Shown here one piece after another: positions 1 through 64,000 of a stretch of 64,000 bases of DNA. Each line of letters starts with the position of its first letter. The stretch's first letter is position 1. Position numbers and translations under genes: made by a program. The notes under the pieces are model-generated. The model made no database searches and was not told where the DNA came from. It worked only from the letters and a program-made list of their open reading frames with translations. The stretch is from Candidatus Poribacteria bacterium (GTDB lineage: Bacteria > Poribacteria > WGA-4E > PCPOR2b): assembly GCA_965208675.1 (NCBI GenBank), contig OZ242351.1, positions 3,584,001 to 3,648,000 of the forward strand, written 5' to 3'.

Positions 1-1
1 T

Positions 2-1318
2 GGTGTCTACGATCCATATCTCCATTATGTGGTATTTAATTCAGTCGTCAATGTGCTGACGGAACGCGCATCTAAAACCTTTCGATTCAAAGAGCAGGAG
101 CAGTTACACGAGGAGGTAATCGACACTGGGCTCGCAAAGATTTATCAGTCCCATTTAGAGGTGGCGCGTACAATCGCGAAAGAAGACCACAACTACGACC
201 TCAAGATTACGCTGCTTGACGGCAAAGCCTTTGAAAAAATCTTGCAATACACGCGTAAGACCCAACCGTGGCTGCTGGTGCTTGGTCGAATTGGCGTGCA
301 CAGCGAATCCGACATGGACATTGGCAGCAACACCGAAAATCTACTGCGGCTCGCCCCTTGCAACGTCCTGTTATCGAGCCAGCGATATGTCCCCAAGGTT
401 GATGTCAAGGCGGAAGAGACTGTCGTTTGGACGCAGGAAGCCTTAGACCGTATGGAGAAAGCGCCGCCGCTAATCAAAGGGATTGCCAGGACGGCAGTCC
501 ACCGCTTTGCGCTTGAGCGCGGGCACTCGGTCATTACCGAAAGCGTCATTGAGGGCGCTATGGAGACGTTTATGCCGGGGCGCTCTGCAGAACGGATGAC
601 GCGAGTCGCCAAAGAGGTCGCGGCGCAGACGGTTCTTGAGGCAAATGCTATCCAGACATACATCTGTGAAGATTGCGGCTATGCCGCCCGTGAACAGCAA
701 CCTGTGAAATGTCCGGTCTGCGGTGTCGGCAGCGACCGCTTCCAAATGGTTGATAAAGACTCGCTGCAGAAAATTGCGGCTCAAGAGGGCGGCGTCAGCG
801 AAGAACGTACCTTTGACGGCGTCCGCCTCCAGTGGTCGGATCAGGCAAAGAAGGCGTTGCGGAATGTGCCGCGCGGTTATATGCGGCGTAATGTCAAGGC
901 GCGAATCGAAAAATCGGCGCGGACGCAGAAAATCGACACTATCACGAATGAATTTGCCATGCTGATTGTCAACGAGAGCATCGATGACGCTTCCGCTATC
1001 CGAGAAGACGCGCCTGAACTAAGGGCTGTGTCTCAATCGCGCGGCAACGCCGACACCGCCCAAGGGGAGGCATTTGAAAGTCGGTTTGAATGGACAACAG
1101 ACGCCCGTGAGCGATTGAATCTCGTACCCGCAGGATTTATGAGGAACATCACGCAGTCTCGCGTCGAGCAGCGGGCACAGGAAGCCGACCTTGAAACAAT
1201 CAACCTCGATTTTGCGGCACAGGTAATTGAAGACGGACGGAGTCTGGCTAACGAGGTGCTTGGCAGCTATTATCAACAGGATGAACAGGCTAGCGAGGTA
1301 GGCGCACAGGCAAAATGA
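2..1318 (+). CDS. Universal stress protein with 3 PCP_red domains and a rubredoxin-like domain (5'-truncated by window)
   Basis: Frame open from nt 2. USP C-terminal motif LLVLGRIG..GSNTENLLRLAPCNVL; three W..A..R+..+P repeats (nt ~428, ~833, ~1091); YICEDCGY..CPVCG. Confidence 0.85.
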   Translation, partial: GVYDPYLHYVVFNSVVNVLTERASKTFRFKEQEQLHEEVIDTGLAKIYQSHLEVARTIAKEDHNYDLKITLLDGKAFEKILQYTRKTQPWLLVLGRIGVHSESDMDIGSNTENLLRLAPCNVLLSSQRYVPKVDVKAEETVVWTQEALDRMEKAPPLIKGIARTAVHRFALERGHSVITESVIEGAMETFMPGRSAERMTRVAKEVAAQTVLEANAIQTYICEDCGYAAREQQPVKCPVCGVGSDRFQMVDKDSLQKIAAQEGGVSEERTFDGVRLQWSDQAKKALRNVPRGYMRRNVKARIEKSARTQKIDTITNEFAMLIVNESIDDASAIREDAPELRAVSQSRGNADTAQGEAFESRFEWTTDARERLNLVPAGFMRNITQSRVEQRAQEADLETINLDFAAQVIEDGRSLANEVLGSYYQQDEQASEVGAQAK

Positions 1319-1482
1319 CTTAATTGGCTCAGAACGATCAAATGAGCGGAAAGTGAAGGGATGGTTTACTGCGAATCCCAACGCATTTGAAAACTTCGTC
1401 AATCCAAATACAAAAAACTGTCGCGATTACTATCTTGTCTCTAATTTGGCGGATTGTTTAGGAATTTGGGAGGCTTTATCCC

Positions 1483-2766
1483 ATGGGCTACGCGCGGAAA
1501 AAACAGTGGACAATTGTAATACTTTCCGTAATTTTGCTTTCGGCTGTGGGCGTTGCCGCAGCGGAAAACTGGCCGCATTGGCGCGGACCGCGCAACGATG
1601 GCACCAGTCTCGAAACCGGCCTCCCAATCCAATGGAGTAGCACTGAAAACGTCCTGTGGCGGCTTCCGCTTCCGGGCGCCGCCGGTGCAACACCGGTCGT
1701 GTGGGATGACCGCATCTTCCTGACTTCGGCAGAGAGCAGCGATCTGGTACTGTTGTGCATCGGAACAGATGGCGAGTTACTCTGGAAACGCACCTTGGGA
1801 ACCGGCAATCGCAACGTCCACGGCGGAGAGGGAAACGCCGCCTCCCCTTCCCCATCCACCGACGGCAAACATGTCTGGGCATTCATCAGCACTGGAGACT
1901 TAGCCTGTTATGACTTCGACGGCAACGAGGTCTGGAAGACTAATCTGGAAGACCGGTACGGCGGCTTCAATCTCTACTTCGTCATGGCATCCACTCCGCT
2001 CCTTGACGGTGACCGGCTTTATCTCCAGTTAATTCACAGCAATGCATGGCTCGTGCTGGCATTGGACAAATCGACCGGCCGTGAGATTTGGAAACACAAT
2101 CGTAAAAGCGATGCATACGCGGAGTGCGAACATTCTTACGCCTCCCCTTCGCTCTATCGAGACGATAAACGTGAATTCTTGCTCGTTCACGGTGCGGACT
2201 ACATCACCGCCCACCATCTCACGGACGGAAGCGAGATTTGGCGCTGCGGAAACCTTAATCCGAAGAATAGCTACAACACCTCCCTGCGGTTGGTTGCCTC
2301 CCCTGTAGCCGTTCCCGGTCTCGTCGTCGTTCCTTCCGCGAAGAATGGGCCGGTCATCGGCCTGCGTCCCGGCGGCAAGGGAGATATAACCGGCTCAATG
2401 CGATGGCAGCACTGGCGGCGAGCGGATGGCACGCCGGATGTTCCGTCTCCACTCATCCATGAAGGACTTGTCTATCTATGCCGGGAAAACGGCGATCTAA
2501 TTTGTTTGGACGCCGAAACCGGTAAGCAAGTGTACAAAGAGCGGACGCACCGTCACAGGCACCGTGCATCCCCCGTTTCCGGTGGCGGCAACATCTACTT
2601 GACTTCGAGGGACGGACGTGTAACCGTTGTAAAATCTGGGCGGAATTTTGAGATTCTTGCCTCCAACGACATTGAAGAGACGATCTCCGCGTCCCCCGTC
2701 ATCTCGAACGGCAAGTTCTATCTACGGAGCTACAAAGCGCTGTATGCCATCGGTGTTGCGGAGTGA
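1483..2766 (+). CDS. Secreted PQQ-like (BamB-type) beta-propeller protein
   Basis: Signal peptide then ENWPHWRGP; repeated W-containing blades; ASP motifs. Confidence 0.85.
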   Translation: MGYARKKQWTIVILSVILLSAVGVAAAENWPHWRGPRNDGTSLETGLPIQWSSTENVLWRLPLPGAAGATPVVWDDRIFLTSAESSDLVLLCIGTDGELLWKRTLGTGNRNVHGGEGNAASPSPSTDGKHVWAFISTGDLACYDFDGNEVWKTNLEDRYGGFNLYFVMASTPLLDGDRLYLQLIHSNAWLVLALDKSTGREIWKHNRKSDAYAECEHSYASPSLYRDDKREFLLVHGADYITAHHLTDGSEIWRCGNLNPKNSYNTSLRLVASPVAVPGLVVVPSAKNGPVIGLRPGGKGDITGSMRWQHWRRADGTPDVPSPLIHEGLVYLCRENGDLICLDAETGKQVYKERTHRHRHRASPVSGGGNIYLTSRDGRVTVVKSGRNFEILASNDIEETISASPVISNGKFYLRSYKALYAIGVAE

Positions 2767-2805
2767 ATTGCCAAGCACGGAGAATTGTGAAGTCGGGTGC
2801 CGCGC

Positions 2806-3723
2806 ATGAAAACCTACAAAGACCTACCCTCCGACGGCGGTTCTGATATCGTCGGGCAGGTGACTCAACAGGTCAACCGCCTGCAGAAACGGTTTGCATC
2901 GGTGCGTCATACCGTCGCTATCATGAGCGGAAAGGGCGGGGTAGGCAAGAGTTTGTTGACGGCAAATCTCGCTTCAGCGCTTAGATTGCGCGGATACGAT
3001 GTTGGGATAGTTGACGCTGATATCAATGGCCCGTCAATCGCCAAAATGACGGGAGTGCGGTCGGCAAAGATTAATTACGACGCTGCTGGTGTGAAACCCG
3101 CAGTGAGTCCATCGGGCGTCAAGGTGATGTCGATGGATCTGTTCCTCAAGAACGACGAATCCCCCGTGCTTTGGGAAGCCCAAACGCAGAAGGACGCTTA
3201 CACTTGGCGCGGGACGATGGAGGTGACGGCACTCCGCGAATTCCTATCTGATACCGAATGGGGCGCGCTTGACTATCTACTTATCGATCTGCCGCCCGGT
3301 TCGGACCGGCTGCCGAATCTCGCCGATTTGCTGCCGACGCTCGGCGGCGCCATCGTGGTCACCATTCCTTCCGGCGTCTCGCAGCTTGTGGTAAAGAAAT
3401 CGTTGACGATGGCAAAGGCAGCACTCAACATACCGGTGATTGGTATCGTCGAAAACATGAGCGCATACATCTGCGCCAGTTGCGGCAAGACGGAAGGCTT
3501 GTTCCCGACTGGGAATACGGAGGAGACGGCGCATCAATTCAACATTCCGTTACTCCCCAAAATTCCGTTCGATCCACGTCTTTCAATCGCCGCTGACGAC
3601 GGTGAGAACTTTTTAGAACAAAACGCCGAAACACCAGCCGCAAAGGCGATAATCGAAGTTGGCAATAAAATCGAGACGTTTTTTGAGAACAACACTGCAA
3701 GTGTGCCACGGAGCGACTCATGA
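2806..3723 (+). CDS. mrp: Mrp/ApbC/NBP35 family Fe-S cluster carrier ATPase
   Basis: SGKGGVGKS, DADINGPS, WGALDYLLIDLPPG, ENMS..CASC. Confidence 0.92.
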   Translation: MKTYKDLPSDGGSDIVGQVTQQVNRLQKRFASVRHTVAIMSGKGGVGKSLLTANLASALRLRGYDVGIVDADINGPSIAKMTGVRSAKINYDAAGVKPAVSPSGVKVMSMDLFLKNDESPVLWEAQTQKDAYTWRGTMEVTALREFLSDTEWGALDYLLIDLPPGSDRLPNLADLLPTLGGAIVVTIPSGVSQLVVKKSLTMAKAALNIPVIGIVENMSAYICASCGKTEGLFPTGNTEETAHQFNIPLLPKIPFDPRLSIAADDGENFLEQNAETPAAKAIIEVGNKIETFFENNTASVPRSDS

Positions 3724-4235
3724 AATTTCTATGCCTCGAATGCAACACGGCTATGCAGTTTAAGGAAGCCGCAAAGCCCGATCAAGGTTCATTAACGGCA
3801 ATTTTCGAGTGTCCGGACTGTTTTGCCGAGTTTGCAATGCACATGAACCCGTGGGAAACCCAAATGCTGAAGTCCCTCAACGTTCAGCTCGGCGGCAAAA
3901 GCGAAGCGGCGCAGCCGATGCAGATGGTACGCTCCTTTTTAAGCGAGCAAGGCGGCGCAACCGCCGCAACAGATCAGAACACGCAGACAACAACCATGAC
4001 GCCAGAGTCGGAAGGCGGCAAGTGTCCGTTTACATCAGTTGTCGCAGAAGCATTTCAAGAACCGGATTCGTCCGGACCGGTATGGACGCCGGAAGCCTTA
4101 GCGCGTTTGGAGCGTGTGCCTAGCTTCGTCCGTCCGATGGCAAAGACTAGCATTGAAGAGTTCGCACGTGAAAATGGGCACACCGAAATCACCACCGACA
4201 TCATGGATTCTGCACGCGGCAGTTTTGGGATGTAG
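3720..4235 (+). CDS. Zn-ribbon + PCP_red domain protein
   Basis: CLEC..CPDC; KCPF motif; C-terminal WTPEALARLERVPSFVR..IEEFARENG..EIT; ATGA overlap with mrp. Confidence 0.8.
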   Translation: MKFLCLECNTAMQFKEAAKPDQGSLTAIFECPDCFAEFAMHMNPWETQMLKSLNVQLGGKSEAAQPMQMVRSFLSEQGGATAATDQNTQTTTMTPESEGGKCPFTSVVAEAFQEPDSSGPVWTPEALARLERVPSFVRPMAKTSIEEFARENGHTEITTDIMDSARGSFGM

Positions 4236-4381
4236 GAGTATGTCGCAGCAATTACGGAAGAAATCTTCTTACACAAGTATTGGCAGACCAGTGTGAGGCG
4301 TTAATGTAGAACATTTCATTCTGCAGATTGTATTTACTTTTCTCGGCGGGACCGCTTCTATGTTTCACGGTACACTTATCC

Positions 4382-4879
4382 ATGCGCCAATTCGTCGAAC
4401 TTGTCATTCGTTGGATACACCTAATCGCCGCAATCGTCTGGTTCGGCAGCGTCTTTTTTTCAGTCAGCATCGCTACACCGGTATTGAGGAAGCATTTCCA
4501 AATCGTTGAAAGTGTCCGGCATACCGCCGAGATTCTGGAGCGCTTACGGCATATTATCCGTTTCACGATTCACGTGCTTCTAATCACCGGTGCGATGAAC
4601 GTGTTCATCGTTGGATTGAACACGCAGATGCGCTTTTCTCAGGACTACGGCTATTTTGTTGTTTTTATCGCGAAACTCGCTTTTGTTGGATTGATGACGC
4701 TGTTCCATAGCCTGCATATCGCCGTTTTCAACCGAAGATTGGAATCCGCGGCGGCAAACCCAGATTTTGACGCTTCAGAGGTCTCCAAACTCCAAAAGCG
4801 GGTGGACCTATTTGGAATTTTTACGATACTCACCGGGCTTGTTGTCTTTGCGTTATCGTTGCGTTTGAGAGTGGATTGA
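4382..4879 (+). CDS. 4-TM membrane protein, CopD/DUF4149-like
   Basis: RWIHLIAAIVWFG, LLITG, AKL..LH pattern; four hydrophobic helices. Confidence 0.7.
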   Translation: MRQFVELVIRWIHLIAAIVWFGSVFFSVSIATPVLRKHFQIVESVRHTAEILERLRHIIRFTIHVLLITGAMNVFIVGLNTQMRFSQDYGYFVVFIAKLAFVGLMTLFHSLHIAVFNRRLESAAANPDFDASEVSKLQKRVDLFGIFTILTGLVVFALSLRLRVD

Positions 4880-4916
4880 TAAACTAAGTGAAGCGTGTCA
4901 TTAGGGAAGTAAATAC

Positions 4917-6218
4917 ATGGAAACGAAAATCCAAGCCGTCTCATGGAATATCACACGGTTATGCAATCTCAAATGCACACACTGTTATCTCCCCGCCGGC
5001 TTTGTGGATACGAACGAGTTTCCAAACGGGTATTATCGAGACGCGGAACTGACGCAGCCCGAGTGTTTCCGCGTGATTGATGAGATTGCCGAGGTCAATC
5101 CCAACATCCTCCTGATACTCACGGGCGGCGAACCGTTGCTGCGCCCTGACATTTTGAAAATCTCGGATTATGCGGCTCAAACCGGATTCTTGGTAGTGAT
5201 GGGTACGAACGGCGTCCTGCTGAACGATGAAACGGTTCAGCGGATGAGCGATCACGGTGTTGCCGGCGCAGGCATCAGTTTGGATGCTGTGGACGCGGTT
5301 AATCACGACAAGTTCCGGGGGATGGAGGGCGCTTGGGAAGGCACGATGAACGGGGTCGAAGCCCTCAAGCGGGCAAACCTCGATTTCCTTGTGCAAACCT
5401 CTGTGACACAGTGGAATTACGATGAGATTCCGCAAATCGTTGATTTTGCCTATGAACTCGGCGCGAAAGTGTTCAACCTCTATTTCCTTGTGAGAACCGG
5501 CAGGGGGAAAACGGTGATGGATATCACACCGGCTCAATATGAACAGATGCTCTCGACGCTTTTTGAGATACAGTCGAAATACCGCGGCAAGATGTTGGTT
5601 GCAGCAAAATGCGCGCCGCACTACAAACGGGTCATTTATGAACAGCAATCAGATTCGCCCTTCCTGCAAGCCTATCCGAGCGGTACGTGTCCCTGCGGCA
5701 TCTATTACTGCCGGATCACGCCGGAAGGCGATTTGACACCGTGCCCCTACATGCCGGTGAGCGTCGGCAACCTGAAGACGGATAGTTTCCAGACGCTCTG
5801 GAACCAGTCGAAAGTCTTTCGCGAACTGCGAAATCGGGAACTGTTGGAAGGCAAGTGCGGCGCCTGCGAATTTCGAGACGTTTGCGGTGGTTGCCGCGCC
5901 CGCGCCTATGCCCAAACCGGTAACTATCTCGCTGAAGATGCGTCCTGCGAATACCAACCCGGACAGGTTGGCGGTCAAAACGTCCGGTTCGAAAAGACTA
6001 CCCCCTTTGCGGCCGAAACCGATTACGAGTTACAGTGGACGGATGCCGCACAGAAAAGATTGCAGCGTGTGCCCTCCTTTGCACGCGGGATGGTTACCAA
6101 AAGCGTCGAGAATTACGCCCGCGAACACGGTTGCCATGAAATTACACCGGAAATCATGAAAGCTGTCAAGAATCGATTTGACAAAACAGGTATCCCGTCG
6201 TTTAGACCTCGGCCGTAA
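4917..6218 (+). CDS. Radical SAM/SPASM protein (AhbD/NirJ-like) with C-terminal PCP_red domain
   Basis: CNLKCTHC, TGGEP, CAPHY, SPASM CPCG..PCPY..KCGAC..CGGCRARA; tail WTDAAQKRLQRVPSFAR. Confidence 0.88.
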   Translation: METKIQAVSWNITRLCNLKCTHCYLPAGFVDTNEFPNGYYRDAELTQPECFRVIDEIAEVNPNILLILTGGEPLLRPDILKISDYAAQTGFLVVMGTNGVLLNDETVQRMSDHGVAGAGISLDAVDAVNHDKFRGMEGAWEGTMNGVEALKRANLDFLVQTSVTQWNYDEIPQIVDFAYELGAKVFNLYFLVRTGRGKTVMDITPAQYEQMLSTLFEIQSKYRGKMLVAAKCAPHYKRVIYEQQSDSPFLQAYPSGTCPCGIYYCRITPEGDLTPCPYMPVSVGNLKTDSFQTLWNQSKVFRELRNRELLEGKCGACEFRDVCGGCRARAYAQTGNYLAEDASCEYQPGQVGGQNVRFEKTTPFAAETDYELQWTDAAQKRLQRVPSFARGMVTKSVENYAREHGCHEITPEIMKAVKNRFDKTGIPSFRPRP

Positions 6219-6279
6219 AACACGGTTAACGAAGGTAAATTTCGCGCATGACGCCCGCACACTTTGAGGAGAAAAAACT

Positions 6280-6693
6280 ATGAATAGTGAAAACCGAGTT
6301 GAAGACCGGCTATCCGCCGTTGAAGACCGATTAAACCGCTTGGAAGATTTGCTGGTCGGTATCAGTCAAAAACTGGATCAGAAACCCCAGCCGACTGCGA
6401 TTGATGAGGAGAAAGGCGAAGCGTTCAAAGAGTGGGTGACCGATTACGTTTCAATGCGCTTGCAGCAGCTTGTGCCCGAAACATGCGATCATCCGGATGC
6501 CACAAATTCGCACGAAGGTCCGTTCTTGGATAACACCTCAGTCCGCTGCACTGAGGAAGTTGTTCACCGCGTCAAACGCATCCCGATTCCATTTGTTCGG
6601 GAGATGGTGGTTCAACGTGTGGCGGAAAATGCCCGCCGTGCAGAGGTTGATGTGGTCGACGTGGAATTCTTTGAGAGTGCGGCGACCTTTTGA
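6280..6693 (+). CDS. Coiled-coil + divergent PCP_red domain protein
   Basis: GAGGA RBS; heptad N-terminus; C-terminal TEEVVHRVKRIPIPFVREMV..VAENAR. Confidence 0.72.
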   Translation: MNSENRVEDRLSAVEDRLNRLEDLLVGISQKLDQKPQPTAIDEEKGEAFKEWVTDYVSMRLQQLVPETCDHPDATNSHEGPFLDNTSVRCTEEVVHRVKRIPIPFVREMVVQRVAENARRAEVDVVDVEFFESAATF

Positions 6694-7169
6694 CAGTGCA
6701 AAGCCACGGAGGAGTTTCCTCTGCCGCATTTCCACTGGGAGGATTTTTTAACGACTCCGCTCTGAACCAAGATTCAAAAGTCTTCAATCTAAAAATGGAT
6801 TGGGTGTTTAATCTTTTCTCAGAGTATCTTGAGAACGATTTCAAGAAGCGGCTAGGCATTCCCAAGCCGACAGTGGACCAGCTTTGGGACGCCTTCAAAG
6901 TCATGTTCCCGGCGACTTCGGCGCGACTCCTGGTGCAAGAGCCGGTTGGGAACACGGTCCGATTCAAACCGCTCGCCTTTTATTATGCGGACGAAATGGG
7001 ACCGCTGATTGAAGATGCGATGGGCTATATCAAGCAAAATTTCGGCGGGGGCAAATTCAAAATCAATTTCTACCAAGGGATGCAGTTCATTGCAACAATC
7101 AACTTTAAGCCCGAAGGCCCCGAAATTTGGCGCGATTTGCCGGAACTTGATGGGGCGGGGGTATCATGA
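6690..7169 (+). CDS. Hypothetical protein (start may be ATG ~6795)
   Basis: Overlaps both neighbours by 4 nt; protein-like composition. Confidence 0.65.
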   Translation: MTVQSHGGVSSAAFPLGGFFNDSALNQDSKVFNLKMDWVFNLFSEYLENDFKKRLGIPKPTVDQLWDAFKVMFPATSARLLVQEPVGNTVRFKPLAFYYADEMGPLIEDAMGYIKQNFGGGKFKINFYQGMQFIATINFKPEGPEIWRDLPELDGAGVS

Positions 7170-7588
7170 CACTTCAGCAGACCGTTACGGTATGCCCCGC
7201 GTGCAACAGCAAAAACGTGGAAGCCGTCGACCAAAATTCGTCGTTCTGCCTCGATTGCGATTGGGACAATTTACCGTTCGTCTCGAAAAGAACTGACGCA
7301 CTGATTTCTGCACTGCGGCACGGCGGTCCGGAGGCGCGGCGGGAAGCGGCGCAGACGCTAATCAATATCGGCGATGCGAACCGGCACGTCGCAACGCCCG
7401 ACGACCTCAATCCCCTGCTCGAAGCCCTTGATGATACAGATGACGATGTCCGCTATTTTGCTGCCGTGGCGCTGGGAAAGCTTCGGGATACGCGTGCACT
7501 GGCAAGGCTTGAGCGCATCGTGCATAACGACCCCTCTGGACTCGTGCGCGAAGGCGCCAAAAGCGCAATCGAATGGATTGAAGATTGA
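7166..7588 (+). CDS. Zn-ribbon + HEAT/PBS-lyase repeat protein
   Basis: CPAC..CLDC; LLEALDDTDDDVRYFAAVALG. Confidence 0.8.
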   Translation: MTLQQTVTVCPACNSKNVEAVDQNSSFCLDCDWDNLPFVSKRTDALISALRHGGPEARREAAQTLINIGDANRHVATPDDLNPLLEALDDTDDDVRYFAAVALGKLRDTRALARLERIVHNDPSGLVREGAKSAIEWIED

Positions 7589-7648
7589 TTCGGCGGCTTA
7601 TGCCCTACTTCAGTACCAACCTCAAAATCCTGCGTCAAAATAGTCCTT

Positions 7649-8068
7649 GTGATTGCCATTTCTAACCTACCCATGATAAATGCCGCGCTCAACTCAATTA
7701 GCGCGGCTCTGCTGACTGCCGGATATTTGATGGTTCGGAGACGCAGGATTGAAGCCCATAGAAAGTGCATGATTGCGGCTTTCGCGGTCTCCGCGCTATT
7801 TCTTACCAGTTATCTCGTCTACCACTACCACGCCGGATCCAAGAATTTTACCCTGTACGGCTGGATTCGCCCGGTTTACTTTACGATTCTCATCTCCCAT
7901 ATTATCCTCGCCGCGCTTATCCTCCCGCTCGCCTTAAGAACCCTCTACCTTGCCTGGCGCAAACAGTTTGCTAAACACCGCCGTATCGCGCGTCTGACGC
8001 TACCGTTGTGGCTATATGTTTCTGTCACCGGTGTAATCATCTATTTCATGCTATACCATCTCCAATGA
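7649..8068 (+). CDS. DUF420 membrane protein (often cytochrome oxidase-associated)
   Basis: LPMINAALN, HRKCM, FLTSYLVYH, HIILAA, HRRIAR..LWLYVSVTG. Confidence 0.9.
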   Translation: MIAISNLPMINAALNSISAALLTAGYLMVRRRRIEAHRKCMIAAFAVSALFLTSYLVYHYHAGSKNFTLYGWIRPVYFTILISHIILAALILPLALRTLYLAWRKQFAKHRRIARLTLPLWLYVSVTGVIIYFMLYHLQ

Positions 8069-8142
8069 TGGGTTGGTATGCTGCCGATATTCAGCAGCAA
8101 TTTGGTTTGAAATTGCCGAGGGCGGTGTAGTATACTGTCTGT

Positions 8143-8260
8143 TATAGTCATTGCGACTAAAAATCATACATTTACTCATTGGTTTGTAGGAGAGGCTTCC
8201 TAGCCTCGATTATTAATCAGTCAATTACTCCTTGTGTAAATATGAACCGAATTGACTATA
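8143..8260. mobile_element. MITE-like element, TATAGTCA...TGACTATA termini
   Basis: Inverted termini; internal sequence recurs at 47083-47220, 51605-51669 and partly 23344-23387. Confidence 0.7.
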
Positions 8261-8318
8261 AAGCCAAACCCTGTCCCGAATTAGCGCAATCTTAAAAACG
8301 AGTAAGGTAAATCAACAC

Positions 8319-9074
8319 ATGCGTCCCCAGAGTTCAACGCAGACAGAAAAAAGAGCACAATCCCCGGATACTTTAGACCTATCTGAAATTGGTGCATCCA
8401 AAGATGGCGTACCTCAAGTCAGTGAACGGCGGTTGTTTGTGCAACTTCAGGTGTTCGATGGGTGTGTTCAACCGCAAGAACTGGTTGCAGCTTTAGAAGG
8501 CAGCGGTCTGGAGTGTGTCCTGTATCAAGATGTGCACGATTCGTCCGGCGTGGGGCTGCTCTATATGACGGAAAACCCTAACGATCTGGTGACCGAACTC
8601 GGGATCCTACTAAGGCGGGGTCCGTTTGCATCGTTGCGTCGAAAACCTGAATTTACCATGATTGGCAGGACATATTCTTCCGGACGCGAACCAAATTTAG
8701 AAGAATGGCTGCTCCGCAAGCCGCGCCGGAACATGCTGAACCCAGAATTTTCATGGGCGATGTGGTATCCGCTCCGACGGAAACCCGAGTTTTATCTGCT
8801 TCCAAGATCGGATCAGGGCAAGATTCTAGGCGAACACGCCATGATTGGCCGAGCCTACGCACAAGCGGGACATGCGCAGGATATCCGTCTGGCGTGTTTC
8901 GGACTCGATCCGCATGATAATGAGTTTGTGATTGGATTAGTAGGACCAGAGCTGTACCCGCTTTCTCGGCTTGTGCAAGACATGAGGAAAACTCAGCAAA
9001 CCGCCAAATACATCGACTCGCTTGGGCCATTTTTTGTGGGCAAAGTCTGCTGGCAAAAACCGTTGGCGTTGTGA
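8319..9074 (+). CDS. Chlorite dismutase-family protein, probably coproheme decarboxylase (ChdC/HemQ)
   Basis: WYPLRRKPEFY..EHAMIG..GLDPHDNEF..GPFFVG; no signal peptide. Confidence 0.8.
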   Translation: MRPQSSTQTEKRAQSPDTLDLSEIGASKDGVPQVSERRLFVQLQVFDGCVQPQELVAALEGSGLECVLYQDVHDSSGVGLLYMTENPNDLVTELGILLRRGPFASLRRKPEFTMIGRTYSSGREPNLEEWLLRKPRRNMLNPEFSWAMWYPLRRKPEFYLLPRSDQGKILGEHAMIGRAYAQAGHAQDIRLACFGLDPHDNEFVIGLVGPELYPLSRLVQDMRKTQQTAKYIDSLGPFFVGKVCWQKPLAL

Positions 9075-9240
9075 GATTAGAAGCGAAGTGCGTGAAACCA
9101 CGCGTCGGTTCGCCGAGCGATTTCTAATCGCATCGACAATGAGTGCCGTGAAATACCGGCGTCTCGAACCGTTTGGCGGCCATGCCTCCATTCCAGTTGG
9201 CCTCCGGCTTTTGATAATTTTCCAAACTCAAAGGCACATT

Positions 9241-9966
9241 ATGAAGAACATCGCTGCAATTGCGTTGAAAGAGTTGTACACCTATTTTGTTTCACCGGTA
9301 GCTTACTTTGTGTTCTTTATCTTCACGGCGGTCTCTGGCGTTTTCTTTATTTTCATCTTTTACCATGTGTTTCGTTCCCAAATGCCAATCGACGAAGTTA
9401 TGGGGAGTTTATTCCCGACTATGAGCGTTATTCTCCTCTTCTTCACGCCCGCCCTGACCATGAAACTCTTCGCGGAAGAGCGGAAAAGCGGAACCATTGA
9501 ACTGATGTCGACTTCGCCCGTGAGAGACTCGGAGATGGTGTTCGGAAAGTTTTTGGCAAGTTTGGTGCTGACGCTATTCATGTTGGTGCTGACGCTGCTG
9601 TTTCCAATCCTCATTGCCGCATTCGGCGAAATCGATACGGGCAAAATCGCCAGCGGGTATTTCGGTCTTATCCTGCTGGCATCCACATTTCTCGCGCTCG
9701 GTCTCCTCATCTCCTCAATGAGCAAGAATCAAATTGTCGCGGCGTTGACCAGTTTCGGGATTCTGTTAGCCCTCTGGATAATTGGTTTTCTATCAAATTT
9801 TGCGGGACAGTTAGGTGGATTTTTGGCGTATTTCTCGCTCAGTGAGCATTCCCAGGGCTTCGCGCGCGGGGTGGTCGGCGTCAAACATGTTGTATATTTT
9901 CTGAGTTTCACAACCGTCTGCCTGTTCGCGACTGTTAAATCCGTAGAATCATCAAAATGGAGGTAA
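9241..9966 (+). CDS. ABC-2 permease, GldF-like
   Basis: KELYTYFVSPVAY, LTMKLFAEERKSGTIEL, SKNQIVA. Confidence 0.88.
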   Translation: MKNIAAIALKELYTYFVSPVAYFVFFIFTAVSGVFFIFIFYHVFRSQMPIDEVMGSLFPTMSVILLFFTPALTMKLFAEERKSGTIELMSTSPVRDSEMVFGKFLASLVLTLFMLVLTLLFPILIAAFGEIDTGKIASGYFGLILLASTFLALGLLISSMSKNQIVAALTSFGILLALWIIGFLSNFAGQLGGFLAYFSLSEHSQGFARGVVGVKHVVYFLSFTTVCLFATVKSVESSKWR

Positions 9967-9969
9967 TCC

Positions 9970-11634
9970 TTGATGCCAGTTGAACCGAGCGGACTCCCAA
10001 ATCACGAACCGGTGAATGGCGCAAACACCCAAACGAGCGACAAGCTGGGACCGCTGTTCGGCTTTTTCAGCCTCATTTTTCTATTCGCAACACTCGTTAT
10101 CCTGTTTCTCTCCAATAACCGTACATCCACTGTCTTCTGGATCTCCCTCGTGCTTGGAATCGCTGCATTTAGCGTTTTCGCTGCCAAGCGTTTTCAGGCA
10201 ATATTGCACTTCTTTGTTAGCCGCCAAGCCCGCTACGGTGCAAACGTCGCAATTAGCATACTGGCAACCCTTGGAATTGCAATCATCCTAAATGTTGTCG
10301 TTGCTCAACGATTCGATAAGGCTGCCGATTGGACAGCCGATAAAACCTTCACCCTATCGGATCAGACGAAGAACATCCTGCACGGATTGGACCGCGAGGT
10401 TAAGGTGATAGCCTTTTTCAGTAACTCTCCAAACAATCCACGGTCGCAACAGCAATATGGACTCGCTAAAGATATGTTGGAAAGGTACAAGCGAGAAACG
10501 GACAAACTCACGGTTGAATTCGTTGATCCCTACGCAGATCCGCTGAAGAAAGAGGAGCATGGTGTTCGACTCGATGAAACAACCGTCTTTGAGAGCAGCG
10601 GTGAACGGGAGCGGGTAACAGCCGTTGATGAACAAATGTATACAAGCGCAATCATGAAGGTGGTTCGCGACGAGATTAAGACAATCTACTTTCTGACAGG
10701 CCATGAAGAGCAGTCAATTGACGACTTTGAGCAGGGCGGCTATTCCCAAGCCAAAGAGGAATTAGAGACGCAGAACTATCTTGTTAAAACACTGGTTTTG
10801 ACAACCGAGCCGCAAGTCCCCGCCGATTGCGCGCTGCTCGTTATTCCCGGTCCAATATCGCCGCTCGCATTACACGAGATTAACGCGATTTCAAAATACC
10901 TAGATAATAACGGCAAATTACTTGTCATGTTTGAACCTTCGATAACACGATCGGAAGATCCGAATTGGAACCTGGTTCGCTTAATGGACCGATGGGGAAT
11001 TTCGGTTGGCAATAACCTCGTGGTAGATTTATCCGATTTCCTGTTTATTGGCGGCATTACTGCACCCGCTGTCACTAGATTTGAATTCCATCAGATAGTG
11101 CGCCACATGCGTCAACCTGTTTCGTTTTTGACCGCCCGTTCCGTGGCGCCAAAGGAAGGCGCAAGACCACAACTCAACGCCAAATCGCTCGCCAAGACGA
11201 CGGATGCGGTTGGCGATAGTTGGGGGGAAACTGCGCGGAAAGAAGACGGCACTTTCGCCGATCCTGAATACACACCGAACGAGGATGCGCCGCCGCCGGT
11301 CTCGCTCGCTGCCGCGGTCGAATTGATGAACGATGAGGAAATATCCGTCGATGAACCAAAGAAAACGAACACTCGTATCGTTGCTGTAGGCGACGCCGAC
11401 TTCGCCTCAAATTTCTTATTTGAAAGAACCGGCGGCGGCGATCTATTTCTGAATGCGGTGAACTGGCTCACGCAGGAAGAAGACCTGATTGCCATCCGCC
11501 CGAGAGACCCAAACGAGCGAACCCTGCGCTTTATGACACCCGGCGAATTTGCATTCGTGCAGATTGCATCAATTTTTCTTATCCCCTTAATTATCTTCTT
11601 TGTCGGGTTGGTCGTCTGGTGGCGGCGGCGGTAG
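9970..11634 (+). CDS. GldG-family ABC transporter auxiliary component
   Basis: DWT..FTLSDQT, IYFLTGHEE, VGDADF, LFLNAVNWL, C-terminal TM + WWRRR. Confidence 0.88.
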   Translation: MMPVEPSGLPNHEPVNGANTQTSDKLGPLFGFFSLIFLFATLVILFLSNNRTSTVFWISLVLGIAAFSVFAAKRFQAILHFFVSRQARYGANVAISILATLGIAIILNVVVAQRFDKAADWTADKTFTLSDQTKNILHGLDREVKVIAFFSNSPNNPRSQQQYGLAKDMLERYKRETDKLTVEFVDPYADPLKKEEHGVRLDETTVFESSGERERVTAVDEQMYTSAIMKVVRDEIKTIYFLTGHEEQSIDDFEQGGYSQAKEELETQNYLVKTLVLTTEPQVPADCALLVIPGPISPLALHEINAISKYLDNNGKLLVMFEPSITRSEDPNWNLVRLMDRWGISVGNNLVVDLSDFLFIGGITAPAVTRFEFHQIVRHMRQPVSFLTARSVAPKEGARPQLNAKSLAKTTDAVGDSWGETARKEDGTFADPEYTPNEDAPPPVSLAAAVELMNDEEISVDEPKKTNTRIVAVGDADFASNFLFERTGGGDLFLNAVNWLTQEEDLIAIRPRDPNERTLRFMTPGEFAFVQIASIFLIPLIIFFVGLVVWWRRR

Positions 11635-11711
11635 CGCAATAAATGCAGTCTGAACCGCGCCGCGCTGGAAACGTCAAACGTTTTCAGATTGGACTGAGAT
11701 GAGACAAACTC

Positions 11712-13487
11712 ATGAACTTCAAAACTACGCTGATAATACTCCTAATATTCATCGTCTTTGGCGGGTCGTACCTGCTGTTTTTTCAGGACAAACCTGCTGA
11801 TGATTCGGACGCCGACCAACCGAAAATCGGCGACGCCTACGCACTGGCCAAAGACGACATCCGTCGAGTGCGCATCTCATTCAACGATACCGCCTATGCC
11901 CCGCTTTCACTTACAAAAGACGTTGACAGCGCTTGGCAGTTAACAGAACCAATTGCCGCAGACGCGCAGGGCGCAAAGATTAACGAGATGCTTGGCGACC
12001 TGCTAAACAAGAAAATCAAGCGCACCCTTGAAGTGGCCACGCTGACGGAGTACGAACTCGATCCGCCCAAGATACAGATTCAACTCTGGACGACAGGCGA
12101 ATCGCCCGCAAAGACCTTTCTCATCGGCAAGAGGACAGTCAACTACTCCGTCTACGCAAAGGAGGGATCCGAGCCTCACATCTTCCTAATCGAATCGAGC
12201 GCGCTCGAAGATTTCACGAAATCGGCGTCAGATTTCCGGGATCGATCGGCTTTAAAATTCGATGCGGAAGAAGTTACAGGGTTGACACTGCGGGTCATGG
12301 ACGAGAGTGCGATTCGTTGCCATAAGCGTGAGTCGAACCTCTGGCAGATGGACGAACCTGTGGAGGCAGCGGCGGACGCCAAAGAGATCGAGTCAATCCT
12401 GACGGCGCTCAACGCCTTGAAGGTCGTCGTTTTTGCGGAGGATGGCGCGGAGGATGTCACCCCGTATGGACTCGATACGCCGCGAATCCAAGTCCGCCTC
12501 GACCTATCAGACGGCGACACTCAGACGCTGCTAATCGGCGGCGACGATAAGGCAACCGGCCGCATCTACACAAAAAGTGCGGACCTCGACGCAGTCTACG
12601 CTGTCAACAGCGAAATTTACGCCAGTCTCAATAAGTCTGTTTTCGATCTCCGAAGCAAGCGCGTTATCGACTTCCAGCGAACCGCGGCAATCCGATTTGA
12701 GATTGAACGGCAAGGCAAAAAAAAGGTTGTTTGCGAGAAAAACAGCGGCGGCGAATGGGAAATCAGTGCGCCGGTTGTGTTGAAAGCGGATGCATCCGCA
12801 GTCGACGATCTGCTGTTCGGCGTTGATTCGCTGAAGGCGGTCGAATTTGCCGCCGATTCGCCCAAAAACCTTCAACCGTACGGACTAGATGCCCCGTCAA
12901 TCAAAGTTTTATTCACAACGACCGGCGAGGATTCAGTTGCTCTCCTTATCGGGAATTTAAAGGGTGAGACTGTCTACGTAAAATCTCAAAACGCCGAACC
13001 TGTCTACGGGGTGAAGAAAAATCTCATTGACCTCGTTGGGGTGGGAGTCGCATCGTTGCGCGACAAACAGATTCTCGACTTCGACAGCGATTCCGCGGTT
13101 AAGCTCACGCTTCGGCATGGCGATGCCAACTTAACCTGCCAGAAACAGGGGACGAACTGGCGGCTGATTCATCCGGTGCAGGAGGATGCAAAAAATGGAA
13201 CCGTCAACACTATCCTTTATCAGATTGGCGAGCTGAAAGTCGAGGAGTTTTTGGCGGATACGCCCGATGCAGCCAGTACCGGCTTGGATGCGCCTGCAAT
13301 TCAGGTCAACGTCACGTTGAAGGATGGAACCGAGCATGTGCTGCAAATCGGCAAACCTGCAGAATCCGAACACCTCCACGCCCGGGTGTGGCGTTTGCCG
13401 GACACAGTTTTTTTGCTCAGATCGGATATCGCCGAAACGCTCAAGAAAACAGTGGAGGATTTCCGAGCGATTCCCGATGAGGCTTAA
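11712..13487 (+). CDS. DUF4340 repeat protein
   Basis: N-terminal anchor; three repeats with W...P..A and YGLD.P motifs. Confidence 0.85.
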   Translation: MNFKTTLIILLIFIVFGGSYLLFFQDKPADDSDADQPKIGDAYALAKDDIRRVRISFNDTAYAPLSLTKDVDSAWQLTEPIAADAQGAKINEMLGDLLNKKIKRTLEVATLTEYELDPPKIQIQLWTTGESPAKTFLIGKRTVNYSVYAKEGSEPHIFLIESSALEDFTKSASDFRDRSALKFDAEEVTGLTLRVMDESAIRCHKRESNLWQMDEPVEAAADAKEIESILTALNALKVVVFAEDGAEDVTPYGLDTPRIQVRLDLSDGDTQTLLIGGDDKATGRIYTKSADLDAVYAVNSEIYASLNKSVFDLRSKRVIDFQRTAAIRFEIERQGKKKVVCEKNSGGEWEISAPVVLKADASAVDDLLFGVDSLKAVEFAADSPKNLQPYGLDAPSIKVLFTTTGEDSVALLIGNLKGETVYVKSQNAEPVYGVKKNLIDLVGVGVASLRDKQILDFDSDSAVKLTLRHGDANLTCQKQGTNWRLIHPVQEDAKNGTVNTILYQIGELKVEEFLADTPDAASTGLDAPAIQVNVTLKDGTEHVLQIGKPAESEHLHARVWRLPDTVFLLRSDIAETLKKTVEDFRAIPDEA

Positions 13488-13702
13488 CTCGATATTGCAT
13501 CGATGTTTCCGGCTGGAGACATCCCATCGGTTCATGCATCTTTGGCGCAACGGAACCCGATATCGCCTTCAACCTGCGTTGCGCTGACCCGCTCGCGGTA
13601 CGAAACCCGCAACGGCGGCCCAAAACCTCCCGCTCCCATCCACCCTCAAAACATCACACGCAACTGACGCCACACGGAGTGTGCCTACTACTTTAAACAA
13701 AA

Positions 13703-13733
13703 AGAGGGGGTTGCTAAACTAGCAACCCCCTCT
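13703..13733 (-). terminator. Intrinsic terminator downstream of tRNA-Leu
   Basis: agagggggttgcta-aac-tagcaaccccctct hairpin; T-run on minus strand. Confidence 0.8.
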
Positions 13734-13747
13734 ATCGTGTCCTTTCA

Positions 13748-13830
13748 TGCCCCCGACTGGACTCGAACCAGCATGCCCGTTAAGGCACAGGCCCTCAACC
13801 TGCCGTGTATACCAATTCCACCACAGGGGC
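13748..13830 (-). tRNA. tRNA-Leu(GAG)
   Basis: GCCCCTG acceptor, D-loop TGGTA, GCAGG-TTGAGGG-CCTGT anticodon arm, long variable arm, GGTTCGAGTCC; CCA not encoded. Confidence 0.95.
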
Positions 13831-13931
13831 ACATAAACTTGCAAACATCAAAAAAATTATATCATCGGCAATCTGGGAATGTCAAGTGGAATCACTCGGT
13901 TGGCAATGCGGATTTGGAGGCTGGAAAGGGT

Positions 13932-14417
13932 CTACTTTCTCCGCAGGAATAGGAAGCTATACGAGTACGGGTTGTCTTCATCAGGCTGACAGTCGACGCG
14001 CTTGTCCTCGTGCCAGTCTTCCAAATTAAACGCTGGAAAATAGGTGTTGCCTTCAAAGCAGTGATGTATCAGCGTCATATAGATTCGTTCTGCCCGCGGC
14101 AAGAACTGCGCGTAGATTGGTGCGCCGCCGCATATCATCACCTCTTCGTGTGTCTTAACAACATCCAAAGCCTCTTCCACGGAATTCACCACGACGCATC
14201 CTTCCGCCCGATAACCGCGGTTGCGCGTCAACACAATATTAATACGGTTCTTCAGCGGTTCCCCAACGGTTTCATAAGTCCTGCGCCCCATCACCACAGG
14301 CTTGTGCAAGGTCTTTCGGAAGAAATGTTTCAAATCGGCAGGTAGATTCCAAGGCAGCCCGTCGCCCGTGCCAATCAGGCGGTTTTTATCCATTGCTGTG
14401 ATGATGGAGATAATCAT
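13932..14417 (-). CDS. folA: Dihydrofolate reductase
   Basis: LPWNLPADLKHF, MGRRTYE, PLKNRINIVL, GGAPIY. Confidence 0.95.
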   Translation of the reverse strand: MIISIITAMDKNRLIGTGDGLPWNLPADLKHFFRKTLHKPVVMGRRTYETVGEPLKNRINIVLTRNRGYRAEGCVVVNSVEEALDVVKTHEEVMICGGAPIYAQFLPRAERIYMTLIHHCFEGNTYFPAFNLEDWHEDKRVDCQPDEDNPYSYSFLFLRRK

Positions 14418-14429
14418 CGGCGCGCCCCT

Positions 14430-15251
14430 TCACACCACCATCGGTGCTTTTATAACGCCGTGAGCATTATAATTGCGCAGTTCGATATCCTGCATCTTGA
14501 AGTTGTCAATCGATGTAATCTCTGGATTCAAGTAGAGTTCAGGCAGTCCAAGTGGTTCGCGCCCCAACTGCATCTCTACCTGTTCGAAATGGAGGTGGTA
14601 GATGTGGGCATCGCCCAAAGTGTGGACAAACTCGCCCGGCGCCAGGTCCGTTATTTGTGCGACCATGTGCAGCAGCAAGGCGTATGAGGCGATATTGAAC
14701 GGCACACCAAGAAACATATCACAGCTCCGCTGATACAACTGCAGCGACAGTTTTCCGTCAGCCACGAAGAACTGGAAAAGTGTGTGGCAGGGTTCAAGAG
14801 CCATCTGATCCAATTCACCCGGATTCCAAGCCGTTACCACATGGCGGCGGCTGTAGGGTTGAGATTTAATGCCTTCGATAGCGTTGGAAAGCTGGTCTAT
14901 GGATTGCCCGTCGCCAGTTTTCCAAGACCGCCACTGCACACCGTAAATTCGCCCAAGATCGCCATCAAACCGCGCCTTGGGCTTCCAGTAATCCGCATCC
15001 GCATTTGCGTCCCAGATGCGGCAACCTAGTTTCTGAAAATCTTTTACATCGGAGTAGCCCCTTAAGAAACCCAGCAGCTCGGCTTTCACGCCGGTTTTGA
15101 ACGCAAGTTTTTTGGTCGTGACGGCTGGAAAACCGTCCGCCATATCGTAGCGCATCTGCATACCGAACAGTGCGCGCGAGAAACCGTTGCGGCCGTGGCG
15201 ATCCACGCCGTTATCCATAATCTGCTTCAGCGCATCTAAATACTGCTTCAT
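14430..15251 (-). CDS. thyA: Thymidylate synthase
   Basis: YGVQWR, SRRH..AWNP, PCH, YQRSCD.FLGVPFN, DAHIY. Confidence 0.97.
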   Translation of the reverse strand: MKQYLDALKQIMDNGVDRHGRNGFSRALFGMQMRYDMADGFPAVTTKKLAFKTGVKAELLGFLRGYSDVKDFQKLGCRIWDANADADYWKPKARFDGDLGRIYGVQWRSWKTGDGQSIDQLSNAIEGIKSQPYSRRHVVTAWNPGELDQMALEPCHTLFQFFVADGKLSLQLYQRSCDMFLGVPFNIASYALLLHMVAQITDLAPGEFVHTLGDAHIYHLHFEQVEMQLGREPLGLPELYLNPEITSIDNFKMQDIELRNYNAHGVIKAPMVV

Positions 15252-15289
15252 CGTCTCCCGTTCGTATGTGCGTGGGTTTGAAAATTACG

Positions 15290-15733
15290 CTACGAATTGC
15301 TCGCTTCATCGGTGCTTCCAAATCCACCGCGCGTCTTCGAGTGGGTCTCAGACACTTCCATCCAATCTACCTGATCGACCCGCACGAAAATCGCCTGCGC
15401 AATCCTATCGCCGCGCTCAATCGTTGCCGGCTGTTCTGAAAAATTGTAGATTTGAATCTTTACCTCATCGTCTTCGCCGCAGTAATCCTGATCGATGACG
15501 CCAACCCCGTGCGGGATGAGCAGCCCGTGTTTGCGGGGCGTGCTGCTTCGGAGTGTCACCATCAACATATACCCCGGCGGGGTTTCAACGATGACATTCG
15601 CGGGTACTAGCCCCAATGTGCGCGGTTCAATCGCCACCGATTCTCGGCACACCAAATCAAAGCCGACGGAACCGGCGGTTGCATATTGCGGTAGCGGAAG
15701 ATTCTTGTCCTGCCGTTTGATTTTAACTTTCAT
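15290..15733 (-). CDS. dut: dUTP diphosphatase
   Basis: GSVGFDL, RSS, GVIDQDYCG, GDRIAQ, RGGFGST. Confidence 0.95.
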   Translation of the reverse strand: MKVKIKRQDKNLPLPQYATAGSVGFDLVCRESVAIEPRTLGLVPANVIVETPPGYMLMVTLRSSTPRKHGLLIPHGVGVIDQDYCGEDDEVKIQIYNFSEQPATIERGDRIAQAIFVRVDQVDWMEVSETHSKTRGGFGSTDEASNS

Positions 15734-15788
15734 CAAATACCAATGAATCAAAGGTTGCCGTTAAAGGGAATGAACCCAATTTATTGAT

Positions 15789-15826
15789 GAGAAACCGAGT
15801 TTTTTTCTTCAAAACTCGGTTTCTTT
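15789..15826. repeat. Dispersed hairpin GAGAAACCGAGTT..AACTCGGTTTCTT (second copy 45602-45639)
   Basis: Near-identical palindromes in two intergenic regions. Confidence 0.75.
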
Positions 15827-15834
15827 GAGGCGCG

Positions 15835-16719
15835 TTAAGGCACTGGAATTCCCGATACCTTGCACTCCACACGATAAATCGAGGTAGACGCCGTGATGAA
15901 AAGCGATTTCCAATCACCGCCGCCCCAAGCCAGATTGGCTGTAATTTCCGGTGTTTTTATGATGCCGAGGTGTTTACCCGACGGATCGGAAATCCAAACG
16001 CCGCCAGGCCCCGTCGCATAAATGTTTCCAAGCACGTCAACCTTCATTCCGTCCGGTACACCATTTTCTCCGGATTCCTCTGCGAAAACTCGGCCTTTTC
16101 CAAGCGTGCCGTCGAGTTGAAGGTCAAAGGCGCGAATGTGCATTCGGGCGGTATCATCTACGTAAAGAACCGATTCGTCCGGCGAGAAGCAAAGTCCGTT
16201 CGGGCCGTCAAAATCATCGGCGAGAAGCGTCAGAGTCCGGCAATCAGCGGACAGTCGGTAGACGCCTTGGAAACCGAGTTCTTGCCCTTTGATTTCCCCA
16301 TCATCATCCATGATGCCGTAAGGCGGGTCGGTAAAGTAGATGCTCCCATCCGATTTCACGACCACATCGTTCGGGCTGTTCAACCGCTTTCCGTTATAAT
16401 GCGCGGCAATTGCGATGATTGTCCCATCGGCTTCCGTTCGTGAGACTCGCCGGTTCCCATGTTCGCATGCAATCAGCCGCCCCTGTTTATCATAAGTCAA
16501 TCCGTTCGAGCGGCCCGATGGAGGCCGGAAGTTTGTGATTCCGGAATCGGGGCGCCACCGTTTAATCTGATTTGCCGGAATGTCGCTGAACAACAGATAC
16601 CCCGCCGCGGCATTCCAGAGCGGACCCTCGGTAAACTGGCATCCTGACCCAAGCCGCTCAGCCTGAGCGTCAGCGTCAACCAAATCCAACAGTTCTGGAG
16701 ATCGAACTTCAATGCTCAA
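15835..16719 (-). CDS. SMP-30/gluconolactonase/LRE family protein
   Basis: FTEGPLW, SNGL, NSPND, FTDPPYG, PNGL.FSPDE, PDGMKVD. Confidence 0.92.
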   Translation of the reverse strand: MSIEVRSPELLDLVDADAQAERLGSGCQFTEGPLWNAAAGYLLFSDIPANQIKRWRPDSGITNFRPPSGRSNGLTYDKQGRLIACEHGNRRVSRTEADGTIIAIAAHYNGKRLNSPNDVVVKSDGSIYFTDPPYGIMDDDGEIKGQELGFQGVYRLSADCRTLTLLADDFDGPNGLCFSPDESVLYVDDTARMHIRAFDLQLDGTLGKGRVFAEESGENGVPDGMKVDVLGNIYATGPGGVWISDPSGKHLGIIKTPEITANLAWGGGDWKSLFITASTSIYRVECKVSGIPVP

Positions 16720-16756
16720 TACAATACTCCTTCACGAGGCAGTGTAACATTGACTA

Positions 16757-16958
16757 TGTTCTGTTGACATTTTGAGGCTACTGATTCGGCAAAGGTTGTC
16801 ACCATTGGATAATCTGATATAAGTAGCGCAAACTGTTAGTTTGCGGGCTCGCATCACAATCTAACAGATTGTGTTACAAAAGATTCCTTTGTACTTGATA
16901 GGGACTGCCGTTTAACCGTTCAATTCAACCTACGGGATGCCAAATGTCAACACGCCCT
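16757..16958 (-). mobile_element. ~200-bp MITE, copy 1 (inverted relative to 40381-40587)
   Basis: Near-identical to the 40.4 kb copy; TIRs GTTCTGTTGACATTT / AAATGTCAACACGCCC; CTA(T/G) flanks. Confidence 0.9.
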
Positions 16959-17057
16959 AGTGCATTTGTCATAAAGTTAGCACACCCCAAAAAAATTTAC
17001 AAGCCCAAACTTGATGCAGTGACGGGCATGTAACGGCGCAAACTCCACAACAAATGA

Positions 17058-17086
17058 TTGACAGAATTTTTATATAAGGGTATAAT
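17058..17086 (+). promoter_or_regulatory. Perfect consensus sigma70 promoter
   Basis: TTGACA-17 bp-TATAAT. Confidence 0.8.
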
Positions 17087-17159
17087 GGTTTTGATTTTTG
17101 AATCGGCGGGTCGGTCCATGCTTATGCAGACCGCGAGGCGGTAGTGTATTGAGAAAGGC

Positions 17160-17236
<77 letters not shown>

Positions 17237-17360
17237 ACCTTAGAAGCATTTTATGATAAAATACCCGCTGATAATTGTCAAGTGAATTTCTCGCAAATCG
17301 AGCACCGTCCCCAACCTGCAGGCTAGTAAATGGTCATCTAAATGTGAGGAGGAATGTAAA

Positions 17361-18476
17361 ATGCGCCGAACTGTCCAACGCCTGTCCATCTCGATTATCA
17401 TCGCTTTATTCTTGTTCAGTCTAAACGCCGAGGTCTTTTCGAAGGGCGGCGGAGGGTTCGGCCGATCATTCGGCAGAAGCTACAGCAGCCGCAGTTCTAG
17501 CAAATCCTACAGCCGGACGGCGTCTCGCTCGTCCACCAGCCGTTCATGGTGGGGCGGCTCTCGCGCATCTACTTCCACAAGCCGGCGAGCCGCTGCACCT
17601 GCCGGTCAACGCAGCGCGGGCAAGAGTTACGGTCAAAGCACAAGTCGGCGTTCAAGCAACACTGCCACGCGGCAAAGCAGCGCGGTACGCCAAAAACAGG
17701 GCGCTATGAGCGGCGCCAGAACTTCATCCGCAGTCTCAACGAGAAACATGACCGGCAGCCAGAAACGCTCGTTGCGAGGCCAACGCCGCACAGAAGCGCG
17801 AAACCTTAAAGCAGAAAACCGCAGCCTCAAACGCCAGACACGGCAGGCGCGGCGGGAAACTGCCCGCGAGCGGCGCCGAACCGCTGAAGCCGCTTCGCCT
17901 ATTACAGTCAACAATTTCGGCGGCTTCTACCCGCTTGGAGGCTATTCCACCTTCGGTCTTGCTGCAAGCATGATGTACGGGAATATGATGGCTGGTATCT
18001 ATTTCCACGACCACTATAACCATATGATGCACCGCAGCTGGCTATGGCACTATCATCACCATGACTATGACCGGTCGCACTGGTCGAAGGACAAGCAAGG
18101 GGAGTACGAGAAATGGCGCGCCTATTACGACAGCCAAGGTGTTGAAAAAAACCCGAATTATGTCGACCCGGGCACTAGCCGCGATGAAGACTACACCGAA
18201 TCGTATGTCGAGAAAAATAGCGACAAGTTTTACGGTCCCAATGCCGCTGAAGCCGTGACCGTCGAAGAGCTCCCCAACGAAAAGGAACTCCGCGAAACGG
18301 TATTGGCGGGCGGCGCTGACGCCGCCATTCAGTCACAACCGCAGCGGGTTACGGTCGAAAGAAAGGTCGTCGTTCAGAAAAAGACATCCGGCGGCGCTTG
18401 GTTCCTCATGGTGTTCGGCAGCCTAATCGTCGTCGGCATCGTGGTTTTGGTGCTGTATAACAAGGGGTACTTCTAG
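17361..18476 (+). CDS. Exported Ser/Arg/Gly-rich protein with His-rich segment and C-terminal TM
   Basis: GAGGAGG RBS, signal peptide, low-complexity region, HDHYNHMMH..HYHHH, C-terminal hydrophobic helix. Confidence 0.8.
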   Translation: MRRTVQRLSISIIIALFLFSLNAEVFSKGGGGFGRSFGRSYSSRSSSKSYSRTASRSSTSRSWWGGSRASTSTSRRAAAPAGQRSAGKSYGQSTSRRSSNTATRQSSAVRQKQGAMSGARTSSAVSTRNMTGSQKRSLRGQRRTEARNLKAENRSLKRQTRQARRETARERRRTAEAASPITVNNFGGFYPLGGYSTFGLAASMMYGNMMAGIYFHDHYNHMMHRSWLWHYHHHDYDRSHWSKDKQGEYEKWRAYYDSQGVEKNPNYVDPGTSRDEDYTESYVEKNSDKFYGPNAAEAVTVEELPNEKELRETVLAGGADAAIQSQPQRVTVERKVVVQKKTSGGAWFLMVFGSLIVVGIVVLVLYNKGYF

Positions 18477-18498
18477 GTTCAGATAGGGGTGAAGGCAC

Positions 18499-19203
18499 AT
18501 GGGGTTATTTGCGCGTAAACGCAAAACTCAACAACCGAATCGGCACGAGTTGGTAGAAATTCCTATCGGCAGTATGATTGAACTCACCGATCCAACCACG
18601 TTTGAAACCAGCGACACGCCGTCACGCACGTTTGAACTCATAGAGCGCAAAAAGTATGAAGGCGAAGGGCTCATGCGCTTTATGTATACGCTTAAAGATG
18701 GGAACGAGGTCGTGATTTTAGGCGTTGACCAAATCGGGGGCACCGATGAGTTTGAAGTCACGCGATGGATTATTGACAGTGAAGAGGAGATTGATAACGG
18801 CGGCGGCAGCCCTGAAGACGAGGATGATGACGAGGATGAATATTACTTCGACGACGATGACGACGACGATGCAGGTTTTATCATAGATGAAGGCGGCGGC
18901 GATTCTGAATCAAGCGCCGATCTGCCGGATAGCATCACGCTCCACTACACCGACCCCGACGACGAAGATTTGGAGTTTTCGGTCGAGTACCTTCGCCAAG
19001 TGGTCACGCCGGCAAACATGACCGTCGCCAACCTGAAAACGTTAGAAGAGTACGATGTCGAACTACACGATTATAACGCCGAAGAGGGGGGATTGATGTG
19101 TGTGGAGCACTGCGGCAATTGGTTGACCTTCTATGTCGGCGAGTTAATCTCCCAATCCGATGTAAATGTCTATCCTGCCGAGGAGGAGGCAGAATATATA
19201 TAA
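18499..19203 (+). CDS. Acidic protein, possibly DUF4178-like
   Basis: MGLF start, poly-Asp insert, C-terminal F.VGE.I...DV; DUF350 neighbour. Confidence 0.6.
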   Translation: MGLFARKRKTQQPNRHELVEIPIGSMIELTDPTTFETSDTPSRTFELIERKKYEGEGLMRFMYTLKDGNEVVILGVDQIGGTDEFEVTRWIIDSEEEIDNGGGSPEDEDDDEDEYYFDDDDDDDAGFIIDEGGGDSESSADLPDSITLHYTDPDDEDLEFSVEYLRQVVTPANMTVANLKTLEEYDVELHDYNAEEGGLMCVEHCGNWLTFYVGELISQSDVNVYPAEEEAEYI

Positions 19204-19206
19204 ATT

Positions 19207-19327
19207 AAGACTTTCGCAGTGAGTTCAAAAGTCCCCCTGATAAGGGGGATTTAGGGGGTTAAAAGCACTGAATTAGCGACTTTTTAAGCCCAATATTTCC
19301 TTTTTCTGCTCAATTTGCGTAAGTCCT
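19207..19327. mobile_element. MITE-like element with AGGACTTACGCA-type termini
   Basis: aagactttcgca...tgcgtaagtcct; internal ccccctgataaggggg palindrome. Confidence 0.7.
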
Positions 19328-19419
19328 ACAATTTGTTAACCCCAATAACGAAGTAACATGTCCGCGAACCCGCAATTTTAGTCACAAACATCACCTTCAA
19401 CGAAGGAGGAATTTAGCAA

Positions 19420-19764
19420 ATGGCAAAAAAAATCGTTATTCTCAGTTTCTGTGTCGCAATCGCTTTTATCCTCGCTGCGTCGTTCCTATCGACGACGGTT
19501 GACGCTCAAGGTGAAACATCTGAAGCGGTAGACAGCGGGGCATTTATCGACTTCAAACACCTCGCGCTGCTCATCGTTGAGAGCGTCATTTTCAGCATTG
19601 TCGGTATGATAGTCTTGGTGATTGGATATAAAATCTTCGACGCCGTCACACCGTACGATCTGAACCACGAGATTGCCGAGGATGATAATGCCGCGGCTGG
19701 AATTTCTATCGCAGGGCTGCTCATTGCTCTGGGACTGATTGTGGCAGCGGCGATATCAGGCTAA
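19420..19764 (+). CDS. DUF350 family membrane protein
   Basis: KIFDAVTPYDL..EI..DN.AAGI..AG...ALGLIVAAAI. Confidence 0.9.
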   Translation: MAKKIVILSFCVAIAFILAASFLSTTVDAQGETSEAVDSGAFIDFKHLALLIVESVIFSIVGMIVLVIGYKIFDAVTPYDLNHEIAEDDNAAAGISIAGLLIALGLIVAAAISG

Positions 19765-19800
19765 TTGGTCAGCAGCCGACCAATCCGTTATTAGGTCGTT

Positions 19801-19931
19801 TATAGTCATGTAGATATATATTTACACACATTCAGATACCCCCTGATAAGGGAGGCTAGGGGGGTTGACACCCCTTTTTGATGGCCGCAAGATTGAGCGG
19901 TGATGTGTAATTCATAGTCGAAGTGACTATA
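19801..19931. mobile_element. MITE-like element, TATAGTCA...TGACTATA termini
   Basis: Same termini as 8143-8260 with different interior (ccccctgataagggag palindrome). Confidence 0.6.
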
Positions 19932-19943
19932 GCAGAAGATACT

Positions 19944-19981
19944 AGGGGCAATCTGCGCACTCGCGCGGATTGCCTCTTTTC
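19944..19981 (+). terminator. Intrinsic terminator of DUF350 operon
   Basis: aggggcaatctgcgc-actc-gcgcggattgcctct + T-run. Confidence 0.7.
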
Positions 19982-20241
19982 AATTGTGTTAATGTAGGTT
20001 GGGTTAAGCGATCAATCGACTGAACGGTTTAATGTAGGTTGGGTTAAGCGGTGTTGACGAAAAAAGTATGTATGCCCCATGCGTATTCAAGGTTTGATTG
20101 CGTACGAAGTTTTGTTTGATGTAGCGAACCCAACGCTTTTTGGTAATTGCGGATGTGGTTCGTTGAACGGACGCGGCGCCGGTTTCGGAAAAAACTATCG
20201 CTGTCCACCAGTTTCGGGAGTTGATTCAGTTTGAAATCAGT

Positions 20242-20389
20242 AGGAGTTACGCAGTTGAACGTCCAAAGGTTCGTAGTAGGGCAATTTATTGCCCGTTCCT
20301 TCATAAAACAACATGTCAGGTCAAGGACGTGAACGACCTGCCGGACGCGCAATAAATTGCGCTACTACAAACTGAACTGCGTAAGTCCT
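20242..20389. mobile_element. MITE with AGGA(G/C)TTACGCA TIRs and 7-bp direct flanks
   Basis: aatcagt on both sides; partial inverted copy at 33656-33754; internal GTAGTAG-gcaatttattgc palindromes. Confidence 0.8.
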
Positions 20390-20471
20390 AATCAGTTATG
20401 ATGTAACGTAATCCAATGTTTTTTTGTTTATCAATGCGATCGAATTGAGAGTCGCATTGACCTAGAAACCG

Positions 20472-20747
20472 ATGCTATTTCCCATCATTTTCTTCATCTT
20501 AATCCCCCTCGTCGTCTGGATTGTCTTGCACACGGTTTCCAAACGGCGGGAAAAGCAAGACCCAACCGAGCAAATCGCCATGGAGGAGTGCGCGCTCTGC
20601 CACGAGGAATTTCCCGTCGACGAACTGATGGAAAAAGAGGTCGGCGGATACAGCAGAGTTTACTGTTTCTGCGGCGGTTGTATCGAAGGACTTTTCAGCG
20701 AATATCAGGCAAAACGAGAAGCCTCGATAGACGAATCGGGAAACTGA
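20472..20747 (+). CDS. Membrane-anchored small Zn-finger protein
   Basis: N-terminal TM; CALC..CFCGGC; abuts trpC. Confidence 0.7.
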   Translation: MLFPIIFFILIPLVVWIVLHTVSKRREKQDPTEQIAMEECALCHEEFPVDELMEKEVGGYSRVYCFCGGCIEGLFSEYQAKREASIDESGN

Positions 20748-21548
20748 ATGAAAGAAAAAACGCCTTCAATCCTGCACACCATTGTCACCCACAAACACAA
20801 AGAACTCAAACAAGATCAGTGCCGCCTCCCGTTGGCTGCGTTGAAAGAGAGACTCACGAATCAGCCGCCTACGCGGGATTTCCGATCCGCACTGTCCTCT
20901 CCAAGCCGCATCAATCTCATCGCTGAAGTTAAGAAAAAATCGCCAAGCAAAGGCGTTTTGCGCGAAGATTTCGATCCGGTTGCGATTGCCGGAACCTATG
21001 CCGCAGCCGGCGCATCTGCGGTTTCCGTGCTGACGGATGCTCAGTTTTTCGACGGTCATCTCATGTATCTCACCGCGATTCGCCGTGCGGTGGATATTCC
21101 GCTGCTGCGAAAAGATTTCACCGTCGGCCCATACCAGATTTATCAAGCCCGCCTCGCCGGCGCAGACGCAATTCTGCTGATTGCGGCAATCCTGACGTTA
21201 GCGCAACTGCGCGAATTTACCCAAATTGCTAAAACCCTCAACCTCGCCAGCCTTGTCGAAGTGCATACCGAGAAAGAATTAGAACTCGCGCTGCGCGCAG
21301 ACGCAGAAATCATCGGCGTCAACAACCGCAACCTCGAAACCTTCGAGACGGACATCGCAACTACTTTCCGCTTGATTGAATCCATCCCAACGGATAAAAT
21401 TGTCGTGAGCGAAAGCGGCATCTACACCCGAGAGGACGTTGAAGCGCTGCGCGACGCCGGCGTCAACGCCATTCTAGTCGGCGAGTCGTTGATGCGCTCT
21501 CCAGATATCGAGCACAAAATCAAGGAACTATTGGGAGACTGGCAGTGA
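20748..21548 (+). CDS. trpC: Indole-3-glycerol phosphate synthase
   Basis: LIAEVKKKSPSKG, SVLTD, PLLRKDF, LVEVH, GVNNRNL, SESGI, LVGESLM. Confidence 0.97.
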   Translation: MKEKTPSILHTIVTHKHKELKQDQCRLPLAALKERLTNQPPTRDFRSALSSPSRINLIAEVKKKSPSKGVLREDFDPVAIAGTYAAAGASAVSVLTDAQFFDGHLMYLTAIRRAVDIPLLRKDFTVGPYQIYQARLAGADAILLIAAILTLAQLREFTQIAKTLNLASLVEVHTEKELELALRADAEIIGVNNRNLETFETDIATTFRLIESIPTDKIVVSESGIYTREDVEALRDAGVNAILVGESLMRSPDIEHKIKELLGDWQ

Positions 21549-21665
21549 CCCCAATTGTTTGGACACGAAATTGCGGATGTTAAGGAGGTATTTTGAAGTT
21601 TAGGACTCACGTACAACTGTGTTAGTGCTGCGTTGTTAATTCAAGATTAAATATCGATTGGTGTT

Positions 21666-22485
21666 CTAGTGTGCATTATACGCGGCCTCGAATTCAGCGG
21701 GTGTCCTATAGCCTAGCGCTGAATGAGGCCTTTTCTGATTATACACGACATCTAATACTGGACTAAGTTGGTTGTATGCATCCCGGAAATCCTGATACTC
21801 GGAGTCAACGATATACTCGTCTTTGATTCTGCCAATCGTACTCTCAACGTATGGATTCTGCCACGGTTTGCCACGGTCCGTCATGGAAATGCGACACGCT
21901 ATCGCTCTCAATTGCTGGCAATACTTCTCAGCAATGTACTGTCCACCTCGGTCTGAATGATGGATTTGCGGACGATGCTGTCTTGCTAATGCTTTTCTCA
22001 AAGCCCCAGACAGCAGGTTAACTGACATGTTTTTTTGATCAGCCCCTTATGGTTCGAGTAAAAACATCAAACAATAATGCCAGATAAGCCATTTGACCAC
22101 TAGCCAGTGGAATATAGGTGATATCTGCACACCAAATCTGGTCAGGATAAGAGACCGATAAATCTTTGAGCAAATTCGGATACGCATATCGTCCGGGTTG
22201 ACTGTTGGTGGTAATCACCCGCTTTCGCCTAGGACGTACCTGAAGCCCTAGTGCGCCAACCAGACGTTGCACCCGTTTTCGGTTGACAACCAATCCTTGA
22301 CGATGCAGTTCATTTGTGATTCTGCGATACCCATAGCGGTGATGTGATAAGCGTATTTGCTCGATATGCCGGCAAAGCTGAGCATCACCATCGGCTTTGG
22401 AATCGTAATAGAAACTGCTTCGAGACAAACCTAGCACATTACACAGTAGGCTAATGGGAAATGCTTTGCTGCCGCGTTTCGCCAA
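21666..22485 (-). pseudogene. IS3 OrfB DDE transposase, disrupted by stop + frameshift near 22040
   Basis: YGYRR, WCADITY, HHSDRGGQY, NPYVES, RPHSALGY; TGA at the conserved GW position and a frame change. Confidence 0.88.
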
Positions 22486-22499
22486 TTCCCGTTTCTGCT

Positions 22500-22793
22500 T
22501 TATCGAGAGTCGAAGTAACTCAATACTTTTTTTGAGGCAGACAGCTCCAGTGTCAATTGCCCGACGAGACGCTCCAGTTCAGCGATGCGCGCATTGGAGG
22601 CGTTCTTGTGGTTCTGTTCACCCACAAAGAGATTTGCGGCGTTTTCCATGAAGTGTTGGCGCCATTTGGACAGTAAGGTATCGCTGATTTGATATTCGTT
22701 ACAAATTTCAACTGGGCGTTTCCGCCCACTGATGATATCTAGTACACATTCGAGCTTAAATTCGGGTGTAAATTGCCGTCTTGTCTTCGACAT
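22500..22793 (-). CDS. IS3 OrfA (HTH)
   Basis: RRQFTPEFK, LERLVGQLTLE, A7G slippery site. Confidence 0.9.
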   Translation of the reverse strand: MSKTRRQFTPEFKLECVLDIISGRKRPVEICNEYQISDTLLSKWRQHFMENAANLFVGEQNHKNASNARIAELERLVGQLTLELSASKKVLSYFDSR

Positions 22794-22894
22794 GATAGCC
22801 CCTTTCTGGACGGTTAGTCATTATAAAATCCTTCTTAGCTCACTGTCCAGTTTTTTGGGGTCATTCCAACTAGGACTACTAAATAGCAGTTTTT

Positions 22895-23800
22895 GTAGGT
22901 TGGGTTAAGCGATCAACTGACCGAATAGGGAAGGCGGTAGTCTTCTCAAATCCTCCCCTTTGACAAGGGGGAGCTAGAGGGGGTCGAGTTATTGTAGGTT
23001 GGGTTAAGCGATGATCGCCAAAAAATGTAGGAATGTCATGTGCGTTCGAGATTTGATTGTGGTAGAAAATTTGTTAGAGGTAGCGAACCCAACGCTTTTT
23101 GGTTATTGGCATGTGTTCAGATTACCGGAGTCGGTTCGGGCTTACGAAAAGCGTTGGGTTACGCTTTATTGATTTTTGCAATCGCGCGGCGCAATATCAG
23201 TGGCATTTTTATTCCGTCTTTACGAATTTGATACAAGTTGCTTTACCCAACCTACAGGACTATTGGAAGCGTAGGCACCTCAAAAAGCAGTGGAAAACAA
23301 CCCTTACATTAGGACCCCAACCGCATCGGCGGGCGGTAAAAACACTCATTGGTTTGTGGGAGAGGCTTCCTAGCCTCGATTATTAATTCGTTTTTGTAGG
23401 TTGGGTTAAGCGATCAACTGAGCGAATAGCGGGTGCCATAGAGATTCTCAGGTCTATTCAACGCGGATTCTCCACGCACGAAAGCGCTAGCGGGGCGACA
23501 GGTATATTTACTTTGGAATGAACCAATGACCGCCGATTATGCTCAGTTCTTGTAGGTCGAGTTAAGCCAACGGCGAAGCCCAACGATCGAGCGACTGAAT
23601 AAGGAGCGCGATAGTCTTCTCCCAAATCCAATTCCGTCCCTCCCAGAATACACCGCAACGTACTCCATACGATTAATCGAGTTCATGTTAACGATGCTAG
23701 ACGATAGGAATCCCCCTCCTTACCAAGGAGGAAGGAGGTTGTCCTTGTAGTCTGAGTTAAAATCAACCAATCATCGAACAGATTTGCGAAGGCGATAGTC
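22895..23800. repeat. Cluster of REP-like GTAGGTTGGGTTAAGCG / ACCCAACCTAC elements and CCCTCCTTnnnAAGGAGGG palindromes
   Basis: Copies at 22895, 22994, 23396, 23552, reverse ~23245; also 19994, 20034, 29420, 32057, ~35574, ~48195, 48522, 51434. Confidence 0.85.
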
Positions 23801-24064
23801 TTCACCAACCCACGCCAAATTCCCGTCTTATCATTACCGCAAAATCAAATTATCGATTCCCCCACCTCGCATTCTTCCAAAGACCCAAAATCAACATTAC
23901 GGTGTCGAGAGGTGAATATAGACCTATACCCTTCCGCGGCCCTCGATGAATCCGGACATTCTCTTGAATTTTTTTTGATTTCGACGCTTAATTGAAAAAA
24001 ACTTTCACCTGCCAAGAAAAACAGTTACGCATAAACGCCCCCGCCGCCTCAAACCCTAATCGGC

Positions 24065-24181
24065 TGTCCCAAAATGGGACGGATTCCCATTTTGGGAAAA
24101 ACGCCCGCATCCCGCTCCATTACTGGATTTGCGCCGATTTTCTTCCATTTTTCCCTTTTTAAAAAGTCTCATTTTGGGACA
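24065..24181. promoter_or_regulatory. Three palindromic operator/enhancer boxes (TGTCCCAAAATGRGAC-like)
   Basis: 24065-24080, 24084-24099, 24166-24181; 120-235 bp upstream of the sigma54 motif. Confidence 0.6.
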
Positions 24182-24299
24182 CATGCCCCCATCCACCATC
24201 GCACATCTCTGCCCGACCGAACCCGCCGAACCCTATAAAGATCAGTCTATGACAGGGTTTATCCGTCTGTAAGCCCTAACACGCGCCTTCAACTACGCG

Positions 24300-24316
24300 T
24301 TGGCATGGTTTTTGCC
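24300..24316 (+). promoter_or_regulatory. sigma54 (-24/-12) promoter
   Basis: TTGGCATGGTTTTTGC, GG-N10-GC. Confidence 0.7.
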
Positions 24317-24588
24317 TAGTAATAAAGCGTCTGAAGACCATGGTGTAAATAGATTTCACTTACTTGATACGAAACCGCATCAAATGACTTTTCAAACAAT
24401 TTCTAACGAATAAACCAATCATGAATTCGTAAATCCTTTTTCGCAAAAAATCTTCGGATTCATAATAAAGGAAATGAACCCCGTACCAATTGAAACACAA
24501 CAATTAGTTTAGACCTTCTCCAATCTGGGGCGGGTCTAATTTATAGAAATTCAAGAAACTGGTAGTAGGTCCGATTCAGGAGGCAAAA

Positions 24589-24939
24589 ATGGAAGTGGAT
24601 AAGGATATCGTCATCGGCATAGCAATTGAGTCGTGGCGGTTAAGACGGGTCTTTGAACGTTTGCTCACCAAGCTTGAAATCGAAGAGCAGCATCGATACA
24701 AAAACCAGTTGCGATGGTTTGAAAAGAAATTGGAGGAGTTTCTTACGCAAATCGGTTGGCAGGTTGTTGATGTCGAAGGACAACCGTTCGATCCGGGCAT
24801 GGCTGCCACGCCGTTAAACATTGAGGATTTTGACTCTAAAGATTCCTTGATGGTTGATCAGATGCTTGAGCCGATTATCATGGGGAAAGTCGGATTGGTA
24901 AAAACAGGCACAGTCATTCTAAAAAGGGAGGAATTATGA
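24589..24939 (+). CDS. Short divergent GrpE-like protein
   Basis: AGGAGG RBS; GQPFDPG and terminal G.V.L resemble the GrpE beta-domain; ATGA overlap with Hsp70. Confidence 0.65.
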   Translation: MEVDKDIVIGIAIESWRLRRVFERLLTKLEIEEQHRYKNQLRWFEKKLEEFLTQIGWQVVDVEGQPFDPGMAATPLNIEDFDSKDSLMVDQMLEPIIMGKVGLVKTGTVILKREEL

Positions 24940-27545
24940 AAAATTTTGTCGGTATTGACCTAGGAACGACAAACAGCGCCATCTGCTCCTACGATGGCTC
25001 CGAAACGCGAATCTGGAAGAGTCCCGAGACAAACGACGTAACACCTTCTGCAATCTATATTGACCGCCGTGGAAATAAGTATTTCGGCCAAAGGGCTTAC
25101 AATTCTGCGCCTAGGAGCCCAGATAACGCCGCAACGCTGTTCAAACGCCTCATGGGTACGAGCACGCCCGTTGAACTTTCCGCAGCCGGCGTTACCCTAA
25201 CCCCAGAGGAGTGCTCTGCAGAAATATTGAAGGTGCTGTTTGGTTATCTGCCAGAAGAAATCCGGAATGACTCTGATACAGGCACTGTCATCACGGTACC
25301 TGCGGCATTTAATCAGATGCAGAAAGATGCCACTATGCAGGCTGCAAATATGGCTGGCATAGGCAAAGTCGCGCTCATGCAAGAACCGGTCGCGGCCGTG
25401 ATGAGCGTTATGCGAACGCGAAAAACCGATGGTATGTTCCTCATTTATGACATTGGAGGAGGTACGACCGACATAGCTATCGCTGAAAGTATCGGTGGGA
25501 GAGTGAACCTTCTCGCCCACGGCGGGATTCAAATGTGTGGAGGACGCGACTTCGATCGCGCGCTCGTTGACAACGTTGTTCGTCCTTGGTTGCTTGCGAC
25601 CTGTGAATTACCTGAAGACTTCTCCGTAAACCCGACCTTCAAATCGCTCATCCGCCTAGCCACTTGGGCAACCGAGCGCGCCAAGATTGAACTCTCGTCA
25701 CGTGAGGAGGCGGTGATTAGACTTGATGAAATGGATGCGAGGACACAAGATTTAAACGGTGATGAAATCTACCTTGATATTCCACTGTCCCGGGAAACTC
25801 TCGACCATCTGATTTCCGAGCGTGAAAGCGAAACCATTGACGCCGCTCGTGAGGCCCTCTCGCAAGCCGGCCTCACGCCCCACGATATGGAATGCATCGT
25901 GTGGGTCGGCGGTCCAACTAATTACAAACCCTTGCGGGACAAAGTTACTTTTGAATTAGGAATTGCTGGTCACATGGATGTGAACCCAATGACCGCCGTG
26001 GCTGAAGGGGCGAGTCTTTTTGCTGAATCCATTGACTGGAGTTCCCGAAGCCGCTCGCGGAAGGATATTCGCGGACAGATTTCCGCGCAAGGTGAACTCG
26101 AATTGAATTTCAGGTACATCGCCCGCACACCGACAGACAACACCCAGATTGGTGTTCAACTGGCGGGACAAGTAGCTCCTGGTTCTGAATTTCAGATCGA
26201 CAGTGTTGATACCGGATGGACTTCCGGTCGCTTGCGACTAGTACACGGCGTAACCATAGACGTAGCTTTAACACAGGACGGGATGAACACCTTTGCGGTG
26301 TCCGCTTTCGATGCTGTGGGCGAACCCATAGCCCTTGAACAGAATGAGATTGTTATCTCGAAAACTGCTGCTACCGTTGACGCCATTCCGGCGTCGCACT
26401 CAATGGCGCTAGAGGTCCTGGACAAGCTTGGGGGGCAGCCGGTACTCAAATATCTGGTTCGGAAGGGCGACCCACTGCCCAAAAAAGGCAAAATGGTGGT
26501 TAAGGCCGGTGAACCGCTTAAAGCTGGATCATCCGGCTATCTCAATTTTAAGCTGTGGGAGGGTGAAATTCAGAATCCCATTAAGGACAACCGCTGGATT
26601 GGTGCGATTATAATAACTGGAGAAGACTTCGATTACGGTGTGATTCCTACTGGCGCCGACCTTGTCTGTGATTATGAGATTTCCGACTCAGGGAATCTCG
26701 GGATTGAAGTCTCCGTTCCAAGTATCGGCGCAACTTTCAGCTCGGATAAGAACTTCTATTCAAGCGAGGACGCGAAAATCAACAACAAATCGGTTTCTGT
26801 TCGGACAGCTGTTGCCGATGAAGTGGCGGACACGATGAACCGGATTGATGAAATCAAGAAATCCGTAGATGACACGAAACTGGAGCAAGCTAGACAAAAA
26901 CTTGTATCCGCTGCGGCACTCAATCCCGATGAAACGGACGCTGAAAATGTGCAAGAGGCAAGCGAAAGGGTGTTGGAGGCAAAGAAACTCCTTGCTCAAG
27001 TTAGAGAAGCGAACCTCAAGGAATTTCGTCAAGCCGAACTTTCCAGGGTGGTTGGATCATTTGAGCATGTCCGCCGATTTGCCCGCACATCAGAGTCGGA
27101 AGCATTCGACAAGCTAACGGCAACTGCGCAGCACGCTATTGACAGCAATGACAACAACTTCGAAGGGTATTTAGATGAGCTTAAGGGAAAGAACTTTGAC
27201 CTGTGGTGGCGCCAACCATGGTTTATTATTGAACAGTTCAAGCGATTTGCGAGTTCGCCTGAGCGATTTGCGAGTTCGCCTGAGCGATTTGCGAGTTCGC
27301 CTGAGCGATTTGCGAGTTCGCCTGAGCGATTTGCCGACAAGGGACGTTTCGAGGAACTTGTCACAATCGGATCGCAATTCCTGCCGAAAGACATCAGCCC
27401 TGACGGGAAGGGTACTGGATTTATAGATCCCGAAGACATTAAGCGACTGCGTCCTGTTGTCGCCGAAATGTACCAGCTTCAATATGAAGGAGGTCCAGGT
27501 ACGAAGGGCATTGAGGATTTGGTGGTCAACATCATCGGAGGTTGA
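24936..27545 (+). CDS. Atypical long Hsp70-family protein (not housekeeping DnaK)
   Basis: [35 protein letters not shown]; extended divergent C-terminal half. Confidence 0.92.
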   Translation: MKNFVGIDLGTTNSAICSYDGSETRIWKSPETNDVTPSAIYIDRRGNKYFGQRAYNSAPRSPDNAATLFKRLMGTSTPVELSAAGVTLTPEECSAEILKVLFGYLPEEIRNDSDTGTVITVPAAFNQMQKDATMQAANMAGIGKVALMQEPVAAVMSVMRTRKTDGMFLIYDIGGGTTDIAIAESIGGRVNLLAHGGIQMCGGRDFDRALVDNVVRPWLLATCELPEDFSVNPTFKSLIRLATWATERAKIELSSREEAVIRLDEMDARTQDLNGDEIYLDIPLSRETLDHLISERESETIDAAREALSQAGLTPHDMECIVWVGGPTNYKPLRDKVTFELGIAGHMDVNPMTAVAEGASLFAESIDWSSRSRSRKDIRGQISAQGELELNFRYIARTPTDNTQIGVQLAGQVAPGSEFQIDSVDTGWTSGRLRLVHGVTIDVALTQDGMNTFAVSAFDAVGEPIALEQNEIVISKTAATVDAIPASHSMALEVLDKLGGQPVLKYLVRKGDPLPKKGKMVVKAGEPLKAGSSGYLNFKLWEGEIQNPIKDNRWIGAIIITGEDFDYGVIPTGADLVCDYEISDSGNLGIEVSVPSIGATFSSDKNFYSSEDAKINNKSVSVRTAVADEVADTMNRIDEIKKSVDDTKLEQARQKLVSAAALNPDETDAENVQEASERVLEAKKLLAQVREANLKEFRQAELSRVVGSFEHVRRFARTSESEAFDKLTATAQHAIDSNDNNFEGYLDELKGKNFDLWWRQPWFIIEQFKRFASSPERFASSPERFASSPERFASSPERFADKGRFEELVTIGSQFLPKDISPDGKGTGFIDPEDIKRLRPVVAEMYQLQYEGGPGTKGIEDLVVNIIGG
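27241..27334 (+). repeat. Perfect 21-bp in-frame tandem repeat x4.5 (RFASSPE)
   Basis: (agcgatttgcgagttcgcctg)4 + agcgatttgc. Confidence 0.97.
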
Positions 27546-27678
27546 TTAGTAAGATGGCATTACACTTTTTGGGCGTCGTTCGGAGAAATCTACAACCGTG
27601 TATTGCCTACCGCCAAATAACAATTGCGAGAAGTGTCGATACATCACATTCGTCAATCATTCTCAACCGGAAAAGTGC

Positions 27679-29428
<1,750 letters not shown>

Positions 29429-29458
29429 GTAACACCGAAGGCGAAACCCAACCTACAG

Positions 29459-29952
29459 AACCTTGTCCGTGGCTACAAGTTGTCGGACTAGAGCAACCTC
29501 TAAATTGAGGTTTTTGTTCCGAGTATCGGTGCCACATTCATCTCGGCGAAGAACCTTCATTCAAACAAGGTCGGGAGAATCAACAACAAATCAGTATCTG
29601 CTCAGTCAATTGTTGCTGATGAGGTAGCGCAAACGATGAAACGCGTTGATGAAATCAAGGGAACCGAAGATGAGGCGAAACTAGAACAGGTTAGACAATG
29701 AATAGTATCCGCTGCGACATTTGATCCCGATGAAACGGACGCTGAGAATGAGCGTATTGAAGAACTTGTCGCATTTGGATTGCAATTCTTGCCGAAAGAC
29801 ATCAGCCCTGACGGGATAGGACTGGGTTTATTGAGTCCGAAGACATTAAAAGACTGCGTCCTGTTGCCGCCGAAATGTACCAGCTTCAATATGAAGGAGA
29901 CCCAGGCACGAAGGGCATTGAGGATTGGGCGGTCAACATCATCAGGGGTTGA
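29459..29952 (+). pseudogene. Degenerate duplicate of the 3' part of the atypical Hsp70
   Basis: Aligns to ~26660-26950 and ~27345-27545; ~400-bp deletion, in-frame TGA, frameshift. Confidence 0.85.
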
Positions 29953-30085
29953 ATAGTAAAATTGAATTACATTTGGTAGGCTTCGTTCCGCATAATCTTC
30001 AATCGTGTAATGAGTACCGCTGAATAGTATTAGCGAGAAGTTTCGATACATTGCATTCGTGAATCATTCACAACTGGACAAGTAC

Positions 30086-31990
30086 ATGGATTTCTTTCAG
30101 AATCCCTTTTATATCCTTAATGCTACGCCACAGGACAATCGCCGAAGGATTATGGAACTAGCAGATTCACGCAGTCTGGTTCACGATCCCGACGAGTGTA
30201 GAGAAGCGGCTGCTACTCTTACACATCCCCGACGACGGCTCTCCGCCGAAATGGCGTGGATGCTAGGTGTCCTCCCAAAACATGTTAATTCAGTGTTGTG
30301 GTACCTGGAATCGTCGGTACGAAATTTAATCGGAACGGACAAACTGGCGCAATTCAGAAACTGTCTAGGCATAAGCAAAATGACGCCCATCGCTAGCGCT
30401 AACTTGCTAGCTGCCGGCCTATCTCGCCTACCTGATTACCCATCGGACGTTGTCGCAAGTTGGATTGTTGAAGTTTCAGCGACATCTGAGGAAGTCAACC
30501 TAGAACAGGTTCGCGCGGTCATCAACTTGGAACGAAAGGTGTCCGGTTTCCCAACAGTGGACCTGTCCAATATAGAAGTGGAAATTCAAAATCTTTGGGA
30601 ATATTATCGGCAGGTCATGACATCCGCTTTGAATCATCTATCTCCCAAAGAACGCGCCGGAGTGATAACCAAAGTAGTTGAAGCGGTTACTGATGATGAA
30701 AAGCATTTACCGCGTTTGATTGATCGCTTGGTCGACTGGTATGAATTAGACGCTCAAGAATCTCTTGAGGAACACGAAAGGAAGATTGAAGAATTAGACG
30801 AGAAACTTCGATCTGAAGCTGATGACGAAGGTCCAGACTCAGCCTTGGCTACTATTGTCGACCAGCTAATTCAGAAGGTTAAAATCTGGGATGTCATTGC
30901 GCAACCAATTCAGGTTAGCAAAAAAAGTCAAGGGTTACCCCACGATGCAAGCAGCCGCGTAGCAAGACGTGTGCGCGAATTGGCAGTCCACCTATTTAAC
31001 GAATTTGACAAGCTCAATTTCTCACAAAAACTGACTAATATGCTCCGAGAAGTATTTGCAGAGGTTGCTGAAGTTGCTGAGCTACTTGAGGAGGACGCAA
31101 GAACTCTAGCCGAAGTCGCCAACAACCGTGCGCGCCTAAATGAAGGCTTGGAACAATACGAAAAGATTAAGGAACTGGTCGAAAAACTGCGAGCCGAGGC
31201 TGATGCGGAACGTCCTGATTCCATTTTGAGTCCGATGGTAAACCGACTCATTCAGACTGTCAAAAAATGGGATGTCTCCATACAACCCAATGAGGCAAAC
31301 ATTGCTGTAGCGAATCTTTTGCGGGAATCGGCACTTCACCTTTGGAATGAACATAGCAAGCTTGATTTTTCTCGGAAACTCACGGGTACGCTCCAGAAGG
31401 TGTTTGCTGCGGTTGATGAAGTTGCCCAGCGACTCGCCGAAGACGCAAAAACCCTAGCTGACATCGCCGCTCGGCGTGCACAACTGCTTAATATTGAGTC
31501 TCTAATAGAGAACCTACGCAAGGCGGCAAATCGGCAAAGCCCAAGTTCAATTTTGGCACCGATGGTTAATCAACTTATCCAAGCCATCAAAAATTGGGAT
31601 ATCACCGCGCATCCAACGGAAAGCCATGTGATGGCCGGGATCGTGCGAAACTTGGCGGTTGACCTTTTTAACGAACACAATATGTTGGACTTCTCTCGAC
31701 AACTCATATATGTACTCAAGGAGATGTTTGCTGACGGTAGCGAAGTTGCTGATCGAATTGCGGAAGATGTAAGAATCATAGATGAAATTGCTGTACGGCG
31801 TGCAGCAGACTATTTTGACTATGCTGGCATCATAGATCAGTTGAGACCAGAGACTGAACAATCGGAAACGAGTGCGACTCCAGAGAGTTTCACTATCCAG
31901 ACTAAACAAAGGGATGAAAATGGGTGTCTTGCAGTGTTCTTGATTGTAATTGGATTAATCGCATTTTTTGCGCTAATCATTAGCTTTTAG
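30086..31990 (+). CDS. J-like N-terminus + three ~100-aa helical repeats + C-terminal TM
   Basis: NPFYILNA..HDPD..LTHPRRR; repeats P.S.L...V.QLIQ.+K.WD..LFNE..LDFS; GCLAVFLIVIGL tail. Confidence 0.85.
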   Translation: MDFFQNPFYILNATPQDNRRRIMELADSRSLVHDPDECREAAATLTHPRRRLSAEMAWMLGVLPKHVNSVLWYLESSVRNLIGTDKLAQFRNCLGISKMTPIASANLLAAGLSRLPDYPSDVVASWIVEVSATSEEVNLEQVRAVINLERKVSGFPTVDLSNIEVEIQNLWEYYRQVMTSALNHLSPKERAGVITKVVEAVTDDEKHLPRLIDRLVDWYELDAQESLEEHERKIEELDEKLRSEADDEGPDSALATIVDQLIQKVKIWDVIAQPIQVSKKSQGLPHDASSRVARRVRELAVHLFNEFDKLNFSQKLTNMLREVFAEVAEVAELLEEDARTLAEVANNRARLNEGLEQYEKIKELVEKLRAEADAERPDSILSPMVNRLIQTVKKWDVSIQPNEANIAVANLLRESALHLWNEHSKLDFSRKLTGTLQKVFAAVDEVAQRLAEDAKTLADIAARRAQLLNIESLIENLRKAANRQSPSSILAPMVNQLIQAIKNWDITAHPTESHVMAGIVRNLAVDLFNEHNMLDFSRQLIYVLKEMFADGSEVADRIAEDVRIIDEIAVRRAADYFDYAGIIDQLRPETEQSETSATPESFTIQTKQRDENGCLAVFLIVIGLIAFFALIISF

Positions 31991-32868
31991 CAAGTTGTTG
32001 AGACAAATGGCAAAGCCGATGGCGTTCAACTTAATGCGTGGCGTTTCGACACTAGTGTAGGTTGGGGTGAACGATTAAAGGCAAATCCCTATCGTGGGCA
32101 ATCCTGCTACAAGACGGACTCATAGATGAATCAAACGTCGAAAGCTACACGTGATGCACGGCGTTTCTGGTTGATAATTCTCAACCCAACCCACTCGATT
32201 CAACTGATTCATAAAAATAACAAAAATGTGTGAAATTTCGTGACGTTTTCTGACATCCCTTGATATTCCGTCAATATCGAAATGCATCCGAATCCGCATC
32301 ACAAGCGAATTTTATCGGGTTTCATAAGGCCGTCTTCCACATCACATACCACCTCGAAAAATGTGACGTGGTGTGAGGTGTTGTGACATCCAGTGGTGTG
32401 GTTTGAGTTGATTGTTTGGATTTGCTATTGGCTCAACCCAACCTCCCCTAATCCCTCCTTCGTAAGGAGGGGGATGAATATTGAATGAACCGAAAAAGAT
32501 TGCCCACCCTGGGAGAGAGAACTATCGCGTTCCCTGTTCGGTCGCTTGTTCGTTGGGTTACGCTACGCCCAACAAGTTTCGAACGCAAACACCCGAACGA
32601 AGCCTTTCGTAATTATCCCCGTATTTCACCAACACCGCTCAACCATACCCATAGGATCAAAAAGAAGTTATCGCAAATGTACAGTAGTTAAGGTTGGCAA
32701 ATACAGTTAATTTACATGGTGTTCGGATTTATGTTCTCCGATATCAGGATTACGGATTCATGGATAAGCACGGAGTAGTCCCGCCAAGATTTGAATGGGA
32801 TAAGTGTACCGCCGATATAGTCCAAGTCCTTACAGTCCTCAAAACAGCCGAGAAAAACAGAAGGGTAG

Positions 32869-33351
32869 ATGGGTATGAGAGATAAATCACGCAGAACGAA
32901 AAAAAGATGGAAACGTAGATGGAAACCAGCAATTAAACGGAAAATCACGGTAAGGAAAAACGAGAATGTCTCCTACAATACTCACGTATTCAACGGAATC
33001 CGAAAACTAGGTATAATTCTCAGAGATTTGCAAGCAGGAGCTACATTAAACAAACGCACTGTAGAACGCATCCTGGCCAACCTACGCCGGTTGTACAAAA
33101 TCAGAAAATTTTCGCCAAAAACCATAAACCACATAAACGATATAAAACGTAAAATTGAAGCCGCAAGTAAGCACACAACATTAAAACCATCCAAGAGCAA
33201 GAGTCCTGTTAAGCACCTCCACGAGCCTAGTAAAGGCACATATTGCCCCCGATGCGACATGAAATACCTTAAAGTATTCCATGACGAATATCGAACACGG
33301 ACAGAACTTTGCACTTTTTGTGGATATAAAAATGAAATTAGCCTTTTTTGA
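32869..33351 (+). CDS. Basic hypothetical protein with C-terminal Zn ribbon
   Basis: Lys/Arg-rich; YCPRCD..LCTFCG; AT-rich DNA. Confidence 0.55.
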   Translation: MGMRDKSRRTKKRWKRRWKPAIKRKITVRKNENVSYNTHVFNGIRKLGIILRDLQAGATLNKRTVERILANLRRLYKIRKFSPKTINHINDIKRKIEAASKHTTLKPSKSKSPVKHLHEPSKGTYCPRCDMKYLKVFHDEYRTRTELCTFCGYKNEISLF

Positions 33352-34064
33352 GACGGTTGAGAAACAAGCACCATTTGTATTTCAGGACAGCGCCTCCTCG
33401 TAAATCAACTTCGAGTTCATGGAAATGAGCAGGTGTACTTGCCATCAGGCGCCGCAATTGATGTGGCAATATAAAATTCGACACTACACGCTCAATGATT
33501 TCTAGGGTATTGTGTGGCACGGAAGAGAGGTTGGAGAACGACAAAAAGCGTTGGGTTTCGCTACACCCTGCAAATCACGAACGCATTCGACCGAACGAAA
33601 CCCATTCGTAAATATCCCCGTATTTGACCATTTTCGCTCTACCCAACCGACAGAAACTTACGCAATTCAGTTTGTAGTAGCACAATTTATTGCGCGTCCG
33701 GCAGGTCGTTCGCTTCCTTGATCTGACATGTTGTGTTATGCAGTAACGGGCAATGAAGAGGGAACTCTATCGCCTTCGCTATTCGCTCAGTTGATCCCTA
33801 CTACATACCTTTGGGCGTTCAACGGCGTAACTCCTATTTTTGGCAAAGTTTGAATATTTTCATAGTTTTTCATAGTGAGGTTTCGCGCCGCGTCCGATGA
33901 AAACCGCCTGAAGATCCGTCCACGACTGGATTTCCGTCCGTTTTCTCCGCAAATTGGAACTACATCAGAACGGCGCGAAACTATGAAAACTATGAAATTT
34001 TTGAATATCTGTAAAGTTGCAATACCCGCTTTCGCAACCCTTTTTTCAAATGATATTAGGTATG

Positions 34065-34102
34065 GTTTCAACAATCCACCGAAATCTGGTTAGCGACCGA
34101 AC
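34065..34102 (+). other. Possible solitary degenerate CRISPR repeat after a leader-like region
   Basis: GTTTCAACAATCCACCGAAATCTGGTTAGCGACCGAAC; single copy, no array, no cas genes. Confidence 0.3.
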
Positions 34103-34246
34103 AAGGAACGCTATAGGTTTCGTGTCGGTGAAGACTATCGCCTTCGCTATTCACTCAGTTGATGTTTTTACTTACCCCCAATGTTTAGACAGTAATGCTC
34201 GTCTATTAAGGTGTAATTGCTAGACAATCCGGCTATGCTTCAACAC

Positions 34247-35077
34247 CTAGGATTTTTGAAAATACACCTCATGAGGTGTTCTAGTATTGAGCGACGTATG
34301 AAGCCGCTCCTCATTATAAAACTTGAAATAGTTGTTCAAGCCACACCAAACCGCGTGAACTGAGTCATAAGCGTGAAGATACACATGTTCATACTTGACG
34401 GTCCGCCAGAGCCGCTCAATTAAAATGTTGTCAAACACGCTGCCAGCACCAGTCCAACTGATGGCAATGTTAGCCGATTCAAGCCGAGTCGTAAAGGCAT
34501 CTGACGTGAACTGCGCGCCCTGGTCGCTATTGAATATCAAAGGGCTAGAACAACTCAATGCCCGTTCCAGTGCCGATAGACAAAAGTAAACGTCTAGTGT
34601 ATTTGACAATTCCCATGATAACACATATCGAGAGTACCAATCCATAATCGCCACTAGATACACAAAGCCGGTGTTCAAACGGATATAGGTGATATCAGTT
34701 GCCCATACCTGGTCCGGTCGAGTGATAATTGAATCCTTCAGTAGATAAGCATACTTTTTCGACGGCCTGCCGTGCTTGGAGAGACGGGGCTTGGGATAGA
34801 TGGCAACTAAGTCCATCTTTCGCATCAACCGAGCAATCCGTTTCCGGTTGACAGCGTGGCCATTATCACATAGCCAGTCCGTCATTCGAGGGACACCGTA
34901 GCACGGCGTTTTAATGTACTGTTCATCAATCAGACGCATATAAAGCAGGTTTTCCGGCGATTCTTCCGCTGCGGGTTGATAATAATACGAAGCGCGCGGC
35001 AACCCTAACAGTTCGCACTGTCTCGAAACCGATGGAGCACCGCGCTCTTGCTTGACAAGCCGCCGCTTCTGTGCTAA
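34247..35077 (-). CDS. IS3 OrfB DDE transposase (via -1 frameshift)
   Basis: SVSRQCELLG, WATDITY, NSDQGAQF, IERLWRTVKYE. Confidence 0.9.
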   Translation of the reverse strand, partial: LAQKRRLVKQERGAPSVSRQCELLGLPRASYYYQPAAEESPENLLYMRLIDEQYIKTPCYGVPRMTDWLCDNGHAVNRKRIARLMRKMDLVAIYPKPRLSKHGRPSKKYAYLLKDSIITRPDQVWATDITYIRLNTGFVYLVAIMDWYSRYVLSWELSNTLDVYFCLSALERALSCSSPLIFNSDQGAQFTSDAFTTRLESANIAISWTGAGSVFDNILIERLWRTVKYEHVYLHAYDSVHAVWCGLNNYFKFYNEERLHTSLNTRTPHEVYFQKS

Positions 35078-35361
35078 TGGAGCATTCGAGTTTTTTTTTG
35101 AAGCCAGTCTAGTTCTACCTTCAACTGACCGATTTGCCGGTAGAGTTCAGCTATAAGGCGGTCGTTGTCGGAAGTTGATTGCGTGTGTCCGTTCGCAAAT
35201 AGCTGGGGTGATTGTTCCAGAATCTGTCTTTTCCACTGCCTGACCTGATTCGGGTGGACTTCGTAGTCACTGGCAATCTGCGCCATGGTGCGTTCATTTT
35301 TAATGGCTTCAATCGCCACCTGCGCTTTGAATCGATTATCGTACTGTTTTCTACGAGCCAT
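35074..35361 (-). CDS. IS3 OrfA
   Basis: FKAQVAIEAIK, VHPNQV..WK, LYRQIGQLKVELDWLQKK with poly-A slip site. Confidence 0.92.
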   Translation of the reverse strand: MARRKQYDNRFKAQVAIEAIKNERTMAQIASDYEVHPNQVRQWKRQILEQSPQLFANGHTQSTSDNDRLIAELYRQIGQLKVELDWLQKKTRMLH

Positions 35362-36021
35362 GTTAAACAAACTCCTTTCGCAATTCTTGGCATTGCTGAG
35401 CCTTATTATGGCTCATAACATGGCCGTTTTGACAGCAACAATTCCACCTTAAGACACTGTCTAGTTTTTGGGGGTAATTATAGTTGGGTTTCGCTTTCCG
35501 ATAATTTCTCTTAAACCATTTCGCCCTTGAAACCAGCCCTAGCTAGGAGACAACTCTTGCTGTAACTGCTCTACCCAACCTACAAGAACTATCGCCCTCG
35601 TTATTCACTCGGTTGATCCTCCTTGGTAAGGAGGGGAATGAACATTGAATGAACCGAAAACGATTGTCCACCGTGGGAGAGAACAATCACGCTCCCAGTT
35701 CGGCTACTTGATTGTTAGGTTACGGTACCCAGCCAATCACCTTTCCTACCAACACCGAATGTTTGAGTGCTCCCTTAATCATAGTCCATCACTCAATCAT
35801 ACAAATCACAGTTCAGACCGCCGCCGTTCCACCTACCGCGAATTTCCCCCTTTTTTTATAGACTGTAAAAACTGTAATTTTCTGCCTCAACATCAGGTAG
35901 GGGAGAATGTAGTTCGACGCCTGCAGCATGTACCTCGACAGGTTTTGCATTCTTGTGTTACAATTACGAGATACTTATGCGTCTTTCAACATTTCACTTT
36001 ATGAAATAGGAGGATTTAAGC

Positions 36022-36600
36022 GTGAAAAAGCGATTCATAGCCTTTGGAAGAGTAGCTTCAATGCTATCTCTGCTGGTTGGGGTTTCGGTTGTTTTGGTGA
36101 GTTGCGATGGGAAACAGAAGAAAGAGACCGCTGCGACGCCGCCGAAACAGGCGACAGCAACGATCAGTTCGGCGAGCGGCAGCGAGGTGACCGGTACGGC
36201 GGTTTTCAAACAGAGCGGCGATTCAATCACCCTCACCGTTGAGATTCAGAACGCGGCGCCGGGACTCCACGCCGTTCATATCCACGAGGTCGGGGATTGC
36301 AGCTCGCCCGACGGGAAGTCGGCAGGCGGGCATTGGAATCCGACGGAAGCCGCGCACGGAGAATGGGGAGTCGGAGAATTTCACCTCGGGGACATCGGCA
36401 ACATGACGGTTGGCGACGACGGCACCGGCAAAATCGAATTAACGACAGACAAGTGGGAGATGGGAACCGGTTCCATCCGAGATATTGTCGGAAAAGGTAT
36501 TATCGTCCATGCGGGCGCGGACGATTTTACGTCGCAGCCGTCTGGGGCTGCGGGTGCACGAATCGGCTGCGGGGCGATTGCGTTGGCAGCGTCGCAGTGA
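36022..36600 (+). CDS. sodC: Cu/Zn superoxide dismutase lipoprotein
   Basis: Lipobox LVSC; HAVHIHE, GGHWNP, HLGDIGN, IVHAGADD, GARIGCG. Confidence 0.93.
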   Translation: MKKRFIAFGRVASMLSLLVGVSVVLVSCDGKQKKETAATPPKQATATISSASGSEVTGTAVFKQSGDSITLTVEIQNAAPGLHAVHIHEVGDCSSPDGKSAGGHWNPTEAAHGEWGVGEFHLGDIGNMTVGDDGTGKIELTTDKWEMGTGSIRDIVGKGIIVHAGADDFTSQPSGAAGARIGCGAIALAASQ

Positions 36601-36655
36601 TGTGTGAGTCATGTGAAGGCGGGGGCGCTCTGATATTGCTGGCTGAACGATCAGG

Positions 36656-37138
36656 TCAATTAGAGTTCTGCCAGCCCCAAACCTCGCTCCCGATTTGAGA
36701 AATCAGGTCGGTGAGTTCGGTATCACCCGATTTTTTGGCGAGTTCCATCGCAGTTTCGTAATCATCAAGAGAGGCGAGGTTATGGTGTGCATCACCCGTG
36801 CGTACGCCCCACTCGAACTTGGTTATCCCGCGATGGAGGTATGCTAAAGCGTCATTTGGCTCAAGTTGAATAGCGGTGTCGTAATCAAGTATAGCGGCGT
36901 CGTACTGTTTTAACGCCGCCTTCACGATGCCTCGACTGACATAGGCATCCGAATTGTCAGGCTCTAGAAGGATGATGGTGTCGTACTCTTGCAACTTCGC
37001 CTTTGCATCACTCTCTTCTGGGGAGTCAGCTTGGCGTTCCACCTCGGCTTGGTAGATTCTAACGCTTGCGGCAACCAGTCCGCAGACCAAGAAAGCCACC
37101 GCAACACTCATCAACCACGATTTTATTTTATGCTTCAT
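36656..37138 (-). CDS. Membrane-anchored TPR protein
   Basis: N-terminal TM; AYVSRG..YDAAILDYDTAIQLEPNDALAYLHRG. Confidence 0.8.
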   Translation of the reverse strand: MKHKIKSWLMSVAVAFLVCGLVAASVRIYQAEVERQADSPEESDAKAKLQEYDTIILLEPDNSDAYVSRGIVKAALKQYDAAILDYDTAIQLEPNDALAYLHRGITKFEWGVRTGDAHHNLASLDDYETAMELAKKSGDTELTDLISQIGSEVWGWQNSN

Positions 37139-37635
37139 CTGTTCTCCTATTTTGAAAAAACCAAAATCCGTCGTCATCGGTCAACGCTAAGTCGGTAATT
37201 CTAACACAAAACGAGAGAAATTCAAAGAAAAAATTTAATCCAGATTCAAAGATAATGCCGCTGCCATTCAACTGTCATTCCCCTCCATGCCAAGGAGGGC
37301 GTCGGTTGGTAAAATAGAACGAATGAAAAACCGCTAGGGTTACATTTCGATTTCGTAGGGTGTCGCGATTCGGAGATCGCTCCGACGTTGCGTTCTAGAG
37401 GTAGGAAGGATCAACCTAATGAATAGTGAGGGCGATAGTTTTCGTAAATTTCAACCGACCGAATTGCGACGGCGATAGTTTTTCATTCCCCTCCTTACCA
37501 AGGAGGGGCTAGGGGAGGTTGTCTGTTGAGTAGATTGAGTGGGATCCGCCGATAGTCCAACCCAAAAGAGATTTTGCAGTGCAGTTCCGTGCGGTTTTCC
37601 AAACTCTGTAGCAGATCGCCTCCAACAGAATAACC

Positions 37636-38727
37636 TTGTCCGCTGACCTTTCCGCAACAATTGAACAAATCGCCGACCATCTCCGGGTTGACGCCGCCAG
37701 TCTTCAGATAACCCCCGTACGTCACGGCAGGCTTGAGCGGAACAACGTCTGGCGGTTAAATTCTCCTGAGAAGAGCTATATTCTCAAACAGCATCTTATC
37801 GCTCACCCAGTAGCGAAAACGGCTTTCTCCCCATATCAGATTGAAACTGCGGTACTCCCAATTTTGTATCGGGCGGGTTGCCGCGTCCCTCAAGTTGTAT
37901 GGAAGTCTCAGGCCGATTCGATGCTGCTGTTGGAAGTGTGCGGCGAAAACACGCTCGACGATCTCGCGCAAGCGTCGTCCGCCGAAATCCTCGTGCCGAT
38001 TACCCGGAACGCGGTTCGGGAATTCTGCCGACTGGAATTGGCGTTTGGCGACCGGGCAGAAGCCATCCAACCTTACATCTATCCGTCAGATTCGCCCCTA
38101 GATGAAACACTGGACGGGATATTGGGTCAAGGCAGAAAAACCATGGAGTATCTAGCATGGTTGAGTGGCGGACCGATGCGTCCGAAGGAGCAGGCGAACC
38201 TGGACGAGGTTTGGGAGCACATGTCTAACTGTCTACACAATGCAGAAGCGAGGTTGGGAAGCTTGGATTATAACGCACGGAACGTGGTGGTCGACGGTGA
38301 CAGACCGGCTTTCATCGATTTTGCGAGCATTGGTTGGGACTGGGGAGAAAGGCGTCTGGTTCAAACGTTCAATAGTCTCGGGGCGCATCGATCGGGCGGA
38401 CGGTTTGTCAGCACCTTAAACCGGGAGGTTATCGGCGAATACGCAAGCCAGTCAGCGCAGGGGAGATTGGACGAAGCTGAGATTCGAGTGGATTATCACA
38501 ACATACTCTTCTACCTTTCTGTCGTGTATCGGCTCTTGCAGGCGATTGCTCAGCCGGAGCGTGAAGCGAGCATATTCCTGTTAGACGCGTGGGGCGATGC
38601 CAAGGCGAGACTGCGGCAGGCGATAGACCTACTTGCAGATACTCCGCTGAGTGGCAACCCGTACGCCGCACGGCTCCGGAGCATTATCAGCGAATGGCGA
38701 TCGGCTGCCGCGAAGAGCGGCGATTGA
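37636..38727 (+). CDS. Aminoglycoside/choline phosphotransferase-like kinase
   Basis: YILKQ, DYNARNV, FIDF. Confidence 0.78.
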   Translation: MSADLSATIEQIADHLRVDAASLQITPVRHGRLERNNVWRLNSPEKSYILKQHLIAHPVAKTAFSPYQIETAVLPILYRAGCRVPQVVWKSQADSMLLLEVCGENTLDDLAQASSAEILVPITRNAVREFCRLELAFGDRAEAIQPYIYPSDSPLDETLDGILGQGRKTMEYLAWLSGGPMRPKEQANLDEVWEHMSNCLHNAEARLGSLDYNARNVVVDGDRPAFIDFASIGWDWGERRLVQTFNSLGAHRSGGRFVSTLNREVIGEYASQSAQGRLDEAEIRVDYHNILFYLSVVYRLLQAIAQPEREASIFLLDAWGDAKARLRQAIDLLADTPLSGNPYAARLRSIISEWRSAAAKSGD

Positions 38728-38770
38728 AAGCTATGAAAGCAACTGAAATACAACAGACATGCTTCTAATT

Positions 38771-39532
38771 TCAACCTAACTTTTGGCAAACGTAAATAAT
38801 CCCCGGATACGGAACAACTGATTCGACAAAAATCTCATCACAGACTTTTAGGTTGGTGCTGCGAATCAGTTGCCGCCACAACTCAGGTGGATGGTGGTTT
38901 GGACGAATTTGCGTCGTTACGCCGTACACCCCAACGGTTCGCTTGATTCGCTCCTCAACGTTGACGTACCGATATTTCCACTGCGGCACCGTCGTGTTAT
39001 CTTTAATCAACAGAATACCGCGCGGTTCGAGCGAATCGGCGCAGGCGGCAAGAATGTGTCTTTGGGTTTCATCGGAAAAAAAGGATAGAATATCAATCAA
39101 GAGGAGCGCATCGCCCGGCGGTACCGGTGTCTGCGCGACATCGCCGCACTGAAAGGTCACTTGCCCCAGATCGCGAGCCGCCTCTTTGGCGATTGCAACA
39201 CGTACAGGGGAGGCTTCAATGCCGAGAATCTTTGCTTCTCGCCGCAACGCTGCCATTAGGCTGATTAGCCCGTACCCGGATCCCAAATCCACTAACCGCT
39301 CCGCTGTGGTGGGAACATGCCGATCTATCGCCTTCAGGATGGGTTGTAGACATATCAGACGCGCCCAAATCTTAACCCGTTCGCGGACGGCGGCATGGGC
39401 GTAACGATTCATAAGCCAGCGTACATCAGGGAGCGCCATCGGTCCCTCTCCGAACAGATACGATAACCTGTACAGCACCGGCGCGATCACGCTGTCAACC
39501 GCAGAACGCCGCTGACTCCGTTCTATCCCCAT
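38771..39532 (-). CDS. Class I SAM-dependent methyltransferase (start may be ~39439)
   Basis: LVDLGSGYG, GIEAS, L.PRGILLIKD. Confidence 0.85.
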   Translation of the reverse strand: MGIERSQRRSAVDSVIAPVLYRLSYLFGEGPMALPDVRWLMNRYAHAAVRERVKIWARLICLQPILKAIDRHVPTTAERLVDLGSGYGLISLMAALRREAKILGIEASPVRVAIAKEAARDLGQVTFQCGDVAQTPVPPGDALLLIDILSFFSDETQRHILAACADSLEPRGILLIKDNTTVPQWKYRYVNVEERIKRTVGVYGVTTQIRPNHHPPELWRQLIRSTNLKVCDEIFVESVVPYPGIIYVCQKLG

Positions 39533-40323
39533 CGGGTCTCCGGCGGATCGAATAGAAACCCGTGGAACAGCTTGCGGCGCTCCTCAGACAATCGGGCGTA
39601 GAAACTCTTTTCGTACCCCCAATGCTCCGGTGAAGCCATCATCCAAGGGGGCTCATAGGCGTAATACAGCATGATGCGCGCGCCGTCGTCCAGCGTCCAT
39701 GGCCCCGCGGAATGCCAAAGCGCGTTATGAAAAAGGATGGCACTTCCGGCTGGCGCGCAGAGTTGTATCGCGCCCGGAAACAGGCCTTTTCGTTTAAGCG
39801 CTGCTGAATCCGGCTCATGCACGGCTTTGTGGCTGCCGGGAACCACACATAGGTTTCCGCGCCCCGGCTCGGTCATGTCGGTCAGATAGTATCCGATTTT
39901 AAGCTGCAGCAGGGGGATTGGGGGACCCAGGCCGCGGTATCCATAGTCGCGGCCGTCTCTATGCCATCCCATCTCTCGATCCCTTGTGCTGTACTCAACG
40001 ATTGCGTCGGAGGCATGATGGTGCGGATGTTCATGGAGCAGTTCCGTGACGTACGGAAACATCGGCGGATAATCGAGCATGTCCAGAAACAGCGGGTCGT
40101 CGTCCAGAATATAGAAAATACGCGTGTTGCCGCCTTGGATATCGGTTCTCCCGGTGTGCGGGATTTCACGTTCCTGAAGCCCCCGCCTCCGCGTAACCGC
40201 AGCGTGCAATGCTTCCAATAGGCGCGCGACAAGGTCCTTGCTCAGGAAACTTTCTAGAACAAGGTAACCGTTGTTGTCGAAGAAGAAGCGTTCTGATTGC
40301 GTGAGTTCGGTCATGTTTGTCAC
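39523..40323 (-). CDS. Phytanoyl-CoA dioxygenase (PhyH) family
   Basis: NGYLVL, WHRD, VPGSHK, LFH..LWH. Confidence 0.9.
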   Translation of the reverse strand: MTNMTELTQSERFFFDNNGYLVLESFLSKDLVARLLEALHAAVTRRRGLQEREIPHTGRTDIQGGNTRIFYILDDDPLFLDMLDYPPMFPYVTELLHEHPHHHASDAIVEYSTRDREMGWHRDGRDYGYRGLGPPIPLLQLKIGYYLTDMTEPGRGNLCVVPGSHKAVHEPDSAALKRKGLFPGAIQLCAPAGSAILFHNALWHSAGPWTLDDGARIMLYYAYEPPWMMASPEHWGYEKSFYARLSEERRKLFHGFLFDPPETRWG

Positions 40324-40380
40324 GATTCGTCGGTGTGCAGTGTCATATCCTCCAACGGACGTCGGAAAGCGGAAGTGATA

Positions 40381-40587
40381 CTAGGGCGTGTTGACATTTG
40401 GCATCCCGTAGGTTGAATTGAACGGTTAAACGGCAGTCCCTATCAAGTACAAAGGAATCTTTTGTAACACAATCTGTTAGATTGTGATGCGAGCCCGCAA
40501 ACTAACAGTTTGCGCTACTTATATCAGATTATCCAATGGTGACAACGTTTGCCGAATCAGTAGCCTCAAAATGTCAACAGAACCTAG
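40381..40587 (+). mobile_element. ~200-bp MITE, copy 2, CTAG-flanked
   Basis: ctag-GGCGTGTTGACATTT...AAATGTCAACAGAAC-ctag; near-identical to 16757-16958. Confidence 0.92.
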
Positions 40588-40976
40588 TCCTTTTCCGTTG
40601 GCGCGATCGCCGATTCAAGATTACCGAGGAATTCTATCGTTTCGCCCGTTGAGGGCTTTGTGCGTTGAAACTTCTCTTGGTAGGCTTTCAGCGCGCGATA
40701 GAGACGGACGAGATTGGCACGCCGATCGGCGTTTGCGTCCCGGACTCTCTCAAATTGAGAACGAACCTCCGCCTCCGAGACCCCATCCGGACGATTCTTA
40801 AGCAAATGCTCCTCGACCTTGTCCAGCGCGCGCCCTGCCATCCAGTATCGTGCGCCTTCAACGCCGCCGAGCCGCATGTAGACGAATATTCCTGCGGCTA
40901 GGATTAGGAGCCCAAAAATCAGCAGGAAACCCAGTACCCGCCGGTAACAACCCTTCAGCTTATCCGTCCGCGCCAT
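40584..40976 (-). CDS. Membrane-anchored hypothetical protein
   Basis: N-terminal TM, helical; in operon. Confidence 0.75.
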   Translation of the reverse strand: MARTDKLKGCYRRVLGFLLIFGLLILAAGIFVYMRLGGVEGARYWMAGRALDKVEEHLLKNRPDGVSEAEVRSQFERVRDANADRRANLVRLYRALKAYQEKFQRTKPSTGETIEFLGNLESAIAPTEKD

Positions 40977-40979
40977 GCG

Positions 40980-42110
40980 CTACAACTCCCCTCCACGAAT
41001 CGTTAAGTAGGGTTGCAGTTTCTGATTCCCAACGAGCACCGTACCGTGTGTGTCGCGAAACTCAAATTCGCCGGAGATGCAGTCAAAGACTGCGACATCG
41101 GCGACCGTTCCAATCTTAAGATGTCCGAGTTCAGCTTCACGCCGAATCGCTTTTGCCGCGGCAATGGTCGATTTCTCAAGCACCTCTTCAAGAGAAAGCC
41201 CAAGATGCAGAAATTTGGACAATGTGGTTGGTAAATCGTACACGGGCCCGTTGATATTGCCTGTATGCAAGTCGGTACTGATAACATCGGAGATAAATCC
41301 CTGTTCCATAGCGCGTTGCGCGACTTCGTAAGAGAAACTGCCCATGCCGTGCCCCACATCAAAAATAACGCCGTCGTTTCGCGCCGACCATGCCTCGGGA
41401 ATGACACGTCCTTTGTCATCAATGATGCTATCGCCGCGCCCTTGAAAACAGTGCGTAATCACATCTCCCGGACGCATCAGTTTCAACACATCCGGCAGCG
41501 GTACGCCGGCGCCGATGTGGCACATCACGGGGGTATCTGCAAGCTCCGCCGCCTCAATCGCTAGCTTCAACGGTTCGACCCCGTTGCCGCCGACTTGCTC
41601 TGCGCCTTGGCGGACCTTGACGCCGATTGTGATGTCCGGGTTTCGCATCAGCGTTTCGGCAACCTCGCCGGGATTCGCATATTCGAGCTCGTGCATCTCG
41701 CCGACCGGTCCGTAGACCAGACCGATTCCGGAGATGTGGATGTAGGAGAGTACACGGGTTCGGGCGGGTTGCACGACATATTCTCGAAGGCCGGGAAACG
41801 TTACCCAGCTTGAACTGCCGGCATCAACGATTGTCGTAACGCCTGTTGTGGTACAAACCGGATCGGCTTTGATTCCCCATGTCGTCACACCTGCGTAGAC
41901 GTGGGCATGGATATCCACCAAGCCGGGTGTAACGTATTTTTCAGTAACGAAAACCGTCTGCTTTGCCTGATTCGCCGGGATATCGCGTTCAATGGCGGCA
42001 ACTTTGCCATCGGCGATTGCAACATCTCGCTGATCGTGCAGCTGCTGCGCCGAATCAATAACCGTTCCGCCTTTAAGCAGTATGTCGTATTTCATCTCTC
42101 TTGCCTCCAC
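40980..42110 (-). CDS. Amidohydrolase/deacetylase family metallohydrolase (dihydroorotase-like)
   Basis: PGLVDIHAH, GVTTIVDAGS, GDVITHC, DVGHG, ISTDLH. Confidence 0.9.
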   Translation of the reverse strand: MEAREMKYDILLKGGTVIDSAQQLHDQRDVAIADGKVAAIERDIPANQAKQTVFVTEKYVTPGLVDIHAHVYAGVTTWGIKADPVCTTTGVTTIVDAGSSSWVTFPGLREYVVQPARTRVLSYIHISGIGLVYGPVGEMHELEYANPGEVAETLMRNPDITIGVKVRQGAEQVGGNGVEPLKLAIEAAELADTPVMCHIGAGVPLPDVLKLMRPGDVITHCFQGRGDSIIDDKGRVIPEAWSARNDGVIFDVGHGMGSFSYEVAQRAMEQGFISDVISTDLHTGNINGPVYDLPTTLSKFLHLGLSLEEVLEKSTIAAAKAIRREAELGHLKIGTVADVAVFDCISGEFEFRDTHGTVLVGNQKLQPYLTIRGGEL

Positions 42111-42119
42111 CCCGCGCTT

Positions 42120-42800
42120 TCACACACCGCGCCGGTTCCCCCAAATCTCAACGTGAACCCTCGGCGAATAGCGGTATCCGTATTCCTTGCAGACCTCCAC
42201 TAGCCATTCCTGTTTGGGTTGCAATTCTTCGGAGGTTGTACCCTGGGGCATTAGCACAATGGTCTCCGACGGGATGGAGATTTCCGTTTGCAGGGCACTG
42301 ATTTCTTCGAGATCTTCGGGCTGGTCGACGACAAATTTGACCTGGCAGTCGTATAGGTCGAGGAACTTCCGGATGACATAGGGGCAAATGCGTCCCCGTT
42401 CATGCCGCCGAAAGTATCGGTCGTCCGGATGTGGATTGGAGTTCCGAAGTTTTGGGCTCATCGAAATCAGGTGAGCCGCTACAGGGGCAAAGACTGTTGC
42501 ATTGGTTTCGACGGTGATATGGTGGCCCCGCCGGTCGAGCGTTTGGCACAATTCCATTAACGCCTTGGCTTGGATAAACGGCTCGCCCCCCGTAATCACA
42601 ACATGTTTGCAACCGTACCGCGTGATTGCCGCTGCCGCTTCCGGGACGGATATGTCCTTGTTCTCCGGAACCCACGATGTATAGGGGGTATCGCACCAAC
42701 TGCACCTCAAATTACAGTAGCTCGTCCGGAAAAAAACAGACGGCGCTCCAATGAGTTTGCCCTCGCCTTGAATAGTGTAGAAGAGCTCGCTGAACTTCAC
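42120..42800 (-). CDS. queE: 7-carboxy-7-deazaguanine synthase
   Basis: ELFYTIQGEG, CNLRCSWCDT, TGGEP, ETN, SPK, PRVH. Confidence 0.92.
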   Translation of the reverse strand: MKFSELFYTIQGEGKLIGAPSVFFRTSYCNLRCSWCDTPYTSWVPENKDISVPEAAAAITRYGCKHVVITGGEPFIQAKALMELCQTLDRRGHHITVETNATVFAPVAAHLISMSPKLRNSNPHPDDRYFRRHERGRICPYVIRKFLDLYDCQVKFVVDQPEDLEEISALQTEISIPSETIVLMPQGTTSEELQPKQEWLVEVCKEYGYRYSPRVHVEIWGNRRGV

Positions 42801-42841
42801 GTCTTAACCCTGTTTCGATCAGAATTTTCACCCTGCAAAAC

Positions 42842-43225
42842 TTAGGAGCGCTGAAGAAGCTCGATTTGCACGCCGTCAGGCCCCTTGATGAACGCAATCG
42901 TGAAGGACGGGTTGACGACTATCGGGTCACCTTCAAACTCGGCGCCCCGAGCCGTCAACTCTTCTACAGCCGCATCCATGTCCTCAACGGCAAACGCGAC
43001 TTGGTAGACTCCCCACCGCAATTTTCCGCTGTTCGGTTCGACCTCCTCCCCGGCAAGTTTGGGAGAGAAGAAAAGTCTCTGCCCGCCAACTTCGAGCTGA
43101 ACAATGGGCCGCCCTTTGACTTCCACCCGCGCCAGAACCGCGCCGCCAAACACCTTAACATAATAATCAACCGTTGATTCGAGGTCATTACAACGAAAGT
43201 GGACGTGATCGAATGTATACGCCAT
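42842..43225 (-). CDS. VOC/glyoxalase family protein
   Basis: FDHVHFR, AFAVED, GPDGVQIEL. Confidence 0.88.
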   Translation of the reverse strand: MAYTFDHVHFRCNDLESTVDYYVKVFGGAVLARVEVKGRPIVQLEVGGQRLFFSPKLAGEEVEPNSGKLRWGVYQVAFAVEDMDAAVEELTARGAEFEGDPIVVNPSFTIAFIKGPDGVQIELLQRS

Positions 43226-43404
43226 TGTGATTCTCCTTATGAATGACAAATGATGGGAACCTTTCATCCGCTTTTGCCCGCACTAAACCAAACCCCGCGG
43301 GCTTCGGAAGAATACGACTATTATAGACCAGAAGCAGAGCGAATGTAAATGGAATTCGCCCCGCCAGCCTGAAGCGAAATACCTTCACTCGGACTCATTT
43401 TTGC

Positions 43405-43433
43405 TTGACAAGACGGAAATTATCTGTTATCAT
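43405..43433 (+). promoter_or_regulatory. sigma70 promoter upstream of riboswitch
   Basis: TTGACA-17 bp-TATCAT. Confidence 0.7.
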
Positions 43434-43481
43434 TGCGCTTGTACAGCAGCATGGCAGAAGCATTTTAAAACTGAATATTTA

Positions 43482-43662
43482 TTCGATTCAGGTGCTAGCA
43501 ATCGTTTGCGATTGTGGAGAATAGGGAAGCGCGGTGAGAATCCGCCACGGCCCCGCCACTGTGAACGGCGAGTAATCGTGTCCACAACGCCACTGTCCCA
43601 GCGTGTTGAGATGGGAAGGCGGACACGGGTTGTCGGAAGTCAGGAGACCTGCCTGAAGCGAG
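43482..43662 (+). ncRNA. Cobalamin (B12) riboswitch
   Basis: AGGTGC..AATAGGGAAgcgcGGTGAGAATCCgccACGGCCCCGCCACTGT..GCCACTG..GGGAAGGC..AGTCAGGAGACCTGCC. Confidence 0.95.
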
Positions 43663-43747
43663 TTTCACACAGAGTTTTCGCGGGAAGGCTGTGAACCAGA
43701 GACTTTGTTCCTTTTGCCGAAGCGGCGGCGTAGGAAAAACGAACTGC

Positions 43748-43782
43748 ACCCCAGTTTTCTATATGAAAACTGGGGTTTTTTG
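43748..43782 (+). terminator. Riboswitch expression-platform terminator
   Basis: accccagttttc-tatat-gaaaactggggt + T-run. Confidence 0.85.
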
Positions 43783-43869
43783 TTTCTGGAGTCCGAAAAA
43801 GGCTGTTTCCGTTAGCAGTCCTTCCACACCTCAAACGGTATTTCCATATAAGAAAGGACAGTCAAACCT

Positions 43870-45585
43870 ATGAAGAATAGACTCCAATATGCGTTAACCT
43901 TCGTCGCCGCGGCGTTGGTGCTTGTTGCATTTCCGGCATTAGCCGCAAATGAAGTTCAGAATCTGGCGGTGGTCGTCAATGCCTTGGCAAATCCGGATCT
44001 TGGAATTTCCACATCCCTATCGATTGTGGACCTCGACGAGCCGGATGTTGAACGAGCAGTCGAGAATGAGATTATTCCGCTCGGATCGGCTCCAACCGGC
44101 ATTGAGGTTCGAGGCGATTTGGGGTACGTCGTCAACACGTTCAGCGATAACGTACAAATTGTAAATTTGAGACATAGGGTCAGCCTCGGAACAATCCCGA
44201 TTGGAACTGGCACCCTGCCGCAAAAAATCGCATTCATCAACGATTCCAAAGCGTATGTCACGTGCAATGGAACGAATGATATCAGGGTTGTCGATGTAAA
44301 AGGGCGAAGCGTGATTAACACCATCCCGGGGGGCTTGAAACCCTCGGGGATAACGATAATCAATGACAAGGCTTATGTGACGAACTCGGCGTGGGAATGG
44401 GATGGACAGGTCACCTACAAGGATAGCAGCGTTACAGTGATCGATATATGGACGGATACCGTCTTAAAGACGATTGATGTCCCGACGAACGCTACAGGCA
44501 TTACAAACGACGGTGAGTCTAGGGTCCTCGTAACCTCGACAGGCGATTACAATACTATCTTGGGCAAACTTGTATTTATCAATGCAAACCGTGATGAAGT
44601 TGAAAAGGTCGTTGACCTTAGAGTGACACCGGGTTTCTCGCTTGTCATAAACAGTATGCAGCACGCTTTTTTCACCGGTGGGGTCGGTTTTTTCTCCACA
44701 AACGACCTAGGTTTGATGGTTTACGACCTAGAGAGAGAAAAGTGGATACGTGATCGAAACGATGCGCTTGCGGATTTCGCTGGCGGTGGAGGGTTAGCCA
44801 TTGATGAGAATGACACCATTTATGTCGCTGTTCCTGATTGGACCGGGGCAAGGCTGGATGAACTGCGTGTCATGGCGCCTGATGAAACCCTTGACAGAAC
44901 CTACCGCGTCGGCCCTGGTGCGAGCGCCGTCGCAATTGCACAGATTCAACCGCTTGAACCGCCGGCGGTTGATGTAAACAGCGACGGCGTCGTAGATGCC
45001 GCCGATTTGGTTCTCGTCGCCCGCAATTTCGGCCAGACTGGGGCTACAGGCGATGTTAATTCGGATGGCATCATCGACATATTTGATTTAGTGCTCGTCG
45101 CCAAGCGATTCGGAGAGGATGTTGCCGCCGCGCCGCCGTATCGGCAATTGCCAACCGTCAACGCCGCGGCTGATACCGCACATATCCAACGCGCGATTAC
45201 TGAGTTAGAATCGTATCCCGATCAGTCCCCCATCATCCGGTTTATTGCCGACTATTTACAGGCGTATCTTACATCGGCGCAGCCAACTGTGTTAGAAACT
45301 GAGTTGCTCGCAAACTTCCCGAATCCGTTCAACCCGGAGACCTGGATGCCGTATCATCTCGCCCACGCTGCTGATGTAACGCTCACCATCTATGACGCAA
45401 AAGGAGCGGTAGTGCGGGAATTAAACATCGGGCATCAACCTGCAGGACTATACGCCGATAAAGCCAAGGCAGTGTATTGGGACGGAAAATCGAAGACCGG
45501 AGAGCTCGTCTCAAGCGGCGTCTATTTCTATCAACTTCGCGCAGGGGATTATTCACAAGTGCGCCGCATGGCAATTCTCAAGTAA
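43870..45585 (+). CDS. Secreted YncE/BtuG-like beta-propeller + dockerin + FlgD/T9SS-CTD-like domain
   Basis: Signal peptide; AYVTN/GYVVN blades; DVNSDGVVD..DL twice; NFPNPFNPETW..YWDG..SGVYFY. Confidence 0.85.
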   Translation: MKNRLQYALTFVAAALVLVAFPALAANEVQNLAVVVNALANPDLGISTSLSIVDLDEPDVERAVENEIIPLGSAPTGIEVRGDLGYVVNTFSDNVQIVNLRHRVSLGTIPIGTGTLPQKIAFINDSKAYVTCNGTNDIRVVDVKGRSVINTIPGGLKPSGITIINDKAYVTNSAWEWDGQVTYKDSSVTVIDIWTDTVLKTIDVPTNATGITNDGESRVLVTSTGDYNTILGKLVFINANRDEVEKVVDLRVTPGFSLVINSMQHAFFTGGVGFFSTNDLGLMVYDLEREKWIRDRNDALADFAGGGGLAIDENDTIYVAVPDWTGARLDELRVMAPDETLDRTYRVGPGASAVAIAQIQPLEPPAVDVNSDGVVDAADLVLVARNFGQTGATGDVNSDGIIDIFDLVLVAKRFGEDVAAAPPYRQLPTVNAAADTAHIQRAITELESYPDQSPIIRFIADYLQAYLTSAQPTVLETELLANFPNPFNPETWMPYHLAHAADVTLTIYDAKGAVVRELNIGHQPAGLYADKAKAVYWDGKSKTGELVSSGVYFYQLRAGDYSQVRRMAILK

Positions 45586-45730
45586 ACCCGTAAACTACCG
45601 GGAGAAACCGAGTTTTTTTCTTCATAACTCGGTTTCTTTAAGAGTGCAATTGAGAACATCGGATTTCAGGCGTTAAGTCTAGTGGATTTCAACCCTTCAA
45701 CATTGAGTATTCTATATAAGGAGAAAACTA

Positions 45731-46780
45731 ATGAAACAATTCCCCAAGGTTACTTTTTTTGCTGTAATCGTCTGCTTGTCGATTCCAGCAACCAGTCTTG
45801 CACAGACTGTCGTATCGTTCAATCCCCCTGTAATGGAATCACCAGACACCGCACAGCAATTTACTATTGATGTTCAAATCTCAAATGCAACCGATGTCTT
45901 CGGATATCAAATCGCTCTCACATTCGACTCAACGGCACTCGCATACGTCAGCGTCCAAAATGGAGACTTCTTAGCGGGATCCATCGGCCCGCCAACGCTT
46001 CCCCCAATCGTCGCTGACGGCGAAATCAAGTTCGGTGCAACCCTATTAGGGGCAGTGCCCGGTGTCAATGGAGACGGAACACTCGCAACCGTTACGTTTG
46101 AAGTCGTTGCCGTGAAAACATCTGCACTCGGACTTGATGTTAAGGTGATAGATTCAAACGACCAGCAGTTGGAATTGACAACTGAATCAGGCACGATTAC
46201 CGGCGCACCGCTCGAACCTGTGAGAACTGAACCGGAAGGTGATGTGTTATCGTTCGAAGCAACAATTTCGAGCGCAAACACACCAGCCAAAGGCTTTATC
46301 GCGCTATGGGAAGGAACGATGGAGATACAGGCGGGTACGTCCATTGAATACCAGGTGATGTTCTCAGGGATTAGCGTCCACACACAAGGCGGTGCCTACG
46401 CTCACACTGCCGACGGTAGAATCGTTGGTCTCGTTGATGATGCTGCTGGGTCAGATTGGCAACACCGCAAGGTCTCACTCGACGACATTGCTGGCAGTGA
46501 AATTGTTGCGATAACAGTTGGCACGGATAACGGAGACAATCCGGATAATCCAGCGGGGTTATTTGGAATGGTGATTGACAACGTGCAGATAACCAGCGAC
46601 GCGGGTGTTTTGACGAAGGTATGGGTTGACGAAAGTACGATTGGCGGTGCGCAGGAGGCGGCTGCGCCGTTCGGCGATTCGACCGGTGTTGAGGGCATGC
46701 GGGCATTCATCTCTGCCGTTTCTGTCGAACCGCAATCGAAGATGTTGACAAGTTGGGCGCATCTTAAAGCAGTGCGTTGA
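45731..46780 (+). CDS. Secreted cohesin-domain protein with C-terminal sorting-like motif
   Basis: FTIDV..GYQ..LTFD..GDFL..GDGTLATVTFEV; tail VEPQSKMLTSWAHLK. Confidence 0.82.
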   Translation: MKQFPKVTFFAVIVCLSIPATSLAQTVVSFNPPVMESPDTAQQFTIDVQISNATDVFGYQIALTFDSTALAYVSVQNGDFLAGSIGPPTLPPIVADGEIKFGATLLGAVPGVNGDGTLATVTFEVVAVKTSALGLDVKVIDSNDQQLELTTESGTITGAPLEPVRTEPEGDVLSFEATISSANTPAKGFIALWEGTMEIQAGTSIEYQVMFSGISVHTQGGAYAHTADGRIVGLVDDAAGSDWQHRKVSLDDIAGSEIVAITVGTDNGDNPDNPAGLFGMVIDNVQITSDAGVLTKVWVDESTIGGAQEAAAPFGDSTGVEGMRAFISAVSVEPQSKMLTSWAHLKAVR

Positions 46781-46795
46781 ACGAGCCACTACCTT

Positions 46796-46903
46796 CATAT
46801 TCTGCGAGACGACGCAGATTTAAACCGCATTCGCCAATACATCTCCGATAATCCGATGCAATGGGAGTTGGATCGATTTCAGCCCAACAATTTCACCAAT
46901 TAA
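46796..46903 (+). pseudogene. C-terminal remnant of REP-associated tyrosine transposase (RAYT)
   Basis: HILRDDADLNRIRQYISDNPMQW, no start; followed by a REP pair. Confidence 0.8.
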
Positions 46904-46908
46904 TCCCC

Positions 46909-46964
46909 GTAGGGGCTGGGTCCCCTAGCCCGTATTTGAACGGGCGAGGTAACCTCGCCCCTAC
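46909..46964. repeat. Inverted GTAG-type REP pair
   Basis: GTAGGGGCTGGGTCCCCTAGCCC ... GGGCGAGGTAACCTCGCCCCTAC. Confidence 0.85.
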
Positions 46965-47482
46965 GGTAGTTTAAACCTCACTTTTCGTACGCGATCAAGT
47001 GAGTGTATGGCGAGCGCGATAGGGATCCGCTCACTAACCGCACCGGACATCGCATCGAATCGCCGCCATCGTCTTTGGCCAATGCGACTAAAAATTACAC
47101 ATTTACGCATTGGTTTGTGGGAGAGGCTCTAAAACTATCGCACTCCCTCTTTGGTCGCTTGATCCTCGATTATCAATCAGCCGATCCCTCCTTGTGTAAA
47201 TATGAACCGAAATGACTATAAATGAATGGTAGTCCTTCGGTCCAAAATAGACGCCGCTTGCCCTGGAGATTCACGGGCGGTAATAAGCTTGACAAGAGAG
47301 AGTAAGGAAGCGGTACAAAACACGGTACCGGATAGTGGAGAGAATCTTCCTGCTTACCTGATTTTCCCGGAGACGAACATAGCCTGTACCATTAAATTTC
47401 AGATTATGCTCAAACCATGACCCAGCTTCACACAACTGCTTTTCCCGATAAGCAATCTTGTCTTGATTAGGTATATGTGTCA

Positions 47483-47857
47483 TCAGCTTCCCTTTCTTTC
47501 TTTTCTCACCTGATTTGCAGCGGACGCACTGCGCGCATTGGAAGATCGACTGCTCAATCGTTGAGCGAGTGTCGTAAGGACGCGGAAATCCTCTTTGGAA
47601 CACTTGCGCAACGCTGTGAGGAGCGCCTCATAAAGATGTTCCCACACTTCATCTTCCCGAAATTCAAACATATCTTTCGGCGCGACACCTAACGCACGGG
47701 CAATCCGGTCCAAGGTTTTGATGGATAGTGCACGCTGTCCGCGTTCAACGTACCCTATAAAGTTTGTGCTTACATCCGCAGCTTCAGCGAACTGTTCCTG
47801 CGTCAACCCCGCCGCTTTTCGCAGTGCCCGTATCTTCACGCCTAGTTTGTATGCCAA
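47483..47857 (-). CDS. XRE/Cro-C1 HTH regulator (controller-protein-like)
   Basis: IRALRK..GLTQEQFAE..FIGYVERG..TLDRIARALGV. Confidence 0.9.
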   Translation of the reverse strand: MAYKLGVKIRALRKAAGLTQEQFAEAADVSTNFIGYVERGQRALSIKTLDRIARALGVAPKDMFEFREDEVWEHLYEALLTALRKCSKEDFRVLTTLAQRLSSRSSNARSASAANQVRKERKGS

Positions 47858-48241
47858 ACTCTGTGTTCTCAGAATAAGACTCCCCTCTCTGTAAAAGCCT
47901 TAAGCACGCTATCTTAACACCTATAGCGAGTAGTGAACACAAACGACGTGGATACAATTGTAGTTATTAATATACACTAATAGTATGGTTTTTTGTTGAC
48001 TTAAATAAATATGTAGTTTAGATTATAGGAAGTAAGGATGGTAATTGGGGCGCCCGATACCATATCTTGGGCAGACCGGTGTCATTTTGCAGTTAATAAC
48101 GAATAGAATTTACCCTTAAAGCGGTTTCAATCAATTATATTTTCTAACTCAATCAATCCACATATCGCACGCGGCCCATTGTCTACACCGCTCAACCCAA
48201 CCTACAAAAACTGAAATCCTTAGGCGGAGAAAAGCGGAACT

Positions 48242-48484
48242 ATGAAATACCTAACAGTAGTGAGCGTCCAATGCGATAAGATTGTCCCCTTGATGCTCCC
48301 TCTGGATTTTGACACGCGGTTAGAAATTGCTCAGAAAGCCTGGAATCTCGGCGTGGATTGGGACGAATATTGTTACGATCACATGAGTCGAGACGTTGTC
48401 GCTGTCCCTCATGAATTAGCGAAGGAATGTCGCGCACTACTTTCTCAATTGCAGGATGCAATGTCCCAATTACTCGACACTTGA
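48242..48484 (+). CDS. Small hypothetical protein
   Basis: 80 aa, GGAG upstream, helical. Confidence 0.5.
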   Translation: MKYLTVVSVQCDKIVPLMLPLDFDTRLEIAQKAWNLGVDWDEYCYDHMSRDVVAVPHELAKECRALLSQLQDAMSQLLDT

Positions 48485-48619
48485 ACTGGGCTGGTGTAAC
48501 CAAACACTCGCCTAAGATTTTGTAGGTTGGGAAAAATCGCCTGAGCGAATGATTCAAATGATCGATACGCGAATTCGATGGTGATTCTATTTGGATTCAA
48601 AATGTAGTTGGAGTTGGCC

Positions 48620-50488
48620 ATGATTTCTGAATATGTAGTTGTAGAAGAAGTTGTTAGTTACTTCTCCACGCCGCGGTTTGAACGCGTTAGCGTAAAAAGA
48701 GAGGATGAAATTCAGTTTGGATCGCGTACAGGCTACGCCGATGTTGTGTTGCTTGACGACAAAGCGCACCGCGTCGCGATCATTGAGTGCAAGAAGGTTG
48801 GTTACGAAGGTAACGGCATTGAGCAACTAAAGTCCTATCTTTCCGCAACTAGTACCGTGTTTGGCGGATTTGCCAATAGCACAGACCCTGATGACTGGTA
48901 TTTTTGTGAAAATCTAGGGGCAAATAGGTTTAGAGAAATTACACGTTCTCGGTTTGAAGCGAGGGTTCTCAAATTAGGCATATTTGGATCGATAACCAAT
49001 TTTTTTAAGAGAATTTTTACACGGCGAAAATCCACTCCGCCCGTTGAGTCTAATGAACGAATCATAACCCAATCAGCGCCGTATTATACACCCTTTTCAT
49101 ATACCACTGGAGGATTCCCCCCTGTGCAAAACGAAAATACGGAACCTAGTTTGAATGACAAGCCTTACTATGCTGAAGAAAATGGCTTTAATTGGGCCGG
49201 ATACCAACGTGGCAACACCAATTGTATTGAGTTGCACGTGACCCGAGTAATCTATAACGAAGAATTGAGGTTTTTGCCCGATCGAAACGCTGTTCATGAT
49301 GAGATTAACTCCAAATCCGAAAAGATTGAAAAATTAGAATCACAGAAAAACGATCTTGAGACGGCACGCGAGAAGTACCGACAAGAAGTCGAGGACAAAA
49401 ACAAAGAACTGGTGGAACTCGAGATTAAGGCAGACGCGCCAACCGAAGCGGAATTGGAGACCCCGGCGCCAAATGCTCAATCTGAAAATAATAGCCGGAA
49501 ACGGACTTGGAGCAACTACTTAATCTGGATACTGCCCGTGTTGTTCGCAGCGTACATTTTCATATTCTACGCTTCGGCTATTGATAAAGCCTTTTTCTTA
49601 AACGAAGCCGCAATACAGAATCAGGTGAAAACAGGAAATTACTCTGGAATCCAAGACATTGTTAATCCAGGAGCAATCTATAAAACGCTGACGTTACCGC
49701 CCAATCTGCTTGTCGTATTCTTTCCAATTGTGTTTTTGGCACTTGCAAAGTTGGTGGAGTATTTGTTGGATCACGTGGTCGATTGGTGGAATGAATTTAG
49801 ACGGAGGGCGTATTGGTTTTTGGGAGGACTGATTATGGTGGTAGTAACTATTTTTGTTTTTGACGTGATACTTGCCAACCAGATTTCGAAAAAAATACAT
49901 GTGGCTAGGGATCAAATCGACAAGCGGTTGGGAGGAGAAGGCTTGGGAGATTGGCCCATAAATCCTCTGAATCCTTTGACCTACGATCTTGATATGTGGA
50001 CGGTTGTTTTTTGCGGGTTTGTCTCTGCCTTACTTTATAGCGGGGTATGGTATTGTACCGCAAGAAAATGGAAGCAAATGGGTGTGATAACACCTGATCA
50101 CAGACAATTGAAGGTACAACAACATTGCATTGACAATGAGACTATAGCGCGTAAGGCGAGAATAGCAGGACTGAAGAAAGAAATAGAGAATCATGAAGCC
50201 ATCGCCACTCGATGCGACGATGAGCTCAATCCGCTATTACAGCAGCTAAAAGAGGAGCGTGAGACAATTAGCGAGTTGAAAGAATCGCTAAAGAGACCTC
50301 TGATTAACCGTAGCGAACTGCTAAAGCGTGTAAATCAATTCTTGAACGGATGGTGTAGATTCCTAGCGCAAAGCGGTGCACCAGACCATAAAAATGAGAT
50401 TGAAAATGTGAGAAGGATTGCCTATGAAACGCTTGATCGAGAGCTTGCCGGACGTTATTCGGTACAATCACAGGAGCATCCCGCATAA
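48620..50488 (+). CDS. HsdR_N-like PD-(D/E)xK nuclease + coiled coil + ~4 TM + coiled coil
   Basis: ADVVL..IIECK..GIEQLKSYL; heptads; four hydrophobic segments. Confidence 0.8.
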   Translation: MISEYVVVEEVVSYFSTPRFERVSVKREDEIQFGSRTGYADVVLLDDKAHRVAIIECKKVGYEGNGIEQLKSYLSATSTVFGGFANSTDPDDWYFCENLGANRFREITRSRFEARVLKLGIFGSITNFFKRIFTRRKSTPPVESNERIITQSAPYYTPFSYTTGGFPPVQNENTEPSLNDKPYYAEENGFNWAGYQRGNTNCIELHVTRVIYNEELRFLPDRNAVHDEINSKSEKIEKLESQKNDLETAREKYRQEVEDKNKELVELEIKADAPTEAELETPAPNAQSENNSRKRTWSNYLIWILPVLFAAYIFIFYASAIDKAFFLNEAAIQNQVKTGNYSGIQDIVNPGAIYKTLTLPPNLLVVFFPIVFLALAKLVEYLLDHVVDWWNEFRRRAYWFLGGLIMVVVTIFVFDVILANQISKKIHVARDQIDKRLGGEGLGDWPINPLNPLTYDLDMWTVVFCGFVSALLYSGVWYCTARKWKQMGVITPDHRQLKVQQHCIDNETIARKARIAGLKKEIENHEAIATRCDDELNPLLQQLKEERETISELKESLKRPLINRSELLKRVNQFLNGWCRFLAQSGAPDHKNEIENVRRIAYETLDRELAGRYSVQSQEHPA

Positions 50489-51398
50489 AAAGACGTACTT
50501 TTTCTCGTTGGGGTTGCTGTGTATGTTGTCCTCCATCATGAGTTGCGAAAGTTGCAATGGTTGCAATTCAACTCTAGATGTTCAACGTAAGCCTATAAAC
50601 ATCGTTGTCATTCTTGATACCTCCGACCGAATTGATGAACGCAAACATCCCGACCAGATAACAATCGATAAGGAACTGGTAAATGGCATCATAGACTCCT
50701 ATCACCGCTATGCGAGGGAAGAGATGTTTTTAATCCCCGATCGTTTGACGTTTATCGTTCCTGAACAGCCCGCGACGGATGCTATTCCACTTAATGTTAC
50801 AAAGAGGTTAAAGATATGGCCGACGCGGACGGCCACCACGGAGGGGGCAAACGCGTTCAAAAAGTTGGAAAATGAAGCACGGTCGGCGGTGGAGGACGTA
50901 TATGCGTTTGTAAAGAACCAAAACAGATATACAGGATCGGATATTTGGAATTGGTTTCGACTACAGTGCGATGGGTGTTTAAACCACGATATGCGGAACA
51001 TAATTATTTGTCTGTCTGACGGATACTTGGATTTTGACAGGAGTATTCAGGAAAAACGCCCCAAATTAAACAATAAAACGTCGTATATGCGCTTCGATTT
51101 GATTAAGAGATTAGCAGACGATCCTGGCTGGAAATCAGTGTTTAACGACGAAGGACATGGACTACTGGAATTTGAACAGGATTTCTCTGATTACGATGTC
51201 AAATTTATGATGGTCGAAATGAAACTTCGGGATTTCAACTTGTTATACGAGCGTGAAATAATAGAAACCTATTGGGAGAAATGGCTTTCCTCAATGGGCA
51301 TTACAAAGTCAAAATTTGTATATTCTGGCGCCAACGCCATCGACGCAGTTGAAGATTATTTGTTGCAGGACGATAAGCAATTAACCAAAACACATTGA
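50418..51398 (+). CDS. vWA-like exported protein/lipoprotein (start uncertain)
   Basis: Hydrophobic leader + Cys; IVVILDTSDR, TGSDIW, IICLSDGY (MIDAS-like). Confidence 0.72.
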   Translation: MPMKRLIESLPDVIRYNHRSIPHKKTYFFSLGLLCMLSSIMSCESCNGCNSTLDVQRKPINIVVILDTSDRIDERKHPDQITIDKELVNGIIDSYHRYAREEMFLIPDRLTFIVPEQPATDAIPLNVTKRLKIWPTRTATTEGANAFKKLENEARSAVEDVYAFVKNQNRYTGSDIWNWFRLQCDGCLNHDMRNIIICLSDGYLDFDRSIQEKRPKLNNKTSYMRFDLIKRLADDPGWKSVFNDEGHGLLEFEQDFSDYDVKFMMVEMKLRDFNLLYEREIIETYWEKWLSSMGITKSKFVYSGANAIDAVEDYLLQDDKQLTKTH

Positions 51399-51908
51399 AA
51401 GAGATGGCCAGTCAAAAATTTTTTATAGCTTTTGTAGGTTGAATCTCGCCAGCCGCGACGCCCAACGATTTTGAAGCCTCCGGGAAACCAAATAGCGTTG
51501 TGTTACACTCCGTCAATCAAATTTTCCAATGCAATTGAACCATTTAACGCACGCGCCACATTGAAATTTTTATTGTCTACACCGCTTACCCCATCCCACG
51601 TAGACTTCCTAACCTCGATTATCAATCAGTCGAATCCTCCATGTGTAAATTTGAACCAAAATGACTATATACTAGCACCATTGGTTATGAGAGTCTCTCT
51701 GCTGAAAATTGTTTTTTCTCAATTTCGTGGCGTATTGGATATGCTCCGACAGAGCGGGTGATACTAAATGTTAATTCCTCCTCAGAATCTTTTGAACCAG
51801 GGGTTGGGTTTATGTGGTTTCCCGAGTCCACCTCCACTGCGGTAGTAAACAAGCTGGTGACATCTAAAAGCCACGCGGTGCACAAGCTACTACACTAGTA
51901 AACTATCC

Positions 51909-51943
51909 AAAGCCCTGCATCAGCAGATGCAGGGCTTTTTTTA
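51909..51943 (+). terminator. Strong intrinsic terminator
   Basis: aaagccctgcatc-agca-gatgcagggcttt + T-run. Confidence 0.88.
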
Positions 51944-52236
51944 CGTTTTGGAAACTCCTTGCAAATCTGGCTTGGCTGATTTAAAATTATGCGCGGCATG
52001 ATTATTCCCAAACGTATAATTTTGAGGGTTCAATCAACCAGTGCCTCAAATCCTGCAAATTATTCAATCACATAAATCACAGTTCAGGCAATAATCACCC
52101 TTACGGATGAAAGAAAACTAATGACTATGCAAATGGTTTGGCATTAAATCTAGCGTATGGTAGAATGTAAAGCGATGTCGAACCGCTCTAGCACAACGTA
52201 AGCTGAGATTCTTGAGTCGGATAGGAGAAAACGAAA

Positions 52237-53130
52237 TTGAGTGAACAATTGGGGTTGGGAGTGTTGGGTTTCGGCACGGCGAGCTACGAAATAACCAAAG
52301 GGCTTCATTCGGAGGGGGTGGCGGACAACCGCGTCTGGAAGCGCGAGCCGTGGAGCGATGAAGTCCAAGCGCGCGCAAATGACGCAGGTGTCATCCTGTG
52401 CAGCGAGGCAAACCAGGTTGCCGCTGCGTCGAACATTATCATTTCGCTAGTCGCACCGACCGCGGTCCCGGACGTGGCTCGGCAGGCATGTTCCGGAATC
52501 GCCGGTAAGTTCTATCTCGACCTAAACGCAGCGTCCCTCAAAACCAAGGAGGCGGCAGCGGCGGTAATACAAGAGGCAGGTGGTCGATTTATAGACGGCG
52601 CAATCATGGGGCCCCTGAAACGGCAACGCCACCAAGTCAGCACCGTAATCTCCGGTGAGGGGGCGGAAGAACTCGCTGGCGTACTGCAGGGTTGGGGCAT
52701 GGACGTGCGGGCGATTGGAACCAAAGTCGGGCTCGCTTCAACCGTCAAAATGATTCGAAGTGTCTACACCAAGGGCTTGGAGGCAATCGTCGTGGAGTTT
52801 ATGGTCGCCGCGCACCGTTACGGCGCCACCGAACAGGTGTTTGACTCACTAGAAGAAATTCTTGAGCTGGGGCCGTTCCTGCTCCCGTTCCGGCAGATGG
52901 TCTCTGAGCTAGTTCTCGAACAGGTAGAGTTCGCGGGGCGGAGAGCTGCCGAAATGGAACAGGTAGTTCTTACCATGGAGGAACTTGGCGTTGAACCGCT
53001 GTTGGCGCGCGGTACGCTACAGCGTCTCCGGTGGGTGGCGGATGAAATTAAACTCCGTGACCGCTTTGAAGGTCGGACGCCGTCTAACTACGGAGAAGTG
53101 CTAGATGCCATTGAATCGGCGGCTAAGTAA
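52237..53130 (+). CDS. NAD(P)-dependent oxidoreductase (3-hydroxyisobutyrate DH/DUF1932-like)
   Basis: LGFG, YLDLN, FIDGAIMG, KMIRSV.TKG, RRAAEM. Confidence 0.85.
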   Translation: MSEQLGLGVLGFGTASYEITKGLHSEGVADNRVWKREPWSDEVQARANDAGVILCSEANQVAAASNIIISLVAPTAVPDVARQACSGIAGKFYLDLNAASLKTKEAAAAVIQEAGGRFIDGAIMGPLKRQRHQVSTVISGEGAEELAGVLQGWGMDVRAIGTKVGLASTVKMIRSVYTKGLEAIVVEFMVAAHRYGATEQVFDSLEEILELGPFLLPFRQMVSELVLEQVEFAGRRAAEMEQVVLTMEELGVEPLLARGTLQRLRWVADEIKLRDRFEGRTPSNYGEVLDAIESAAK

Positions 53131-53237
53131 GCGAGTTTGAAATTAGGGCAAGCGCCGTTGCCTAGAGTCAGGGTGACACGGCGGAGCCTTTGCCCGCAAG
53201 CGCAATCATACGAATCCTTTGCGAAAGGAGTATCCAA

Positions 53238-54065
53238 ATGATTATTGGCAATCCTATGATTTTCCTGAAATATCCTCTAGAAGAAGCGCTGCGTTCATTG
53301 GTTAAATTCGGGTTTGACGGCGTTGAACTTTGGCCGCCGCAAATTGAAGTGTGCAAAACGGACGAATTACGGAAGCAACTTGCAGAGCATATCTCCTCCT
53401 TGGGCCTGTCCCTCGTCGGATTGAATTGTGCAGACCCGCCTTACTTCGAGGCGCTTGACTCACCGGACGATGTCGAAGGAGTCGTTCAAGGGTTAAAACA
53501 GGACATTGATATCGCGGCTTCTATGGGAATGAGTCAACTCCTAAGCTGGGACGGGAGACGGCGAGAGAGTATGACGGACAGCGACCTTCACGGATGGGTA
53601 CTAGATGAAACCGTAAATATTTTCCGCGAAGCGGTTGCGTATGCTGAGACCAAGGGTATCACCATCACCGTGGAGATTCACCCTTTCACGGTGGGTATAG
53701 ACGTAGATTTTGCCTGCAAGCTGTATGACCGGGTTGATTCACCGTCGTTCGGTATCACTTATGACTCTTGTCACTTCGCAGTTGGATTGCCTAACGGCTA
53801 TATTGATGCCATCCCCAAGCTTGGGCATCGCATCAACAACGTTCATTTCGCCGACAGCGACAAACACAGTTCGGAATTGCATTTCGCACCCGGAACAGGA
53901 TGTTTGGATCTCGACGCTATTGTCAACGAATTGAAAGCGATTCGTTATCAGGGGCCCATGATGCTCGACCTCTGGCTATATCCTTTCCCGGAGGAGGGTT
54001 CAAAAATCGGTATGCCCTATATCCGTGACGTGATGAAAACCTTGGGATATCCGTCTGAAGCTTAG
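53238..54065 (+). CDS. Sugar phosphate isomerase/epimerase (xylose isomerase-like TIM barrel)
   Basis: GFDGVEL, VEIH, YDSCH, VHFAD, PGTG.LD. Confidence 0.88.
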   Translation: MIIGNPMIFLKYPLEEALRSLVKFGFDGVELWPPQIEVCKTDELRKQLAEHISSLGLSLVGLNCADPPYFEALDSPDDVEGVVQGLKQDIDIAASMGMSQLLSWDGRRRESMTDSDLHGWVLDETVNIFREAVAYAETKGITITVEIHPFTVGIDVDFACKLYDRVDSPSFGITYDSCHFAVGLPNGYIDAIPKLGHRINNVHFADSDKHSSELHFAPGTGCLDLDAIVNELKAIRYQGPMMLDLWLYPFPEEGSKIGMPYIRDVMKTLGYPSEA

Positions 54066-54199
54066 TTAATGCAACCGCCTGGCGCCCCGCACGCTTCGAG
54101 GGTGGGTGCCGCCACCATGAAGCTGGTGTGCGTGTTTGTTTCCGCCTGAAGACGGTATTACGATTTGCGGCAAAACCTCGTTGAGCCGATGATTATCTC

Positions 54200-54532
54200 A
54201 TGAAAAAGTTCACCTGCTATCTATTATTGATTGTTTTCCTATTGGCCTCCATCTCAACTGCCCACAGCGTCAGCGTCAAAACCCGGGGGAAATTGACGCT
54301 GGCGGCAATTTTGTTCGGCATCGCGGCTTTGACGAAACATTTGGTCGATCGGGATAAACAGACTGTCGAAGCGCTCCATGCCAAGCTGGGCGAGCCGGAT
54401 CGAACTGTTGAATATGAACGCGGATTTGATGCCTGGCGAATTGAGTGGTATGGCAATCAAAAATACATCTTTCGCAATTATGTCTTCCAGAAAATGGTTG
54501 AATCGGTTCAAAGCCCCAACGGTTGCGATTGA
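54200..54532 (+). CDS. Small exported hypothetical protein
   Basis: MKK + signal peptide; LGEPD motif. Confidence 0.7.
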   Translation: MKKFTCYLLLIVFLLASISTAHSVSVKTRGKLTLAAILFGIAALTKHLVDRDKQTVEALHAKLGEPDRTVEYERGFDAWRIEWYGNQKYIFRNYVFQKMVESVQSPNGCD

Positions 54533-54757
54533 GTTGATGTATCAATCTTCGGTTCGACCCTGATACGGCTCAAAAGAACTGATATGATTCATATGCTGCT
54601 TCTACAACCCGACGCGGCGTGAGGAAAGTTTTCCCATTTTTTCTTGTGATTATTCAGTCTTTCGGGAATCCTAATTTACAGATTAATATTTGCCGATTCC
54701 TAAATTTCTCAATTCCGCTTGGACAAATTTTCGTAGCGCGAAGAAAGGCAGATCGTT

Positions 54758-55357
54758 TTGCGGACTTCGGATGAAGAATTGATGATGAAATGTCGGAACG
54801 GCGACATGAGCGCATTCGAATTGCTGGTCATGCGCTATAAGGACGTAATTATCAATTTCATTTACAGATCTATCGGCGATTATCACCGCGCGGAAGATCT
54901 CACACAGGAGACATTCCTGAGAGTTTTTAGAAATTCGAGCCGCTATGAACCTAAATCAAAGTTTAAAAATTGGATCTACCTTATTGCGACGAATCTATGC
55001 CGGAACGAAGTTCGTAATCGCAAGCGCCGAAATACAGTGTTCTTTGACGATTTGGTACCCGATGAAGACTATGAAAACTACCCTGCATTGATGCAGGATG
55101 TAAAAAATCTTCCCGACGAAATCTACGAGAAAAAAGAACAACAGTTAATCATTCAGGAAAAAATCAACTGCCTGCCGGACAATCAACGGTTGGCGCTAAT
55201 CCTCGTGACCTATCACGATTTGAGATATGAAGCCATCGCGGAAGTGCTTGACTGTTCTGTTAGCGCCGTGAAATCCCTCATTCATCGGGCACGGCAAAAG
55301 GTAAAAAAACACCTCGTGGAAGTGGGAATTGGAGAGAGTTCTAATGCTAAACTGTGA
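54758..55357 (+). CDS. ECF sigma factor
   Basis: AEDLTQETF, WIYLIATN, LP..QR, YEAIAEVL..VKSLIHRAR. Confidence 0.93.
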   Translation: MRTSDEELMMKCRNGDMSAFELLVMRYKDVIINFIYRSIGDYHRAEDLTQETFLRVFRNSSRYEPKSKFKNWIYLIATNLCRNEVRNRKRRNTVFFDDLVPDEDYENYPALMQDVKNLPDEIYEKKEQQLIIQEKINCLPDNQRLALILVTYHDLRYEAIAEVLDCSVSAVKSLIHRARQKVKKHLVEVGIGESSNAKL

Positions 55358-55892
55358 AGATGTTCAACCCCAGATATCCGCTTATTTGGATCGGGAGATG
55401 CCGTTGTGGAAAATACAACTGATTCAGTTGCATCTCAAACGCTGTTCACCTTGTGCGCATGAGAATATGCGCCTGCAGCAAACCCACAAAATGCTGGGGC
55501 GGCTTGATTCGATTAGAACGTCAAATGAATTCCTGTCCGATGTGATGCGTCGAGTCTCAACCATCTCAAGCATAGAGCGGCAACGAGTTTTGCCCATCCG
55601 GCGAATCTTTCGCAGGTTGGAGTCCTCACTGACATGGCTGCAGTATCGTTTCTGGACACGCCCCTCATCCTACGCTTTGGGGTTATCGTTTGCATTGATT
55701 GTTACGGCGGCGAGCATCGCGACATTCTATCAACCGTTCAAGCAATCAAATCTGTCAGGCTCAATGCACATGTTAGCCCGTTCTCAAACGCAGGAACCGT
55801 TTATTCATGTCAACGAAATATTCTCGGTCGATCGGTTTACAAAACCCCACCTAACTCCTAAACACCGATCAATAATCCAAACTAATCCTTGA
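55344..55892 (+). CDS. zf-HC2 (ZAS) anti-sigma factor
   Basis: NC..ISAYLD..HLKRCSPC; one TM. Confidence 0.88.
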   Translation: MLNCEDVQPQISAYLDREMPLWKIQLIQLHLKRCSPCAHENMRLQQTHKMLGRLDSIRTSNEFLSDVMRRVSTISSIERQRVLPIRRIFRRLESSLTWLQYRFWTRPSSYALGLSFALIVTAASIATFYQPFKQSNLSGSMHMLARSQTQEPFIHVNEIFSVDRFTKPHLTPKHRSIIQTNP

Positions 55893-55906
55893 GATTCGTA
55901 AGCAAA

Positions 55907-57823
55907 CTACATGCTATAGGTCGGTATTTTGAGCACCACACCGATGACGCCCCAAATTGAGCCGCCTACGTAGTCTCCGAGAATTAGCCCGGCAAAAAAG
56001 GGAATCGCTTTTCGATACGCTTGCAATCCGCCGTGCCGTAGCACGACAGCCTTAATCGCCCAACTCACCAGCACGGGTAACCAGTAAAACGACATATCCC
56101 CCCACCGGCCGGTGCCGATGACGTAACCAATCGGATGGAAAGGCCACCAGAAAAACCGTAGTTTCATCGCTATCAAAAACAGCGTGAAGCCCAGCCCTGT
56201 GCCCATGGCGAGCATCGCGGCATAATCCACATCCGTCAGATAAATCAACCGCGTTTGCAAAGCATGAAAGGTGTGGCTCATCGGCACTAGTGTGTGACGC
56301 GCCCCGTAGCCGCCGAAATCATAAGAAAGGCCGAGATAAGTGATGAATGTTACGGGGATGCCGACTGCTAATCCTATCAGCATTGCCGCTAGGAGTTTTC
56401 TACTATCTATCCTTGCCTGACGACCGATATGAAAGGCTTCCAGTTGATTCGGCATGGGGTGTGCGGTATTGACGCGGTTCAACCAGAAAAAGAAGGACAG
56501 AACAGTTAAGCTGCTTGCGCCAATCATCCGCGTTCCCAGGGCTGACACCATCGTTGCCGCGGGGTCTTTGCCAATGACCTCGTGCATCGGCGGTCCCAAA
56601 CCGGCTCGGACTTTCGTCAGGCTAATCGCCATCAGGAAATAGATGCCGAAAAAGAGTAATACGCACCAAAGGGACGCCCCCGCCTTATATCCAAACAGAA
56701 GGACGCAAAGTACACCGCATATCGTTCCCCAAACTGCCCATTTATACGGCATCGGTTCCGCTGAATCATCCACATGATTTTTCCCCGGCATCGCCTGTTT
56801 GAAAACACGCTTCAAATGCCGCCGTCCAATCCATAAAGCGAGTATCCCTAACCCAATCCATGCTCCTTCCGATTGTTCGTCGAGATAGAGGTCGGTACGC
56901 CATCCCAAAACACTCTTCAGTACAAGCAGAAATTTGCCAAAAAAGTAAAAAAACCATGATGAAAAAGCCAAATCTAGGGGCATGAAAAAAGCCAAACCTA
57001 TCACAAAAGGCCGAGCAGTAAAAAGGATTGTGCCGACAGCATTCCAAGGTTTTTCTTGAAACAGGTGGGAAACGTTCTGGATTCCTATAGGGACAGAAGG
57101 AATAGCAGGATACAGAAAGTTGATGCCGTTGAGGACCTCAATCCCGCCGGCGACTCCAAACCCAGCCCACATTAACCGGTTCCTAAAGAAGCCTGTCGGG
57201 TTATTCCCCATTTCCAGCGGCAGCCAAGTGATGGGAAACGTTAACCGCTCATGTTCTGCAAACTGCTTCCTGAGTATCACATTCATGCAGATGAGGGTGA
57301 CGTATAGGACAAAAATAAAGGCGGACCACACAAGGAGCGTGGCGAGCCAACCCTCGACGTACTGAGCCATAAAAAACGATGATTCTCCCTCATAAAAACC
57401 GCGCAGTACCTCCTTGTCGCGGACGGTAAACCACCGAGGGATGTGGCCGCCGAATAGCTGCAACCAGTCATTTTCTGCTGTCTCGAACCAAAAAGGATAG
57501 GCAAGGATGTAGAGCAGGTACCCCATGTTTGTGTTTCCACTGAGCGTGGAAACCATGAGAACCATCACATAGATGACAAGGAGTTCGGAACGGTGGAACG
57601 CATATTGAGGACACGCTCGCCTCAACAAGAAATTCATGAGGACGAGCAAAAATAGGCAAAAGACGGTATTGATGAATAGTGAAATATAGGTGTGCAGTAT
57701 GCGCCCCGCCCACGTCGCCTCGTTCAGCCAGTAAGAATTTGCGATAATTAGGACGACGCCGATACACAGCGCTCTCAGTGTCAGACCGCTTGACCCGCTG
57801 TCAGACCGAGATGCGAACTCCAT
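55907..57823 (-). CDS. Multi-pass membrane protein, DUF6785/DUF6784-like (putative peptide transporter)
   Basis: ELLVIY, ERLTFP, WWPFHPIGY, PFFAGLILGD; many TMs. Confidence 0.8.
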   Translation of the reverse strand: MEFASRSDSGSSGLTLRALCIGVVLIIANSYWLNEATWAGRILHTYISLFINTVFCLFLLVLMNFLLRRACPQYAFHRSELLVIYVMVLMVSTLSGNTNMGYLLYILAYPFWFETAENDWLQLFGGHIPRWFTVRDKEVLRGFYEGESSFFMAQYVEGWLATLLVWSAFIFVLYVTLICMNVILRKQFAEHERLTFPITWLPLEMGNNPTGFFRNRLMWAGFGVAGGIEVLNGINFLYPAIPSVPIGIQNVSHLFQEKPWNAVGTILFTARPFVIGLAFFMPLDLAFSSWFFYFFGKFLLVLKSVLGWRTDLYLDEQSEGAWIGLGILALWIGRRHLKRVFKQAMPGKNHVDDSAEPMPYKWAVWGTICGVLCVLLFGYKAGASLWCVLLFFGIYFLMAISLTKVRAGLGPPMHEVIGKDPAATMVSALGTRMIGASSLTVLSFFFWLNRVNTAHPMPNQLEAFHIGRQARIDSRKLLAAMLIGLAVGIPVTFITYLGLSYDFGGYGARHTLVPMSHTFHALQTRLIYLTDVDYAAMLAMGTGLGFTLFLIAMKLRFFWWPFHPIGYVIGTGRWGDMSFYWLPVLVSWAIKAVVLRHGGLQAYRKAIPFFAGLILGDYVGGSIWGVIGVVLKIPTYSM

Positions 57824-57901
57824 CTGATAAGCTCCTGTGGCGAGGGATTTCAGATGTTCCTCTCTTATGTAAAGATAGGATGCGGCGGTGATTCATCCGT
57901 G

Positions 57902-58417
57902 TCAGCTTTCCTTCGCCTCCCTCATCAACTGCCCGCGCAGAACGTAGTCGTTTTTTCCAAGTCGCATGCGTTCGAGTTCTTCCGCTGTGACATCCCGCCT
58001 AATTTGCGCCGGTATGCCTATCGCCAAAGATTTGGCAGAGATTTCCTGTCCTTCGCGTACTACAGCGCCCGCGCCGACAATTGCACCTGCGCCGATTTTG
58101 GCACCAGTGAGAATAATAGCCCCCATTGATATCATTGCGCCGTCACCAATTGTGCAGCCGTGAATAATTGCACCGTGGCCGATCGTCACATCATCGCCAA
58201 TTATAGCCGGGAAGTTTCTGTCCATATGCACAACTGCGCCATCCTGGATGTTGCTGCGCGCGCCGATTTCGATGCGGTCCACATCGCCGCGCAACACGCA
58301 ATTGAACCAAACACTCGATTTTTCGCCAATGGCAACATCTCCGATAATCATAGCACCTTCGGCGATGAAAGCGGATGGATGAATTCTTGGCGTTGTATTC
58401 TGATAGGCGATTAGCAT
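57902..58417 (-). CDS. Gamma carbonic anhydrase family protein
   Basis: LRGD, SNIQD..VH, TIGHGAIIHGC hexapeptide repeats. Confidence 0.93.
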   Translation of the reverse strand: MLIAYQNTTPRIHPSAFIAEGAMIIGDVAIGEKSSVWFNCVLRGDVDRIEIGARSNIQDGAVVHMDRNFPAIIGDDVTIGHGAIIHGCTIGDGAMISMGAIILTGAKIGAGAIVGAGAVVREGQEISAKSLAIGIPAQIRRDVTAEELERMRLGKNDYVLRGQLMREAKES

Positions 58418-58441
58418 TTTCCCTCCAAGATGGTTTATGTT

Positions 58442-60079
58442 CTAACTCAGCAGTTTTCGTAGTGATCGCTTTCCAGACAAGTAGGATAACCCCCAAACCC
58501 CAATCATCACGACCAAGGTTGCAGCGATGCCGAGTAGCTTTAGCACGCTGATCGACTCGTCGTCAAGTACTGCAATGCCCCAAATGAGTGTTGGACTCAA
58601 CAACACAGCATTAACGGCAATTGCAAAAAGAATCGTTGCGATTCGCGTAACTGGCCTCTTACTCGAATTCCGATACGACTCTCCAATTTCCGCCACCCAA
58701 GGAAGCGCCCCCATCGCTGTGTTGAATGAAATTGCAGCAGCCGTCGTAAATGTTGTCACAATTAGGATCGGCAGCCATAGTTCGAGGGACACCCGAAACA
58801 GAATCAGCCACAGGCAAAACCCAACATTTGTGTAAGCAACCGAACAACAGCTCGCTATCAAGATTTTGCTCGTGAAAAGTAACCCTGGTGAAACCGGTCC
58901 AGATTTTAGAATCCACCACGTTTTCGCCTCGGTTTTGAACCCGCCCCATGTGAATCCTAGCGTTATCATCACGCTAATTATCATGAATTGGATTCCTAGT
59001 GCAATGTATAGCGGGATTAACTCTCCTCGATCTGCTCCACTACTGTCCCTGATTTCAGATGCTGCCTGAACCATTCCCACTATTGCGATTAGTGTAAATA
59101 TAACAACCGTCGTCACCTGCTTCCTATCTCGAACAAACACCCGAAAATCTTTTGCTAGAATCGCACGAATCTGCCCACGCCCTATGAGAGAGTTGCCGGA
59201 TTGTTTTTTCACTTTTCGATCAGCCTTTACTTCCACACGTCTCGCATACTCCCAACTTCGATAGTAAACCTTGGACGCAATGAGCACGCTCAAAACTGAT
59301 ATTCCCACACCCACAGCAATCAGTTGGGTTCCCCAACGCAGGGCGTGCATATTCGATTCAGGGAGCCAAGCCATCATCATTTTTGCCACCCACATGTGAG
59401 GAAACCAATCGGATTCCGGCACTTTCAACCGCTCGAGCGTAAATTCGGCAGCCAAATCCGCACCAAGGAAACTCACTGCTATAAGAAATCCGGCGGCTAA
59501 CCCAATGGTCGAACCGAGAATTTTTAAGACTTTTATCATCAGCCCCGACGAAAAAAAACGTACAATCAACATAGTTAATATGGAAATTGCGCTCACAACG
59601 ATTACAAGCAAGCAGAAACACGCCGGGAGAAGCGCAACGTAGAAATGCCAAGGCAGATGAAAAAGTTGACCGACAGCGAACCAAGGTGGGAGTAGCCAGA
59701 TGACCATACTCAAGGAATTCGCGGCGATGATTTGGATTAATTTAAACCCAAAAACAACAGAAGGCGGCAGCGGTGATGATAAAAGCAGCGATGTATCCGG
59801 TACCTCGTACAATTCCTTCATTGTACGCGCCATCGCATCCGTCATTAAGACGCAAATACCAAGCGTCATGAAGATATTAATTGTGCGTATTATCGTTGCA
59901 TTGCCCGGTTGGATTTCCACCGCTCTGAATACAGCGCGGCCTAACCAATAGAGTGCAGCAATCAGCACGAAGAAACCGAAAATCTCTATAGCCCTTTTGC
60001 GCTTCTCATTCGAAACGTATCGAAAACCATTCGTCCAACCGTACCAACTGGTTTTGAGTAAGATTGCTAATGTGCGCAT
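58442..60079 (-). CDS. ABC exporter permease
   Basis: Many TMs; LLLSSP, KDFRVF.RD, E..WWILKSGP. Confidence 0.8.
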   Translation of the reverse strand: MRTLAILLKTSWYGWTNGFRYVSNEKRKRAIEIFGFFVLIAALYWLGRAVFRAVEIQPGNATIIRTINIFMTLGICVLMTDAMARTMKELYEVPDTSLLLSSPLPPSVVFGFKLIQIIAANSLSMVIWLLPPWFAVGQLFHLPWHFYVALLPACFCLLVIVVSAISILTMLIVRFFSSGLMIKVLKILGSTIGLAAGFLIAVSFLGADLAAEFTLERLKVPESDWFPHMWVAKMMMAWLPESNMHALRWGTQLIAVGVGISVLSVLIASKVYYRSWEYARRVEVKADRKVKKQSGNSLIGRGQIRAILAKDFRVFVRDRKQVTTVVIFTLIAIVGMVQAASEIRDSSGADRGELIPLYIALGIQFMIISVMITLGFTWGGFKTEAKTWWILKSGPVSPGLLFTSKILIASCCSVAYTNVGFCLWLILFRVSLELWLPILIVTTFTTAAAISFNTAMGALPWVAEIGESYRNSSKRPVTRIATILFAIAVNAVLLSPTLIWGIAVLDDESISVLKLLGIAATLVVMIGVWGLSYLSGKRSLRKLLS

Positions 60080-60128
60080 GATCAGTAGCGAGTACACTGA
60101 TGTGTTGAATTACGCCGGTTACCTACAA

Positions 60129-60887
60129 CTATTCCGATAAAATCTTCACCATCTCACTATCCTCAACGTCTCCTGTGAGTTCCAAGAAAATCTCCTCCAA
60201 GTTCCTATCCACCGCGGTATTGTCTTGGCGTAGCTCATCCATCGTGCCGACTGTGACAAGTTTTCCCTCGTTGATGATACCAATTCGGTCACAGACCCGC
60301 TCCGCAATCTCTAAGATGTGTGTGCTCATGAACACTGTGCAACCGCGGTCACAAAGAAGGCGCAATATCTCCTTTACTGTACGAGCGCTTTTGGGATCAA
60401 GTCCGCTTGTCGGTTCGTCAAGAAATAGCACACGCGGTTCATGCACGAGCACGGCGGTCAAGAGAATCTTCTTCTGCATGCCGTAGGAATAGCTTTTGAT
60501 TAGTTCATCCTCGGCATCGACCAGATCCAGCATCTCCAACAGCTCCGCCATGCGTCTCTCGGATCGCTGCGAAGGTATTTCGTACAAATCTGCGATGAAA
60601 CGGACATACTGGCGTCCCGTCAAGGTATCGTAGAGATAGGGAGTGTCGGGCATAAGTCCTGTTAACGCCTTTGCCTGTAGCCCTTGGGTTTTAATATCAT
60701 ACCCGCAAATCGCCGCCGTTCCCGCGGTAGGGCGGATTAACCCGGTTAGCATATTTATCGTGGTGGTTTTTCCAGCACCGTTCGGGCCCAAGAAGCCAAA
60801 GAGTTCTCCGGATTCAATCCGCATCGTCAGGCGATCCACTGCAGTAAACTTGCCAAAAAATTTGGTCAGATTGGTTATTGTAATCAT
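60129..60887 (-). CDS. ABC transporter ATP-binding protein
   Basis: GPNGAGKTT, YSYGM, FLDEPTSGLDP, STH. Confidence 0.95.
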   Translation of the reverse strand: MITITNLTKFFGKFTAVDRLTMRIESGELFGFLGPNGAGKTTTINMLTGLIRPTAGTAAICGYDIKTQGLQAKALTGLMPDTPYLYDTLTGRQYVRFIADLYEIPSQRSERRMAELLEMLDLVDAEDELIKSYSYGMQKKILLTAVLVHEPRVLFLDEPTSGLDPKSARTVKEILRLLCDRGCTVFMSTHILEIAERVCDRIGIINEGKLVTVGTMDELRQDNTAVDRNLEEIFLELTGDVEDSEMVKILSE

Positions 60888-61208
60888 AGGGTGATGGCTT
60901 GTAAATTCGCCAGAATGAAATTTCCCTTGATTTGTCGGTTTCTGGTATATATCCTAATCTCCAGTATTATAAAGCCAAGTAGAAGGATTGAACAAGTGGA
61001 AATCGCCCTTGCCATGTGAACCTTCGGTATACACCTTTCGGTGATATTCGGTTCTCCCTTAAAAAATTCGTTCCCGTTCTTAGGTAAAATAGAACAGAGT
61101 TAACCCCATGAGCGATTGTCGCAGATGCATCATGCTCCTCTGTCAAATCTCACTCACTAAACCTCTCTTTTGAGTTGCCCATACCACTCTTTCGAAAGGG
61201 ATTTCCTG

Positions 61209-61237
61209 TTGACGAGATGCGGGCAGTTGAGTATAAT
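61209..61237 (+). promoter_or_regulatory. sigma70 promoter
   Basis: TTGACG-17 bp-TATAAT. Confidence 0.7.
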
Positions 61238-61368
61238 GTCGAAACGCTTTAAATCAGGTGGTTGCGCTGGATTGAAGGCACGGGGTTTTTTCGTACAGAA
61301 TGTTGTCAGTTGGTCCGGATTCTATATAACGGTATTTTAATTCACGATATTTATCTGGAAGAATGTGT

Positions 61369-63288
61369 ATGGTCGTACCCTACGGCTCATGGAAATCGCC
61401 AATCACTGCGGACGTTATCGTGTCTGAAACCAGCCGGTTTGGAGGACTTGCGCTTGACGGAGAGGATGTCTATTGGGTCGAGAGCCGCCCAGCGGAAGCA
61501 GGCAGATACATAATCGTTCGACGGACCCCGGACGGGCGGACAGAAGATATGACGCCAGTCCCGTTTAACGCTCGCACGCGCGTTCACGAATACGGAGGCG
61601 CAGCCTTTGCCGTCAGTGGCGGGACAATTTACTTCTCCAACTTCGCAGATCAACGCCTGTATTGTCAAAAGCCTGGCCGCACACCGTATCCGATTACTCC
61701 CGATGCCCCGCTGCGTTATGCAGATGGTATTTTTGACCGCCGCCGCAACCGGTTAATCTGCGTGTGCGAAGACCACACTGATGTCGAAGGCGAAGCCGTC
61801 AACAGCCTGAGTGCCGTCCGGCTTGCACACACACCGGACGTGCAGGTGCTTGCCTCTGGCGGTGATTTTTACGCCAGTCCGCGCCTAAGCCCGGATGGGT
61901 CTCAACTCGCTTGGCTCACTTGGAACCACCCGAACATGCCGTGGGACGGATGCGAACTCTGGGTCGGCGAGGTTAAGGAGGACGGATCCATCGGTCAAAC
62001 CGTAAAGGTTGCAGGCGGGCAAGATGAGTCGATTTTTCAACCCGATTGGTCTCCGGATGGCGTGCTGCACTTTGTCTCCGATCGAACTGGCTGGTGGAAT
62101 CTGTACCGCAGGAGCGATGGCGGCATCGAGCCGATGCGCCAAGTGGAGGCAGAGTTCGGGCGGGCGCAGTGGCTGTTCGGGATGTCCACCTATGCGTTCG
62201 AATCAGCCAATCGAATCATATGCACCTTCAACGAGCGAGGTGCCTGGTATCTCGGAAATTTCGATACAACTACGGGTAAGTTTGAACGAATTGAGACGCC
62301 GTATTCAGAAATCTCCTTTCTCCGGTGTGGTTCCGGGCACGCCGTTTTCTACGCGGGTTCGCCGACTACGCGCGAATCCATTATCCGACTCGACCTTGCC
62401 ACGCGCCAGACTCAGGTCCTGCGCCATTCAAGCAATGTTGTGATTGATGCTGAATATCTGTCCGTACCCCAAGGGATTGAGTTTCCTACTGAAAATGGGT
62501 TTACAGCATACGCCTTCTTCTACCCGCCCCAAAACTGCGGATACACCCCCCAATCCAGTGAACGTCCGCCGCTGATTGTTGTGAGCCACGGAGGGCCAAC
62601 CGGGGCAACATCGACGGCTTTAGACCTGAAGATTCAATACTTGACGAGCCGTGGTATAGCTGTGCTGGACGTGAACTATGGCGGCAGTACAGGCTATGGA
62701 CGTGCGTACCGCCAGCGGCTTAACGGCCAGTGGGGAACAGTTGATGTCGATGACTGCGTGAATGGCGTGCATTACCTCGCCTCGCTCGGTGCAGTTGACG
62801 AAGGCCGGACTGCCATCCGCGGCGGCAGCGCGGGAGGTTACACCACCCTCTGCGCCTTGACCTTCCGAGACACCTTCAAGGCAGGTGCAAGCTACTACGG
62901 TGTTAGCGACCTTGAAGCATTGGTACATGACACACACAAGTTTGAATCCCGATACCTAGATAACCTTATTGGCCCTTATCCGGAGCAACGCGATCGTTAC
63001 CGTGAAAAATCACCAATTCATTTCACCGATCGGCTATCGTGCCCGTTAATATTCCTCCACGGTCTTGAGGATAAAGTTGTTCCGCCCAATCAGGCGGAGT
63101 TAATGGTTGAGGCGTTGCGCGCAAAAGGGATGCCTGTCGCCTACCTGGCGTTTGAAAGCGAGCAGCACGGCTTCCGCCGCGCCGAAAATATCAAACGCGC
63201 CCTTGAAGCTGAACTCTACTTTTACGCAAAGGTTTTCGGCTTTGCACTTGCCGATTCGGTAGAGCCGGTGCGAATTGAGAATCTCTAG
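61369..63288 (+). CDS. S9 family prolyl oligopeptidase / acylaminoacyl peptidase
   Basis: PYGSWKSPI, HGGPT, GGSAGG, DKVVP, EQHGF. Confidence 0.93.
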   Translation: MVVPYGSWKSPITADVIVSETSRFGGLALDGEDVYWVESRPAEAGRYIIVRRTPDGRTEDMTPVPFNARTRVHEYGGAAFAVSGGTIYFSNFADQRLYCQKPGRTPYPITPDAPLRYADGIFDRRRNRLICVCEDHTDVEGEAVNSLSAVRLAHTPDVQVLASGGDFYASPRLSPDGSQLAWLTWNHPNMPWDGCELWVGEVKEDGSIGQTVKVAGGQDESIFQPDWSPDGVLHFVSDRTGWWNLYRRSDGGIEPMRQVEAEFGRAQWLFGMSTYAFESANRIICTFNERGAWYLGNFDTTTGKFERIETPYSEISFLRCGSGHAVFYAGSPTTRESIIRLDLATRQTQVLRHSSNVVIDAEYLSVPQGIEFPTENGFTAYAFFYPPQNCGYTPQSSERPPLIVVSHGGPTGATSTALDLKIQYLTSRGIAVLDVNYGGSTGYGRAYRQRLNGQWGTVDVDDCVNGVHYLASLGAVDEGRTAIRGGSAGGYTTLCALTFRDTFKAGASYYGVSDLEALVHDTHKFESRYLDNLIGPYPEQRDRYREKSPIHFTDRLSCPLIFLHGLEDKVVPPNQAELMVEALRAKGMPVAYLAFESEQHGFRRAENIKRALEAELYFYAKVFGFALADSVEPVRIENL

Positions 63289-63412
63289 CGATAAACTGAG
63301 CGGGTAGCGAAGGGAAGACTATCGCGCTCCTTATCTAGTCACTTAATCTGTCTACTATGAATCGACAAATAGGCACTTGTCTTACGCAATACCTGAAAAA
63401 GGATGCTTTGCA

Positions 63413-64000
63413 ATGTTCACTAAACGAAAGTACAAACTGTATTGCAGACTATCCCTGATTCAGATTTCGATTTTTTCCTTTATCGGTATCTGGTTTTGCC
63501 TTTCAGGTTGCGGCGAAGAGGAGACACCTGCACCAATCATTGTCAAAACGACAACGCCGCCTACGCTTATCGCTACTAATGTGCAAGGCGGCCCGATTCC
63601 TGTCAATACACCAATTATCCTCATTTTCAGTAAGAGAGTCCATCTAACCTCCGCACAACGCGGAATCTCAGTTCGATCTGCCATTGACGCCGAAGTTGTC
63701 AAAGGGGTTATCACCCTTGAGCAGCAGAATCGCGCAGTCAAATTCACACCGACAGAACAGATGACAGCCGGACCTTACGTCCTGACAGTTTTGGGTGTTG
63801 AGGATTTGGAAGACAACACATTAACCACGCCTTTTTCAATCTTTTTCAATACGGTTGAAGTCGATATCACACAACAACCCGCAGACGTTATACCGCCTAG
63901 GGTTGTAAATACTATTCCTGTTGAAGGTGGCTCCGTCAAAGCAACCGGCAGTCTTGTGGTACGTTTCGATGAAGAAGTGGATCCTGTTTCAGCACAAGCG
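63413..64000 (+). CDS. Lipoprotein with Ig-like (Big_5) domains, 3'-truncated by window
   Basis: Lipobox LSGC; IPVNTPIILIFS..FTP..; D..PPRVVNTIP..VRFDE. Confidence 0.8.
   Translation, partial: MFTKRKYKLYCRLSLIQISIFSFIGIWFCLSGCGEEETPAPIIVKTTTPPTLIATNVQGGPIPVNTPIILIFSKRVHLTSAQRGISVRSAIDAEVVKGVITLEQQNRAVKFTPTEQMTAGPYVLTVLGVEDLEDNTLTTPFSIFFNTVEVDITQQPADVIPPRVVNTIPVEGGSVKATGSLVVRFDEEVDPVSAQA

Follow-up and report, generated by a model that had tools for sequence, protein, structure and literature searches.

A conserved heme-context gene module carrying PCP_red domains in a sponge-associated Poribacterium, and its comparison with described tetrapyrrole and Fe-S systems

The PCP_red domain (PF08369) is known from the C-terminus of BchB/ChlB (2KRU, 2L09, and chain D of 2YNM), a component of dark protochlorophyllide reductase (DPOR); no description of the role it plays there was found in the texts consulted. 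Radical SAM enzymes combined with a SPASM domain, AhbD and NirJ2, belong to the siroheme-dependent heme and heme d1 routes, and P-loop Fe-S carrier ATPases of the Mrp/NBP35/ApbC type include MrpORP of the Desulfovibrio orange-protein complex. A passage in a 2026 heme-biosynthesis review notes that AhbD occurs in some coproporphyrin-pathway organisms without the other Ahb enzymes. The gene set described here, from a sponge-associated Candidatus Poribacteria genome, brings homologues of all these together; it is conserved and was previously undescribed, as no account of a PCP_red-bearing heme/radical SAM module was found in the literature.

The host genome (one contig of 4.89 Mb, 96.4% completeness) is that of a non-phototroph. 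Coordinates refer to the + strand of the window, that is, the whole 64,000-nucleotide stretch of DNA analysed. The module comprises eight genes, encoding a USP/rubredoxin protein (USP3P), Mrp, a Zn-ribbon protein (ZnP), a CopD/HemJ-like protein, a radical SAM enzyme (rSAMP), a coiled-coil protein (ccP), a 124-aa protein, and a Zn-ribbon-HEAT protein. It is located between genes for an aa3 oxidase and heme O/heme A synthesis, immediately upstream (CoxB, CoxA, CtaA, CtaB, CoxC, CoxC, CoxD, and Sco), and those for a DUF420 membrane protein (7649..8068; PF04238, 155.3 bits), a neighbor outside the module, and a ChdC-like protein. A PQQ-like β-propeller with an N-terminal hydrophobic leader (1483..2766; PF13360, 93 bits) lies between USP3P and Mrp, is found in some orthologous loci only, has eight paralogues in the genome, and is probably a variable insert that does not belong to the module. 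Elsewhere, hemE, hemH, and hemY form a cluster (C1:2135627-2142746). One AhbD-like and one Cld-family gene were found in the host genome, and no AhbB.

Using the curated PF08369 cut-off of 32.5 bits in a Pfam hmmscan, five PCP_red copies were detected, three on USP3P, one on ZnP, and one on the C-terminus of rSAMP, exactly as a preliminary description of this DNA had placed them. The divergent sixth copy that it had proposed on ccP (6280..6693) scored 20.8 bits (E 4e-4; C-terminal part, 6553..6681), which is below the cut-off and favors that assignment only weakly. Its residues line up in register with those of the remaining five copies, and profile-profile comparison (hhalign) of the ccP and ZnP orthologue alignments gave a probability of 29.6% (E 5.7e-4) with 39 columns in register; C69, H71, C90, and H96 of ccP are invariant in 16 orthologues. 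Searching the complete 4.89-Mb genome in six frames returned per-domain scores of 71.1, 61.6, 41.7, 39.2, 34.6, and 22.5 bits, all within ∼6.3 kb, and no seventh match. The absence of bchL/N/B, previously noted for the window, could be extended to the whole genome, where PF00148 (Oxidored_nitro) had 0 matches, that is, there is no DPOR or nitrogenase-like core.

When the six copies were aligned, only one proline and one alanine were invariant, and no histidine, cysteine, methionine, or tyrosine was conserved throughout. The PCP_red part of ZnP was predicted with a pLDDT of about 83, and its model superposed on 2KRU (Z 9.4, rmsd 1.7 Å, 55 residues), 2L09 (Z 7.0), and residues 479-528 of 2YNM chain D (Z 7.0, rmsd 1.2 Å). 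In a domain tree, the copies sorted into position-specific types that are kept across phyla, which gives no support to the single shared tag originally proposed.

Of USP3P, the window contains the 3′ two thirds (2..1318; PCP_red 98.1 bits in three stretches, Usp 38.8, RUBY_RBDX 29.2). The full-length protein of 654 aa starts 647 bases 5′ of the window (L007 11354..13318) and is arranged as Usp, Usp, PCP_red, rubredoxin-like knuckles, PCP_red, PCP_red. Copy 1 (428..556; 41.7 bits) and copy 2 (833..952; 39.2 bits) each fall into a cross-phylum clade (four rows, support 97/86, and five rows, 99/96, respectively), and copy 3 (1091..1213; 34.6 bits) sits among copies 2 and 3 from other phyla (10 rows, support 98/95). 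The CxxC...CxxC knuckles (659..742; PF21349 RUBY_RBDX, 29.2 bits) correspond to residues 220-247 of the partial protein, with CxxC at 438 and 453 of the full one. Orthologues are 77-92% identical over three families of the order, and a Nitrospira protein has the same architecture.

Mrp (2797..3723; PF10609, 249.8 bits) is a P-loop Fe-S carrier ATPase of the Mrp/NBP35/ApbC type whose GKGGVGKS P-loop and C226/C229 (CxxC) are invariant in 17 orthologues; a second paralogue in the host genome is 34% identical. Its best NCBIfam match was MrpORP (254.7 bits; cut-off 450), followed by ApbC (176.5 bits; cut-off 348). As the match covers only positions 2-251 of the 365-position profile, the MrpORP C-terminal part is missing. 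The stop of Mrp and the start of ZnP overlap by four bases. ZnP (3720..4235) consists of a four-cysteine ribbon, a conserved central region containing the invariant motif GGKCPF, and the C-terminal PCP_red (4083..4217; 68.6 bits); 17 orthologues all retain C5, C8, C31, C34, and C102. ZnP still adjoins Mrp where the cluster is split, and in Nitrospina, where the pair sits apart from the radical SAM enzyme. The single combination for which a complex was modeled, an Mrp dimer with ZnP, lent weak support to their association and no interface was reported.

rSAMP (4917..6218; Radical_SAM 80.9, SPASM 39.4, PCP_red 57.4 bits, the latter C-terminal at 6036..6170) scored 331.4 bits (E 7e-99) against the AhbD model TIGR04545, the curated cut-off of which is 500, and 307.7 bits against NirJ2 (TIGR04055). 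Residues 8-348 span positions 2-339 of the AhbD profile, end to end. Enzymes of this type score between 311 and 335 bits in five lineages and therefore constitute a separate subfamily. The predicted structure (pLDDT 92.9, pTM 0.90) is nearest to SPASM enzymes such as PqqE, SkfB, CteB, SuiB, and anSME, and is confident over PCP_red and the initial stretch of the linker leading to it; this linker differs in length and sequence among 17 homologues, and, judged from pLDDT and pTM only, PCP_red may dock on the enzyme core. Ten long homologues tested had one to four PCP_red domains fused to the enzyme.

The CopD/HemJ-like integral membrane protein (4328..4879; PF05425, 32.9 bits, cut-off 32.1; HemJ TIGR00701, E 0.0019) may truly start near 4382, because orthologues align from residue 19; its gene adjoins rSAMP in 15 of 15 Poribacteria loci and 15 of 65 others. 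The 124-aa protein (6795..7169) has no match in Pfam or NCBIfam, and the 159-aa reading frame from 6690 is probably an over-extended version of it: most orthologues align from residue 34-36 of that frame, three from residue 1 or 16. Orthologues of the 124-aa protein aligned over most of their length are 75-90% identical. The gene for the Zn-ribbon and HEAT-repeat protein (7166..7588; HEAT_2, 56.3 bits), which weakly resembles CpcF, a phycocyanobilin lyase (30.4 bits against a cut-off of 220), accompanies the radical SAM sub-module.

PCP_red is present in 35 of 41 genomes of the order, with six matches in 31, five in two, and seven in two. In one genome (G004), only remnants persist: 49 aa of USP3P, residues 4-136 of Mrp, and an interrupted stretch, residues 1-229, of the radical SAM enzyme; ZnP, CopD, ccP, the 124-aa protein, and Zn-HEAT were not found there. 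G004 has nevertheless kept CoxC/D, DUF420, and the ChdC-like gene intact, and hence the module behaves as one unit. In family f4, none of the four genomes searched had an AhbD-like gene, and all four had CoxA and the ChdC-like gene. Outside the Poribacteria, a USP3P-like protein (at least 400 aa aligned) is encoded beside the radical SAM enzyme in 38 of 65 loci, and this pairing of rSAMP with a protein combining USP and three PCP_red domains recurs in Nitrospirota, Acidobacteriota, Methylomirabilota, and others. Of these 65 loci, many of which are short contigs, only 3 have Mrp with ZnP next to the enzyme. Each of five genomes from other phyla contained 5-12 PCP_red matches. The notion of one heme/Fe-S gene cluster is thus supported by recurrence, joint loss, cross-phylum pairing, and the fusions of PCP_red to the enzyme.

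The ChdC-like neighbor (8319..9074; PF06778, 62.4 bits), a member of the chlorite dismutase family, scored 45 bits against HemQ models (cut-off 235). Its alignment with the ChdC structures 1VDH and 5LOQ includes Tyr-Pro and His positions that presumably are the catalytic tyrosine and proximal histidine of Listeria ChdC. Its gene was present in all five genomes lacking PCP_red; because it is retained where the module is lost, it was placed outside. In Nitrospinota, PCP_red is found on the ChdC-like protein itself (119 of the best 120 homologues listed have both Pfam families), and this copy groups with the PCP_red of the Nitrospina radical SAM enzyme (98/91). Two unrelated enzymes of the same step thus share a PCP_red type. 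This fusion weakens the emphasis on Fe-S delivery in the preliminary description; of the interaction module proposed there, the conserved functional unit in a heme context is supported, and PCP_red is its putative docking surface, with USP3P as a putative stress-sensing scaffold.

The explanation we favor, at a probability of roughly 45%, is that the module forms an accessory, oxygen-independent late heme branch in which PCP_red domains serve as position-specific docking modules. rSAMP would be an AhbD-type coproheme decarboxylase acting in the coproporphyrin-dependent pathway, beside the ChdC-like enzyme. Mrp would be the module's own Fe-S carrier, the rubredoxin-like and Zn-ribbon knuckles would be small metal-binding redox partners, and the CopD/HemJ-like membrane protein could be an electron sink, whereas the tethered PCP_red domains, each type in its position, would keep partners and enzyme together. 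That common PCP_red domains hold a late heme-making complex together is probable; which reaction is catalyzed, which way electrons flow, and that contact is made through PCP_red are inferences. Counted against this reading were the score of rSAMP (331 vs 500 bits), its coexistence with Cld-family proteins, which is seen in Poribacteria, Nitrospina, and Nitrospira, and the rarity of Mrp and ZnP next to the enzyme outside the Poribacteria. In Brocadia, the rSAMP type occurs together with AhbA/B and an almost canonical AhbD (498.3 bits), a combination that simple aerobic/anaerobic redundancy fails to explain. A Vicinamibacterales genome, for which no completeness figure is available, yielded neither a Cld-family gene nor AhbB; the rSAMP type may therefore be its only candidate coproheme decarboxylase.

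The same genome bears on another reading, namely that rSAMP performs a different oxygen-independent tetrapyrrole change, for example of the NirJ kind on a side chain, for respiratory enzymes, with PCP_red as an assembly module. rSAMP is below the AhbD cut-off and nearly as near to NirJ2 (331 vs 308 bits), oxidase and heme O/A genes are among its neighbors in this genome, as is CtaB in locus L109, and except in the Vicinamibacterales genome another candidate coproheme decarboxylase coexisted wherever one was looked for. However, the AhbD profile aligns over its full length, that one genome may rely on the rSAMP type alone, and a radical-SAM-type PCP_red on the Nitrospina ChdC-like protein fits two enzymes of one step, which leaves this reading improbable. 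PCP_red might instead bind tetrapyrrole and hand coproheme or heme from protein to protein (protochlorophyllide or chlorophyllide in BchB), as heme is relayed between NEAT domains and copper between HMA domains. All catalytic fusion partners seen bind tetrapyrrole or belong to a tetrapyrrole pathway: BchB, the AhbD-like radical SAM enzyme, the ChdC-like protein, and, in Brocadia, a siroheme-type NIR_SIR/ferredoxin Fe-S protein encoded directly upstream of AhbA/AhbB. Relay domains typically occur in tandem on one chain and share one fold across different proteins in a pathway, both of which are found here, and the invariant Cys-Pro motif of ZnP just before PCP_red resembles a heme-regulatory CP motif. 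Yet a relay seems unlikely given that the six copies share no conserved His, Cys, Met, or Tyr, that three helices and 45-55 residues offer little room for a porphyrin pocket, and that no link to tetrapyrroles is known for the USP and Zn-ribbon carriers.

Quite unlikely, in our view, is that PCP_red docks on the dimer of a P-loop Fe-S ATPase, which would be BchL/ChlL in DPOR and Mrp in the present module. The docked PCP_red protein would then receive clusters or ATP-driven electrons from Mrp, and the module would be a nitrogenase-like two-component system serving the radical SAM enzyme. Mrp and BchL are P-loop proteins of one class, in which the two subunits hold a cluster at their interface, Mrp has faint matches to BchL, BchX, and NifH models, and its four-base overlap and persistent pairing with ZnP in split clusters and Nitrospina fit such a scheme. 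Among the structural matches listed, 2YNM chain D, from a complex containing the L protein, was the only DPOR entry with a PCP_red-matching B subunit (residues 479-528 aligned); the lack of other DPOR structures among these matches does not mean, however, that the domain is disordered in them. Against this scheme, the ChdC-like fusion would have no Fe-S cluster to receive, as to our knowledge the ChdC family has none, Mrp stands beside the enzyme in just the 3 of 65 loci mentioned, and no Mrp was found in the 16-kb stretch covered around the Nitrospira ZnP-like gene.

Compared with the known systems, the module shares with BchB/ChlB the PCP_red family, to which five of the module's copies belong, and, in the ZnP domain model, its small helical fold, and as in BchB, the PCP_red of rSAMP is tethered by a linker to an Fe-S enzyme acting on a tetrapyrrole. 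Unlike in DPOR, the domain occurs on four unrelated proteins and is repeated, and the genome lacks a nitrogenase-like core. Mrp has the NUBPL-type P-loop and invariant CxxC of its class, including MrpORP, but scores below both the MrpORP and ApbC equivalog cut-offs and is, unlike MrpORP, partnered with a protein joining a Zn ribbon to PCP_red. The ChdC-like neighbor belongs to the family of ChdC/HemQ and has the aligned Tyr-Pro and His, yet is far below the HemQ equivalog cut-offs. rSAMP, finally, shares Radical_SAM and SPASM domains with AhbD and NirJ2; in contrast to AhbD, it falls short of the 500-bit cut-off, carries a C-terminal PCP_red (up to four in other lineages), and is accompanied by a fixed set of partner proteins, the like of which we know for no characterized AhbD.

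Eleven genes, all on the plus strand, lie in positions 1 to 9100 of the window. The row begins with the 3′ part (2..1318) of a gene for a protein with Usp, three PCP_red and rubredoxin-like knuckles (USP3P; 654 aa at full length, reaching upstream of the window), followed by a PQQ-type β-propeller (1483..2766), a Mrp/NBP35 P-loop protein (2797..3723), a protein with a Zn-ribbon and a C-terminal PCP_red (ZnP; 3720..4235, its start overlapping the stop of mrp), a CopD/HemJ-like membrane protein (4328..4879), a radical SAM/SPASM protein with a C-terminal PCP_red (4917..6218; "the enzyme" hereafter), a coiled-coil protein (ccP; 6280..6693), a 124-aa protein that matches no known family (probably 6795..7169), a Zn-ribbon/HEAT protein (7166..7588), a DUF420 protein (7649..8068), and a chlorite-dismutase-family (ChdC-like) protein (8319..9074). 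Directly before USP3P, the genome encodes CoxB, CoxA, the heme A synthase CtaA, the heme O synthase CtaB, two CoxC, CoxD, and Sco. The 159-aa ORF at 6690..7169 is probably drawn too long: in most orthologues, the alignment begins at residue 34–36 (start near 6795). The 124-aa protein that results has 75–90% identity among three families of the order. The β-propeller, with its hydrophobic leader at the N terminus, is present in only some of the orthologous loci and has eight paralogues in the genome; it thus seems to have been inserted into the module between USP3P and Mrp. A promoter and terminator scan of 1..9300 yielded 4 and 8 sites versus 7.7 and 11.2 expected, none above chance. After the ChdC-like gene follow an ABC-2 permease, a GldG-like ABC_transp_aux protein, and a DUF4340 protein (9235..13487), an arrangement shared by several families of the order; before the oxidase operon (locus L007, 1..3250) lie genes for a protein with an EB_dh/DOMON-like end and for one with a CarboxypepD_reg domain, plus ORFs of 326 and 272 aa that by eye resemble an ABC ATPase and a permease. 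In the species collection, the nearest loci are those of Poribacteria genomes; where homologues bear a source name, they are titled "PCP reductase family protein" (Candidatus Poribacteria), and the datasets containing this DNA are mostly sponge metagenomes.

The preliminary description had counted six PCP_red domains on four proteins of this row. Five copies indeed reached the gathering score of PF08369 (32.5 bits) with 71.1, 61.6, 41.7, 39.2, and 34.6 bits; the sixth, on ccP, stayed below it (20.8/22.5 bits). As the latter aligned in register with the ZnP alignment (hhalign; E 5.7e-4, probability 29.6%), it is probably a divergent relative of PCP_red. Its C90 occupies the position of the conserved Trp in the other copies and, together with the likewise invariant C69, H71, and H96, may form a metal site. 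Searched in six frames, the entire 4.89-Mb genome gave no PCP_red match besides these six. The copy of ZnP (residues 117–171), the sole one so compared, adopts the PCP_red fold in the predicted model: it superimposes on 2KRU with Z 9.4 (rmsd 1.7 Å, 55 aligned residues), on 2L09 with Z 7.0, and on 2YNM_D with Z 7.0 (rmsd 1.2 Å), and its elements run strand–helix–helix–strand–helix, both strands being short. Overall confidence of the ZnP model is low (pLDDT 53.4), whereas its PCP_red part is confident (∼83). A likeness of the same part (116–171) to the AAA+ lid (RuvB, Z 7.1; RuvBL1/2, Z ∼6) falls in a score range that counts as a common arrangement.

The conserved, PCP_red-marked heme module is real. 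PCP_red was found in 35 of the 41 genomes of the order, own genome included, with six matches in 31 of them, five in 2, seven in 2, and none in the remaining 6. Across three families (19 loci from 16 genomes), the gene order is cox, USP3P, (PQQ), Mrp, ZnP, CopD, radical SAM, ccP, 124-aa protein, Zn-HEAT; the pairing of the enzyme with USP3P also recurs in loci outside Poribacteria. In two genomes the module is split into three separate pieces, [cox-Sco-USP3P], [Mrp-ZnP], and [CopD-radical SAM-ccP-...]. The four genomes of family f4 that were searched had no AhbD-like gene at E ≤ 1e-10, and the same four carry CoxA and a ChdC-like gene. A natural knock-out is provided by a relative with a 9.1-Mb genome (G004), where the module has decayed (L112, G004:C10:36000-55000). 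Remnants of three genes persist (49 aa of USP3P, residues 4–136 of Mrp, and residues 1–229 of the radical SAM protein, with a break); the remaining five module genes were not found, and the flanking genes for CoxC/D, DUF420, and the ChdC-like protein are intact. Thus, a genome that keeps the ChdC-like gene can do without the module, which is lost en bloc. Elsewhere in G004 (C16:62833-63867 and C16:77720-79207), a second CoxA (58% identical) and another AhbD-like radical SAM protein (35% identical, 393-aa frame) are encoded ∼14 kb apart. Since no PCP_red match was obtained anywhere in this genome, the latter may be a replacement enzyme.

At the center of the module stands a radical SAM heme enzyme of the AhbD/NirJ type with a fixed set of partners, a set of which we found no printed description. 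Its Radical_SAM (80.9 bits) and SPASM (39.4 bits) domains are followed by PCP_red, the CxxxCxxC and SPASM motifs have cysteines that vary little or not at all across alignments, and it aligns with positions 2–339 of the 339 in TIGR04545 (AhbD heme b synthase), yet with 331.4 bits it remains below the equivalog cut-off of 500. The predicted structure is confident (pLDDT 92.9, pTM 0.90; PCP_red 87–98, start of the linker 91) and gives a hint that PCP_red may pack on the enzyme core. The linker before PCP_red differs in length and sequence among homologues, as a tether would. The nearest folds are SPASM enzymes, and no AhbD structure was among the matches listed.

In the own genome, hemE, hemH, and hemY are clustered, NF040707 (AhbA/AhbB siroheme decarboxylase) has no match at E ≤ 1e-10, and the one AhbD-like and the one Cld-family gene both lie in the gene row described above. 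This layout fits a coproporphyrin-dependent pathway. The hemE-hemH-hemY cluster (L028/L030, G000:C1:2134127-2144246) is broken by a gene for a xylose-isomerase-like TIM barrel and an unassigned ORF, and a multiheme cytochrome c is encoded 3′ of it. AhbD occurs in some coproporphyrin-pathway organisms that have no other Ahb enzymes, as stated in a 2026 review.

Whether the enzyme is an AhbD-type coproheme decarboxylase was weighed against the possibility that it performs another tetrapyrrole modification. The end-to-end alignment with AhbD, the coproporphyrin-pathway context, the neighboring genes for the oxidase and for heme O/A synthesis, and the PCP_red type it has in common with a ChdC-like protein (see below) all point to decarboxylation of coproheme, as does a Vicinamibacterales genome, of unknown completeness, in which neither a Cld-family gene nor AhbB was found. 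The rival draws its strength from the fact that the subfamily scores 311–335 bits against TIGR04545 in every lineage, relatives in four other phyla included, instead of 500, and from the presence, alongside the enzyme, of proteins of the Cld family in Poribacteria, Nitrospina, and Nitrospira. Furthermore, Brocadia has, besides its PCP_red-bearing enzyme of this type (334.6 bits, 755-aa frame, three PCP_red), a near-canonical AhbD (G042:C81:20545-21567; 498.3 bits versus the cut-off of 500). On balance, the chance that the enzyme is a coproheme decarboxylase is put at somewhat less than even, and another tetrapyrrole modification is a live alternative.

The combination is not confined to Poribacteria. 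Scored against 1.84 billion representatives, the enzyme had 42,549 matches at E ≤ 0.001, and many of the best (40–51% identity) extend over the PCP_red end; ten long homologues carried 1, 1, 1, 1, 2, 2, 3, 3, 4, and 4 PCP_red stretches. According to the Atlas, such fusions are mainly from Methylomirabilota, Nitrospinota, and Acidobacteriota. A scan of species genomes with the enzyme returned 80 loci, 15 from Poribacteria and 65 from others, including Nitrospirota, Nitrospinota, anammox Planctomycetota, Vicinamibacterales, Methylomirabilota, and records labeled Delta-, Zeta-, and Gammaproteobacteria. In these 65 loci, many of them short contigs, the enzyme gene is adjoined by a USP3P-like gene (at least 400 aa aligned) in 38 cases, CopD-like in 15, Mrp and ZnP in 3 each, and CtaB in 1. 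The USP3P orthologue of Nitrospira is identical in architecture (two Usp, three PCP_red, and a rubredoxin-like domain), and five genomes of other phyla contain 5–12 PCP_red matches each, over several proteins. In Nitrospina, a Mrp (49% identical) adjoins a full-length ZnP orthologue, on another contig than the enzyme. Among the matches listed, no publication dealt with AhbD in Poribacteria, Nitrospira, anammox bacteria, or Nitrospina. A word-based search for longer PCP_red proteins, too insensitive for a survey of architectures, returned only six, all Usp plus PCP_red.

Two further fusions connect PCP_red with tetrapyrroles. A 321-aa protein of Nitrospina (L118:7082-8047) combines PCP_red (42.4 bits) with Chlor_dismutase (194 bits); among NCBIfam models, HemQ_actino comes nearest (135 bits, below cut-off), and both domains were present in 119 of the 120 best homologues listed, the named ones all being from Nitrospinota. 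The source records label this fusion "chlorite dismutase". In Brocadia, a 295-aa protein consists of PCP_red, NIR_SIR, and two ferredoxin-type motifs; directly downstream follow an AhbA-like (138.3 bits, cut-off 140) and an AhbB gene (203.4 bits, cut-off 125), the row (L120:4965-6872) being on the minus strand. It connects PCP_red with the siroheme-dependent heme route. Taking the radical SAM, ChdC-like, and NIR_SIR fusions together, every enzyme fused to PCP_red either has a tetrapyrrole as its ligand or belongs to a tetrapyrrole pathway.

In a tree of 41 PCP_red segments from seven lineages (57 columns; many forks unresolved), copy 1 of the USP proteins (97/86), copy 2 (99/96), copies 2 and 3 jointly (98/95), and the "APxFVRPGI" type (98/90) each formed a clade across phyla. 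The divergent sixth copy of the window paired with domain 3 of a Nitrospina protein (90/86). The position-specific clades argue against one interchangeable tag. The PCP_red of the Nitrospina ChdC-like protein, on a long branch (1.81), clusters with the copy on the Nitrospina radical SAM protein (98/91). By this grouping, two unrelated enzymes, which may catalyze one and the same step, bear the same PCP_red type in Nitrospina, which argues that the domain ties the enzyme to something common, be it a partner, a scaffold, or a substrate.

Several other proteins of the row offer leads. Mrp (PF10609, 249.8 bits) has GKGGVGKS, C226, and C229 invariant in 17 orthologues; by its NUBPL-type P-loop and conserved CxxC it qualifies as a predicted Fe-S carrier of the Mrp/NBP35/ApbC class, scoring below the equivalog cut-offs for MrpORP (254.7 of 450 bits) and ApbC (176.5 of 348 bits). 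The four ribbon cysteines of ZnP are invariant, as is a GGKCPF (Cys-Pro) motif before PCP_red, and the Phe/Val-Gly-Met at its C terminus is seen again in Nitrospina, Nitrospira, Vicinamibacterales, and a "Deltaproteobacteria" record; the ribbon is similar to that of NrdR (Z ∼5). When two copies of Mrp and full-length ZnP were submitted to complex prediction, the median ipSAE was 0.51 (best of three controls, 0.15), with at least 48% of contacts in agreement between runs and a partner pLDDT of at least 60; no interface was reported. In the calibration, 58 of 80 solved complexes attained the mark used, against 2 of 110 mismatched pairs; just 7 of those 80, together with both mismatches, did so at an ipSAE of 0.60 or under. 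The job ran on custom alignments, and it differs from the calibration. The prediction thus lends at most weak support to binding of Mrp and ZnP. USP3P contains Usp (PF00582; 38.8 bits in the partial protein, cut-off 24), its orthologues two such domains. The CopD-like protein, which is faintly HemJ-like, could be a membrane electron sink. The ChdC-like protein matched PF06778 (62.4 bits, cut-off 25); against the HemQ equivalog models it scored far below the cut-offs (45.1 and 43 bits; cut-offs 235 and 253). Its Tyr-Pro and His align with 5LOQ, residues that we take to have functional roles in ChdC. The interpretation in the preliminary description is supported in part: the conserved module stands, and a docking role of PCP_red, the emphasis on Fe-S delivery, and a stress scaffold provided by the USP protein are hypotheses.

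[quoted passage not shown] In the module, Mrp together with the Zn-ribbon and USP/rubredoxin proteins would then provide ATP-dependent, nitrogenase-style delivery of clusters or electrons to the radical SAM enzyme. This proposal is a long shot (probability roughly one in eight). If true, an oxygen-sensitive heme route would be kept working in aerobes (Poribacteria, Nitrospira, and Nitrospina). For the nitrite oxidizers Nitrospira and Nitrospina, as well as for anammox bacteria, Methylomirabilota, Acidobacteriota, and sponge symbionts, the terminal heme steps are deduced solely from annotation, which would be partly incomplete if a separate AhbD-like subfamily with fixed partners exists. Being small and soluble, the enzyme and the Mrp-ZnP pair lend themselves to direct binding and activity assays.

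The literature search, which covered main texts, returned no functional description of PCP_red, PF08369, or the PCP reductase family, and the accessible parts of the DPOR literature contained no statement on the role of the C-terminal domain of BchB. That PCP_red contributes the BchB helix capping the pigment pocket in trans was discarded, as the functional BchB residues 404, 408, and 426, so far as the accessible text names them, precede the PCP_red stretch (residues 473–518 of a 525-residue chain). At the sequence level, PCP_red is matched by eight different DPOR B subunits in the PDB. The only DPOR entry among the structural matches listed was 2YNM, the complex with the L protein, in which PCP_red may thus be ordered; this is a lead short of proof, because DPOR chains beyond the matches listed could also match. 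In subunit B of DPOR, an Oxidored_nitro core precedes PCP_red, whereas the own genome has no match at all to PF00148, in keeping with the earlier statement that bchL/N/B are missing from the window, and the window proteins match only the last 55–90 positions or so of the BchB equivalog models. With the module, PCP_red, an orphan domain, gains a testable context outside photosynthesis, and this context may also explain its function in DPOR.
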